A stretch of DNA of 49,556 nt from a bacterium (GTDB lineage: Bacteria; DRYD01), in the NCBI GenBank assembly GCA_039630415.1, contig JBCNVB010000024.1, forward strand, positions 1-49,556. The letters run 5' to 3'. The notes beneath the pieces were generated by a model. That model worked only from the letters and a program-made list of their open reading frames with translations. It made no database searches and was not told the origin of the DNA. Within the stretch, counting starts at the first letter, position 1, and each line of letters opens with the position of its first letter. Positions 1 through 49,556 of the stretch are shown piece after piece. The position numbers and the translations under genes were made by a program.

Positions 1-1
1 A

Positions 2-166
2 ACTGAGGATATATACCTATTTGCAAACTACAGATTTATTAATTTCGATACCAAAGGTGTTTCGAGATCTGCATCAGATAACCAGCAAACAGTACAGATA
101 GACAATGGTTCATGGAGAGGAACACAGCTCTGGTTCGGAACTAGAATAATGTTCGGACAAAAATAG
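2..166 (+). CDS. 3' end of a gene truncated by the window edge; probable outer-membrane beta-barrel/porin C-terminus
   Basis: The frame starting at position 2 is open: TEDIYLFANYRFINFDTK...WRGTQLWFGTRIMFGQK, stop TAG at 164-166. Alternating aromatic/polar strands with a near-terminal Phe; a terminator follows. Confidence 0.55.
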   Translation, partial: TEDIYLFANYRFINFDTKGVSRSASDNQQTVQIDNGSWRGTQLWFGTRIMFGQK

Positions 167-187
167 TAGCAATAGATTTGCAAAATC

Positions 188-225
188 AAAAAGGGGAGAG
201 GCTAAAACCTCTCCCTTAATTTTTT
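188..225. terminator. Intrinsic terminator, probably bidirectional
   Basis: Stem GGGAGAGG (194-201), loop CTAAAA, stem CCTCTCCC (208-215). A-run before and T-run after; lies between convergent genes. Confidence 0.85.
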
Positions 226-235
226 ATAATCACTT

Positions 236-991
236 TTATCTTGCTAAAATTAACAAAGATTTTAGTAAAATGAAATCCTCAAATGTAGTCAGTTTTATAT
301 TATTTGAACTTCCTTCTACAAATCCAACGTTGAAAAGGTAAAAATCAAGTAAGGATATATCATCTGTAAATTCGATATCCAAGTTTTCTTTTCTTAATTC
401 TTCATGAGCATTAACTAATGCTTTCATTTTGAATATTTGTGGAGTTTTTATCAAATAAATATATTGCCTGGGTAGATACGTTAGGTTATTATCGTAGTTG
501 CTAGCCACGGAGTCTTTAGGTAAGCAATATAGTGTAGCTCCATCAAAATCCTTTATACTCTCTATTAGTTTTTTTACATCTTCTTCTGGTATGAAAGGTC
601 TGGCTAGATCGTGAACTATAACATAGTCAAGATACTTATTTTTAAGTATTTCCAAACCTTTATACACACTGTCTTGTCTTTTTTCACCACCTTCGGTAAA
701 ATCTATGCTTTCAAAATCGGATTTATCTATTTTTTGGCTAATAATTTGAGCTTCTATTTTTATTGTTTGAGGGTTCAAAACAAATACTACGTTGGTAATC
801 TTATCCCTAAATTTTTTGAAAACTTCATAAGAATATTCCCATATCATTTTACCATTGATTTGAATAAATATTTTGTTAAATGATTCATGGTAGGTTTTTA
901 GTGATTCTTGATGTTGAGTTATATCAACATTTGTTAGAGATTTTATAAATCTTTGTGACTTACCTGCTCCCAGCAAAACTAAACCTATCAA
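236..991 (-). CDS. ispD: 2-C-methyl-D-erythritol 4-phosphate cytidylyltransferase
   Basis: LGAGKSQRF, GGEKRQDSV, VHDLARP, TPQ, FTDD and NIKLT motifs; TTG start with an AGGAGG RBS. ispF is also in the window. Confidence 0.85.
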   Translation of the reverse strand: MIGLVLLGAGKSQRFIKSLTNVDITQHQESLKTYHESFNKIFIQINGKMIWEYSYEVFKKFRDKITNVVFVLNPQTIKIEAQIISQKIDKSDFESIDFTEGGEKRQDSVYKGLEILKNKYLDYVIVHDLARPFIPEEDVKKLIESIKDFDGATLYCLPKDSVASNYDNNLTYLPRQYIYLIKTPQIFKMKALVNAHEELRKENLDIEFTDDISLLDFYLFNVGFVEGSSNNIKLTTFEDFILLKSLLILAR

Positions 992-1012
992 ATTATTAAC
1001 ACCTCCTTGAAT

Positions 1013-1840
1013 TTATACATAATGAAAGTAGACATAGTAGTTTTTAGTAAAGTCTATTATAAACAAAACAATTAACAAGCCTAAGATTAGAGAAATAATA
1101 AACCAGCCCATGAAAATAGAAAATAATGGATTTATTATGAGGAATTTATACAGAACTAGGAAAAATATTGCAAAAGGTATGCTGAAAAATGAAATTATTA
1201 CTATTCTCCAAAATGAATCAAAAATCAAACTCCTGAAGAATATGAGAGTATTTTCATCTTGTAAATCTTGCCATATGTAAAGGATGTTATATATCAAATC
1301 TTTTGTACTTTCACATTCAACCATCTTAAGCAATATTAAGGGTAACAATAGATATGTGATTATCTGTATGAGAACCATACTAAAGCACAAAAGTATGATC
1401 AGAATGATTATCAGTGTTTTCATTATAATCTTTGTATTCATTGTTATGGTCAAAAGGTACAACAAAATAGAGAATATAATCCATCCCATATTTACAAGAA
1501 GTATTATTAACAAAGAGTTAAAGAAGGTAGCCAAAAGATTTTTCATGCTCTGTTTAAAGATATTCTCTATTTTGGGTATTTTATCAGTGTTTTCTGATGG
1601 ATTAACGAAAAAGTATATATATTCAGGATCAATTGATAGTTCTTTTACAAAGTTTCTTACGCAGATTATAAAGATTAGTATTATTGCCGCTATAGAGAAG
1701 ACATTCAAAACGGGTGAGAGTAGTATTAACAAAGATATTAAAAACCATAATATAACAAAGTCAGAGTTAAGTATGTTCCAGAGGTCCAGGATATTGAAAA
1801 TAACTATCTTTTTTATATCTTCGAATATATTTTTTTCCAT
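1013..1840 (-). CDS. Hypothetical multi-pass membrane protein
   Basis: 275-aa ORF with about 5-6 hydrophobic segments, co-oriented with its neighbours. Confidence 0.7.
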   Translation of the reverse strand: MEKNIFEDIKKIVIFNILDLWNILNSDFVILWFLISLLILLSPVLNVFSIAAIILIFIICVRNFVKELSIDPEYIYFFVNPSENTDKIPKIENIFKQSMKNLLATFFNSLLIILLVNMGWIIFSILLYLLTITMNTKIIMKTLIIILIILLCFSMVLIQIITYLLLPLILLKMVECESTKDLIYNILYIWQDLQDENTLIFFRSLIFDSFWRIVIISFFSIPFAIFFLVLYKFLIINPLFSIFMGWFIISLILGLLIVLFIIDFTKNYYVYFHYV

Positions 1841-1873
1841 TTTTGGTGCTTAAGTTTGATGCTTTTAGTTTAT

Positions 1874-2620
1874 TTAATTTAATACTTTCAGGAGTGATGT
1901 TATAGTTATAATACCAAGTAAAAAACTAAAGGATATCACATTTTTATCAGTTTTTTGGAATGATTCTGGTAATATTTCTGCCACGGTTAGGTAAATCATT
2001 GCACCTGCGGCAAATCCGAACCCTAGGGGTATACTCCAAACTAGATACTGACCTATGAAGAAAGAAGGAATGGCTGCGATAGGTTGGGGTAAGCTAGACA
2101 AAACAGCGTAAATGAAACATCTGAACAAACTCACACCCCTAGGATACATCATTAAAGCAATCATTAGTCCTTCGGGAACATTATGAATAGCTATAGCAAT
2201 AGCCATAATAGTGCCTATTTTAATTGGTTCAGAACCATTAAAAGCCATACCAATTGCAACACCCTCTGGAAAACTATGCAATAATAAAACTATAAATGTT
2301 AAAAAGGCTATTCTAGCATCTTTTTTGGAAAGGTTTTCAAATTTTATATCGTGATTGCCTATTTTTTCAGAGCTATAGTAAACGAATATTCCTCCAATAA
2401 TAAGGCCTAGTAATGTTAAGAAGATACTAAATTTAAAACCTTCATCCGCAATTACTACAAATGAAGCGCCTACCATCATACCGCCGGCAAATGAAGATAG
2501 AACTCCTATCAGTCTATCAGAAAAATTTTTAAAGAAAATTAGAGGTAATACTCCTAAACCTGTAGCTAAATCTGACAAAATTGCATAAACTACTAAGATC
2601 CAGAATAAGTTATCATTCAT
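1874..2620 (-). CDS. ZIP family metal transporter (ZupT/GufA type)
   Basis: LHSFPEG and IHNVPEG metal-site motifs, FAGGMM, FAAGAMIY...EILPE. Confidence 0.9.
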   Translation of the reverse strand: MNDNLFWILVVYAILSDLATGLGVLPLIFFKNFSDRLIGVLSSFAGGMMVGASFVVIADEGFKFSIFLTLLGLIIGGIFVYYSSEKIGNHDIKFENLSKKDARIAFLTFIVLLLHSFPEGVAIGMAFNGSEPIKIGTIMAIAIAIHNVPEGLMIALMMYPRGVSLFRCFIYAVLSSLPQPIAAIPSFFIGQYLVWSIPLGFGFAAGAMIYLTVAEILPESFQKTDKNVISFSFLLGIITITSLLKVLN

Positions 2621-2623
2621 GGT

Positions 2624-3070
2624 TTAAAAATCTACATAGAATCCGACCATGGGGTCTAACTTTTCTTTGTTTAACTTCTCTATCCCAAACTTCAGAAAAA
2701 TGTTATCCGTTATTTTGTGGTAGTAATAAATATTAATTTCTTTTTCTTTTAGGTTATTTAGTTCTGCATAAAAAATATTTTGTTTTATCTCTTTCTCGAT
2801 TGCAAAACCTAGTGAATTTTTCTCATAAAGTATATGAAATTTGGAATTTTTAAACGAATAGTTTAGTGTAGTTATGATATTATCTTGTTCAAACATTCTT
2901 TCGTATCCAAAAGTCAATTGAAACTTTTCATTAAGATTAACTGAATAATAGTAGCCAAATCTTATATCTTTAGAGTAGAGTAAAAAATCTTTCTCTATAT
3001 AGAATTTTGACCATGCGATTTTTAGCGTAAAAAGAGAAAGCAATAAGGATATACAGAGTAATCTAAGCAT
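2624..3070 (-). CDS. Small exported protein, probable outer-membrane beta-barrel
   Basis: Signal-peptide-like N-terminus (MLRLLCISLLLSLFTLKIAWS), short amphipathic aromatic strands, C-terminal VGFYVDF resembling a beta-signal. Confidence 0.55.
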   Translation of the reverse strand: MLRLLCISLLLSLFTLKIAWSKFYIEKDFLLYSKDIRFGYYYSVNLNEKFQLTFGYERMFEQDNIITTLNYSFKNSKFHILYEKNSLGFAIEKEIKQNIFYAELNNLKEKEINIYYYHKITDNIFLKFGIEKLNKEKLDPMVGFYVDF

Positions 3071-3077
3071 AAAGAAA

Positions 3078-3392
3078 TTATTCTATTAGAACAAAAATTT
3101 TACCTTCTTGTAATTTGGTTTTAAAGATATTGATAGGTGCTACTGCTGGCATTTTTAAGGCTTTACCGGTTTGTATATCAAATTTTGCTCCATGATACTT
3201 ACACTCTATTGTACTATCTTCAATTTTACCATCTGACAAAGGTTTATCATCGTGGCTACATCTATTCTCTACAGCGAAAAAACTATCTTTTATCTTGATT
3301 ACTAGTATTTCAGTATCGTCTGATAATCTATATAGTTTTTTATTTGTTTGATTAAAATCATGTATAGATCCTACTTCTACCCAATTACTCAT
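3078..3392 (-). CDS. Rieske-type [2Fe-2S] ferredoxin
   Basis: CSH...CKYH Rieske ligand set followed by GAKFDIQTG; overlaps the sufD stop. Confidence 0.92.
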   Translation of the reverse strand: MSNWVEVGSIHDFNQTNKKLYRLSDDTEILVIKIKDSFFAVENRCSHDDKPLSDGKIEDSTIECKYHGAKFDIQTGKALKMPAVAPINIFKTKLQEGKIFVLIE

Positions 3393-4425
3393 GGTACTCC
3401 TCTCCTGTAACCTTTTTGTATATTATGGGATATAAATTGTTTTGAAGATTTTCCTCTAGTTTATCTAGTAAAAAACCTTCTGTTATAAGTTTTACTGCTT
3501 CTTCTCTACTTACACCTCTGGACATAAAATAATATATTGCTTCCTCATCTATTGAGGAAACAACAGCTCCATGTGTACAGGCAACTTCCTGATTTAGTAT
3601 CTCCAATTCTGGTATAGTTTCTACCTTCGCCTTGTCAGAAAGAAGTATATTTCTACTATTTTGGTATGCGTTACAATACTTTGCATCTTTTTCTATTCTC
3701 AGCATTCCTGTATATATACTTCTGGATCTACCATCAGCTATTGATCTGTAAACACTTAAACTCTTAGAGCTTGATTTAAGATGTATATTCTCTGTTCTAT
3801 AGTCAACGTGCTGTGTAGCATCAACCTTTGCTAAAATGTAAACTACAAAATTAGAGTTCAACCCGTCTATTAGTGATCTTATATGTGTTTTTTCATACTT
3901 GGGATTAAAGCTTGAAAATACCATCCGAACATCACTATTATCCATCATTCTTAAATATACAAAATTATGAGCATAAGAATTATGGAATGAGTGATCGAAT
4001 AGTATTCTTACTTTAGAGTTATCTTGTACTAGTATTTCTATTACGTTATTAGTAGTTGTTTGGTTAGTATTATCGTACAGATTTAGAACTAGATCTATTT
4101 CCAGGTTTGGGGCTATTTTAATTTGTCCTCTTGTTAGGTTATATTTTCCACTGAAAAGAATTGATAGATTATAAACTCCATTTTTTACTATTTCTGTTGC
4201 AAATTTATCCGTATGATACATGTAATTGTATACTGTTATTTTTTCTGGATAGTTAATTGTGATGGGTTCAAAAATTTCTTTCTCGACTAAGTTAAGATTG
4301 GAGGAAAGAGTTATTTGGGTTGTTGGAGATTCATCTTTAACAAAGTATGAGTATTCACTATATCTCCAGGTATGTTGTGTTTTAAGTGGTTGTGGTAGTT
4401 TTTCATATATTTCTTTTATTAGCAT
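3385..4425 (-). CDS. sufD: Fe-S cluster assembly protein SufD
   Basis: WRYS near the N-terminus; NAYQNSRNILLS, PELEI...VACTHGA, YYFMSRG; lies downstream of sufB. Confidence 0.9.
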   Translation of the reverse strand: MLIKEIYEKLPQPLKTQHTWRYSEYSYFVKDESPTTQITLSSNLNLVEKEIFEPITINYPEKITVYNYMYHTDKFATEIVKNGVYNLSILFSGKYNLTRGQIKIAPNLEIDLVLNLYDNTNQTTTNNVIEILVQDNSKVRILFDHSFHNSYAHNFVYLRMMDNSDVRMVFSSFNPKYEKTHIRSLIDGLNSNFVVYILAKVDATQHVDYRTENIHLKSSSKSLSVYRSIADGRSRSIYTGMLRIEKDAKYCNAYQNSRNILLSDKAKVETIPELEILNQEVACTHGAVVSSIDEEAIYYFMSRGVSREEAVKLITEGFLLDKLEENLQNNLYPIIYKKVTGEEYHE

Positions 4426-4476
4426 TCTTATTTCACCTCTATCTTATTATCTTATTTTTTAGGTTTTTTGTAACTT

Positions 4477-5895
4477 TTATCCTACACTTCCTTCCATTTC
4501 TAGAGCTATTAATCTGTTCATCTCTACGGCGTACTCCATAGGTAACTCTTTTATAAAGCTTTCAATGAATCCATGAACTATTAGTGTTTTAGCTTCTTCA
4601 GGAGATAAACCTCTAGACATTAAGTAGTACAGTTGTTGTTCGCTTATTTTGCTTACTGTTGCTTCATGAGTTATAGCTGCTTTAGGTTGATGGACTTCTA
4701 TAACTGGATAGGTATCAGTTCTGCTTTCGGGATCAAGTAGTAGAGCATCACATTGAACATTTACTTTAGAGTCTACTGCTTCTTTATATACTTTAACTAG
4801 TCCTCTATAGCTGGCTCTTCCACTACCGATAGATATAGATTTAGAAGTGACTGTAGCTGATGTTCTGGGTGCTGCTAGAACTATTTTTGAACCTGCGTCT
4901 TGGTGTTGGCCAGTTTTAGCAAAAGCGACTGATATGATTTCTCCCGTTGCATTTTCTCCTATCAGGTATATAGAAGGATATTTCATAGTCAATAGACTTC
5001 CTATATTAGCATCTATCCAACCAACCTTAGCATTCTTATGAGCAACGGCTCTCTTAGTAACCAAGTTAAAAACATCCCTGGACCAATTTTGGATAGTAAT
5101 GTACTGAACTTTAGAATTCGGTAGAGCAATAATTTCAACCACTGCTGAGTGTAGAGAATGAGAAGAATAAACAGGAGCTGTACAACCTTCAATATAAGTA
5201 ACCTCAGAACCTTCATCTGCTATTATCAATGTTCTTTCAAATTGACCCATGTTTTTTGCATTTATTCTAAAATATGCTTGAAGAGGAATAGATACTTTTA
5301 CGTTCGGAGGAACATAAACAAAAGATCCACCTGACCATACTGCACTATTTAAAGCAGCGAATTTATTGTCTTCGGGGGGTATAACTGTTCCGAAGTATTT
5401 GCGTACCAATTCTGGATGTTCTTTTAATCCTGTGTCCATATCTGTGAATATAACACCTTGTTTTGCTAGGTCTTCTCTTACTGAATGGTAAACTACTTCA
5501 GATTCATACTGAGCTGTAACCCCTGCAAGGAATTTTCTTTCTGCTTCAGGGATACCTAGTCTTTCAAAAGTTTTTTTAATGTATTCAGGTACTTCTTCCC
5601 ATGATGTTTTATGATCATCCTGTGGTTTTACGTAGTAATGTATATCGTCAAAGTTTATTTGGCTTAGAAGTTCTGTGTTACCCCAGGTGGGCATAGGTTT
5701 ACTTATGAAAATTCTATAAGCTCTAACTCTGAACTCAGTCATCCATTCTGGTTCACCTTTGATTTTACTTATCTTTATTACTTTATCCTCATCCAATCCC
5801 TTTTCGAAGATTTCCTTATACAAATATGGATCTTTGAAATCGTACTTGTACTCTTTAGCCATTTCCCGAAGTTCTAGAATTGACCTATCTTCCAT
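4477..5895 (-). CDS. sufB: Fe-S cluster assembly protein SufB
   Basis: KFAALNSAVWSGGSF, GQFERTLII, YIEGCTAP, HEATVSKI, YLMSRG; no intein. Confidence 0.97.
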   Translation of the reverse strand: MEDRSILELREMAKEYKYDFKDPYLYKEIFEKGLDEDKVIKISKIKGEPEWMTEFRVRAYRIFISKPMPTWGNTELLSQINFDDIHYYVKPQDDHKTSWEEVPEYIKKTFERLGIPEAERKFLAGVTAQYESEVVYHSVREDLAKQGVIFTDMDTGLKEHPELVRKYFGTVIPPEDNKFAALNSAVWSGGSFVYVPPNVKVSIPLQAYFRINAKNMGQFERTLIIADEGSEVTYIEGCTAPVYSSHSLHSAVVEIIALPNSKVQYITIQNWSRDVFNLVTKRAVAHKNAKVGWIDANIGSLLTMKYPSIYLIGENATGEIISVAFAKTGQHQDAGSKIVLAAPRTSATVTSKSISIGSGRASYRGLVKVYKEAVDSKVNVQCDALLLDPESRTDTYPVIEVHQPKAAITHEATVSKISEQQLYYLMSRGLSPEEAKTLIVHGFIESFIKELPMEYAVEMNRLIALEMEGSVG

Positions 5896-5921
5896 AATTA
5901 AACCTCCTCCTGAATTTTTAC

Positions 5922-6680
5922 CTAATTCTCAACTGCCATACTACTTTCTAACCAACTATATCCTTTTTCGTCTATTTCTTTTGCTAAAGATTTATCTCCT
6001 GTTAGAACTATTTTACCGTTTATCATTACATGTACTTTATCGGGAGTAAGATACTGAAGAAGTCTAGAGTAGTGTGTGATAAATATTATTGAAGTATCAG
6101 GATTATTTTGAACATATTCGACTATATATTTAACAACCGACTTAAGTCCATCTATATCTAAACCAGAGTCTATTTCATCGAGTATAGCTAATTTTGGTTT
6201 ATACACCAGTAACTGCATAGCTTCTATTCTTTTTCTTTCTCCTCCTGAAAATCCTTCGTTAAGGTACCTCCTCATTGTATCTTCAGGTATACCAAATTTG
6301 TTTAAGAGCTCTATTATTTGCTTTCGTATTTTGGGGTAAGGTATATTGTCTGGATAGAATTTTTTAGTGGTATATCTAAAGAAGTTAGCTAGGGTTACTC
6401 CAGGAATTTCTATAGGATTTTGAAAGGCAAGATATATACCCTTGATAGCCCTTTCATTTGTAGGAATTTCATTTATTAGCTCATTATTGAAGTAAATTTC
6501 TCCATCAATTATTTCGTAATCTGGGTTACCCATTATAACGTGACCTAATGTAGATTTACCACTTCCATTTTTACCCATTATACAGTGTATTTCTCCTTTA
6601 TTAACCTCTAAATTAACACCATTTAGTATTTGTTTATTCATCGACTTTACTTTTACGATGAGATTATCTATTTTCAGCAT
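5922..6680 (-). CDS. sufC: Fe-S cluster assembly ATPase SufC
   Basis: Walker A GKNGSGKST, FQNPIEIPGV, NEGFSGGERKR, LDEIDSGLDID, ITHY. Confidence 0.97.
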   Translation of the reverse strand: MLKIDNLIVKVKSMNKQILNGVNLEVNKGEIHCIMGKNGSGKSTLGHVIMGNPDYEIIDGEIYFNNELINEIPTNERAIKGIYLAFQNPIEIPGVTLANFFRYTTKKFYPDNIPYPKIRKQIIELLNKFGIPEDTMRRYLNEGFSGGERKRIEAMQLLVYKPKLAILDEIDSGLDIDGLKSVVKYIVEYVQNNPDTSIIFITHYSRLLQYLTPDKVHVMINGKIVLTGDKSLAKEIDEKGYSWLESSMAVEN

Positions 6681-6716
6681 CTTGTTACCTCCTTATAGAT
6701 TGTACTTGTTTTAAAT

Positions 6717-6731
6717 TTGTAATCATTACAA
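6717..6731. promoter_or_regulatory. Fur-family (PerR/Zur-like) 7-1-7 operator upstream of sufC
   Basis: Perfect inverted repeat TTGTAAT-C-ATTACAA, 37-51 bp upstream of the sufC ATG. Confidence 0.7.
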
Positions 6732-6774
6732 TAATATCTACTATACTCTTAGACTTTTTTGTCGATAATCCTTT

Positions 6775-8187
6775 TTATTTGCCTATACAAAATCTTGATA
6801 ACATATTTTCGATCACTAATTCTGATAGGTTTTCTCCAGTTAGTTCAAGTATACAGTTTAGTGTTTCTCTCAGATTAATAGCTATTACTTCCTCAAATAG
6901 TTCAAAGTCTTCAAGCGTTTTGGTTAGTAAATAGCTTATTTTTTTCAGAATTTCGTATTGAAAACTATCGATTAAAATGTTATCCTGGTAGTTATCTATA
7001 CCTATTATTCTGGATATTTCTTGGTGAATTTTGTCAAGGTTTATGTTATGCTTTATTGAGCATGGAATTATTTTGAAGGTTATATTTTTTAGATTGTTGG
7101 TTACAAAAGTTTGTAAATGATTTATGAAATTTGAGATATCTTGATCTGGTTCCAAGGTATCTATTTTATTTACAAGGATGAGTAGTTTATGTTGTAGAGG
7201 ATCCAAGCTGGATAGGGGTTCTATATCATTTTCGTCAAAGGACAGTGCTTCTACAACCCAAAAAACTAAGGTGGATTTCTTTATTATTTCTTTTGCTTTA
7301 TCTATACCTATTTTTTCGATTATATCACCAGTTTTTCTAAATCCAGCCGTATCGTATAGTTTTAAAATAATTCCGTTGAGATTTATATATTCACTTACAA
7401 TATCTCTAGTAGTTCCAGGTATTTCACTTATGATTACTCTTTCTTGACCATATAGATAATTGAATAGGGATGATTTACCAACGTTTGGTTTACCGATTAT
7501 TACAGTGTCTATTCCTTCTCTATACATCTTGCTTAGCTCATAGTTGGATATTATTTGATTTACCTGTTGCAGAAGTAGCTGGATATCTTGTTTAAGGTTT
7601 TGTAGATTTATGTTGGGTATATCTTCTTCGGGGAAATCAATTAAAGCTTCTACCCATCCTAACCAATAAAGTATTCTCTGTTTTATGGTGTCTATTTTTT
7701 GGTAAAATTTACCCTGCAAGTTATTGATGGCTAGTTTTAGCATTTGCTCAGTAGTTGATTCGATAATATCTCTAATTGCTATAGCTTTGGTTAGATCCAT
7801 TTTTTTGTTCAAAACAGCTCTGAGAGTAAACTCTCCGGGTTTGGCTAATCTACAACCTTTGTCTAACAGTATATTAACTATTTTTTGCATTAAAATGATA
7901 TTTCCATGACAGTTAATTTCGATTATATCTTCTCCTGTATAGCTTTTAGGAGATTTGTAAACTATAACTACTACTTCATCCACTATTTCTCCATTGTTTT
8001 TCAGGTAGCCGAAATATACTCTATGACTAGGTGAGGTTTGAAGGTTTACTCTTTTATTCGAAGGTTCAAAAATACTTGAAACTACTTCTATAGCTCTGCT
8101 ACCGGAAACCCTTATTACCCCTATAGCTGCATTCTTCAAACCGCTTGATATGGCTACTATGGTAGAATCATCTGATAGTAATTTCAT
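6775..8187 (-). CDS. mnmE: tRNA modification GTPase MnmE
   Basis: SYTGED, GEFTLRA, GKPNVGKSS, GTTRD, DTAG, NKID and C-terminal FCIGK. Confidence 0.97.
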   Translation of the reverse strand: MKLLSDDSTIVAISSGLKNAAIGVIRVSGSRAIEVVSSIFEPSNKRVNLQTSPSHRVYFGYLKNNGEIVDEVVVIVYKSPKSYTGEDIIEINCHGNIILMQKIVNILLDKGCRLAKPGEFTLRAVLNKKMDLTKAIAIRDIIESTTEQMLKLAINNLQGKFYQKIDTIKQRILYWLGWVEALIDFPEEDIPNINLQNLKQDIQLLLQQVNQIISNYELSKMYREGIDTVIIGKPNVGKSSLFNYLYGQERVIISEIPGTTRDIVSEYINLNGIILKLYDTAGFRKTGDIIEKIGIDKAKEIIKKSTLVFWVVEALSFDENDIEPLSSLDPLQHKLLILVNKIDTLEPDQDISNFINHLQTFVTNNLKNITFKIIPCSIKHNINLDKIHQEISRIIGIDNYQDNILIDSFQYEILKKISYLLTKTLEDFELFEEVIAINLRETLNCILELTGENLSELVIENMLSRFCIGK

Positions 8188-9883
8188 GGCTAAGAAAATC
8201 CTTTATTCTTTGTTCTATGTACGAATCAATATCTTCAACATTTTGCATACCTCTCTCTATTGACTTAACAAAGTCAATTATTTGGCTTTTAGGTATGTTT
8301 ATGATCGGGTCAACTATGAATATATTGTCTTTTTTTTCGATGATTTTTTCGTAGTCAAAAAATAGTTCTTCTTGTAATTTTTCTCCCTTTTTTAATCCAA
8401 CTATATGGATATCCACTTTTCTACTTGGTGCTATTAGTTGGATTACTTTTTGAGCTAATTCATATATGTTTATTTGTTCTCCCATGTCTAAAACAGCAAT
8501 TTTACCACTGTCTATATACATGGAACTAATAATAAGTTTGGCAGCTTCTTCTGGTAACATGAAGTATCTCTTTACATTCTTATCAGTTATCAAGACTTTA
8601 TTGTACATGTTTATCTGTTTAATTAATGAGGGAATTAAACTACCAGAGGTACCAAAAACATTTCCAAATCTTACAACTATGGCTTTTAGGTAATCCTGCT
8701 TGTAAGATAGAGTCAAAATCTCACCTATTCTTTTGGTCAATCCCATAAAATTAATTGGATTAACTGCTTTATCTGTTGATATGAAAATAAAAGTTCTATG
8801 TTTAGATTTCAAGGCTTCCAGGGTATTAAGTAAGCCAATTACATTGGTTTTATAGGCAATATATTTATTTTCTTCAACGATGGGTACATGCTTCTTAGCT
8901 GCACAGTGAAAAATTATATCTACGTTTCCAACTATCTTGTCTAAGTAAGGTTCCTGAATATCGAATAATATATACTCCTTTTTGCAACTCTCAAAAGGTA
9001 GAAGTTCCAAATACAAATTATGAAGATTTTCTTCACTAATGTCAACAAATTTTATATGCTTAGCACCTTTGTTTATTAGCTCTTTGCAGATGTACTTACC
9101 AATACTTCCTCCTGCTCCGGTAATCAAATAAATCTTATCTGGATCAATTTCGAGATTGATCAATCTTCTTTCCCTTTTTATGATATCCTCAACTCTAAAG
9201 TTGTGAATAAAAACTCCGGGAGTAAACTCTATTTTTCTTATTATTGCCCCAAGGGGTTTAAAATCTACTACTTTGTAGTAAACTTCTTCCCCAACATCCT
9301 TATCAACGTATACTTCATTAACGGGTATATTTCTCAGAAAAGACAGATCATAGTAGATTGGTATTCCTTTAAAAAGTCTTCCTTTGGGGATTTTTTCGTC
9401 TAGAAATATGGCAAGTATATTATAACTCGTAAGCTCTTGAAAAATTCTTGATAAGTTATTTTCTTTACAAACGATTACAGCTGTAGGAAATACATTTTTG
9501 TTTATTTGGTATTCTTTTAAGCCTCTATAAAATACTCTGATGGAAATTATGAACATGATTGAAATAGGTAATGAAATTAAAAAGATTGTACGTGGTATAT
9601 ATAGTCCCTCACTAAAATAAAAGAAAGCGCCCATAAACAGGTTTACACTTAAAAAACTAAGTATAGTCTTAGTGTATTCTCTTAAGGAAGAATACTCCCA
9701 TTTTTCTTCATATTCCCCAAAAGACACAAACGTAAATACATTGATAAGTGAGTAAGCTACGAAAAAAGGCAATTTGGAAGACAATAGGTCATACGGGATA
9801 GCAAAATCAAATCTCAGTATGGTGGAAATAATAAGGGAAAAAAGTATAAGTAAAAAATCTAAGAAGATGAGAAGTAAGTTCAT
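8168..9883 (-). CDS. Membrane-bound nucleotide-sugar 4,6-dehydratase (CapD/PglF/WbpM type)
   Basis: About four N-terminal TM helices, then TGAGGSIG, HCAAKKHVP, STDKA, MGLTK, VRFGNV and GEKLQEEL. Confidence 0.9.
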   Translation of the reverse strand: MNLLLIFLDFLLILFSLIISTILRFDFAIPYDLLSSKLPFFVAYSLINVFTFVSFGEYEEKWEYSSLREYTKTILSFLSVNLFMGAFFYFSEGLYIPRTIFLISLPISIMFIISIRVFYRGLKEYQINKNVFPTAVIVCKENNLSRIFQELTSYNILAIFLDEKIPKGRLFKGIPIYYDLSFLRNIPVNEVYVDKDVGEEVYYKVVDFKPLGAIIRKIEFTPGVFIHNFRVEDIIKRERRLINLEIDPDKIYLITGAGGSIGKYICKELINKGAKHIKFVDISEENLHNLYLELLPFESCKKEYILFDIQEPYLDKIVGNVDIIFHCAAKKHVPIVEENKYIAYKTNVIGLLNTLEALKSKHRTFIFISTDKAVNPINFMGLTKRIGEILTLSYKQDYLKAIVVRFGNVFGTSGSLIPSLIKQINMYNKVLITDKNVKRYFMLPEEAAKLIISSMYIDSGKIAVLDMGEQINIYELAQKVIQLIAPSRKVDIHIVGLKKGEKLQEELFFDYEKIIEKKDNIFIVDPIINIPKSQIIDFVKSIERGMQNVEDIDSYIEQRIKDFLSHEITIR

Positions 9884-10902
9884 TATAGACTTTCTGCGAA
9901 TTTACCAGTTCCTATGGCTACACATGCTATTGGATCTTCCGGAATATTAACTTTTATACCAGTTGCTTTGGAAATTACTATGTCTAATCCTCTTAGAAGA
10001 GCTCCTCCACCTGTTAGAGTTATTCCTTCTTCTATTATATCAGAGGCCAATTCTGGTGGTGTTAATTCCAGAACAGCTTTTACGGTATCTACTATTTCTC
10101 CAACTGGTTCCCAGAGAGCTTCCATGGTATCTCTTGAGCTTATTGTTATACTCTTTGGAAGCCCCGTAAATAAATCTCTACCCTTTACTTCGATTTTCTT
10201 TTCTTCTTCTAATGGTACAACAGTTCCTATAGCGATTTTTATTCTTTCAGCTGTTTGTTCTCCAATTAGAAGATTATAGTTTTTTCGGATATATTTTGAG
10301 ATAGCTTCATCCATTTTGTCACCTGCAACTTTGATAGTTCTTTTTACTACGATTCCCCCTAGAGATATGACTGCTACGTCTGTAGTACCTCCACCTATAT
10401 CAACGATCATGTTACCGCGTGCGCTGTTAACTTTCAGATTTGCTCCTATAGCTGCGGCCATGGGTTCTTCTATGATATAGACTTCTTTTGCTCCTGCTGC
10501 CATTACTGCCTCTTTTATGACCCTTTCTTCTACACTGTTATACTCTGCAGGAATACAAACCGCTACTAAAGGTTTGAATATCGAAGATAAAGGAGAATTT
10601 TTCTTTACTTTATTAATATAGAACTTTATCATTGCTTCTGCTGCTTCATAGCTTGCTATTACTCCATCTCTTATTGGTCTTTCTGCAACTATATGAGATG
10701 GAGTTCTTCCTATCATATCCTTAGCTTCTTCTCCAACAGCTAATACTACATTTCCTTTCTTTTTATCTATAGCAACTACCGATGGCTCTTTTAGTACTAT
10801 CCCTTTACCTTTTACATACACTAACACACTATTTGTCCCCAAATCTATTCCTATTCTTTGGTATAATCCTGATAATAGACCGTTAGATTTTTTAGTATAC
10901 AT
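9883..10902 (-). CDS. mreB: Rod shape-determining actin MreB/Mbl
   Basis: IGIDLGT, EEPMAAAIGA, VDIGGGTT, LTGGGALL. No mreCD nearby; the position after murA resembles Firmicute mbl. Confidence 0.93.
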   Translation of the reverse strand: MYTKKSNGLLSGLYQRIGIDLGTNSVLVYVKGKGIVLKEPSVVAIDKKKGNVVLAVGEEAKDMIGRTPSHIVAERPIRDGVIASYEAAEAMIKFYINKVKKNSPLSSIFKPLVAVCIPAEYNSVEERVIKEAVMAAGAKEVYIIEEPMAAAIGANLKVNSARGNMIVDIGGGTTDVAVISLGGIVVKRTIKVAGDKMDEAISKYIRKNYNLLIGEQTAERIKIAIGTVVPLEEEKKIEVKGRDLFTGLPKSITISSRDTMEALWEPVGEIVDTVKAVLELTPPELASDIIEEGITLTGGGALLRGLDIVISKATGIKVNIPEDPIACVAIGTGKFAESL

Positions 10903-12223
10903 TGGTTATCTCCTTGTGGTTTTCTATAGTTATTTCTGAAATGTTAGCTCCTAAAGAGTACAGTTTTTGAGTTATATTTTCATATCCCCTGTATATTTGA
11001 TAAGTATTAGTAATGATTGATTTTCCGTGGGCTATAAGACAAGCAGTTATAATAGCTGCACCTCCGCGAATATCGGTAGCCTTTACGGGAGCACCTTTAA
11101 GAGTTTTTCCTCCTCTTATAATAGCAAACTTGTTGTTTACTACATCTATATCTGCTCCTAATCTTAATAACTCACCTGTATAAACAAATCTATCATCAAA
11201 CAAGTTTTCCCTTACAACAGATATACCATTTATCGAAGTGGCGAGAGCCACTATTTGAGGTTGAAGATCTGTTGGAAAATTGGGGTAAACGTCTGTAGAT
11301 ACCTCAAAAGAACTTAACTCTACATCAGAATCAATTTCTATTTGATCACTATAAAACTTTATCTTTATACCTATCGAACTCAGTACGTCCCATAACTTAG
11401 ATAGCATAGTTTTTACTGAATAATTTGGATTGTTATTATCTTGAATAATTATGTGTCCTCTGGTTGTACAGGTTGCAATTGCGAATGTTCCTGCTTCTAT
11501 TCTGTCTGGTATGTTGTCTACTATCACCAAATTTTCTGGATTTGGTTTTGATGGATGTATCTTTAAGCATCTTTGTTCAGTAAAATATTCTATTTTAAAG
11601 CCATTCATTTTGAGAAAATCCCATAGGTAAGTTATTTCTGGTTCTATAGCTACGTTATAAAAAGAAATGGTTTTTTGAATTTGGTTGGATACAAATAATC
11701 CTAGGAAGGTAGAATTTTTAGTAGCTCCTACACTTGGGATCCAAAAATTAATCTCAGGGTTAACATTATGTGGATCAAAATCTTTGACTATGACGTTTCC
11801 AGAGTCTATGTCAACGTTAAAACCTAGCTGTTTTGTTATCCATAGATGCATATCTATTTTTCTATTTCCTATTAAGCATCCACCTGGGAAAGGGATAATG
11901 GCTTTTTCAAACCTATAAACTAGAGCTCCGAGAAGATCAAAAGAAGCCCTCATTTTGGAAGCTAATTCCCAGCTTATTTCATACCTGTTTGCACTTCTTG
12001 AATCTATCGTGAGTTCCCAACCGTTATAATCATACTTACAGCCTATACCTTCCAAGATCTTCAGCATAGTATGAATATCTTCTATGTTTGGGACATTTCT
12101 TATTTTAGTGACGTTATTTAGTATTATACTACAAGCTATAAGTGGTAAAGCACCATTTTTGGAACCTTGAGGAGAAAAGTATCCTCTTAGAATGTTTGGT
12201 CCTTCACAGACTATGTTTTTCAT
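10892..12223 (-). CDS. murA: UDP-N-acetylglucosamine 1-carboxyvinyltransferase
   Basis: GSKN, MRAS, PGGCLIG (catalytic Cys loop), PDRIEAGT, FPTDLQ, TDIRGG, RGYE. Confidence 0.95.
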   Translation of the reverse strand: MKNIVCEGPNILRGYFSPQGSKNGALPLIACSIILNNVTKIRNVPNIEDIHTMLKILEGIGCKYDYNGWELTIDSRSANRYEISWELASKMRASFDLLGALVYRFEKAIIPFPGGCLIGNRKIDMHLWITKQLGFNVDIDSGNVIVKDFDPHNVNPEINFWIPSVGATKNSTFLGLFVSNQIQKTISFYNVAIEPEITYLWDFLKMNGFKIEYFTEQRCLKIHPSKPNPENLVIVDNIPDRIEAGTFAIATCTTRGHIIIQDNNNPNYSVKTMLSKLWDVLSSIGIKIKFYSDQIEIDSDVELSSFEVSTDVYPNFPTDLQPQIVALATSINGISVVRENLFDDRFVYTGELLRLGADIDVVNNKFAIIRGGKTLKGAPVKATDIRGGAAIITACLIAHGKSIITNTYQIYRGYENITQKLYSLGANISEITIENHKEITNVY

Positions 12224-12461
12224 CCGTGTCTATCAGTACTAACACACTGTTTGATTGTATTTTTATAACTCCTTGTTTACACTTGTATTTTATAATCTCA
12301 TTATCAATGGTTTTAATAACTACCATAGAATTTTTGTTTATGGAGCTCATAAAGTCTGTATGATAGGGATATATAATTAGTTCACCTTCTCCTGTATCAA
12401 TTTTGAGTTCTCTTATCTTCAAAATTTTCGAAAAATATGGAGTACTTACTCTACACTCCAT
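12204..12461 (-). CDS. atpC: F1 ATP synthase epsilon-like subunit, N-terminal domain only
   Basis: STP, GEGELIIYPYH (compare EGELGILPGH) and GVIKIQSNSVLVLID (compare GFLEVxxNxVTILAD); atpC-murA synteny. Confidence 0.7.
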   Translation of the reverse strand: MECRVSTPYFSKILKIRELKIDTGEGELIIYPYHTDFMSSINKNSMVVIKTIDNEIIKYKCKQGVIKIQSNSVLVLIDTDEKHSL

Positions 12462-12516
12462 ATTGTATGGATTCTATAAACTATCCAATATACCTTTCTT
12501 CTCATCTATACTATTT

Positions 12517-12533
12517 TTTACACTTTTTTTACA
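12517..12533 (+). promoter_or_regulatory. Direct-repeat box TTTACA-N5-TTTACA, copy 1 (OmpR/PhoP-like geometry)
   Basis: TTTACA at 12517-12522 and 12528-12533 (11-bp period), in a divergent intergenic region. The same motif occurs at 22789. Confidence 0.55.
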
Positions 12534-12586
12534 TTAGCGTCAAAATTTGGACTTGGTCATACACATCTATACACATAGAAAACTAC

Positions 12587-12614
12587 AACTTAAACTAAAG
12601 GGAACTTAAACTAA
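12587..12614 (+). repeat. 12-bp direct repeat AACTTAAACTAA upstream of the RBS
   Basis: Copies at 12587-12598 and 12603-12614. ATACACAT also occurs twice, at 12559 and 12569. Confidence 0.8.
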
Positions 12615-12625
12615 GGGGGTAAAAC

Positions 12626-14362
12626 ATGAGTGCTGTAAATAGTTTAAACATTCTGAACAATCAAATTATCAACGACAATATTCTTGTTAAAGACAATGTT
12701 CAAAACAACCAGGTAGCTAATGTTAATCACGAAAGTGATCAAAAAAGGGAAAGTATTCTTACGGATCTATTAGGTATAGATTTATCTAAAATAGATTTCA
12801 AAATAGATTTGCCTAAAATAGATTTGTCAAAATTAGATTTATCCAAGTTAGATATAAAGAAGATGAGTAACAGTCTAGTGGGAGCTGTATTAGGTGGGGC
12901 GTTGGCTTACATTACATTCAGTGCTGCCCTAATACCTATAGTTTTTGTTTGTCAACTTATACTCAGTGGAGGGTTGCCAATTAGAATACCACCAGAAATT
13001 GTTAAGATCCTAACTTCAATTTTGGAATTGTCAATACAATCGCTCAAATATCTTCCACCTGTAGCAGGAGCTATTGCAGGAGCTAAAAATATTAATAAAA
13101 TTGCTGAAAATGTTCAAAATCCCGCTAATCAAGCTGAAATCAGTGATCAAATTGACCACTTAAAAATAGCTTTTGAAAAATTTAAAAACAGTCAATCTTT
13201 GGATGATCACATTATTAATGGTTTTAATTTAGGTACTATTTGGGGTAAAGAGACGAATGCCAAGGCTGGTGAAATAGGTAGTTTACCTTTGGCTTTAGCA
13301 ATGGGTGCAGTTATGATGGCTCCGCTCGCTTTACTAGTTGCAAGTTTATTAGCAGGTAAGATGAATATATGGCTTGCACTCGGAACAGGTTTTCTAGCTT
13401 CATTACCTTTGGCTACAAAAACCTTTAGTGCTGTAAAGAATTTTGCAAAACAAGCTTATAGTTTAATAGGGGGAGCTATATCTGGAGTTGGTGGTGCAGC
13501 ATGGGGATATATATCCAAACTCATCAAAACTATTAAAGAAGGATACAAAGAAGAGGAACAAAAAGATGAGTTCCAACAAAACAGCCCCTATAAAACTCTA
13601 GGACTGCAACATTTGTTTGAAACTGGTGGAAAACTAACTGAAAACTTTATAAAAGGAACTTCTGATGTTCTGTCTTTTTCTTCTCTTATCAATAATATTT
13701 TAACTCGCAACCCTACGGGACTAGGAGTGATATCTTCTATTATTGCTGGTACGATCAAATCTTTTGAGGGATCTTCTACGCTTATACAAGCCGCTGCCAA
13801 CAATAGACCCCAAGATTTTAACAAAGGAATATTCAGATTACTTACAGGTTTGTCTTTATTGTTTAGCTTCTTAGCACCACTTTTTGGACCTATGGGAATA
13901 CTTGTTTCAAGTCTAATATCACTACTCTTCATGGCTCTTGAAAAAATCTCTAGTTTGAAGCAAGATCAAAATCTACAAGATAATCAAAACCAAAATGATG
14001 AAAAAGTCAAGCAAGAAAAGAATGAAAAACTTAAAAAAAGTTTTGCTATTGGGGTGGCTATTAGAGAATTTGTAAGTAGTTTAGGAAGTTTAGGTAAATT
14101 CTGGATGGGATGGGATTCTCTTTTTGGAGGTAATTATGGCGGATTAACATCCATATTTGGATTAATTGGATCAACCAGAGATATACTACAGGGTTCTAAA
14201 TTGATGCAACTTGCGGTAGAAAGAAGTAACCTTAAAATAGGCATAAAGGGTTTAATGAACGTAATAGGTGGTATTTGCCTAGGATTAGCTGCTATTGGGA
14301 TGGGTAAAGTTTTTGGAATTGCTGCTGTTGTTATAGAACTAATTAAGCTTATGCTAGCATAA
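12626..14362 (+). CDS. Hypothetical 578-aa Gly/Ala-rich hydrophobic protein (translocator/pore-former-like); paralog of the next gene
   Basis: GGGGG RBS, N/Q-rich N-terminus with no signal peptide, IDLSK repeats, many Gly-rich hydrophobic helices, duplicated C-terminal module. The functional label is inference. Confidence 0.8.
   Translation: MSAVNSLNILNNQIINDNILVKDNVQNNQVANVNHESDQKRESILTDLLGIDLSKIDFKIDLPKIDLSKLDLSKLDIKKMSNSLVGAVLGGALAYITFSAALIPIVFVCQLILSGGLPIRIPPEIVKILTSILELSIQSLKYLPPVAGAIAGAKNINKIAENVQNPANQAEISDQIDHLKIAFEKFKNSQSLDDHIINGFNLGTIWGKETNAKAGEIGSLPLALAMGAVMMAPLALLVASLLAGKMNIWLALGTGFLASLPLATKTFSAVKNFAKQAYSLIGGAISGVGGAAWGYISKLIKTIKEGYKEEEQKDEFQQNSPYKTLGLQHLFETGGKLTENFIKGTSDVLSFSSLINNILTRNPTGLGVISSIIAGTIKSFEGSSTLIQAAANNRPQDFNKGIFRLLTGLSLLFSFLAPLFGPMGILVSSLISLLFMALEKISSLKQDQNLQDNQNQNDEKVKQEKNEKLKKSFAIGVAIREFVSSLGSLGKFWMGWDSLFGGNYGGLTSIFGLIGSTRDILQGSKLMQLAVERSNLKIGIKGLMNVIGGICLGLAAIGMGKVFGIAAVVIELIKLMLA
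12776..12862 (+). repeat. Degenerate 15-bp coding tandem repeat (I/L-D-L-S-K), about 6 copies
   Basis: IDLSK IDFK IDLPK IDLSK LDLSK LDIKK; DNA units resemble ATAGATTTATCTAAA, and one unit is 12 bp. Confidence 0.9.
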
Positions 14363-14390
14363 ACAAATAAAAAACAGGAGTTCTAACAGT

Positions 14391-15695
14391 ATGATTAGTA
14401 AAATTATTCAAAACAATATAAAACATACAAATAATGATGGAGTGAACAAAAGGGTAAATGATTCAAATGGTAAAAACAACAAAGAAGACATACAGACATT
14501 GAAAATAAAATCCGATCAAGTTCAAATATTAAATCAGGATGATAGCAATATAAAAAATAAACAAATTATTACGGAGCAAGATATATTGTCATTTGGTTTT
14601 CTAGGTTTTACTATATCTACTGCTGCATTACCCTTTGTTGCAGGAGTACTAACAGGATTTTGTTCTCTTATTTTGGGTTTAATTTTAGGTTCTGGGTTGT
14701 TTAATACTCTTCCTGCTCATATTATACAAAAATTGCATTTAATTTATGGAATTTATCTTGGTTTGCTTGCTGTTGGTACACCATTTGCGGGATTCAAAGC
14801 TGGTCAGGAAGCTGCAAAACTAATTTTTTCAGACAAAACTGAGGAAAACTACAAAAAAGGTATTGAATATTTGAAAAAACTTAAGCCGTTGGAATTTGAA
14901 TTTGCTTGGGATTCTATTAATTTTGGGACTAAACTAGGTGATATTATAGGTAGAAATGTTTCATCTAGTGTGAGTTTACCGACTAGTATAGCTACCAGTA
15001 TAATAGCAGGTGCTCCTATTGCTTATGCAGTTAGTAAGCTTATTCCCGGTAATTTAGCTTTAGCTACAACTGCTGGAGTATTAGCTTCCTTACCTGTGGT
15101 GATCAAAGCATATAATGCTACTAAAGAGGTATCTAAAGATGCTCATGCTTTACATAATTCAATTATTTCTGCTGGACTTTTATCAATTGTTGGTATAATA
15201 GGTGAGATAGCCCTAGCAATCGTGAAATTAATCGATGTATTATTGAACCCAAGTAAGCTATGGAATCAGAATAAAGATCAAAGCGATAAAAATCAGACAG
15301 AAGGGGAATATTCGGTTATTGAAGCTGTTAATAAGATCAGTAAGAATTCGTTTAATTTACTTAAAAGCTTTTCTAAGGGGGTAGCTGAAGTGTTTTCAGT
15401 AGCAACTCCCATAACTAATCTTATATTGGGCAAAATTACACCAGTTAACGTAGCTTTGTCAACATATAGTGGTATTGTAAAATTATTAAAAGGTTTGAAA
15501 GATAATTCTCCAACAAAGTTAATTGATATTCTAAGTGGTGCAAGTTTGATAATATCCCCTATAACTGGTTTATTTGGTCCTATTGGAATAGCTTTGTCTG
15601 CAATTATAACCCTTTTACTTGAAGTCCTAAAAGATCTATATAACCTACAACAAAAGGTGAATCAAAAGGTAAAACTAGGTAAAGGATATAACTAA
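14391..15695 (+). CDS. Hypothetical 434-aa Gly/Ala-rich hydrophobic protein; paralog of 12626-14362
   Basis: AGGAG RBS and N/K-rich N-terminus. Shares NxGTxxG, SLP, GxLASLP and LFGP(M/I)GI with the upstream protein. Confidence 0.8.
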   Translation: MISKIIQNNIKHTNNDGVNKRVNDSNGKNNKEDIQTLKIKSDQVQILNQDDSNIKNKQIITEQDILSFGFLGFTISTAALPFVAGVLTGFCSLILGLILGSGLFNTLPAHIIQKLHLIYGIYLGLLAVGTPFAGFKAGQEAAKLIFSDKTEENYKKGIEYLKKLKPLEFEFAWDSINFGTKLGDIIGRNVSSSVSLPTSIATSIIAGAPIAYAVSKLIPGNLALATTAGVLASLPVVIKAYNATKEVSKDAHALHNSIISAGLLSIVGIIGEIALAIVKLIDVLLNPSKLWNQNKDQSDKNQTEGEYSVIEAVNKISKNSFNLLKSFSKGVAEVFSVATPITNLILGKITPVNVALSTYSGIVKLLKGLKDNSPTKLIDILSGASLIISPITGLFGPIGIALSAIITLLLEVLKDLYNLQQKVNQKVKLGKGYN

Positions 15696-15713
15696 AGTAT
15701 AGGGGGTGAAAAA

Positions 15714-15941
15714 ATGGAAATAAGAAATCAAAATGTTAATCAAAACCCAGCGCAAAATGCACCAATATCGGGAAGACCATTCTTCCCATTCCCTATAGAA
15801 AATCAGGAAAAAAATAACCAAGAAACGCAAGATGTACAACAAAATATACAAGATTACACTACTGATAGGGTAGTAATACAGAATAATAATCCAAATAGTA
15901 TGCCTTTCTTCCCGTTTCCAATAGAGAATCAGGGTAGATAG
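15714..15941 (+). CDS. 75-aa N/Q-rich peptide with a duplicated PFFPFPIENQ motif
   Basis: Strong RBS AGGGGGTGA; fills the gap between genes; the two motif copies differ only at synonymous sites. Confidence 0.85.
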   Translation: MEIRNQNVNQNPAQNAPISGRPFFPFPIENQEKNNQETQDVQQNIQDYTTDRVVIQNNNPNSMPFFPFPIENQGR

Positions 15942-15946
15942 GTTTA

Positions 15947-16954
15947 ATGAGAATAGACCAATTAGACATATTAAGGGGAGCTGCGATCTTATTTATGGTC
16001 GTGGCTAATTATTCTCCATACTATATTGAAAAACCATCGGAAATTTTGAGAATAATGTATACATTCGCAGCTCCTCTTTTTGTTTCTATAACCGGTTTCC
16101 TAATGTATAAAAACAAAATTGAAAAAGACTATAATGTGAACTACTTTGTTGTTAGGGGTGTTTTGCTAATAATTACTGCTAGTTTACTTGAAATGATTGG
16201 TTATAGAATCTATCCTTTGATGTCTGTTGATGTACTTTGCTTGATAGGAAGCTGTACTATTCTCTTGCCAGTTTTGCATAAAGTATGGAAATATTTTAAC
16301 TTGTGGAGTATTTTGATCATATTTATACTCACTATTTTTTTGCAGAATTTATTTGGATATAATCAACAAGCATATGAAATTACGATAGGTACTCCTATAA
16401 CCTTGCAGGAATACTTTGTAATTACTATCAAACAATTTTTCATTGATGGATATTTCCCTATATTTCCTTGGGTTGGGATATTTATGCTGGGGTTTGCATT
16501 CTATGATCAATTATACAAAGAAATAGTTATCAAAAACAAAATGGCTATGATATTTTTATTTTTTGTATTTAGTTTTATACTGGTTAACACGGAAAGATAT
16601 ATAAGGGATGGTTATGCAGAATTATTTTATCCGCCAGATTTTATTTTTCAGGCTTGGGCTACTTGCTTTTTATTTATCTGTTTTTATATGATCAACTTTA
16701 AAAATTACTACGTCCAGATAATAGGTAAATCATCGCTATTTTTCTATATTTTCCATTGCTTATTTGTAGAGTATATCCTGCAAAATATAAATTACACCAA
16801 ATACATTTTGAACAATGATTTTCCTCATATAAACTTTATTATCTCAGTTGTAATAACTTTCATACTAATGCTCTTAATCTCTTTTTATTTTGAATATCTA
16901 AAATCAAAGAAACCTAATATGCCTTTCATAGTTAAGTTTTTCATAGGTTCATGA
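15947..16954 (+). CDS. Membrane acyltransferase-like protein (HGSNAT/DUF1624-like)
   Basis: RIDQLDILRGAAILFMVVAN, AAPLF, DVL, FPIFPW, IGKSSLFFYIFH; about 9-10 TM segments. Confidence 0.8.
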   Translation: MRIDQLDILRGAAILFMVVANYSPYYIEKPSEILRIMYTFAAPLFVSITGFLMYKNKIEKDYNVNYFVVRGVLLIITASLLEMIGYRIYPLMSVDVLCLIGSCTILLPVLHKVWKYFNLWSILIIFILTIFLQNLFGYNQQAYEITIGTPITLQEYFVITIKQFFIDGYFPIFPWVGIFMLGFAFYDQLYKEIVIKNKMAMIFLFFVFSFILVNTERYIRDGYAELFYPPDFIFQAWATCFLFICFYMINFKNYYVQIIGKSSLFFYIFHCLFVEYILQNINYTKYILNNDFPHINFIISVVITFILMLLISFYFEYLKSKKPNMPFIVKFFIGS

Positions 16955-18030
16955 TCCATAAGAAGATATTGTTGCTCTACTTATGGAGTAATCTTAATTT
17001 TTTCAAAATAAGGCGGTTACTAGAAAGATTTGGTAATCAGGATCTTGACAAAAAAATTGATGAGGTATATAATTACGCAAATATAGATCAAAAACAAGAT
17101 GTTATTCTTGGAGCGTACAACATAGATTATAACATGATAAAGGATAGGATGAAGGTTTTCATTGATCAAGATTTTCCTGATTATTTGTTTGAAAGTGACT
17201 GTGGTTTAGTTTTTTATAAGGGAAACTGGGATTTTACAGATAGGAAGTATATAAGGGTGTCAATAGTTGGTTCTAGAAAACCTCTAAACATTTCCTCGGA
17301 GTTTGTTAGTAAGCTTTTGTTTTACTTGTCTGATATTAGTAATATTGTTGTTGTAAGTGGGTTGGCAACTGGAATAGATACGATAGCTCTTGAACAAGCG
17401 ATAAATAACAATATCGGAGCTACAGCTATACTGGGTAATGGAATAGACTACTATTACCCCTATCATAACAAAGTTTTACAGACTAATCTTTTTAAGAATG
17501 GTCTAGTTTTTTCTGAGTACCCACCTAATCATCCTCCTAGAAAATACTACTTTCCTTATAGAAATAGGTTAATTGCAGCAATGAGTGATGTGGTAGTTGT
17601 TGTTCAAGCCTCTGAAAAGAGCGGAAGTATAATAACTGGTAAATATGCTCTGGAGATGGGAAAAACTTTAATCGTTCCTTATCTTTCTAATACCGAAGAT
17701 TTTGAAGGATCAAAGCAGCTGATAAACTCTGGAGCAATTCTAATATCCAAACCTCAGGAAATCTTAAACTATCTACCATTAAATTTCTTAAAATCCAATA
17801 CAAAAAGCCATATGCAAAACTTACAAAAGACACAAAATTATCAAGAATATCAAGACGAAATAATCAAAATAGTAAGATTAAATCCCGGTATAACTCTAGA
17901 AAAAATTGCACAAATTACGGAGATTAATCTACCAGAACTAATAAAAATTGTTACAGAGCTTGAACTACAGGGAAAATTACAACTAGAATTTGATTACTCT
18001 CTTTTTGTAATTGATAAAAATATAGACTAA
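16951..18030 (+). CDS. dprA: DNA-processing protein DprA
   Basis: SIVGSR, VSGLATGID, SEYPP, FPYRNRLIA, SGSIIT, and a C-terminal winged-helix segment (ELELQG). Confidence 0.95.
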   Translation: MIHKKILLLYLWSNLNFFKIRRLLERFGNQDLDKKIDEVYNYANIDQKQDVILGAYNIDYNMIKDRMKVFIDQDFPDYLFESDCGLVFYKGNWDFTDRKYIRVSIVGSRKPLNISSEFVSKLLFYLSDISNIVVVSGLATGIDTIALEQAINNNIGATAILGNGIDYYYPYHNKVLQTNLFKNGLVFSEYPPNHPPRKYYFPYRNRLIAAMSDVVVVVQASEKSGSIITGKYALEMGKTLIVPYLSNTEDFEGSKQLINSGAILISKPQEILNYLPLNFLKSNTKSHMQNLQKTQNYQEYQDEIIKIVRLNPGITLEKIAQITEINLPELIKIVTELELQGKLQLEFDYSLFVIDKNID

Positions 18031-18084
18031 AAACGAAGGAGAAAATAAGGAATTTAAGTAAAAATAATGATGGAGGTATAATTT

Positions 18085-18468
18085 ATGTGTAAAAAAGCTA
18101 TGAAGGGTATGATAAATATTTCAGCAACGGCATTTTTCATACTAATAATAGCTTTCTCACTTATATCTTTTATGGGTTTTATAAGTAATTTTTCAACGAG
18201 TGATAGGTTATATGTTTTTTGGCAAGGATATCATCTAGCAGACTCTTTCCTAGTAAAAATTCAAACGAATAACCTATCCGGAGATCTGATTGTTAGAAAC
18301 GTACCTTATCAGGTAGGAACTCCACAGGAAGTAGGAAGAGCTTACATGAGTAGCAATAATATAATAATAGTTTCTCCTCACCCCTATAAATATCAAACAA
18401 GAGTCAGAATAGTTTTTTCCTCCGGTAGTATACAAGAATACCAAGTACTGAATATACCAACGAATTAG
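18085..18468 (+). CDS. Hypothetical protein with a prepilin-like N-terminus (minor pilin/pseudopilin-like)
   Basis: GGAGG RBS; basic leader KKAMKG followed by a single hydrophobic helix and ...QGYHLADS; lacks Glu at +5. Confidence 0.5.
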   Translation: MCKKAMKGMINISATAFFILIIAFSLISFMGFISNFSTSDRLYVFWQGYHLADSFLVKIQTNNLSGDLIVRNVPYQVGTPQEVGRAYMSSNNIIIVSPHPYKYQTRVRIVFSSGSIQEYQVLNIPTN

Positions 18469-18547
18469 TAAATTTGACAAATGAAATATGTAAGCATACG
18501 GTGAAAACCTCATTTCAAACCACAACTATCCTATATTTCGTAAAGGA

Positions 18548-20014
18548 GTGATAAAAATGCAACAAAACGTAGAAGTGGAATTTGATGTAGTAATAGGATT
18601 GGAAGTCCATATAGAATTATCAACACAAGAGAAACTGTTTTGTAGTTGTAAAAACGAATTTACTCATGAACCAAACAAAAATGTATGCCCAGTATGTTTG
18701 GGATTACCAGGAAGTTTACCAGTTGTAAATAAACAAGCTATACAATACTTTATAAAACTAGCAAGAGCTTTAGAATGTAAAATAAATACATTTAGTAAAT
18801 TTGATAGAAAGCATTACTTTTACCCTGATATGCCGAAGAACTACCAAATTTCTCAATATGATTTACCTCTTGCTGTAGGAGGAAGACTATATTTGCCATC
18901 ATTCAACAAATACGTATATCTAAAAAGAATACATCTAGAAGAAGATACAGGTAAATCAATCCATATAGGTGGAGATAATCTAAGGGAAGCGAAGTATACT
19001 CTTTTAAACTATAATCGAGCTGGTGTACCATTAGTTGAAATAGTTACGGAGCCGGTAATATACTCTCCCGAAGAAGCTGTGGAATTCTTAGAATTACTCA
19101 GATTAACAGCACTCTACCTGGGTATAAGTGATGTCAAAATGGAAGAAGGAAGTTTAAGATGTGACGCAAATGTCTCACTTAAACTCAAAAACTCAGAAGA
19201 ACTGGGAACTAAAGTGGAAATAAAAAACATAAACTCATTCAAGTTTTTATCCAGAGCTCTTAAGTATGAAATAGAACGACAAGCTAATCTTTTAAGACAG
19301 GGTAAACAAATAATTCAAGAAACCAGGGGATGGGATGAAAAAGAACAAATAACTTATACAATGAGAACAAAGGAGGAAGCTCATGATTATAGATATTTCC
19401 CTGAACCTGATCTCCTTCCATTAACACTATCTCAAGAATTTATAGACTCAATATCTATAACTAAAACACCATCTGATTACTACCAAGAATACCTTCAATT
19501 TGATCTTTCGAAGGAAGAAATAATGTTCTTGCTAGAAAATCAAAAAATCAATGAACTATTTAATAATCTGATAAACAAATCTCAAATAAATCCTAAATTG
19601 ATTGTTAAGTTCCTAAAAACGGATTTTGCCTATCTTCTTAATAATAACCAAATTTTATGGGAAAAAATAAATCTCAATAATCTGATTCAATATGTCCAAA
19701 TGGTAGAAAATAGAACAATAGATGTACTCAACTCTAAAAAGTATTTAGCAACAATTATACATGAGCAGATAGACGTACAAGAGTTTTTAAAATCAAAGGG
19801 ACTGGTTATTGAGGAAGATAGTGAATTGATAGAGAAAGTTATTCAAAAGGTGATAGAGCAAAATCATCAGGCTGTAGAGGATTATTTACAAGGTAAAGAA
19901 AAAGCTCTGGGATTTTTAGTAGGTCAAGCTATGAAAGAGTTAAAAGGAAAAGCTAAACCTAATAGCGTATCGGAAATTATGGTCAACAAAATAAAACTAC
20001 TAGCAAGAAGGTGA
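18548..20014 (+). CDS. gatB: Asp/Glu-tRNA amidotransferase subunit B (likely start is the ATG at 18557)
   Basis: IGLEVH, YFYPDMPKNYQISQ, HLEED, NRAGVPLVEIV, RCDANVS, YRYFPEPDL. Confidence 0.97.
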   Translation: MIKMQQNVEVEFDVVIGLEVHIELSTQEKLFCSCKNEFTHEPNKNVCPVCLGLPGSLPVVNKQAIQYFIKLARALECKINTFSKFDRKHYFYPDMPKNYQISQYDLPLAVGGRLYLPSFNKYVYLKRIHLEEDTGKSIHIGGDNLREAKYTLLNYNRAGVPLVEIVTEPVIYSPEEAVEFLELLRLTALYLGISDVKMEEGSLRCDANVSLKLKNSEELGTKVEIKNINSFKFLSRALKYEIERQANLLRQGKQIIQETRGWDEKEQITYTMRTKEEAHDYRYFPEPDLLPLTLSQEFIDSISITKTPSDYYQEYLQFDLSKEEIMFLLENQKINELFNNLINKSQINPKLIVKFLKTDFAYLLNNNQILWEKINLNNLIQYVQMVENRTIDVLNSKKYLATIIHEQIDVQEFLKSKGLVIEEDSELIEKVIQKVIEQNHQAVEDYLQGKEKALGFLVGQAMKELKGKAKPNSVSEIMVNKIKLLARR

Positions 20015-20018
20015 GAGT

Positions 20019-20585
20019 ATGAGTAAACCAAAAGTCTTAGCCATTGTCAGTAACGGAGTAGAGGAAATGGAGCTTGTTATTACCGTTGATATCCTAAGAA
20101 GAGGAGGAGTGGATGTAGATATAGTGTCAATCCAGGATTACAATATTACTTGTTCAAGGATGGTCAAAATAGTAGCTGATAAGCTTCTAGATGAGGTAAA
20201 CCTGGATGAATATCAAGCTATATTTATCCCTGGTGGGTCTGAAAATGCAAAGAATTTGAAAAATGACCAAAGAGTTGGTAAAATAATTAAAGATTTCATG
20301 GAAAAACAAAAATTGGTAGCAGCTATATGTGCAGGTCCAACGGTAATAAATCACCATGTATCATTACATGGGTATAAAGCTACATGCTATCCCTCCTTGA
20401 AAGATGAAATACCAAACTACATGGATCAACCTGTTGTGGAAGATGATTTTCTGGTAACTTCCCAAGGGCCGGCTACTACCTTCCAATTTGCATTAACCTT
20501 ACTTGCTAAACTCAAAAATGATCAAACCAAAGATACTATCTCTAAAAATATACTCATGGACAGATCATTTTCTCTTCAAAGGTAA
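20019..20585 (+). CDS. DJ-1/PfpI (YajL/ThiJ-like) protein
   Basis: GVEEME, IPGG, AICAGP (nucleophilic Cys), TSQGP. Confidence 0.92.
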   Translation: MSKPKVLAIVSNGVEEMELVITVDILRRGGVDVDIVSIQDYNITCSRMVKIVADKLLDEVNLDEYQAIFIPGGSENAKNLKNDQRVGKIIKDFMEKQKLVAAICAGPTVINHHVSLHGYKATCYPSLKDEIPNYMDQPVVEDDFLVTSQGPATTFQFALTLLAKLKNDQTKDTISKNILMDRSFSLQR

Positions 20586-20621
20586 CTCATCTCAGGTCTT
20601 AGAAATATATTCTAGAGAAGT

Positions 20622-21530
20622 ATGACTCAAAGCTTTAGTCTAGGAAGAATAAATCTATACTTTAAGTCTCTTAGACCTTATATAGTACTAATGTCAATAC
20701 CCTGCTGGTTTATTGGTGTTTCACTAGCTTATAGCAAAGGATATTTCGATATACAAAATGCTGTATTATCATTAATTGGTGCACTAGTTCTACATTTGTG
20801 TGTCAACGCTTTTAATGAGCTTTTTGATTATTTAAGAGGAAATGATACTGAGGAAAGTTTATCAGAATATAGTGGTGGAGGGGGATACTTAGTAAAAGGA
20901 ATAGTGTCTCCCTTTGAAATGGGTACATTTGCAATTATACTACTTACGATTGGATGTTCTATCGGAATATACATAGCATTTGAACACAAGATAATTCTCA
21001 TTATAGGATTGATTGGTGTTACAATGATTTTACTTTATACTCCTATTCTAAAGCCGATAGGTTTAGGAGAAGTGGCGATGATAATTGGCTTTTCTTGTAT
21101 ATCAATTGGAAGTTATGTATCTATGTTTGAACCAAATAAATACTACTTCGATTTAAATACTTTCCTTTTATTTTTACTTCCTGGAATATGGAAATCAACT
21201 GTTTTACTAGTTAATGAATTCCCAGACTATGAAAATGATAAAAGAGTAAATGTAAAAAATTGGGTTGTAAGATTTGGAAGACAAAATGCTAGTTACATAT
21301 ATCTTCTAATGATGCTGATATATTACGGCATAACTTTTTGGCTATATATCAATCAGGTCCTCAATATATTTTCTCTCTTGTCTTTCTTTACTATACCCTT
21401 GTTCTTAAACATATTCGTCAGAAGCTTAAAGTACAGAGATTTACGTAGTCATGTACCTGTTATGAAAAATCAAGTTAGTCTAGGTTTTATTTCTTTGATG
21501 ATAATTGGAATAAGTATGTTAATAGGGTGA
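20622..21530 (+). CDS. menA: UbiA-family prenyltransferase, MenA type
   Basis: NELFDYLRGND and NEFPDYEND Asp-rich motifs, GLGE, VVRFG; about 9 TM segments. Confidence 0.75.
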   Translation: MTQSFSLGRINLYFKSLRPYIVLMSIPCWFIGVSLAYSKGYFDIQNAVLSLIGALVLHLCVNAFNELFDYLRGNDTEESLSEYSGGGGYLVKGIVSPFEMGTFAIILLTIGCSIGIYIAFEHKIILIIGLIGVTMILLYTPILKPIGLGEVAMIIGFSCISIGSYVSMFEPNKYYFDLNTFLLFLLPGIWKSTVLLVNEFPDYENDKRVNVKNWVVRFGRQNASYIYLLMMLIYYGITFWLYINQVLNIFSLLSFFTIPLFLNIFVRSLKYRDLRSHVPVMKNQVSLGFISLMIIGISMLIG

Positions 21531-21544
21531 AAGGGGTAATCTAA

Positions 21545-22774
21545 ATGATAGGTGTAATGTTGGTGGGTCTAAACGGAGCGGTAGCTAATACCGTAATCAC
21601 AGGTATACACTCTAATAGTGACAAAAAAGATCTGGGCAGTATCATAAGTACTGAATACTTTAAAGATATACCTTTTATATCTGAGCAGGAGATGATATTC
21701 TCTGGATGGGATGTATTCTATGAAAACGCTTTTAATAGGGCAAAATATCATAGAATAATTCCCTACGAAATGTACTATGAATCACAAAATGTGTTAGAAA
21801 AAATCTATCCTCTAAAAGGTTATGTCAATATTTGGGATAGTGATGAAGCAATAGATAGTGACTATTCTCACAAAATGTGGAACTTCAGCAATTTTATGCA
21901 AGTGATTGATCAAATAAGAAAAGATATAGATAATTTTAGGAGAGCGTACAAGCTTGATAAAGTTGTTTTGGTTTATGTTGCCTTACCTCTTAAGAATATA
22001 AAATCACTTGATCAAATAAATCATGTAGATTTTCAGGATTTGAGTAAAATAGACCCTAATTACTTACCTTCATCTGTAGCGTATGTAGTTGCCTCTATTC
22101 TTGAACAATGTCCATTTGTTGACTTTACTCCTAACTTGACTCTTCAATTGGATTTTGTGGAAAGGTTAGCTGTAGAAAACGGAGTACCACTTGCAGGAAT
22201 GGATGGAAATACAGGTCAAACACTAATGAAAACTCTTATAGCTCCAATGCTAAAAATAAGAAACTTCAAGTTAGTAGGGTGGTATAGTACTAACATACTA
22301 GGTAACAATGATGGAAAAATTCTCTCAAGGCCAGAACATAAACAAATAAAGATGGAAGATAAATTAAGCGTCCTTGAACCTATATTGGGATATAATGATT
22401 TTGAACACGTAGTAGATATTAGCTACTACAAACCAAGATATGATAACAAGGAGGCTTGGGATAACATAGATTTCCAAGGATTTTTAGGGCTTGAAATGAG
22501 CTTCAAAATAAACTGGCTCGGAAGAGACTCTATACTTGCTGCACCTCTTGTAATCGACCTTATTAAGCATATGGATATAGCACTCAAAGTTAAGTCTAAA
22601 GGTATACAACAACATCTAGCTATCTATTTTAAACATCCTCTCAGAAGTAGATTCTCCACTAACAAAGTACCACTTTACAAGGATAAGATAGTAGTATCTT
22701 TCTTCGATTCATTTAAACTACTTCTCGAATTCTATCAAAACTTACAACATAACCAAAAACTGTTAAATATTTAA
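21545..22774 (+). CDS. ino1: myo-Inositol-1-phosphate synthase
   Basis: GLNGAVA, DGNTGQT, WYSTNILGNNDG, DNKEAWD, DSILAAPL. Confidence 0.9.
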   Translation: MIGVMLVGLNGAVANTVITGIHSNSDKKDLGSIISTEYFKDIPFISEQEMIFSGWDVFYENAFNRAKYHRIIPYEMYYESQNVLEKIYPLKGYVNIWDSDEAIDSDYSHKMWNFSNFMQVIDQIRKDIDNFRRAYKLDKVVLVYVALPLKNIKSLDQINHVDFQDLSKIDPNYLPSSVAYVVASILEQCPFVDFTPNLTLQLDFVERLAVENGVPLAGMDGNTGQTLMKTLIAPMLKIRNFKLVGWYSTNILGNNDGKILSRPEHKQIKMEDKLSVLEPILGYNDFEHVVDISYYKPRYDNKEAWDNIDFQGFLGLEMSFKINWLGRDSILAAPLVIDLIKHMDIALKVKSKGIQQHLAIYFKHPLRSRFSTNKVPLYKDKIVVSFFDSFKLLLEFYQNLQHNQKLLNI

Positions 22775-22788
22775 AGTTACCTAAAAAG

Positions 22789-22805
22789 TTTACATTTTAT
22801 TTACA
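22789..22805 (+). promoter_or_regulatory. Direct-repeat box TTTACA-N5-TTTACA, copy 2
   Basis: TTTACA at 22789-22794 and 22800-22805, intergenic, upstream of the S8 protease gene. Confidence 0.55.
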
Positions 22806-22853
22806 AAAAAAGATGAAATAACCCTCGAGAGAAGTAAATTATAATCCGAGGAG

Positions 22854-24293
22854 GTGATATTAATGAACACCATAGGCCCAGTAGGAGGAGGTTATCATTA
22901 TCCAACCCAAAAAACCACTGAAGATAAGGTTGAAAGAGTTATATTTACTGGAAATAGGGAAAAGATTGAGAAAATTCTCAAGACTTTGAATGCTGGAAGA
23001 ATAATTGAAGACTTGGGTAGTGGATTTGTTCTTGCAGAAGTTAAGAAAGAAGCACTACCTAATATATACAAGTCTCTACCAGAAGGAATGAATGTTTTCA
23101 AAGATGAAAGAGTTAAGCTTGTTGAACCAGAAGAACTAAAAAATCTAAAGCAACTAGAGAAAATGAAAAATACTCAAGAAAACGATACAGAAAATCAAAC
23201 TTTACCAAGAAAGAATGTTACTTTGCAAATAACTGGTGCTGACAAAGTCCATGAAATGGGCTATAAGGGACAAGGTATAGTCATTGCAGTTATAGATACT
23301 GGTGTTGCTAAACATCAAGATTTTGGTGATAGAATTACTTACTTCTTTGATGCTACTTCAACTGGTTATACTAATCCACATGATGGAAATGGACATGGTA
23401 CACACGTAGCAGGTATTGCAGCAGGAGATGGACAATTCAAAGGTCTAGCACCAGCAGCAGAAATATGGGGAATAAGGGTACTAAGTGACGGCGGTTACGG
23501 CTATACTTCAGATATCATAAGAGGTATAAACAAGGTAGTTGAGAAAGCTAAAGCAGAAGGTAAGAAAGTGGTTGCTAACATGAGCTTAGGCGGATATGCT
23601 TTCAAACCTTGGAATCAAGATCCATTGGCTTTAGCAGTTGAAAAAGCACTTCAAGAAGGAGTATATTTCGCAATTGCAGCTGGTAATAGTGGACCAAGAC
23701 CAAACACTGTTGGAACACCAGCAATAGCTCCCAATGCAATCACTGTAGCAGCCTATCAAGACTATAAAACCGAAGAACTTACTGATGATGATATAGCAAG
23801 ATTCTCTTCCAGAGGACCGGTTAGCAATGCACCGGATGAAACTTCAAAACTAAAGCCTGACATATCTATGCCAGGTGTTGCTATATGGGCAGCAGTTTCA
23901 GAAGGAAGTGAACTATATAGACTCGGTAAACAGGGAAGGATCCCAATGACAGAAGATGGTAAATATGTAGCTATATCAGGAACTTCTATGGCTACTCCAG
24001 CTGTAGCAGGAGCTATAGCACTGATTCTCAACGCTAACCCTAACCTAACACCACAGCAAGTTAAGGAAATCATAATCAAACATGGAATAAAGCTAACAAA
24101 GGTAGATCCAACAGACAACAAACCATACGATAACTTTGATCAAGGAGCAGGATTGGTTAATGTATACGAAGCAGTAAAAGAGGCAATAAGTTTATTACCA
24201 AAACCTAGTCCAGAACCTAGTGAACCTGCTCCAGAACCGAACCCAGCTCCAACTCCAGAAAATCCTTCTACTCCAAATACATATCTTTCGTAA
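22854..24293 (+). CDS. S8 subtilisin-like serine protease (AprX-like) with no signal peptide and a Pro-rich tail (likely start is the ATG at 22863)
   Basis: Catalytic triad in VIDTG, HGTHVAG and GTSMATP; AAGNSG, FSSRGP; GAGGAGG RBS precedes 22863. Confidence 0.93.
   Translation: MILMNTIGPVGGGYHYPTQKTTEDKVERVIFTGNREKIEKILKTLNAGRIIEDLGSGFVLAEVKKEALPNIYKSLPEGMNVFKDERVKLVEPEELKNLKQLEKMKNTQENDTENQTLPRKNVTLQITGADKVHEMGYKGQGIVIAVIDTGVAKHQDFGDRITYFFDATSTGYTNPHDGNGHGTHVAGIAAGDGQFKGLAPAAEIWGIRVLSDGGYGYTSDIIRGINKVVEKAKAEGKKVVANMSLGGYAFKPWNQDPLALAVEKALQEGVYFAIAAGNSGPRPNTVGTPAIAPNAITVAAYQDYKTEELTDDDIARFSSRGPVSNAPDETSKLKPDISMPGVAIWAAVSEGSELYRLGKQGRIPMTEDGKYVAISGTSMATPAVAGAIALILNANPNLTPQQVKEIIIKHGIKLTKVDPTDNKPYDNFDQGAGLVNVYEAVKEAISLLPKPSPEPSEPAPEPNPAPTPENPSTPNTYLS
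24198..24275 (+). repeat. Pro-rich low-complexity coding repeat (PKPSPEPSEPAPEPNPAPTPENPSTP)
   Basis: X-Pro dipeptide repeats at the protease C-terminus. Confidence 0.85.
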
Positions 24294-24321
24294 TCAAAAA
24301 TAGGGATGTAACGTAAAGTAG

Positions 24322-24355
24322 GGAGGGGGTAAATAATCCCCCTCCTAATTTTTTT
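24322..24355 (+). terminator. Intrinsic terminator after the protease gene
   Basis: Stem GGAGGGGG (24322-24329) with CCCCCTCC (24338-24345), then TAATTTTTTT; lies between convergent genes. Confidence 0.85.
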
Positions 24356-24364
24356 CTAACTAAT

Positions 24365-25177
24365 CTACAACGTGGAAATTACTTTGCGGATAAACGATTC
24401 TTCAATATCTTCTGGAATAGTAGTTAATATTTCGCATCCATCTTGATTAACCCAGACAGTATGTTCAAAATGAGCCGAGATAGATCTATCTTTTGTAACT
24501 ATGGTCCATTCATCGTCTAGTACTTCTATTTCCCAGCTACCTTCACTTATCATTGGTTCTATAGCAACTAACATACCATAGTAAAACTTTCTATTGTAAT
24601 CTGGGATATAGAAATTAGGGATTTCAGGGTCATCATGTAATTTTCTACCAACACCATGTCCAGTTAACTGCTTTATTACGCTAAACCCACTACTTTTAAC
24701 AAAATCTTCTACTATTTTACCGACATCTCTTATGTATACGTTATGCCTTATATTTTTGATTGCTAGGTAAAGTGATTTTTCGCATACTTCCACAATTTTT
24801 CTGGGTTGTGTACCGATAGTAAAGGTTATAGCGCTATCTACGTTAAATCCTTCATAAGATGTACCGCAATCTATACTTACTACATCTCCGAACTTGAATT
24901 TTTTGCTTTCTAGTGGTAACCCATGTACTATTTCTTCGTTGATAGAAACTGTAATAGAGTACGGAAAGGTATGTCTAGAGAATGGAGGTTTATAGTTTTT
25001 GAAAGAAGGCTTACCACCAAGCGTTGTTATTATTTTATAGGCAAGATTATCTACTTGTTTAGCATTTATATTATCATAGTTTTGTAGAATAAAATTCTTA
25101 AGAAAATTGAGGGTAAAGCTGTTAATGTATCCTGCTATTCTTACTTTTTGTAAATGTGAGATGTTTCTTATGATCAT
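24365..25177 (-). CDS. map: Methionine aminopeptidase type I
   Basis: NEEIVHG, SIDCG...DSA, GHGVG..LH, AIEPM, SAHFEHT. Confidence 0.95.
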   Translation of the reverse strand: MIIRNISHLQKVRIAGYINSFTLNFLKNFILQNYDNINAKQVDNLAYKIITTLGGKPSFKNYKPPFSRHTFPYSITVSINEEIVHGLPLESKKFKFGDVVSIDCGTSYEGFNVDSAITFTIGTQPRKIVEVCEKSLYLAIKNIRHNVYIRDVGKIVEDFVKSSGFSVIKQLTGHGVGRKLHDDPEIPNFYIPDYNRKFYYGMLVAIEPMISEGSWEIEVLDDEWTIVTKDRSISAHFEHTVWVNQDGCEILTTIPEDIEESFIRKVISTL

Positions 25178-25190
25178 TGATTTTATGTTA

Positions 25191-25691
25191 TTAGGTGATT
25201 TCTATTTTCTTGGAAAGTTTAATTATACAAATGCAGGAAGCTGCTTTTTGACGTCCGATTAGGCCTGTTCCTTCCGCTGTTCTGGGTTTTACATTTACTA
25301 AGTTAGTTTTTAAAAGTAGTTTAAGATTGTCAATTATTTCCATGACTTTAGGTCCAAGTTTGGGTTTTTCCATAATCAGAATGATATCACAACTATCTAC
25401 TTTCCATGGAGAGATTTGAGCTAATACTTGATTTAGTAAATGTACTGAGCTAATATTTTTATATTCTGGATTATTGTCTGGGAACAATAAGCCTATGTTT
25501 TTATACTCAAAAATATCTGGTAATGCACCAAGGATTGAATCTATTATTGAGTGAATTATTATATCTCCATCTGAATGAGCTTTAAACCTATATTCACAGG
25601 GAATAAGGACACCTCCTAAAAACAATCCATTACCCTTCTCATATCTATGAATGTCAAAACCTATACCTACTCTGTAATCTATCATAATCAA
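25191..25691 (-). CDS. ispF: 2-C-methyl-D-erythritol 2,4-cyclodiphosphate synthase
   Basis: RVGIGFDIH, LGGV, AHSDGD...H, IG..FPD. Confidence 0.92.
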   Translation of the reverse strand: MIMIDYRVGIGFDIHRYEKGNGLFLGGVLIPCEYRFKAHSDGDIIIHSIIDSILGALPDIFEYKNIGLLFPDNNPEYKNISSVHLLNQVLAQISPWKVDSCDIILIMEKPKLGPKVMEIIDNLKLLLKTNLVNVKPRTAEGTGLIGRQKAASCICIIKLSKKIEIT

Positions 25692-26302
25692 TAAGTTATT
25701 TTAATCTGGTAATTTTCTGCTTTTTTCATTTGGTCTATGCAGGATATGTAGGCTAGAAAAGAGGTGTATATGCTTGACATATCTATAAATTCTAGTTGAT
25801 CAGGGATAATTTGTTTTTCTTGATTTGTGATTTGACTGAAAAGGACAACGGGTTTATGATTTGATTTAGTTTTCAAAATTATGTTAATTATTTCATTTAA
25901 ATTTGTGGTTTCTATATCGGTTTCATTTATCTGTGTCCTATATCTTTTAGAAGCTATTTTTATTACTGGTATGGGAGGGGATGATGTTTTGAATACGTAT
26001 TTGTACGTGTTTATTATGGCTTGAAAATTATCAATAAAAAATAGTTCCTTCTTTGTGAGAAAAGATACAGTTTGGGCAACTAGGCAAGATACTCTTATTG
26101 ATGTATAGTATCCTGGTCCTGTTGTTACAAAAACTCTATCTATTTCTCTAAAATCTTCAAGTTTTCTTATTATTGACAATACCGTATTTAGTAATACAAT
26201 TTGATGAGAATTTGGAACAGCTATTTGGAAATATGGTTGATAGTCATTAATTAGGCAAAACCATGTTATGCTTGATAATGTTGATATTGATAGTACTTTC
26301 AT
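25688..26302 (-). CDS. tsaB: t6A biosynthesis protein TsaB (divergent)
   Basis: MKVLSIST, HQ, VTTGPGYYTSIRV (compare GPGSFTGLR). Confidence 0.75.
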   Translation of the reverse strand: MKVLSISTLSSITWFCLINDYQPYFQIAVPNSHQIVLLNTVLSIIRKLEDFREIDRVFVTTGPGYYTSIRVSCLVAQTVSFLTKKELFFIDNFQAIINTYKYVFKTSSPPIPVIKIASKRYRTQINETDIETTNLNEIINIILKTKSNHKPVVLFSQITNQEKQIIPDQLEFIDMSSIYTSFLAYISCIDQMKKAENYQIKITY

Positions 26303-27552
26303 GTTTTTTGATATGAAAGTATTTGATTTTTAAACTGAGTATATTTGCCTTCAAGTATAGATTGTCTTATATTCTCTAGTAGTTGACTATAAAAGTGTAA
26401 ATTATGAATAGTAAGTAGTGACATAGCGGCTATTTCACCTACGTAAAAAAGATGATGTAGATATGATACAGTATAGTTTTTGCATGTATAGCAATTACAA
26501 TTAGGATCTATTGGTAAGTCGTATTTTTTGGCTTCTTTACCATTGTAGTACTTAGCTGTAATATCAGCTACAAAGTTGGGAGAATTGAAAACAAATACTG
26601 TTCCAGTTCTTGCATACCTAGTTGGAATAACACAGTCAAAGGTATCTATACCATTTTCTATGGCTGTAAATATTTCAGGAATAGTACCTATACCTAATAG
26701 ATGTCTTGGTAGATGTTGGGGAATATAAGGGTGTATCCAAGATAGTATTTCTTTTATATTTTGCTTGGATGTACCGAGTGAGCCACCTATTGCTATTCCG
26801 TCAAACTCAAGTGATGTAACAAATTGAGCTGACTTAATTCTTAGATCATGGAAGTATCCTCCTTGTATAATTCCATATAGATGTTGATGCTTTTTTTTAT
26901 GCTTTACAAAATATTCAAGACATTTAATGGCCCACCTATGAGATCTTTCTAATGATTTTTGAGTATATTCATACGAGGCTAATGGAGAGGTACATTCATC
27001 TAATACCATTAATATGTCTGTTCCTAGTTTTATTTGTATATCGATTGATTTTTCGGGAGTTAGTTTAACTTGTTTACCGTCTATATGGCTTTTAAAGAGA
27101 ATGTATTCATCTGTAACTTCTGCAAATTTTTCGGAGTTAGTAGTTTTATGAGGAGTATTAGAGAATATACTAGCTATTTTTCCTACTCCTTCAATCATAG
27201 CTTGACCCAGACTGAAGGCTTGAAACCCTCCACTATCACTAAATATTATGCCATTATAGTTCATAAATTTGTGTATTTGACCTAAACTTTCTATTATATC
27301 TTCTCCTGGATGTAAGTGAAGGTGGTATGTGTTGACAAATATGCCATTTATATTCATTTTTTTAAGTCTTATACTATCCAAAGCTCTTATGGATGCGTTA
27401 GTGGCAACCGGTATGAAGTTGGGGGTTTCTAGAACTTCTCCGCAATTATTGATTATTCTACCTATCCTGAGTTCATACCCATCTTGATTTTGTGTTTTAA
27501 CGAGTTCAAAAAATCTATATTTGCTTTCTCTATTTGACACTGTACTTTTCAT
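26299..27552 (-). CDS. tgt: tRNA-guanine transglycosylase
   Basis: NTYHL, DSGGFQ, LDEC, GIIQGG, HLLGIG, FDCV, CNCYTC Zn site, HNL. Confidence 0.96.
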   Translation of the reverse strand: MKSTVSNRESKYRFFELVKTQNQDGYELRIGRIINNCGEVLETPNFIPVATNASIRALDSIRLKKMNINGIFVNTYHLHLHPGEDIIESLGQIHKFMNYNGIIFSDSGGFQAFSLGQAMIEGVGKIASIFSNTPHKTTNSEKFAEVTDEYILFKSHIDGKQVKLTPEKSIDIQIKLGTDILMVLDECTSPLASYEYTQKSLERSHRWAIKCLEYFVKHKKKHQHLYGIIQGGYFHDLRIKSAQFVTSLEFDGIAIGGSLGTSKQNIKEILSWIHPYIPQHLPRHLLGIGTIPEIFTAIENGIDTFDCVIPTRYARTGTVFVFNSPNFVADITAKYYNGKEAKKYDLPIDPNCNCYTCKNYTVSYLHHLFYVGEIAAMSLLTIHNLHFYSQLLENIRQSILEGKYTQFKNQILSYQKT

Positions 27553-30082
27553 ATAACTTGATAAATTTCTGGTAAAGATTTTTTTTATTTTGAATTAAGT
27601 AGATATTGGCTAATACTGAATATATATTGGTTTTTACAAGTATTAATTTTTGCTTGTCTTCTTCTGATAAATTACTATCGGTGGAGAGATTATATATTAC
27701 TCTTGCCAAATTTAATGCAACTGAGTAGTTTTCAAGATACATTTCGCAAGATGTGTAGTAATAGAGTGATACAAAGTCCTTAGTGTAAATTTCTTCTAGT
27801 ATTTTTTTTGCGTTAGTGAAACTTTTATTAGCTTCAGACTTATTTTTGAAGTGCATACTTTTACCGTATATATAAAATGACAGAGCACCTATCAAGTAAA
27901 GATCATTTATAGTTGTCTTTATTTTGTATACTATAAGTGGTTCATATAAAATGGAGTATACTTTTTTGCAATAATTAGCGTCCTCTCTGCATTTTATGAA
28001 ATCATTTATAAGATATTTCATGTAAGCTTCTGCTATCACATCTCCAAAGGTATTGTATCTTATATCCATTAGGTTAATGTATTCTTTTGGTGGATAAATA
28101 ACTGAGAAAATTTGTTTATACATTTTTTGATAGTTTATTGATTTTTTATACTGGGATTTGTATTCGTAAGCACTTGCTAGAAGTAAGTGTACATCAGGAT
28201 AATTTTTATCATCATATTTCATAGCTTCTCTACAGATTTTAATTATGTTATCGGAATAAGTTATTATTTTATTTTTGATTTGATTTTGTAGTGATTTATC
28301 TGTAGATGAGTTTTGTTTTATCTCTAGTAGTGTTTGAACTTGATTATCATACAGGTAAGATAGTGATAAATATGCATTGATGTTATATTTGCATAATTGA
28401 ATAGCTTTAATATTTGCTTGGATACACGACTCTATATCTAGATTAATTCTATAGAGCTCAGCTAGAGTTACATATTTAGATGATGAAGGGAAAGAGTTTT
28501 TTATAACATACAAATATTGCTTATAGTTTCCAGTCTTTTCTACTTCTTTATCTATTTTATATGCAATTGCTTCTCTTATACCATAGATTGTACATATTAT
28601 TCCTATGCTTATACTCAATATTACCCATAGCGTTTTTGAATTCTTAAAAGTTATGTTTTCTAACTTAATGTTGTGCTGATTAGTGTGTTTGGAATTTATA
28701 TAATACTCTAAATTTTCAATAATGGCTAGATTAACTACTAAATTGGTTAGAAAAATTATTAAAATGTAAGAGAACTTGAAATCAACATCGAAAGCTATAT
28801 GTACAAGAATTTGCATTAATCCTATAGTTATTCCTACTGAAAGTAAATACACTCCAATCATTGACAAATCTTGTATGGATTGTGCTGAAAAATCTTTTAA
28901 ACTCTGACGATCTTTGTATTCTTCTGATTTGATAAAGTTCATACTAAATTGACTAAGTTTACTGTATGAAATAACTGCTCTGTAAATGAAATATAATATA
29001 AAACAAATAAACAGCAATAATCCCAGAAATCCTACTTCTGATAAAAGTTTTAGATAATAGTTATGGGGATCTTTGGAGTAATAATAGAATCCAGCTTGAT
29101 AAAGGGGGTATACTTTGGAAAAGTTATACAGTCCACATCCAAACAGAAAATCTTGAGCTATTTTTATACTTGCTTCCCAAAAATCTACTCTAGCTATGAC
29201 AGTATTGGTTAAACTAAAAGTGACTGCTTTTATGGAACTTATTAAAGTACTGGTAAACTTTTTGTCTATTAAAAATTGAAGTATTAGTAATGTTAAAGAA
29301 AGACCAGTAGAAAGATAAAAGAGAGTTTTTACGCGAGGATTTATGTTTTTTATTTCAATTGGTTTGATTATTTTTATTAATCCAAAGTAAAGAGGGATTG
29401 ATATAATAAAGGACAGGAAAGATGCTTTTGAAGCACTAAAAATTAGAGAAAATATGCTTAATATAAAGCAAATAAAGAATATAACTGCTTTTGGGTATTC
29501 TCTGTATATCATACAGAAACAAAATAAGCTAAAAGCTATAGGAATAAACATTAATACAAACCCTCCAAAAGCATTCTTTTGATAAAATAAAGACATCCAT
29601 GGTGAGCCTCTGGGCAAGCCAAGATTAACTATTAGCGCTACAACTATACAACTAACAAATATTGTAATCAAAACTAAACTATAATTATATAGGAATTCCT
29701 CTTTATCATCTACACTAATAACATAATTATATGCAAACCAACAAAAGTTAAACATTAACATATACATGAAAGTTTCTCTTAAACTTTCAAACTTATCTAC
29801 AGAAAAAAAGAATGACGAAATGCTAGCTATTATTACAAATGCAAACAGAAACAATAGGCCTAAGTTTATGTGAAATTCTTTTAGTTTTTTATAGTTTAGC
29901 ACACTTAGTATTATGTTTAGAATAGCGAGTATAATGATGTAGATATATTGTTCGCCTGGGTGTAATCCGCCTGCAAAAAAGAATTCGGGTATAAACTGAT
30001 TACCTGTCAATAGCCAAATGTTATCTAGTATCCATAATACTAGACCTATACATAAAGGGATTATAAGTAGTACAAAATTCAT
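27530..30082 (-). CDS. O-antigen ligase (Wzy_C) family membrane protein with a long helical/TPR-like C-terminus
   Basis: About 12 TM segments; SASKA, ARVDFW, FGCGLYNF, PHNYYL...EVG and VHIAFD motifs. Confidence 0.8.
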   Translation of the reverse strand: MNFVLLIIPLCIGLVLWILDNIWLLTGNQFIPEFFFAGGLHPGEQYIYIIILAILNIILSVLNYKKLKEFHINLGLLFLFAFVIIASISSFFFSVDKFESLRETFMYMLMFNFCWFAYNYVISVDDKEEFLYNYSLVLITIFVSCIVVALIVNLGLPRGSPWMSLFYQKNAFGGFVLMFIPIAFSLFCFCMIYREYPKAVIFFICFILSIFSLIFSASKASFLSFIISIPLYFGLIKIIKPIEIKNINPRVKTLFYLSTGLSLTLLILQFLIDKKFTSTLISSIKAVTFSLTNTVIARVDFWEASIKIAQDFLFGCGLYNFSKVYPLYQAGFYYYSKDPHNYYLKLLSEVGFLGLLLFICFILYFIYRAVISYSKLSQFSMNFIKSEEYKDRQSLKDFSAQSIQDLSMIGVYLLSVGITIGLMQILVHIAFDVDFKFSYILIIFLTNLVVNLAIIENLEYYINSKHTNQHNIKLENITFKNSKTLWVILSISIGIICTIYGIREAIAYKIDKEVEKTGNYKQYLYVIKNSFPSSSKYVTLAELYRINLDIESCIQANIKAIQLCKYNINAYLSLSYLYDNQVQTLLEIKQNSSTDKSLQNQIKNKIITYSDNIIKICREAMKYDDKNYPDVHLLLASAYEYKSQYKKSINYQKMYKQIFSVIYPPKEYINLMDIRYNTFGDVIAEAYMKYLINDFIKCREDANYCKKVYSILYEPLIVYKIKTTINDLYLIGALSFYIYGKSMHFKNKSEANKSFTNAKKILEEIYTKDFVSLYYYTSCEMYLENYSVALNLARVIYNLSTDSNLSEEDKQKLILVKTNIYSVLANIYLIQNKKNLYQKFIKLYEKYSVK

Positions 30083-30106
30083 TTTAAAATTTAAGTTCGG
30101 GTATTT

Positions 30107-30268
30107 TTAGGTATTTTGCTGGATTATCTTGTCTGCTTCTTTGATTAGTTGTTTTATGTTTTTTACTTCCTGATCTTCTTCATGAAGGATATAGATTATT
30201 GTTCCTATGAGCATAATAATTAAGCCTGCCATAATTAAGGACTTTCCTATTTTATCTGTATTTTTCAT
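30107..30268 (-). CDS. Small single-TM protein (53 aa), below the ORF-track cutoff
   Basis: MKNTDKIGKSLIMAGLIIMLIGTIIYILHEEDQEVKNIKQLIKEADKIIQQNT; GGAGG RBS; fills the gap between kamA and the ligase-like gene. Confidence 0.75.
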   Translation of the reverse strand: MKNTDKIGKSLIMAGLIIMLIGTIIYILHEEDQEVKNIKQLIKEADKIIQQNT

Positions 30269-30305
30269 AATAATACCTCCGGTTTATGTCGGATTTAACT
30301 TATTA

Positions 30306-31622
30306 TTAAGAACAGCTTGTTCTATGTTTGAATTGTTCTGATATTTCTTGGAAGATTTTTTCTTTATTTTTTCTTCTCATGTCTCTTTTACTTTCTGGGT
30401 CTAGGTTAAGTTTTGATCTGTTACCTTCCCATAGTAGTTTAGCTACACCATCTAGCTGATCTTTCATTTCTTGACAGTATTGACATGTTTCTGGGTTATG
30501 AGGTGAGTCTGGATGCTTGGGTTCCGGATATAAGAATATTTTTCCTTCATAGTTTCTAAGAACTACTCTGTCAGAAGACATTGAAATTACATAGTTTGGC
30601 ATTACGGGTATTTTGCCCCCTCCACCTGGAGCATCTACTACAAAATATGGGTTAGCTAGTCCTGAAGTATGACCCCTTAAGAATTCCATTATCTCTATCC
30701 CTTTACTAACTCTAGTTCTAAAGTGTTCAAGACCTTCTGTTAAGTCACATTGGTATATGTAGTACGGTCTGCATCTATTTTTCAGGAGTAGATGGAAAAG
30801 TTTTTTCATCACAAAAGGGCAATCATTTATGCCTCTCAGTAAAACAGTTTGATTTCCTAAAACTACACCTGCATCCGCTAACATATTAAGAGCTCTTTCA
30901 GAATATTTAGTTATCTCCTTCGGATGATTAAAGTGTGTGTTTAGATATATTGGATGATATTTTTTAATTATTGAAACGAGTTTTTCAGTTATTCTCATTG
31001 GGTTGGTTACTGGCATTCTAGAACCTAGTCTTATAATTTCTACATGTGGAATACTTCTGAGTCCTTGAAGGATTTTCTCTATTTTCTCATCACTTAAGGA
31101 AAGGGAGTCCCCTCCTGATACTACAATATCTCTTATTTCTTTATGCTTTCTTATATACTCTATTCCCATTTCTATTTGTGACCATGGTGTTGGTCTGTAA
31201 CTTACCATTCTACTCCTTGTGCAGTGCCTACAGTAAACGGAACATCTGTCGGTTACTAGAAACAATACTCTATCTGGATATCTATGTACTATTCCCGGTA
31301 CTGGCATATCAACATCTTCTGCTAGAGGGTCCTCTAGATCGAATGTACTTTTTTCTAGTTCATGTATTGAAGGTACTGCTTGCATTCTTATGGGGTCTTT
31401 AGGATTGTCGGGATCCATTAAAAGAGCATAGTATGGAGTTATGCCTAATGTGAATATTTCTCCTAGACCTTCTTTTATAGCTCTTTCTTCTTCTGGTGTT
31501 ACATTTATAACTTTTTTTAATTTTTCTACGTTGGTTATTCTATTTTGTGTTTGCCAGTGGAAATCTTCGAATTGTTCTTCTGTTACATCTTTCCATATGT
31601 CTATTTCTGTCCAATGTCTCAT
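30306..31622 (-). CDS. kamA: Lysine 2,3-aminomutase (radical SAM, PLP-dependent)
   Basis: HRYPDRVL, CSVYCRHC, SGGD, THFNHPKE, PYYIYQCD, DAPGGGGK. Confidence 0.92.
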   Translation of the reverse strand: MRHWTEIDIWKDVTEEQFEDFHWQTQNRITNVEKLKKVINVTPEEERAIKEGLGEIFTLGITPYYALLMDPDNPKDPIRMQAVPSIHELEKSTFDLEDPLAEDVDMPVPGIVHRYPDRVLFLVTDRCSVYCRHCTRSRMVSYRPTPWSQIEMGIEYIRKHKEIRDIVVSGGDSLSLSDEKIEKILQGLRSIPHVEIIRLGSRMPVTNPMRITEKLVSIIKKYHPIYLNTHFNHPKEITKYSERALNMLADAGVVLGNQTVLLRGINDCPFVMKKLFHLLLKNRCRPYYIYQCDLTEGLEHFRTRVSKGIEIMEFLRGHTSGLANPYFVVDAPGGGGKIPVMPNYVISMSSDRVVLRNYEGKIFLYPEPKHPDSPHNPETCQYCQEMKDQLDGVAKLLWEGNRSKLNLDPESKRDMRRKNKEKIFQEISEQFKHRTSCS

Positions 31623-31644
31623 TTTTATCCCCCTTAGTTTATTT

Positions 31645-33153
31645 TTATTGAATTACTCTTTTGAATATTTCTCCATTATCGGGATCTGATAACTCTTGAA
31701 ATATATTCTCTACTATGATATGGTTGTTCAAGTATTTATTTATTGAGGCGAGATTTATGAGAACTGTATCGTGTATATATGGTGTGTAGTTGTTTAAGGA
31801 ATTTTCTAGAATTTTAATTGATCTTTCTATGTCGCCTGTAATGAATAGACATATACCGAACATTATTCTGGCCTCGGTGAAATTTTTATCAGTAGCTACT
31901 GCTCCTCTAAAGTAATTCGTAGCTACATCGAAATCTCTAACTGCAAAACTATATAAACCATTTAGAAACCAAAAGAATGGATTATTGGGTTCTTGCTCAA
32001 CTAAATCTCTGACTTTCTTAAAATCTACCCGTTTTGCTTCTGTATTTGAGGAACCCTTCATTTCTTTCAATATGTTATTTAGGTACATCGAGTACTGTGC
32101 AAAGTTATGCAAAACTTTGTTGATTGGTAAAAACTCTATTCCAGCAATTATTTCTCTATTGACATCTAAGTCAATACTTGCTTTGGTAAGCTTATAGAGT
32201 ACGTTGTCCTTATCTAACTCTTGACATTTGTTTATAACCGTCTCTACATTTTGTAAATTTACGGAATTATCCAGATGGTTAATTATTTCCTGGATTTCTG
32301 ACTGTAAGATGTTATATGACTCTTCTCTATATATTGATATACATAGAAAGAGATAGAGTATATATGCTTTCAGTTTTGGACTATCTAAATCTTCTAGTGC
32401 TTGGACTATTTGATTTATCTTTTCCCTGACCATTCTTGTACTTTCTATTAGAATATACATATCTCCAAAATAGAAAAAGCTAAAGATATATAGCATCAAA
32501 GCATATATGGTAAAATCATTACCTACTTCTAGGAGATAATTGAATATATTGCTGAATGTTTGATATTCCCTTGAATTAAGCGATACAATCATAAAATCAA
32601 AGAGGAAAAAAAGATTTATATAATCTGTTTCTAGGTTATCTAGTGGACTTGTTATAGGTCTGTTGTATAGTAGCTCAAAAGCTTTTGAAAAGCTTTCATA
32701 AGCTTTTTCTACATTTTGTAAGTAAAAGTTAATTAAACCTCCCAGATATAGTGTCTCAAATTCATTGAAATTAGTTATGTTATCTTCAAAGTACCCTACA
32801 GCGTTAAATATATCTCGATTGAATATAAAGTTTAAGCAGTTATAAAAGTACTCTGAATAGTAAGTTTGAATTAGATTTTTAATTTCTGGGATTATGGATA
32901 TTTTCGTCGCATCAAATGAGATATCCAAGTAGTTTGAGTTTACTAGTTCAAAAAATTTACTTACGAATGCATATGAAATGAAGGGATTTATTACTAGTAC
33001 TGGGAAGTAGTTTTTTATTTTTGCAGGAATCAGTAATTTTATCTTAGGTGGTTCTTTTTTGGTTCTACAGTTTTTGCAGTTACATTTTGTACTATGTGAT
33101 GTTGATGTATCAAAGACTATCCAAATTTTATCCTTAACGCTTAATGTATTCAT
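31645..33153 (-). CDS. TPR-containing hypothetical protein with an N-terminal Cys motif
   Basis: TPR-like C-terminus (EPNNPFFWFLNG...A..YF; EARIMFG); HSTKCNCKNC near the N-terminus. Confidence 0.7.
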   Translation of the reverse strand: MNTLSVKDKIWIVFDTSTSHSTKCNCKNCRTKKEPPKIKLLIPAKIKNYFPVLVINPFISYAFVSKFFELVNSNYLDISFDATKISIIPEIKNLIQTYYSEYFYNCLNFIFNRDIFNAVGYFEDNITNFNEFETLYLGGLINFYLQNVEKAYESFSKAFELLYNRPITSPLDNLETDYINLFFLFDFMIVSLNSREYQTFSNIFNYLLEVGNDFTIYALMLYIFSFFYFGDMYILIESTRMVREKINQIVQALEDLDSPKLKAYILYLFLCISIYREESYNILQSEIQEIINHLDNSVNLQNVETVINKCQELDKDNVLYKLTKASIDLDVNREIIAGIEFLPINKVLHNFAQYSMYLNNILKEMKGSSNTEAKRVDFKKVRDLVEQEPNNPFFWFLNGLYSFAVRDFDVATNYFRGAVATDKNFTEARIMFGICLFITGDIERSIKILENSLNNYTPYIHDTVLINLASINKYLNNHIIVENIFQELSDPDNGEIFKRVIQ

Positions 33154-33157
33154 ACTA

Positions 33158-34573
33158 TCATATTATATAAATGTTGCTCTTGTCCTCTATTTCAATTATA
33201 TCTTTGAGTTTATTGTAAACGTATTCTCTATCTATTTGGATGGTTTTATTTTTGTAATTGTTTATGTCAAAAGATATATCTTCCAGGATTTTCTCTATTA
33301 TTGTGTGTAGTCTCCTTGCTCCTATGTTTTCTGTTTGGTTATTCAGGTTTTCTGCAACTTCTGCTATAGCCCATAGAGAATCTTCGGTAAAATCTATTTT
33401 TATGTCTTCCACTTCTAGTAAAAGTGTATATTGCTTTACTAGACTGTTTTCAGAGTGTTTGAGTATTTTGTAAAAATCTTGTTTATTTAGGTTTTTAAGT
33501 TTAACTCTTATGGGGAATCTACCTTGGAGTTCTGGGATTAGATCGGTTGGTTTGGATATGTGAAATGCTCCTGCTGCTATGAACAAGATATGATCTGTTT
33601 TTACAGTTCCATATTTTGTCATAACCACAGAACCTTCTATTATTGGTAGTAAATCTCTTTGAACTCCTTCTCTGGATACGTCTGGACCTCTGGTGTCACC
33701 TTTTGATACTATCTTATCTATCTCGTCTATAAATATGATTCCCAGATTTTCTGCTCTCTGAATAGCTTCTTTCTTTACCTCTTCGTGATCTATTAACTTC
33801 TTTGCCTCTTCTAACTTCAAAATATCTATTGCTTCTGGTATTTTCATCTTCTTTTTTCTTGATTTTCTAGGGTAAAGAGAAGAAAAGAGTTCATTTATAT
33901 CTATTCCATATTGATCGAAGGTTACATTTGTTCCCGGTATAAAGTAATTTTCGATTATTGGTCTTGATTCGATTTCTATTTCTATGTATTCATCGTCCAT
34001 TAATCCTTTTTTTATTTTTTCAAACAGTTCTCTACGTTGATTTTGTATCTCTTGTTTAATATCCTCGGGTATGTTAGTTGTTTGGTTGATGTTAAATATC
34101 GAAAATAGAGGATTCTGGGGATTGTTGGATGAGGGGTAGGGTTTTAAGATTTCGGTTATTCTCTTTATAGCCTCTTCTTTTGCTTTTTCTTCAACGTTTT
34201 TTATTTTTTCTGATTGTACATTCCGGTAAGAGACTTCTACTAAGTCTCTTACCATGCTTTCTACATCTCTACCTACATATCCTACTTCGGTGTATTTGGT
34301 GGCTTCTACTTTAATAAAAGGAGCACCTATGATTTTAGCTACTCTTCTAGCTATTTCTGTTTTACCAACACCTGTTGGGCCTATCATTAGAATATTTTTG
34401 GGTATAATCTCATCTCTGTACTCTTCTTTTACTCTCATTCTTCTATATCTATTTCTTATTGCAATTGCTATAGCTTTTTTGGCTTCTTCTTGACCTATTA
34501 TGTATTTGTCTAGTAATTCCACTATTCTTGATGGAGTTAAACTTTCCATTAAACTCATTAGATGGTCTACCAT
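33158..34573 (-). CDS. hslU: ATP-dependent protease ATPase subunit HslU/ClpY
   Basis: GPTGVGKTE, EATKYTEVGYVG, IDEIDKI, GVQRDLLP, ENIGARRL. Confidence 0.97.
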   Translation of the reverse strand: MVDHLMSLMESLTPSRIVELLDKYIIGQEEAKKAIAIAIRNRYRRMRVKEEYRDEIIPKNILMIGPTGVGKTEIARRVAKIIGAPFIKVEATKYTEVGYVGRDVESMVRDLVEVSYRNVQSEKIKNVEEKAKEEAIKRITEILKPYPSSNNPQNPLFSIFNINQTTNIPEDIKQEIQNQRRELFEKIKKGLMDDEYIEIEIESRPIIENYFIPGTNVTFDQYGIDINELFSSLYPRKSRKKKMKIPEAIDILKLEEAKKLIDHEEVKKEAIQRAENLGIIFIDEIDKIVSKGDTRGPDVSREGVQRDLLPIIEGSVVMTKYGTVKTDHILFIAAGAFHISKPTDLIPELQGRFPIRVKLKNLNKQDFYKILKHSENSLVKQYTLLLEVEDIKIDFTEDSLWAIAEVAENLNNQTENIGARRLHTIIEKILEDISFDINNYKNKTIQIDREYVYNKLKDIIEIEDKSNIYII

Positions 34574-35799
34574 ATCAACTTTTCTCCTTCAAACTCTGGT
34601 AATTCAAGTTTTTCTTTTATTTTACTTTTAAAGAATTCTTGTATTAAAAAGGAAACGTATCTGAAACTGGGTTTTACTCCTAAAAAATAGTTAGAGCGAC
34701 CTCCTACAATCATTATGGGTACATCTTCTCTGGTATGATCGGTAGAGTTATCTGTTGGATCATTTCCATGATCTGCCGTAATTACTGCTATATCAGTATC
34801 TTTGAGATTATTTAGTAAGTTGGGTAATAGGGCATCGAACTGTTGTAGAGCTTGTGTCCAACCCAAATAATCTTGTCTATGACCATATACAGTATCAAAA
34901 TCAACCAAATTAGCAAATACTATTCCTTCGAAATTTTCTTTTGAAAGTTCTACTACTTTTTCGAATATTTTATCGTTTCCTGAAACTTTGAAAGATTCTG
35001 AGATTGACCTATTTGAGAATATTTCAGCTACTTTTCCAACTGTTATAACTTTTAGATTACTTTGATAGAGTATGTCGAGTATGGTTGTAGAAGGTGGGGG
35101 TACTGAGAAATCTTTTCTTTTATCGTTTAGTCTATAAAAATTGGGATAGGTTCCTGCAAATGGTCTGGCTATAACTCTTGCAATTCTATACCCTTTAGAT
35201 TGTATCAGCTGATAAGCTTTGTAACATATATCGTAAAGTTCTTCGAGTTTAATCACGTCTATGTGTGCTGCTACTTGAAAAACGCTATCTGCTGAAGTAT
35301 ACACTATGATACTACCTGTTTGAATGTGTTGCTCTCCAAGTTCTTTAATTATCTCTGTTCCTGAAGCTGGTTTATTACCTATAATTTTTCTACCTGTTAA
35401 AGATTCAAGACTATTTATTAGATCATCTGGAAAGGAGTTAAATGTTTCAAATCCTTGATTTAGTATGATTCCTGCTATTTCCCAGTGTCCTGTGATTGTA
35501 TCTTTGCCTTTAGATTTTTCTTTCATTATACCGTAAGATGATATTATTTTTTGGTTAGTATCAAAGCCTATGAAGTTTAAATCTTGATCAGTTAGTGAAG
35601 GATATTTGTACTGTAAAATTTTATGAAGTCCAAGTTTTGAAAGGTTGAGTAAGTGTACTTTTTTACCTTCAGCTGAAGATTTTCTAAGTGAATTATAAGT
35701 TGTATTTACACTTGGAGGGTCATTGAAATCTGTACAGTCTTCTGCAGCTCCTATCCCCACTCCATCTAAAACAATCAAAAAGAACTTCATAACTCTCAA
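34567..35799 (-). CDS. deoB: Phosphopentomutase (likely start is the ATG at 35790)
   Basis: LDGVGIG, GKDTITGHWE, YTSADS, RVIARPF, NLVDFD..YGHR, TADHGNDPT, TDHTRE. Confidence 0.95.
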   Translation of the reverse strand: MRVMKFFLIVLDGVGIGAAEDCTDFNDPPSVNTTYNSLRKSSAEGKKVHLLNLSKLGLHKILQYKYPSLTDQDLNFIGFDTNQKIISSYGIMKEKSKGKDTITGHWEIAGIILNQGFETFNSFPDDLINSLESLTGRKIIGNKPASGTEIIKELGEQHIQTGSIIVYTSADSVFQVAAHIDVIKLEELYDICYKAYQLIQSKGYRIARVIARPFAGTYPNFYRLNDKRKDFSVPPPSTTILDILYQSNLKVITVGKVAEIFSNRSISESFKVSGNDKIFEKVVELSKENFEGIVFANLVDFDTVYGHRQDYLGWTQALQQFDALLPNLLNNLKDTDIAVITADHGNDPTDNSTDHTREDVPIMIVGGRSNYFLGVKPSFRYVSFLIQEFFKSKIKEKLELPEFEGEKLIW

Positions 35800-35927
35800 T
35801 ATTATATTACATCAACTTCTTCTTTATCCTTTATTCCACTATTCGAAGGAGAGTAGCGAAAAATAAAAAATAATATACAAAGTATCAATAAGGTAAAAAC
35901 TAATTATACAAAAAGGAGAAAAAGACC

Positions 35928-36638
35928 ATGAAAGATTTTCTATCTGTAGCTATCCAAATAATATCAAGAAATTTTGTAAAAATCTTAATAATCTGTGCTA
36001 TATGTAATCCTATTTTTACATTATTATCATTATTTACTGTTTTCTTTATACCAACATATTTTTTAGCATTGGTATATCAAAAAGCAAGAGATTACTTTTT
36101 AACCGGTGTGGAAGACTTTGATATTGATTTGGACATCCCAAAATTTTACATAGAAGGATTTAAAATTTTCATATCTAGAGTTATAATGATCTTGCCTTTC
36201 TCAATCTTCATAATTCTATATATCTGCGGTTCTCTTATTGTTGCTAATATTTTACAAGATCAGTCTCAACAGAATTTTCAAATAGTGTCCATAGTATTCA
36301 TGATTTCATGGGTTTTGTTGGTTATTATAAGTATGGTGATAAGCCTTTCGGTAACAACTATAAACCTTCTTTCCATAGTTGGGTATAGTATTAGTGGGGA
36401 TATTATATCAACTGTTAAAAATACTTATAAAATTTGGTTTAGAAATTTACTGTTTTCTGTATTACTCTTTATCATATATCTTTTTGGAGCTTCTGCTTTT
36501 TCAACTTTAGTATTACCCGTATTATGTCTATCATTGAGTATTCTGTATTATCTTCCAACCTTGCTATTAGACGTGTTTATTTTTAGTTTTCTAGGTTCAA
36601 AGTATAAGGATTTGGTGGTAGATAAGGGGTTAGGATAG
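35928..36638 (+). CDS. Hypothetical multi-pass membrane protein
   Basis: AAGGAG RBS; about 5-6 TM segments. Confidence 0.7.
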   Translation: MKDFLSVAIQIISRNFVKILIICAICNPIFTLLSLFTVFFIPTYFLALVYQKARDYFLTGVEDFDIDLDIPKFYIEGFKIFISRVIMILPFSIFIILYICGSLIVANILQDQSQQNFQIVSIVFMISWVLLVIISMVISLSVTTINLLSIVGYSISGDIISTVKNTYKIWFRNLLFSVLLFIIYLFGASAFSTLVLPVLCLSLSILYYLPTLLLDVFIFSFLGSKYKDLVVDKGLG

Positions 36639-36651
36639 GGAGGTGTAGTAA

Positions 36652-37737
36652 GTGAAAAGCTTATTAGTGATTTTTCTTACTATTGCTTTGATTTTGAACA
36701 TTTTAGTATTCTCATCTGTCAAAGTATTTTCAGATGCTAGTAACAAGAGTGTCATACTAGTTATAGGTGATGGAATGGGACTGCCTATAATATCTGCATA
36801 TGAGTACTATAAAAGTGAACATCTTAAAAAGGGTTATAGTAATTTTGCTGAGTTTGATGGAGCGTTTTTGGTAAGGACAAGAAGTAAAGATTACGTTGTT
36901 ACGGATAGTGCAGCAGGTGCAACTGCTTTCGCTATAGGTAGGAGAGTTCCCAATTATCAAGTTGGGGAATTGCAGGAGGGTAAAAGAATACCAACAATCA
37001 TGGATATTGCTAAAAGCAAAGGTAAGTCTACGGGAATAGTAGTGGAATGTTCTATAACCCATGCTACTCCTGCTGCTTTCTATTCTTACTCTGCATCACG
37101 TAAAGATGACGCAAATATAGCAAAACAACTACTCTACTCTAATCTGGACCTTGTCATCTCCGGAGGATATAAACACTTTGTAGAACATCAAGATAAACTA
37201 AAAAGCCTTGGCTATACAGTTCTATATGGAGAGGAGGAGCTACGAGAACTAATACAAACAAACAAAATCACTGAAAAACTTATAGTTTTCACAGCATATG
37301 ATCACCCACCACAATATAAACAAAGAAAAATAAAGTTAGAAAAAAAGGTAGAATACGCATTGGAAAATCTATCTAGAAATCCAAAAGGATTTTTCTTGTT
37401 AGTTGAGGCGAGTCAAATAGATTGGTATGCTCATCAAAATAAAATAATCGAAGAAATAGATGAAATGGAGGATCTGGATTATGCTTTACGAATTATTTTG
37501 AATTATGCAAAAAATAATCAAAACACGTTGGTCCTTGTTTTGGCTGATCATGATTGCGGAGGTTTGTCATTGGTCGACTATCAAGCAAAAATATTTACTC
37601 CAGAGTTCAAGGTAAAGTACTCATCAGATTATCATGTAGCTGATCATATAGTAGCTTTTTACAAGGGATATCTAAAACCGAAACCAATAGTGGATAACAC
37701 TGAAGTTTATTATATGCTTCTTGACTACTTGAAATAA
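36652..37737 (+). CDS. phoA: Alkaline phosphatase (PhoA family), exported
   Basis: N-terminal signal; IGDGMG, TDSAAGATA, THATPA, EASQIDWYAH, ADH. Confidence 0.9.
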   Translation: MKSLLVIFLTIALILNILVFSSVKVFSDASNKSVILVIGDGMGLPIISAYEYYKSEHLKKGYSNFAEFDGAFLVRTRSKDYVVTDSAAGATAFAIGRRVPNYQVGELQEGKRIPTIMDIAKSKGKSTGIVVECSITHATPAAFYSYSASRKDDANIAKQLLYSNLDLVISGGYKHFVEHQDKLKSLGYTVLYGEEELRELIQTNKITEKLIVFTAYDHPPQYKQRKIKLEKKVEYALENLSRNPKGFFLLVEASQIDWYAHQNKIIEEIDEMEDLDYALRIILNYAKNNQNTLVLVLADHDCGGLSLVDYQAKIFTPEFKVKYSSDYHVADHIVAFYKGYLKPKPIVDNTEVYYMLLDYLK

Positions 37738-37749
37738 TCTGCTTTTGAA

Positions 37750-38658
37750 ATGAACTACTTTGAAAAAGAACCTATATTTTTAAGAGATTACAGAAATACT
37801 AAACTAAAAGATATTGCTATAATCAAGCAAGATTACGAAATAGATAGTAATGAGAATCAAAGCATATTTGTCCCTATTTGTTGGGATGGTAGTACTGCGG
37901 GTAGACCTGGTTCCAGGCTCTGTCCCCAAAAAATAATTCAAAAGTTACTTAACCTAAATTATAATCAAAACTATACAACCGCTCCTGTAATTATGCCTTA
38001 TGTCAAGGTAATAAATGGGGATAGGTTTACAACCTTCCAAAATATCTCTTTGGCTGTATCTAAGGTTATAAATAAGGGTAAGGTGTTTTTTATTGGTGGT
38101 GATCATAGCATTACTTTCCCTATAGTTCAAACCTACCTTAATACCTACAAAAGAATCAATCTCTTGGTTTTTGATAGTCATTTTGATTTAAGACATTTGG
38201 AAGAGGGGCATAGTAGTGGAACTTACTTAAATGAAATATGTAAAAATTTCTATGATAAAGTGAAACCTGTAATTATAGGAATAAATAATGCTTACAATCC
38301 TGGATATCTCTATGAGGTAGCCAATGAGTATGATGTAAAGTATTTGAGTTGTGAAGATGTTATTTATGGAAGTTTTGATAATGTTTATAGATTCATTACT
38401 CAGAACCTAGAAGTTGGATTACCGGTGTATGTAAGTATAGATGTTGATTGTATTGATAGTTCATATATTGATAGTGTAAATTCTTTGAATTGTTGGGGGC
38501 TAAGTTTAAGAGAGGTTTATAGGATCTATGAGTATGTAAAAAGAAATTTTGAAATTGTTGGTACTGATTTAGTAGAATCTAATTGTTTAGTTGGTGATGT
38601 TGATAGGAGTGTTTCGGTGTTAGCGGAGTTTTTGTATCGTTTGTCGGGATATGGATGA
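37750..38658 (+). CDS. Arginase/ureohydrolase family protein (formimidoylglutamase- or agmatinase-like)
   Basis: GRPGSR, GGDHS, FDSHFDLR, SSGT, SIDVDCID. Confidence 0.85.
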   Translation: MNYFEKEPIFLRDYRNTKLKDIAIIKQDYEIDSNENQSIFVPICWDGSTAGRPGSRLCPQKIIQKLLNLNYNQNYTTAPVIMPYVKVINGDRFTTFQNISLAVSKVINKGKVFFIGGDHSITFPIVQTYLNTYKRINLLVFDSHFDLRHLEEGHSSGTYLNEICKNFYDKVKPVIIGINNAYNPGYLYEVANEYDVKYLSCEDVIYGSFDNVYRFITQNLEVGLPVYVSIDVDCIDSSYIDSVNSLNCWGLSLREVYRIYEYVKRNFEIVGTDLVESNCLVGDVDRSVSVLAEFLYRLSGYG

Positions 38659-38699
38659 AAAAAGGGAAGACTAGTGGGTAGGTAGAAATAAAAACGGGA

Positions 38700-38771
38700 G
38701 CGGTAGTAGCTCAGTGGTAGAGCACTACCTTGCCAAGGTAGGGGTCGCGGGTTCGAGTCCCGTCTACCGCT
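38700..38771 (+). tRNA. tRNA-Gly (GCC); CCA not encoded
   Basis: Acceptor stem GCGGTAG/CTACCGC, D stem GCTC/GAGC, anticodon arm CTACC-TTGCCAA-GGTAG, T loop TTCGAGT, discriminator T followed by ATT. Confidence 0.97.
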
Positions 38772-38780
38772 ATTACTCTC

Positions 38781-39134
38781 TTGTCTTATCACTTATCCTC
38801 TACAAAAGGTAAACACTTTGAATCTATTGCACTATCTTATCTTGTGAAAAACAATTACAAGATAATCTCAAAAAACTACAAATCTCCTTTCGGTGAAATT
38901 GATATCATAGCTACAAAAAATAACTGTCTGGTAGCTATAGAGGTTAAAGGTGGGGTTTATCCCCATCAAAAAATAAACAAAACTAAAATCGATAAAATCA
39001 TAAAAACTCTCCAATTTTTTATTTACCAATCAAAGAACAAATTAAATTATTCTTCCATGCAAATAGATACAATACTCATCTATACAAATGGAAGCAACTA
39101 CACTATAGAACATATAACTAACATAACAATTTAA
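38781..39134 (+). CDS. YraN family putative endonuclease
   Basis: G..FE..A..YL...Y.I...NY...GEIDIIA...EVK. Confidence 0.88.
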   Translation: MSYHLSSTKGKHFESIALSYLVKNNYKIISKNYKSPFGEIDIIATKNNCLVAIEVKGGVYPHQKINKTKIDKIIKTLQFFIYQSKNKLNYSSMQIDTILIYTNGSNYTIEHITNITI

Positions 39135-40520
39135 ATGAACTATTTCCTTTTGTTTTGTTGTCTTAGCTTGATTTTTACTTACGTACAAATTAATTGGATA
39201 GGTAAATTATTTATGGTATTCTTGGTCATTTTGATATTCTTGTTTAAATACAAATGGAAGAACCTTAAAGATTTTGTTTTAGGAATTAATTTAGTAATTA
39301 TAGTGATTCTTGCTGCTTTTGGAGTGTATAGTATATCACAGTTTAAAGCTAAGGAATATATGCAGTTTTATGAATCTGCTAAACCTACAATAGAGGGAGT
39401 ATATGAATTTAAAATTACTAAACTTAGAGCAACGTATATTCTTCTTGAACATCTAAACTATCATGATTTTTCGTATAAAATTTGGGTTTCTAGGAGTTTG
39501 ATACTTAATAAAAAGGGTGTTATAGAAGGTTCCGTTATAATGGCTTATATTAGAGCTACCAAGATTAATCATATAGATGACTTTTACTATTCAAACAAAA
39601 TTATTTATACTGCAAAAAGAATAGACATAGTACAGGTGTGGGGTGAAGGAATTGTTTATAGTGTTAGGAAATACGTTTTCGAAAGTTTAGATAGATTAGG
39701 TAGTAGTGGTAGAATTTTAAAGGGTATAGTTTTTGGTTTTGAGGAGTATGGTTATCTTGAAAGAAAAGATTTGATTGAAGCTGGGATATATCATTTTTTT
39801 GTAGCTTCGGGGTCGAATATATATCTAACGCTTGGTTTTACCTTTTATGTTTTTAGTTTGATAATCAAAAATAAAATGCTATGTTTTTTAGGATCTATAG
39901 CTTCTACTGTTTTCTATTGTATGGTAGTAGGTTTTGATGCGCCTCTATTGAGAGCTTTAATATTTGCGATATTTTCATACTTGTTTATCTTCTATGAGGT
40001 AAAGGATGATTTAAGATACTGTTTAGTATGTTCTGGATTGGTATGGATATGTTTTATTTTTATTGACTTCTTTTCTACTTTTAGTCTTAGTTTTAAGTTG
40101 AGTATGATGGGGTTTATAGGTACTATTTGGATTTCCAAGCTTATGACGGAGTGTCTTCCTTTGAAAACAAAAAACTTTTTTATTGATAGTGTTATGATAA
40201 ACTTATCGATATTGTTTTTTAGTTTTCCGATATTTTTAGAGTATTTTGGTGTTTGGTATATGAACGGTATTGTAAATAACATGCTTATGGTATTTTTGAT
40301 ACCTTTTATTTTTTATTTAACGTTTGTATATTTATTTTTTGATGTGACGATATTTTTTGTCAAGCCTATTGCTGAGCTATTTGAATTTGTTGTTATTTAT
40401 TTAACTTCGATTGAACCAGTTTTTTGGGATTTAAGAGTTGACAAAGTTTGGGTTATCGTTTATTATTTGATTTGGTTAATAGCAGGAAAAATTATTAGCT
40501 ATCGGAAATTAAAAAATTAG
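39135..40520 (+). CDS. comEC: ComEC/Rec2 competence membrane protein
   Basis: AGIYHFFVASGSNI, PLLRA and SFKLS motifs; multiple TM segments; no metallo-beta-lactamase domain. Confidence 0.85.
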   Translation: MNYFLLFCCLSLIFTYVQINWIGKLFMVFLVILIFLFKYKWKNLKDFVLGINLVIIVILAAFGVYSISQFKAKEYMQFYESAKPTIEGVYEFKITKLRATYILLEHLNYHDFSYKIWVSRSLILNKKGVIEGSVIMAYIRATKINHIDDFYYSNKIIYTAKRIDIVQVWGEGIVYSVRKYVFESLDRLGSSGRILKGIVFGFEEYGYLERKDLIEAGIYHFFVASGSNIYLTLGFTFYVFSLIIKNKMLCFLGSIASTVFYCMVVGFDAPLLRALIFAIFSYLFIFYEVKDDLRYCLVCSGLVWICFIFIDFFSTFSLSFKLSMMGFIGTIWISKLMTECLPLKTKNFFIDSVMINLSILFFSFPIFLEYFGVWYMNGIVNNMLMVFLIPFIFYLTFVYLFFDVTIFFVKPIAELFEFVVIYLTSIEPVFWDLRVDKVWVIVYYLIWLIAGKIISYRKLKN

Positions 40521-40526
40521 AAGTAA

Positions 40527-41600
40527 ATGTTGGGTATAACCAAAGCATCCAAATTTTTGGGTAAGTATAGGACTGTAGGTTTATTGATAAATCAAGCCAG
40601 TTATATTCAACCAGGTTTTATTTTTACGTTGGATTACTTGAGGAATTTGGGTTTTGAGATCAGAAAGGTTTTTGCACCTCAACATGGGTTGTTTCCCATA
40701 TCCCAGGCTAACATGGTACCTACCTATAGCTACTTCGATGATACTTATAAAGTTGAGGTTGTTAGTTTATACGAAGATGGCTATTGGATTGACAAATCTA
40801 AATTAAGTGATATTGAGTGTGTGTTTGTAGATATTCAAGATGTAGGGGCTAGGTATTATACATATGTTTGGACTACTAAGCTTATTTGTGATACCGGGAT
40901 TGATGTTGTAATTTTTGATAGACCTAACCCTTTGGGAGCTAAAACAAAGGAGGGAGTAATTCTAAAAGAGGAATATTTTTCATTTGTTGGGATGAAAGGG
41001 ATATATAATAGACATGGAATGACAATAGGTGAAATTCTGGAGGATTATGATAATGTAAGAGTTGTTAGTGGTGAATTTGACAAGAGTTTAGACTGGCAAG
41101 AATTGGGTTTGGAATGGATTCCAACTTCTCCGAATATGCCATCTCTTGAAACGGTTTATTTTTATGTAGGTTTTGCTCTTTTTGAGGGTACTAATATAAG
41201 TGAGGGGAGAGGTACTACCTATCCTTTCCAAGTGTTTGGTGCTCCTTTTATTAACGAAAAAAAGTTACTCAGTACCATAAACTACTACAAAGATAAGCAT
41301 AAAATACGGGGAGTTGAATTCTTGTATCATAAATTCAAACCTACATTTGACAAATATCAGAACCAAGTATGTAACGGCTTAAAAATGGTTATCACTGATA
41401 AAAAAGTTTTTCATAGCATAAAAACTTTTTTAATCGTCTTAAAAAGTATTGTTGATTTATATCCTGAAGAATTTAAGTTTATAGATCCACCATATGAATA
41501 TGAGTATCAAAGGAAACCGATAGATATTCTTTGGGGGGACAGTTCTTTAAGGGAAAAGATATATAATGATTTTGATAGCCTTATGGAAACAGTGGTATGA
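40527..41600 (+). CDS. namZ: Exo-beta-N-acetylmuramidase (DUF1343)
   Basis: FAPQHG, DIQDVGARYYTY, DRPNP, RHGMTIGE, SPNM, SEGRGT. Confidence 0.9.
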   Translation: MLGITKASKFLGKYRTVGLLINQASYIQPGFIFTLDYLRNLGFEIRKVFAPQHGLFPISQANMVPTYSYFDDTYKVEVVSLYEDGYWIDKSKLSDIECVFVDIQDVGARYYTYVWTTKLICDTGIDVVIFDRPNPLGAKTKEGVILKEEYFSFVGMKGIYNRHGMTIGEILEDYDNVRVVSGEFDKSLDWQELGLEWIPTSPNMPSLETVYFYVGFALFEGTNISEGRGTTYPFQVFGAPFINEKKLLSTINYYKDKHKIRGVEFLYHKFKPTFDKYQNQVCNGLKMVITDKKVFHSIKTFLIVLKSIVDLYPEEFKFIDPPYEYEYQRKPIDILWGDSSLREKIYNDFDSLMETVV

Positions 41601-42295
41601 ATGACGAAATTGAACTCTGGATTGAGTATAAGGAAAGGTATAATCTTGAAGCAAGAGATGCCCTAATAGAAAAGTACTTAAACTATTCTTATGCTATAGG
41701 TATCAGAATATATCGTAAGTACAGTGATTTCCTTAAAATGGATAAAGAAGAGATATTTGGAATAACATCTTTTGCTTTGATAAAAGCAATAGAAACATAT
41801 GATTATACAAAGAAAATACCCTTTAATAAGTATCTAAGCAAAGTAATGAATTGGTATGTAAAACAAGAATTATCAAAGTATATGAATATTTCAATAAGGG
41901 ATCAAATGAAAATATTTAAAAAACTAAGCAACAACAAGAATAGTGATATTCTCAAAATTGTAATATCTTTATCTTACAGGAATATGGGCTCTATTGAAGG
42001 ACATTACCGTAATAGTAAAGACTCTAGTTTAAAGGATATCAGGGAAGTTAAAGAGTATAAGCACGGATTTGAAGAAGTTATAGAGAATAATGAAATTTTG
42101 GCAATGATAAATAGTGCAATAGAAAACTTGTTAAATGACAATGAAAAAAACGTTCTAAAGAAAATGTACTATGATAATAAGAAATTGGGTGTGGTATCGT
42201 CTGAGATGGGGCTATCTAAACAAAGGGTAAATCAAATTCATAAATCAGCACTTGAGAAAATAAGGAATTTTATAAAGAAAAAGATATATCACTGA
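41597..42295 (+). CDS. Divergent group-3 sigma-70 factor (FliA/WhiG-like)
   Basis: LW..Y.....ARDALIEKY N-terminus, LIKAIETYD (region 2), EMGLSKQRVNQIHKSALEKIR (region 4.2). Confidence 0.85.
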   Translation: MNDEIELWIEYKERYNLEARDALIEKYLNYSYAIGIRIYRKYSDFLKMDKEEIFGITSFALIKAIETYDYTKKIPFNKYLSKVMNWYVKQELSKYMNISIRDQMKIFKKLSNNKNSDILKIVISLSYRNMGSIEGHYRNSKDSSLKDIREVKEYKHGFEEVIENNEILAMINSAIENLLNDNEKNVLKKMYYDNKKLGVVSSEMGLSKQRVNQIHKSALEKIRNFIKKKIYH

Positions 42296-42302
42296 AATGT
42301 GC

Positions 42303-42329
42303 TAAAAGGAGTAAGGAAATTTACGATAG
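42303..42329 (+). promoter_or_regulatory. Possible sigma28-type promoter
   Basis: TAAA-N15-TACGATAG, compared with the consensus TAAA-N15-GCCGATAA. Confidence 0.35.
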
Positions 42330-42343
42330 AATAATTATTATGA

Positions 42344-43546
42344 ATGGAAAAGATTAAGTCAGTTAAGTTTGATGCATACCTGGATAATTTCATAAGGAAT
42401 TATAGTATAACTGGCAATTTTAATCCCAGAGAGTTTCAAGAGTTATTATCAAAAGCTACTCTTTCAGAGGATAGAGATTTAAGAAGAGTGGCTTGTAAGA
42501 TAATAAGAAGGTTAAGGCTAAAAAACTTACTACCGTACATAAGAATCTTATTAAATGATGAGGATCCAGTAGTTAGATCACTTTCATTGCTTGCAATAGC
42601 ACAATTCAAAGATCAGATGAGTTATTCTAAAGTAGTAGAAGCTTACAATTGTGATAATAAAATGGTAAGGGCTTCTTCTATATTGGCTTTAGGAAGTCTT
42701 GATAGACAAGAAGGATACGAGTTAATATACAAATCTTTAAATGATACGAGTGAGGAAATAAGAGAAAACGCAGTTATAGCTCTTTCCTGGATAAATAACC
42801 CAAAATCAATACAAACTCTACTCGAACTATATGAAAAAGAAGAAAGTAAAAACATAAAAAATAGAATAATCAAGGCATTTATGATAAATTCAAGTAATGA
42901 AATAAATAAGAAGCTGGAGGATATAATTTTTAAAGAAAATGATGAAACGCTTATACTTACTGCTATTAACTCTTTGCTACGTAAAGGAGTAACCAAGTAT
43001 AACATACTCGCTAATACTATACTGTATAGAAATATTGATCAAAATTTGAAAAATTCTAAATATGTTGAGGGTGATAGAAAACATTTATACTCAATTGTAT
43101 CCCATAACATCTGGGAGCTAAAATCTATAAATCCGCAGGAGCAAAAACAAATATTCAAGTTCTTAGAAGAGGACCTGGTAAATAAATACTATTTTAGAAG
43201 TGAAGAAATAAGGAAAATTTCAATTAGTTCACTTAAAAATCTGGATTCTGATTACCATCAAATAATAATAAAACTTTTACAAACTACTTTATCAACCTAT
43301 CTAAAGATTGAAGTGATAAACTTTCTTGCTAGTCATAAAGTAGACAAGAATTTGAAGTTTCTGTTACTTGAGTTTTTGTTTGATACTGATAGAATGGTTA
43401 GAGAACAGGTTCTATTTGCTGTAATGGATAGTGTAGCACTCAGATCAATTGTAAGCTATGTTAATGATAAGCTATTTTCTCTAGATTATGGTTATCTAAA
43501 ACTTATAGCCCTCGCTGTGGTTTACAATACCTATAGTACATACTAG
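42344..43546 (+). CDS. HEAT-repeat protein
   Basis: Repeated L.D....VR..A..AL units (LNDEDPVVRSLS, LNDTSEEIRENAVIAL, DTDRMVREQ). Confidence 0.85.
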   Translation: MEKIKSVKFDAYLDNFIRNYSITGNFNPREFQELLSKATLSEDRDLRRVACKIIRRLRLKNLLPYIRILLNDEDPVVRSLSLLAIAQFKDQMSYSKVVEAYNCDNKMVRASSILALGSLDRQEGYELIYKSLNDTSEEIRENAVIALSWINNPKSIQTLLELYEKEESKNIKNRIIKAFMINSSNEINKKLEDIIFKENDETLILTAINSLLRKGVTKYNILANTILYRNIDQNLKNSKYVEGDRKHLYSIVSHNIWELKSINPQEQKQIFKFLEEDLVNKYYFRSEEIRKISISSLKNLDSDYHQIIIKLLQTTLSTYLKIEVINFLASHKVDKNLKFLLLEFLFDTDRMVREQVLFAVMDSVALRSIVSYVNDKLFSLDYGYLKLIALAVVYNTYSTY

Positions 43547-43557
43547 AAGCCAATTCG

Positions 43558-44271
43558 ATGCTAGAATTTAAAGGGGTATCTTACATATATCCTAAGGGTT
43601 ACAGAGCATTAACTAATATAAATATTTTTATAGAGAAGGGTGAGTTTGTTTTTTTAGTTGGTCCTGTCGGTGCGGGGAAAACGACTATTCTTAAGTTAAT
43701 CTATCGTGAGATACTACCTACGGTAGGAAAAATATTTTTCGAAAATCAAGATATATCTCTCTTAAGTCATCACCAAGTACCCTATTACCGAAGAAGGCTT
43801 GGCATTGTTTTCCAAGATTTCAAGCTTCTAAATTACAAAACTGTTTGGGATAATGTTTCTTATCCTCTAGAGGTTACTTTAGTACCTGTAAGGGACATAG
43901 TAAAAAGGGTGTTTAGAGTACTGAAATTGGTCGGGTTGGTGGATAAGAGGAGTTTTTATCCCGATGAATTATCCGGTGGTGAGCAGCAACAAGTTGCTAT
44001 AGCAAGAGCTATAGTTAATAACCCATCCATATTCATAGCTGATGAGCCAACAGGTAATCTAGATTCTAAATCAACAGACAAAATTATGCAAATTATTGAT
44101 GAAATAAACAAAATGGGAACTACAGTAATAATGTCTACTCATAACCTGGATATCATAAGTAAATTCAATAAAAGAGTGATATATATTCAAAATGGTATGG
44201 TTGTTCAAGATACTAAAAATGAAAAAATAAGCGTGATAATAGAAAAAGAGTATTTAGATTCATGGAAATAA
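43558..44271 (+). CDS. ftsE: Cell division ABC ATPase FtsE
   Basis: GPVGAGKTT, VPYYRRRLGIVFQDFKLL, LSGGEQQ, ADEPTGNLD. Confidence 0.88.
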   Translation: MLEFKGVSYIYPKGYRALTNINIFIEKGEFVFLVGPVGAGKTTILKLIYREILPTVGKIFFENQDISLLSHHQVPYYRRRLGIVFQDFKLLNYKTVWDNVSYPLEVTLVPVRDIVKRVFRVLKLVGLVDKRSFYPDELSGGEQQQVAIARAIVNNPSIFIADEPTGNLDSKSTDKIMQIIDEINKMGTTVIMSTHNLDIISKFNKRVIYIQNGMVVQDTKNEKISVIIEKEYLDSWK

Positions 44272-45203
44272 ACTTTGCTTTTCCTCAAATCTTTATAGCT
44301 GGAATAGTTATTTTCCCAATTATCTTTTTATTAATTATTGCCCATTTCTTTTCTAGGAAGAACAGTGTATTTTTATTTACAGAATCTAGACTCTTGGATA
44401 GTATAAGTTATAGGAGAATAGGCATAAGAAAGTTAGTTATCTATTTTCTAGAGTTTTTGATTATTTTAATATTGTTTTTAGCGTTGGGTAGACCTCAATA
44501 TCCCATTAGTTTGCCTGTTTCAGGATATGCTGTAGGTATAATAATTGATATATCTGGTAGCATGATGGCTACTGATTTTTTCCCCTCTAGAATAGCTGTT
44601 GCTAAGGATACAGCCAAGATATTTGTGAATAATATTAAAGGTAACTGGGAAGCGTGTTTGGTAACTTTTAATAATAATGTTTTTGTTAATCATAGTTTAA
44701 CTTCTTCAAGGGAGGATTTGCTTTTAGCTTTAACACAAGTTAATGCAGATTATGGTGGTACTGCTATAGGAGATGCTATAATGACTACTTTAGCAGTTTT
44801 AGAGGGTTCTTCAATGCCTCACAAAGTTATAGTTTTGTTAACGGACGGTGAAAATAACTATGGTATGGATCCTATTCAGGCTGCTCAGTTTGCTAAATCA
44901 AAGAAAATTCCAATATATTGTATAGGTATGGGTACTCCTGCTGGAACTTACATACCTGGTATACCTTATCCAGTTAGAATAGATGAGGCTACCTTAAAAG
45001 AAATAGCGCGTGTAACTGGAGGAGAGTACTATTGGGGGAACAATCCTTCAAACCTGGGTAAAATATATGCTAGATTGGCAGATAAGGTAGGAAAAGTTAA
45101 GAAAAATCAAGATATATCCTCTATATTTGCGGGTATAGCTCTTTTTCTACTAATATTAAAAATGCTCATAAATACGTTATTTATAAGGAGTGTAGATGTG
45201 TAA
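44262..45203 (+). CDS. VWA-domain membrane protein (BatA-like)
   Basis: LALGRPQ, MIDAS motif DISGSM, GTAIGDA, LLTDGENN, LKEIARVTGGEYY; TM segments at both ends. Confidence 0.9.
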   Translation: MEINFAFPQIFIAGIVIFPIIFLLIIAHFFSRKNSVFLFTESRLLDSISYRRIGIRKLVIYFLEFLIILILFLALGRPQYPISLPVSGYAVGIIIDISGSMMATDFFPSRIAVAKDTAKIFVNNIKGNWEACLVTFNNNVFVNHSLTSSREDLLLALTQVNADYGGTAIGDAIMTTLAVLEGSSMPHKVIVLLTDGENNYGMDPIQAAQFAKSKKIPIYCIGMGTPAGTYIPGIPYPVRIDEATLKEIARVTGGEYYWGNNPSNLGKIYARLADKVGKVKKNQDISSIFAGIALFLLILKMLINTLFIRSVDV

Positions 45204-45979
45204 TGCCTGAACTACCTGAAGCAACTACGATATCAACCCAGCTTTCTGCTCTTATCAAAAATCGGATCCTTTCAAAGCTAATTATTAAAAAAGATTCAAT
45301 CATAAAGAATGCGTACTTGTTAGAAAATTTGACAGGAAAAGTTTGCCAGGAAGTTAGTAATTATGGAAAAATGGTATATTTTCGTTTTGATAATTATTGG
45401 ATTATTTTCCATTTAGCATTAACGGGATATTTGGTATATAATCCTCCTCAAGAATTATATGTTAATTCAATATGTGAATTTTACTTTGATAATGATGTAG
45501 TTGTTTTTGGAGCTAAGAGAATGTTTGAAAAGATAATAGTTTATGATAGATATCCTTTTGATAAGTATGGACCAGATTTTAGGAGTATAAAACCATTGGA
45601 ATTCATAAAACTTATGACCAAGCATAGCAAGCCTATAAAAGTTGCTCTTATGGATCAAAATATTATTGCAGGAATTGGGAATATATATGCTTGTGAAGCA
45701 TTATTTAAAGCGGGAATATTACCAACCAAAAATACAAGAAATATTACTGCACAACAATATCATAAATTATACAACTGCATAAAAGAAATAATAAACAAGG
45801 CTATTGAGAAAAGGGGGTCAACTATAAGCGATTACATAGATGCATTTGGGCAAAAAGGAGAATATCAAAATTATCATCAAGTATATGGTAAGAAAAACTG
45901 TCCTGTATGTAATTCTAAGATCAAAACCACGCAAATACAGGATAGAATAACGTATTTCTGTTCAAACTGTCAGCAATAG
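45203..45979 (+). CDS. mutM: Formamidopyrimidine-DNA glycosylase Fpg
   Basis: MPELPE, GK, DQ..IAGIGNIY, CPVC...CSNCQ zinc finger. Confidence 0.95.
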   Translation: MPELPEATTISTQLSALIKNRILSKLIIKKDSIIKNAYLLENLTGKVCQEVSNYGKMVYFRFDNYWIIFHLALTGYLVYNPPQELYVNSICEFYFDNDVVVFGAKRMFEKIIVYDRYPFDKYGPDFRSIKPLEFIKLMTKHSKPIKVALMDQNIIAGIGNIYACEALFKAGILPTKNTRNITAQQYHKLYNCIKEIINKAIEKRGSTISDYIDAFGQKGEYQNYHQVYGKKNCPVCNSKIKTTQIQDRITYFCSNCQQ

Positions 45980-45983
45980 GATA

Positions 45984-48900
45984 ATGGAGACCTTGAATTG
46001 TATTAACCGCGTAATAAGTAAGCTTGATATCTTACTTCAACTAGTTATAGAGAATCAGCAAATTGGAAGGATAAGTTTGGAAGAATTTTTAGAAAAATGT
46101 TTTGAGATAATTAAAGAATGCAGTCTAGCCCAAAAAGTATATTTCTCCTTATCCAAACCTGATAAAGATCTTTTCTATGAGCTTAGTATAAAAGATGAGG
46201 TTATTGGATATATAGTTTTTGAAGGTTCAGTTGATAAAACGATATTGGACATAGTGGCTTACAGTATAAGGCATGTAGTACTGATTTTTATTTCTTTAGA
46301 TGAGCTTTATTCTTCATTATCCAGGCTAAATTACATTAGTAGTAGGTTCAATACTTATAGGAAAGCTTTTTATGATATTTCAAGAGCTATGTTATTTTCT
46401 CTTTCCGAAGAGACGATTTTGAAAATAATATGTCAGACTACTCAGGAAATAATTTTATGTAGCTCCTGTGTAATATTTTTCAGAAATAAGGTAGTTTATA
46501 GTGTTTCGAATAATTTGATAGAGCAGGAATTGAATTTTGTTATTCCAGAGCTAAAGAGTAAGTTGGATAAAAAGTTTGAGGTTTTTTATGCTGAACAACA
46601 GGTATTAAAGCTGGATAGTGTATATCTCAAGCATCTAAAGAGTGCGTTGATAAAAAGATTTAATGTTCCAATGTTGGGAAGTGGAACATTCATACTTCTA
46701 TTTACTAGGGATATTGACCTGTCTGTTTTGGATATTGATTTTTTATCAACGGTTACAAGTAATATAGCAACTGTACTTGAAACCAGAAATTTATTTGAGC
46801 AATTGGCTATAAAGAATAGATTTTTAGAGAAACTTTTCATAGGGTCTACCAAATTATCTGAAGTTAACTCTTTTGATGAACTTTATCAATACTTGTATAA
46901 TGTTACAAGGGATATATTTTCTGTAGGAGATTTTATTATCTTTGCAAGAAAAAAGGGGGATGTATTTAAAACGGCTTACATTAGAATATCCAATCCCAAG
47001 CTATATAGCTTTATAGAAGCTTCTGAACTATCGATTTTAAGTATACCTGAGGACTTATCTCAAAGATTTAGTTCTTATAAATCGCTTATAGTTTTTAAAG
47101 ATGACGAATATAAGAACGATTTGATAAGATTTTTTGACTTAATATTCCAACGTCCTTACATAGTTATACCAATTATAGAGAAAAACACTATAACTTCACT
47201 CATTACTTTTGATGTAAAGTATCAGTTTTTAGTGACTTATCATGGTATACTTGACATTCTCTTGAATCATCTATCTGTTATGTTTTCTTATGTATTTTCT
47301 AGAGTTAGTGCATATGAAAAATTATTAGCTAAATCAAATGAGAGTGGTATAATTAATAAGGTAATCTTTGAGTATTCTTCTATCAGGGATATAAACGTTT
47401 TGATAAGTAGTATTGTCAAGGAGATAAAGAACTTGGTTAATTACTCTTTACCTGTGTTTGCCTACTACAAAAACGGTAATATTTTGGTAATGAAAACATT
47501 AGATCATTACAAAAGTCTTGTAAATACTGTAGTTGGTAATTTACCGGATTTAATTCTCAAAAAAATCAAAGAGAGTGTATCACTAACGAGTAAGGGGAAA
47601 TTTAAGCCAATTTTGATTAATAATCTAGAGTTATTTTTTGATAATATAAATGTCTATGATTTTGTGAAAAAATCGGAGATAAAGAGTTTACTGATTCTTC
47701 CAATGAAGAGTGAAGTTTTTGATCTGCAGCCCTTGATTATGGTGTTTAGTTTATCTTCTAGATTTGAACAAGAATACATTGAATTACTCTATAGTCTAGC
47801 TAATCATTTTAGTATTTTTTTTGAAAATGCATCAATTTATTCTTTCTTGGAGGAGAGACTTAAAGCTACGGATATACTTTATAATTTCCTTAGGATAGTA
47901 ACTTCTGTTCTAGATCCGTATAATGTCATTATGAATGCTAAGGAATTCATTCAGGAGCTTTTAAAACCGGAAGTATTTTATTTTATTCTTAGAAAGTATA
48001 ATTCATTTGAGGTTTTCTATGCTCATCCGGATTCTCGTGAAGTAGATTACAGGTCTATAACTAAAGCTCTCGGATTAATGGGAAGTAATATTACTATAAT
48101 AAATCAACGTAATGTTTCTGTTGATAAGAACTTCAAAAAGATTTGGAATGAGATTAGTAAAGTTTCCAAGGGTGATCTTAGGCAGATAATTACACTGCCA
48201 ATAGTTTATTTGAGGGAGATTTTAGGATATATAATCTTAGGCACGGCTAGAGATAATATTGGAGATATGGGAATGTTGATCATTAATAATATACCTTATG
48301 TACTTGCTACTCCCTTGAAAAATTCTATGGTTATGCAAGAGCAAGTTGAAATTTCCAATATTATTCGACAAGCTCTCACCACAAAAGTTGACAAAGTTAG
48401 TCTATGTGATACTAAAGTCGAGCTTAGATATAAGCACGTTGCTTCGAGAGAAATAACAGCTGATTGGTTGGAGGTGGTTAACAAAAAAGATAGTCTGGTT
48501 TTAGTTGTAGCTGATGTTTCTGGTAAGGGTGCAAAGTCTGCTATATATACCGCTCAAGCAAAATTCGCAGCTAAATCACTTTTTTATTCTCTTGAGGATT
48601 TCCAGATGGCGGTAAATCAGCTAAATCAAATCCTTTCCTCTACTGTAGAGGACAATACATTCATAACTATGCTTGCTGTTAAATTATATAAAAAAGACGG
48701 AAAAATCTTTTGTGAATATGTAAGTGCTGGTCATGAACCACTTATTGTTATCAAAAAAAATCGTCAAGTATTAACTCTTTCTACTAGGGACATACCACTT
48801 TGTATTGATCAACACTATCAGTATTCGTCTTCTATCTATCAAATAGAAGAAGGGGATATTCTTTTCTTGTATACTGATGGAGTAATTGACATTAAAGATG

Positions 48901-49070
48901 AAAAAGGGAATAGTTTTGGCAGGGAAAGATTAATCAAGTTGCTAAGTACATTACCATGCGAGAATTTAAAAGAACTTGTAGACAAAGTTTATGTAGAGGT
49001 TATGAAGTTTAGTACTGCTCCATTAATGAATCCTCCTGATGATATTACGCTTGTTTTTGTAAAAGTGTGA
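45984..49070 (+). CDS. Multi-GAF-like sensor with a C-terminal SpoIIE/PP2C phosphatase (RsbU-like)
   Basis: ADVSGKG, FITM, SAGH, LYTDG, FG.ERL, DDIT; repeated GAF-like units over the first ~780 aa. Confidence 0.88.
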   Translation: METLNCINRVISKLDILLQLVIENQQIGRISLEEFLEKCFEIIKECSLAQKVYFSLSKPDKDLFYELSIKDEVIGYIVFEGSVDKTILDIVAYSIRHVVLIFISLDELYSSLSRLNYISSRFNTYRKAFYDISRAMLFSLSEETILKIICQTTQEIILCSSCVIFFRNKVVYSVSNNLIEQELNFVIPELKSKLDKKFEVFYAEQQVLKLDSVYLKHLKSALIKRFNVPMLGSGTFILLFTRDIDLSVLDIDFLSTVTSNIATVLETRNLFEQLAIKNRFLEKLFIGSTKLSEVNSFDELYQYLYNVTRDIFSVGDFIIFARKKGDVFKTAYIRISNPKLYSFIEASELSILSIPEDLSQRFSSYKSLIVFKDDEYKNDLIRFFDLIFQRPYIVIPIIEKNTITSLITFDVKYQFLVTYHGILDILLNHLSVMFSYVFSRVSAYEKLLAKSNESGIINKVIFEYSSIRDINVLISSIVKEIKNLVNYSLPVFAYYKNGNILVMKTLDHYKSLVNTVVGNLPDLILKKIKESVSLTSKGKFKPILINNLELFFDNINVYDFVKKSEIKSLLILPMKSEVFDLQPLIMVFSLSSRFEQEYIELLYSLANHFSIFFENASIYSFLEERLKATDILYNFLRIVTSVLDPYNVIMNAKEFIQELLKPEVFYFILRKYNSFEVFYAHPDSREVDYRSITKALGLMGSNITIINQRNVSVDKNFKKIWNEISKVSKGDLRQIITLPIVYLREILGYIILGTARDNIGDMGMLIINNIPYVLATPLKNSMVMQEQVEISNIIRQALTTKVDKVSLCDTKVELRYKHVASREITADWLEVVNKKDSLVLVVADVSGKGAKSAIYTAQAKFAAKSLFYSLEDFQMAVNQLNQILSSTVEDNTFITMLAVKLYKKDGKIFCEYVSAGHEPLIVIKKNRQVLTLSTRDIPLCIDQHYQYSSSIYQIEEGDILFLYTDGVIDIKDEKGNSFGRERLIKLLSTLPCENLKELVDKVYVEVMKFSTAPLMNPPDDITLVFVKV

Positions 49071-49094
49071 ATTGGGTGGAAGGGGGAGAGTAAT

Positions 49095-49556
49095 ATGTAT
49101 GAATGTGCTATAATAGGTGCGGGAGCTGCAGGACTTACTGCTGCTATTTATGCTTCCAGGCTAGGACTAAAAACAATAGTATTCGAAAAGCAGTTGCCTG
49201 GTGGGCAACTACTACTTACTAACGAAATAGAAAACTATCCCGGACACATAAAAATAAGTGGACCTGAAATAGCTAACATCATGTATCAACAGGCTCTTTT
49301 GTCGGGTGCTAAAATAAATACCCTTGAAGAAGTTGAAAAAATTCAAAAAGATGATAAAATAATAACGATTACAACTTCAAATGGTACATATCAATCTTTA
49401 AGCTTAATTATAACTGCTGGTATGAGCCATAGAAAACTTGGTGTAAAGGGAGAGCAGGAGTTTGCAGGTAAAGGTGTTTCTTACTGTGCCTTGTGTGACG
49501 GACCGTTTTTCAAAGGTAAAACATTAGCTGTTGTTGGTGGTGGAAATAGTGCATTG
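49095..49556 (+). CDS. trxB: Thioredoxin reductase (5' part, runs off the window)
   Basis: ATG at 49095: [19 protein letters not shown]...IENYPG...[10 protein letters not shown]...VVGGGNSAL. Confidence 0.95.

Follow-up and report, generated by a model that had tools for sequence, protein, structure and literature searches.

What a hydrophilic protein of 75 residues gains from carrying the same proline- and phenylalanine-rich decapeptide twice is the question raised by the locus described here, which lies within a 49,556-nt stretch of bacterial DNA (hereafter the window). The first-pass annotation of the window had read the repeated PFFPFPIENQ either as a bivalent short linear motif that bridges two partners, perhaps the two paralogues encoded upstream, or as a two-core RiPP precursor of a Pro/Phe-rich peptide. 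The genome concerned comprises 1.40 Mb at 31.9% G+C and is 89% complete. The only sequencing run listed as containing the window DNA is a DNA run of a hot-springs metagenome, which is a possible source, no RNA run being listed, and one homologue from the same genus is labelled Candidatus Calescibacterium sp. MAG; the section of PMC4791363 that deals with Calescamantes-like populations describes them as low-G+C heterotrophs of streamer communities at ~80 °C.

The small gene and its two motif copies

The small gene forms part of a compact plus-strand run that consists of two unannotated genes, here designated memA and memB, the small gene itself, an acyltransferase gene and the DprA gene, with gaps of 28, 18 and 5 nt followed by a 4-nt overlap (Table 1). 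The decamer occurs twice in the open reading frame at the positions and with the codons that had been claimed for it, and the two copies differ at five bases, all five in third positions and all five silent, while the sequences flanking the copies are unrelated, again as described in the initial annotation. By the method of Nei and Gojobori this corresponds to five differences over 5.67 synonymous sites (pS 0.88, near saturation) as against none over 24.33 non-synonymous sites, and the simulated probability that five random changes would all be silent ranges from 8.5e-5 (kappa 1) to 2.6e-4 (kappa 3). Since the silent sites are close to saturation and not a single replacement has accumulated, the motif duplication is old and the peptide has been kept by selection. 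The selection that had been proposed for the whole decamer is borne out for a core of eight to nine residues, [R/M]-P-F-x-P-F-P-I-E, and not for the trailing N-Q, which is replaced by Q-K, D-K or N-D in relatives.

In the six-frame translation of the 1.40-Mb genome P-F-x-P-F-P is matched three times; two of the matches are the window copies, and the third, located on contig C10, runs antisense to a dnaX-like gene and is taken by us as a chance occurrence. The pattern search in the genome and the copy count in relatives, both of which the first-pass annotation had suggested, find no motif gene in this genome besides the one in the window and give one, two or three copies per protein. A corresponding search at the DNA level in 11 genomes returned 22 matches, 19 of them in motif genes, compared with 11 matches for a reversed control pattern.

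Table 1 Features of the locus and of related loci. Positions refer to the window unless another locus is named.
Feature	Position	Strand	Remarks
85-aa ORF	12204-12461	-	Partial ATP synthase epsilon match
memA	12626..14362	+	578-aa conserved protein; four hydrophobic stretches of ~30-45 residues; candidate partner or module core
memB	14391..15695	+	434-aa divergent memA paralogue, 28% identity (BLASTP); between memA and the small gene
Shine-Dalgarno site GGGGGTG	15702..15708	+	5 nt before the small-gene ATG
Small gene	15714..15941	+	75 codons plus stop; hydrophilic 75-aa protein
Motif copy 1	15777..15806	+	R + core P-F-F-P-F-P-I-E; aligns with copy 1 of genus orthologues
Motif copy 2	15903..15932	+	M + core P-F-F-P-F-P-I-E; 3 residues from the C-terminus
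Acyltransferase_3/HGSNAT-type membrane acyltransferase	15947..16954	+	PF07786 1.3e-15, PF01757 3.1e-12; starts 5 nt past the small gene
DprA gene	16951..18030	+	PF02481 4.1e-52; overlaps the acyltransferase stop by 4 nt; ends the tight run
127-aa ORF	18085-18468	+	N-terminal hydrophobic segment
S8 subtilase	22854-24293	+	Peptidase_S8 domain only; Pro/Glu/Ser-rich low-complexity tail of ~30 residues
Por-operon motif gene, sister genus	L011 1240-1560	-
Por-operon motif gene, sister genus	L006 1198-1563	-
Por-operon motif gene, sister genus	L023 1501-1818	+
Tail-less small-membrane-protein genes	L079 2413-3691	+	Two in tandem
Wider-family membrane-protein gene	L216 1378-1836	+	G000 contig C23
Phage virion structural protein	L095 1252-1926	+	phrog_14543, 1.1e-30

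A lineage-restricted family of small proteins

The small open reading frame is a genuine gene, as is evident from its Shine-Dalgarno site, from homologues in the same frame and from the constraint on its codons. A profile HMM constructed from seven homologues matches nine of the 11 genomes available for the phylum (seven of this genus, G000 included, three of a sister genus and one of another family). The two genomes that give no match are 71% and 73% complete, and in one of them, G002, the contig starts inside the acyltransferase gene that follows the small gene, so that the small-gene locus is cut. A GGAGG- or GGGGTG-type Shine-Dalgarno sequence is present within 25 nt upstream of all 12 motif genes examined, and dN/dS falls between 0.15 and 0.37 in seven ortholog pairs of the small gene. 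The same profile finds seven matches among 1.84 billion representative proteins, all of which are members of this small-protein family, and 20 among 5.8 billion proteins, namely the window protein and 19 further members of metagenomic origin. No family match was obtained for the small protein in Pfam, NCBIfam, PADLOC or PHROGs (in NCBIfam 0 families at E<=1), a scan against Rfam showed no RNA family at the small-gene site, a promoter and terminator scan found no more there than in shuffled sequence, and a search of full-text literature for the motif strings retrieved no bacterial report.

The members of the family are 56–125 aa long and come in two forms. In this genus the proteins have 56–75 residues, begin in a similar way, contain one or two copies of [R/M]-P-F-x-P-[F/A]-P-I-[E/D] and have a charged linker that cannot be aligned, whereas those of the sister genus and the related metagenome proteins have 62–125 residues, a similar start, one to three copies of P-F-[F/L]-P-F-P-P and, after the motif copies, a conserved C-terminal domain of ~45 aa. 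Neither a signal peptide nor a hydrophobic segment can be discerned in the small proteins. The homologues might have shown the decamer to be no better conserved than the linker, which would have spoken against its selection; they decisively show otherwise, with agreement in 85 of 108 residue pairs (79%) for the motif columns as against 39 of 206 (19%) for the linker columns, as counted over four orthologues with G005, a near-duplicate of G006, and the single-copy G001 left out. The motif is accordingly a short and well conserved element in a poorly conserved, low-complexity context, as is characteristic of multivalent short linear motifs, which are an already known kind of element; to our knowledge, well-documented bacterial examples of short linear motifs are few, and most of them are found at replication or division hubs. 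The start M-[D/E]-[I/L/K] recurs in the small proteins, in memA proteins and in the tailed membrane protein described below, not in the memA or memB of this genome, and was rejected as a common signature, as the pattern had been picked post hoc and is shared by 5.2% of the 1228 long ORFs in the genome.

Association with memA

Across the lineage the motif is associated with memA. The memA proteins are 578–640 aa long, the orthologues in eight other genomes are 45–54% identical to the one of the window, and memA is present in exactly the nine motif-bearing genomes of the 151 searched; outside the motif-bearing lineage none was found in 185,579 species genomes or in the metagenome collection. This co-occurrence reflects a single clade and hence one evolutionary event, and is therefore suggestive only and of no statistical weight. 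Neither memA nor memB has a significant match in Pfam, NCBIfam, PADLOC or PHROGs. A search with memB at E<=0.001 among 5.8 billion proteins retrieved only memB itself, which is found in this genome only, and in four other members of the genus memA directly precedes the small gene.

A motif gene is the next one after memA, or the second one as in this window, in 13 of the 15 memA loci with readable downstream DNA (nine genomes and six metagenome loci), a count in which the 13 include cases of a fused motif and the 15 are not independent, because several of the metagenome loci are near-copies of genome loci. The two loci where the adjacency fails are L079 and G001; in the latter memA and the small gene are on different contigs and a single, N-terminal motif copy is left. 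Among the genomes of this genus the small gene is accompanied by the acyltransferase gene in six of six and by memA in five of six, which makes the acyltransferase a rival candidate for the partner here; in the sister genus the acyltransferase gene is not found next to motif genes.

The hydrophobic stretches of memA are of hairpin length with a central Pro or Gly, and the polar regions between them span ~90–150 residues and lie at about residues 122–216, 254–400 and 445–537. Judged on hydropathy alone, both memA and the tailed protein of the sister genus would be membrane proteins. The AlphaFold2 model of memA is all helical and of low confidence (pLDDT 50), and a Foldseek search of the PDB with it found nothing at E<=0.001; likewise, a sequence search of the PDB with memB gave nothing below E=3. 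The nearest clusters of memA and memB in the ESM Atlas (SseF-type effectors, VopQ, HopW, RTX) were dismissed, as their scores of 0.75–0.81, with 0.78–0.81 for the nearest, the SseF-type effectors, correspond to chance level.

As to the memA proteins themselves, a nearly invariant block, G-S-L-G-K-F-W-M-G-W ... Y-G-G-L-T-S-I-F-G, is located at approximately residues 486–512 (relatives L051, L052, L053, L054, L056, L057, L058 and L061). The memA of this genome does not have the C-terminal tail of 15–60 aa which the other memA proteins carry.

The motif in the sister genus

All three sister-genus genomes contain a fourth motif copy, which is situated in the C-terminal tail of a 238–257-aa protein whose helices are hydrophobic and rich in glycine and whose gene lies immediately downstream of memA and ahead of feoAB. 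Four metagenome loci share the motif-tailed membrane protein after memA, its length being 234–263 aa over genomes and loci together. It bears no detectable relation to memA and has tail-less relatives elsewhere in the genomes, the present one included. The motif has consequently been reused on a membrane protein unrelated to the small protein, and its copy number is labile (1–3). In the AlphaFold2 model of the tailed protein, likewise poor (pLDDT 52), a small three-stranded sheet is predicted for residues 34–55 (pLDDT 72–80), together with a disordered tail.

The free small protein of the sister genus is encoded in the por operon and not at memA. In three of three genomes the small gene, here with three motif copies and the ~45-aa domain, is inserted between porA and porB of a 2-oxoacid:ferredoxin oxidoreductase (Table 1); in the present genome only 9 nt separate the two por genes (contig C26, 32530-34674), and no gene intervenes. 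Taken together, the motif family is new and restricted to this lineage, and it is linked by synteny and by a natural fusion to an unannotated membrane protein.

The wider family to which the tailed protein belongs consists of proteins of 150–200 aa in which a short beta element is followed by glycine-rich hydrophobic helices; several are encoded per genome, sometimes in tandem, with examples in L216, on contig C7 of G004 and on contig C46 of G009. The memA-adjacent member of the sister genus is the only one with a motif tail. At locus L079 two tandem tail-less genes of small membrane proteins follow memA and are in turn followed by feoA.

Motif residues and specificity

Counting from the first proline of the core, P1, F2, P4 and P6 are invariant in all 23 motif instances of the nine genomes. 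Position 7 is always Ile in this genus (11 of 11 instances) and always Pro in the sister genus (12 of 12). The residue x in the eight multi-copy genomes reads F/F, S/S, S/S, H/H, V/C, four times F, four times F and four times L; it is thus identical across the copies of a genome, even when these use different codons, with the V/C of G003 as the exception, and in the single-copy G001 it is Met. Two further variations should be mentioned: the four Leu residues at x in G008, the fused copy among them, are encoded by four different codons, and both motif copies of G004 are without F5. Recent gene conversion does not account for the four Leu codons of G008 or for the saturated silent sites of the window copies, and the simplest reading is that all motif copies in one cell would face the same binding pocket. 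Covariation of memA with residue x does not discriminate, as five memA columns track x in the trio with x = F and four do so in a control trio.

A docking model and its alternatives

The reading that we prefer, with a probability of roughly 55%, is that the small protein is disordered and cytoplasmic and that its multivalent short linear motif docks on a lineage-specific partner, probably the memA membrane module. The elements under selection would be only a few N-terminal residues and the one to three copies of [R/M/E]-P-F-x-P-F-P-[I/P]-[E/D/K]. The proline at every third position suggests a polyproline-II-like stretch with one phenylalanine face, and each copy might dock in a pocket of the partner; two or three copies would then confer avidity or bridge several partner molecules, so that the copy number could tune avidity and the small protein could tether the memA module or gather it into clusters. 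One copy would, in the sister genus, reside on the C-terminal, cytoplasmic tail of the membrane protein whose gene adjoins memA. The hairpin length of the memA stretches and their central Pro or Gly suggest that all polar regions lie on one side of the membrane, and if the stretches are indeed hairpins, the polar parts of memA and the tail of its neighbor would both face the cytoplasm, where the small protein is probably located as well. Of the candidates, the memA module is predicted as the most likely partner. The idea of a bivalent motif bridging partners is retained in part: the conservation of the motif over the linker, its one to three copies, the adjacency to memA in 13 of 15 loci and the tail fusion agree with it, while the suggestion that the two upstream paralogues are the partners does not hold for the pair, since only the 578-aa protein is conserved and the 434-aa one occurs in this genome alone.

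Structure prediction and domain searches gave the following results. A complex predicted from a 9-row alignment of memA and a 6-row alignment of the small protein scored 0.00 in a run made without controls and carries no weight either way. Searches of the genome for WH1, SH3_3 and GYF domains gave no match (for WH1 the control genomes gave none either, which makes that test a weak one); any receptor would accordingly be of a new type, or else the motif may be no protein ligand.

In a broader role the motif would be the ligand of a housekeeping factor of general function, for example a prolyl isomerase, a chaperone, a protease adaptor, a degron reader or an export or insertion factor; the small proteins and the tailed membrane protein would then be no more than clients or regulators of this factor, and memA would not be the partner. 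The motif does appear in three gene contexts, namely downstream of memA, in the tail of a membrane protein and inside the por operon between porA and porB, G001 and L079 are without the adjacency to memA, and x-Pro-Phe resembles the classical substrate core of prolyl isomerases, a likeness that counts in favor of such a factor. We nevertheless consider this unlikely, given that the motif is restricted to a single family in a single phylum and to one or two genes in each genome, fewer than would be expected of a factor with many clients, and that residue x and position 7 change coordinately by lineage, whereas housekeeping factors usually evolve slowly. Those lineage-specific residues are also relevant to the proposal that the motif serves as a membrane-interface anchor, a Phe-rich polyproline stretch inserted in the lipid head-group region with an affinity that grows with the number of copies. 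Two or three Phe per motif, charged flanks, the near absence of hydrophobic residues from the small proteins outside the motif and the position of the motif on a membrane-protein tail and beside membrane-protein genes would all suit an anchor. Entire lineages, however, have x replaced by Ser or His, or F5 by Ala or deleted, which would weaken hydrophobic partitioning, while the prolines are invariant, a pattern that agrees better with a protein recognising shape than with insertion into lipid; together with the lineage-wide switch between Ile and Pro at position 7, which argues for a specific pocket, this makes an anchor quite improbable.

Two further readings would place the function of the gene in its processing or its translation. 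As a multi-core RiPP precursor, the small protein would have its Pro/Phe cassettes excised by a protease, for instance an S8 subtilase, to yield a linear or cyclic peptide. The cassette is repeated in variable copy number, as in the multi-core precursors treated in sections of PMC5934393, and an S8 protease gene is located 6.9 kb downstream in this genus, yet nearly everything else speaks against processing, and we regard it as very improbable. The acyltransferase, DprA, 127-aa ORF, GatB, DJ-1, UbiA and inositol-1-phosphate synthase genes intervene between the small gene and the S8 gene, the por-operon context of the sister genus is without a protease, and the sister-genus motif loci that were read contain no S8 gene. 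A maturase is likewise absent from the vicinity, the other window ORFs scanned, 38 in one scan plus those of a further scan, being housekeeping genes or without a Pfam match, and the only radical-SAM gene, of the lysine-2,3-aminomutase type, is 14 kb away. The search for ATP-grasp ligases, which the first-pass annotation had called for, found none among the scanned window ORFs of this 89% complete genome, and the best genome match to the MvdD-type model (TIGR04184) is located on another contig and reaches 31.3 bits against a cut-off of 475. Neither a match of the small protein to a RiPP precursor family nor a leader, double-glycine site or exporter gene was seen, and no PatA/PatG-type clustering with a heterocyclase or prenyltransferase was found at the window locus. 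The same motif ends a 240-aa membrane protein, and the repeated unit is the conserved part and the flanks are variable, which is the opposite of cyanobactin-type precursors. The two-core precursor is on these grounds not supported, whereby one false lead is removed for natural-product mining. In a regulatory leader peptide, ribosome pausing on Pro/Phe would control translation of the acyltransferase, and it is true that copy 2 ends three codons before the stop, that the acyltransferase gene starts 5 nt further on and that the two genes remain together in six of six genomes of the genus. The distance to the acyltransferase gene, though, is 5 nt here, 9 nt in G003 and ~45–110 nt in G006, G005 and G004, the one copy that remains in G001 is the N-terminal one, at a large distance from the stop, the site has no conserved terminator or RNA family, and the sister genus employs the motif in other contexts and even inside a membrane protein. 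With a spacing that extends from 5 to ~110 nt and a motif in use elsewhere, a translational leader is highly unlikely.

Docking on the memA module thus remains the preferred reading, and it can be extended to a more specific form. The motif and a pocket on the memA module may constitute a private, co-evolving peptide-receptor code of this hyperthermophile lineage, in which x and position 7 act as the specificity letters; the free small protein would then be a multivalent tether that clusters memA complexes, and in the sister genus the C-terminal domain and the position between porA and porB would allow it to recruit pyruvate:ferredoxin oxidoreductase to the membrane platform. In this full form the proposal is tentative and, in our estimate, rather unlikely, but if true, it would represent a bacterial scaffold of a new kind that organises membranes by means of a polyproline-type motif. 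The strong selection on the motif, its one to three copies, the natural fusion and the lock-step residues within each genome should make the partner experimentally findable, and the motif provides a first handle on memA as a conserved, unannotated membrane protein of an uncultured hyperthermophile lineage.

Resemblance to known motif systems

The small protein shares with the microviridins and marinostatins the nature of a small ribosomal peptide and a P-F-F start, followed in the copies of this genome by [I/L]-E after another two to three residues; precursors with several cores are known from that class as well, according to the relevant part of PMC5934393. The leader in those systems is recognised by the ATP-grasp ligases MdnB and MdnC, and its motif PFFARFL is given as a fixed alpha-helix in the corresponding part of PMC7823629. 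The match to this leader that had been proposed on the basis of spacing does not extend to the relatives, in which S, H, V, C, M or L takes the place of the last residue of 'PFF'; in addition, the Pro residues at positions 4 and 6 would be incompatible with a helical leader, and a TxKxPSD-type core is absent from the 75-aa protein and from its homologues.

Another parallel is offered by the carboxysome protein CsoS2, which is similarly disordered with short conserved repeats, variable linkers and a varying copy number, as portrayed in portions of 10.1101/708164 and PMC11365436, and by analogy with CsoS2-type scaffolds we propose multivalent binding to a structured partner. Unlike CsoS2, the proteins described here are only 56–125 aa long and have one to three repeats of a different, Pro/Phe motif, no microcompartment genes are nearby, and the partner is probably membrane-bound. 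The sister-genus sequence F-P-F-P-P-E also invites comparison with the ligands of EVH1 domains. Proline-rich ligands of EVH1/WH1 domains are of the FPxxP class with the consensus FPxφP and include the repeats of Listeria ActA. The likeness consists of repeated, acidic-flanked F-P-x-P-P-like units, of which the sister-genus form fits FPxφP; the differences are that the last residue in this genus is Ile and not Pro and that nothing points to a eukaryotic host for this bacterium of hot springs. In type III secretion translocators, a hexapeptide P/V-x-L-x-x-P is bound by TPR chaperones. The present motif is comparable in having six residues with Pro at 1 and 6 and in being tied to hydrophobic-hairpin proteins, but it is carried on a separate small protein or on a C-terminal tail, its key residues are aromatic, and no TPR chaperone gene is adjacent.

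A viral scan with the 7-residue motif of the sister genus gave at least 118 loci, with a single match in each of the 80 listed. In L095 and ~17 similar loci (L102, L107 and L114 among them) the 7-residue Pro/Phe string, with acidic residues before it, is part of a phage virion structural protein; the contigs have 47–51% G+C and the match was set aside as a coincidence.

Other open reading frames around the locus

The 127-aa ORF downstream of dprA is without a family match and also immediately follows dprA in four further genomes of the genus; in G001 a shorter, 66-aa ORF occupies this slot, and the copy in G002 is cut by the contig end. The S8 gene ends a gene block, extending from dprA to the inositol-1-phosphate synthase gene, that is common to three other genomes of the genus. 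On the other side of memA, the 85-aa ORF matches only the N-terminal beta-sandwich of the ATP synthase epsilon subunit (PF02823, 1.6e-8); it adjoins murA and mreB and is not part of an atp operon, and this placement is kept across the genus.
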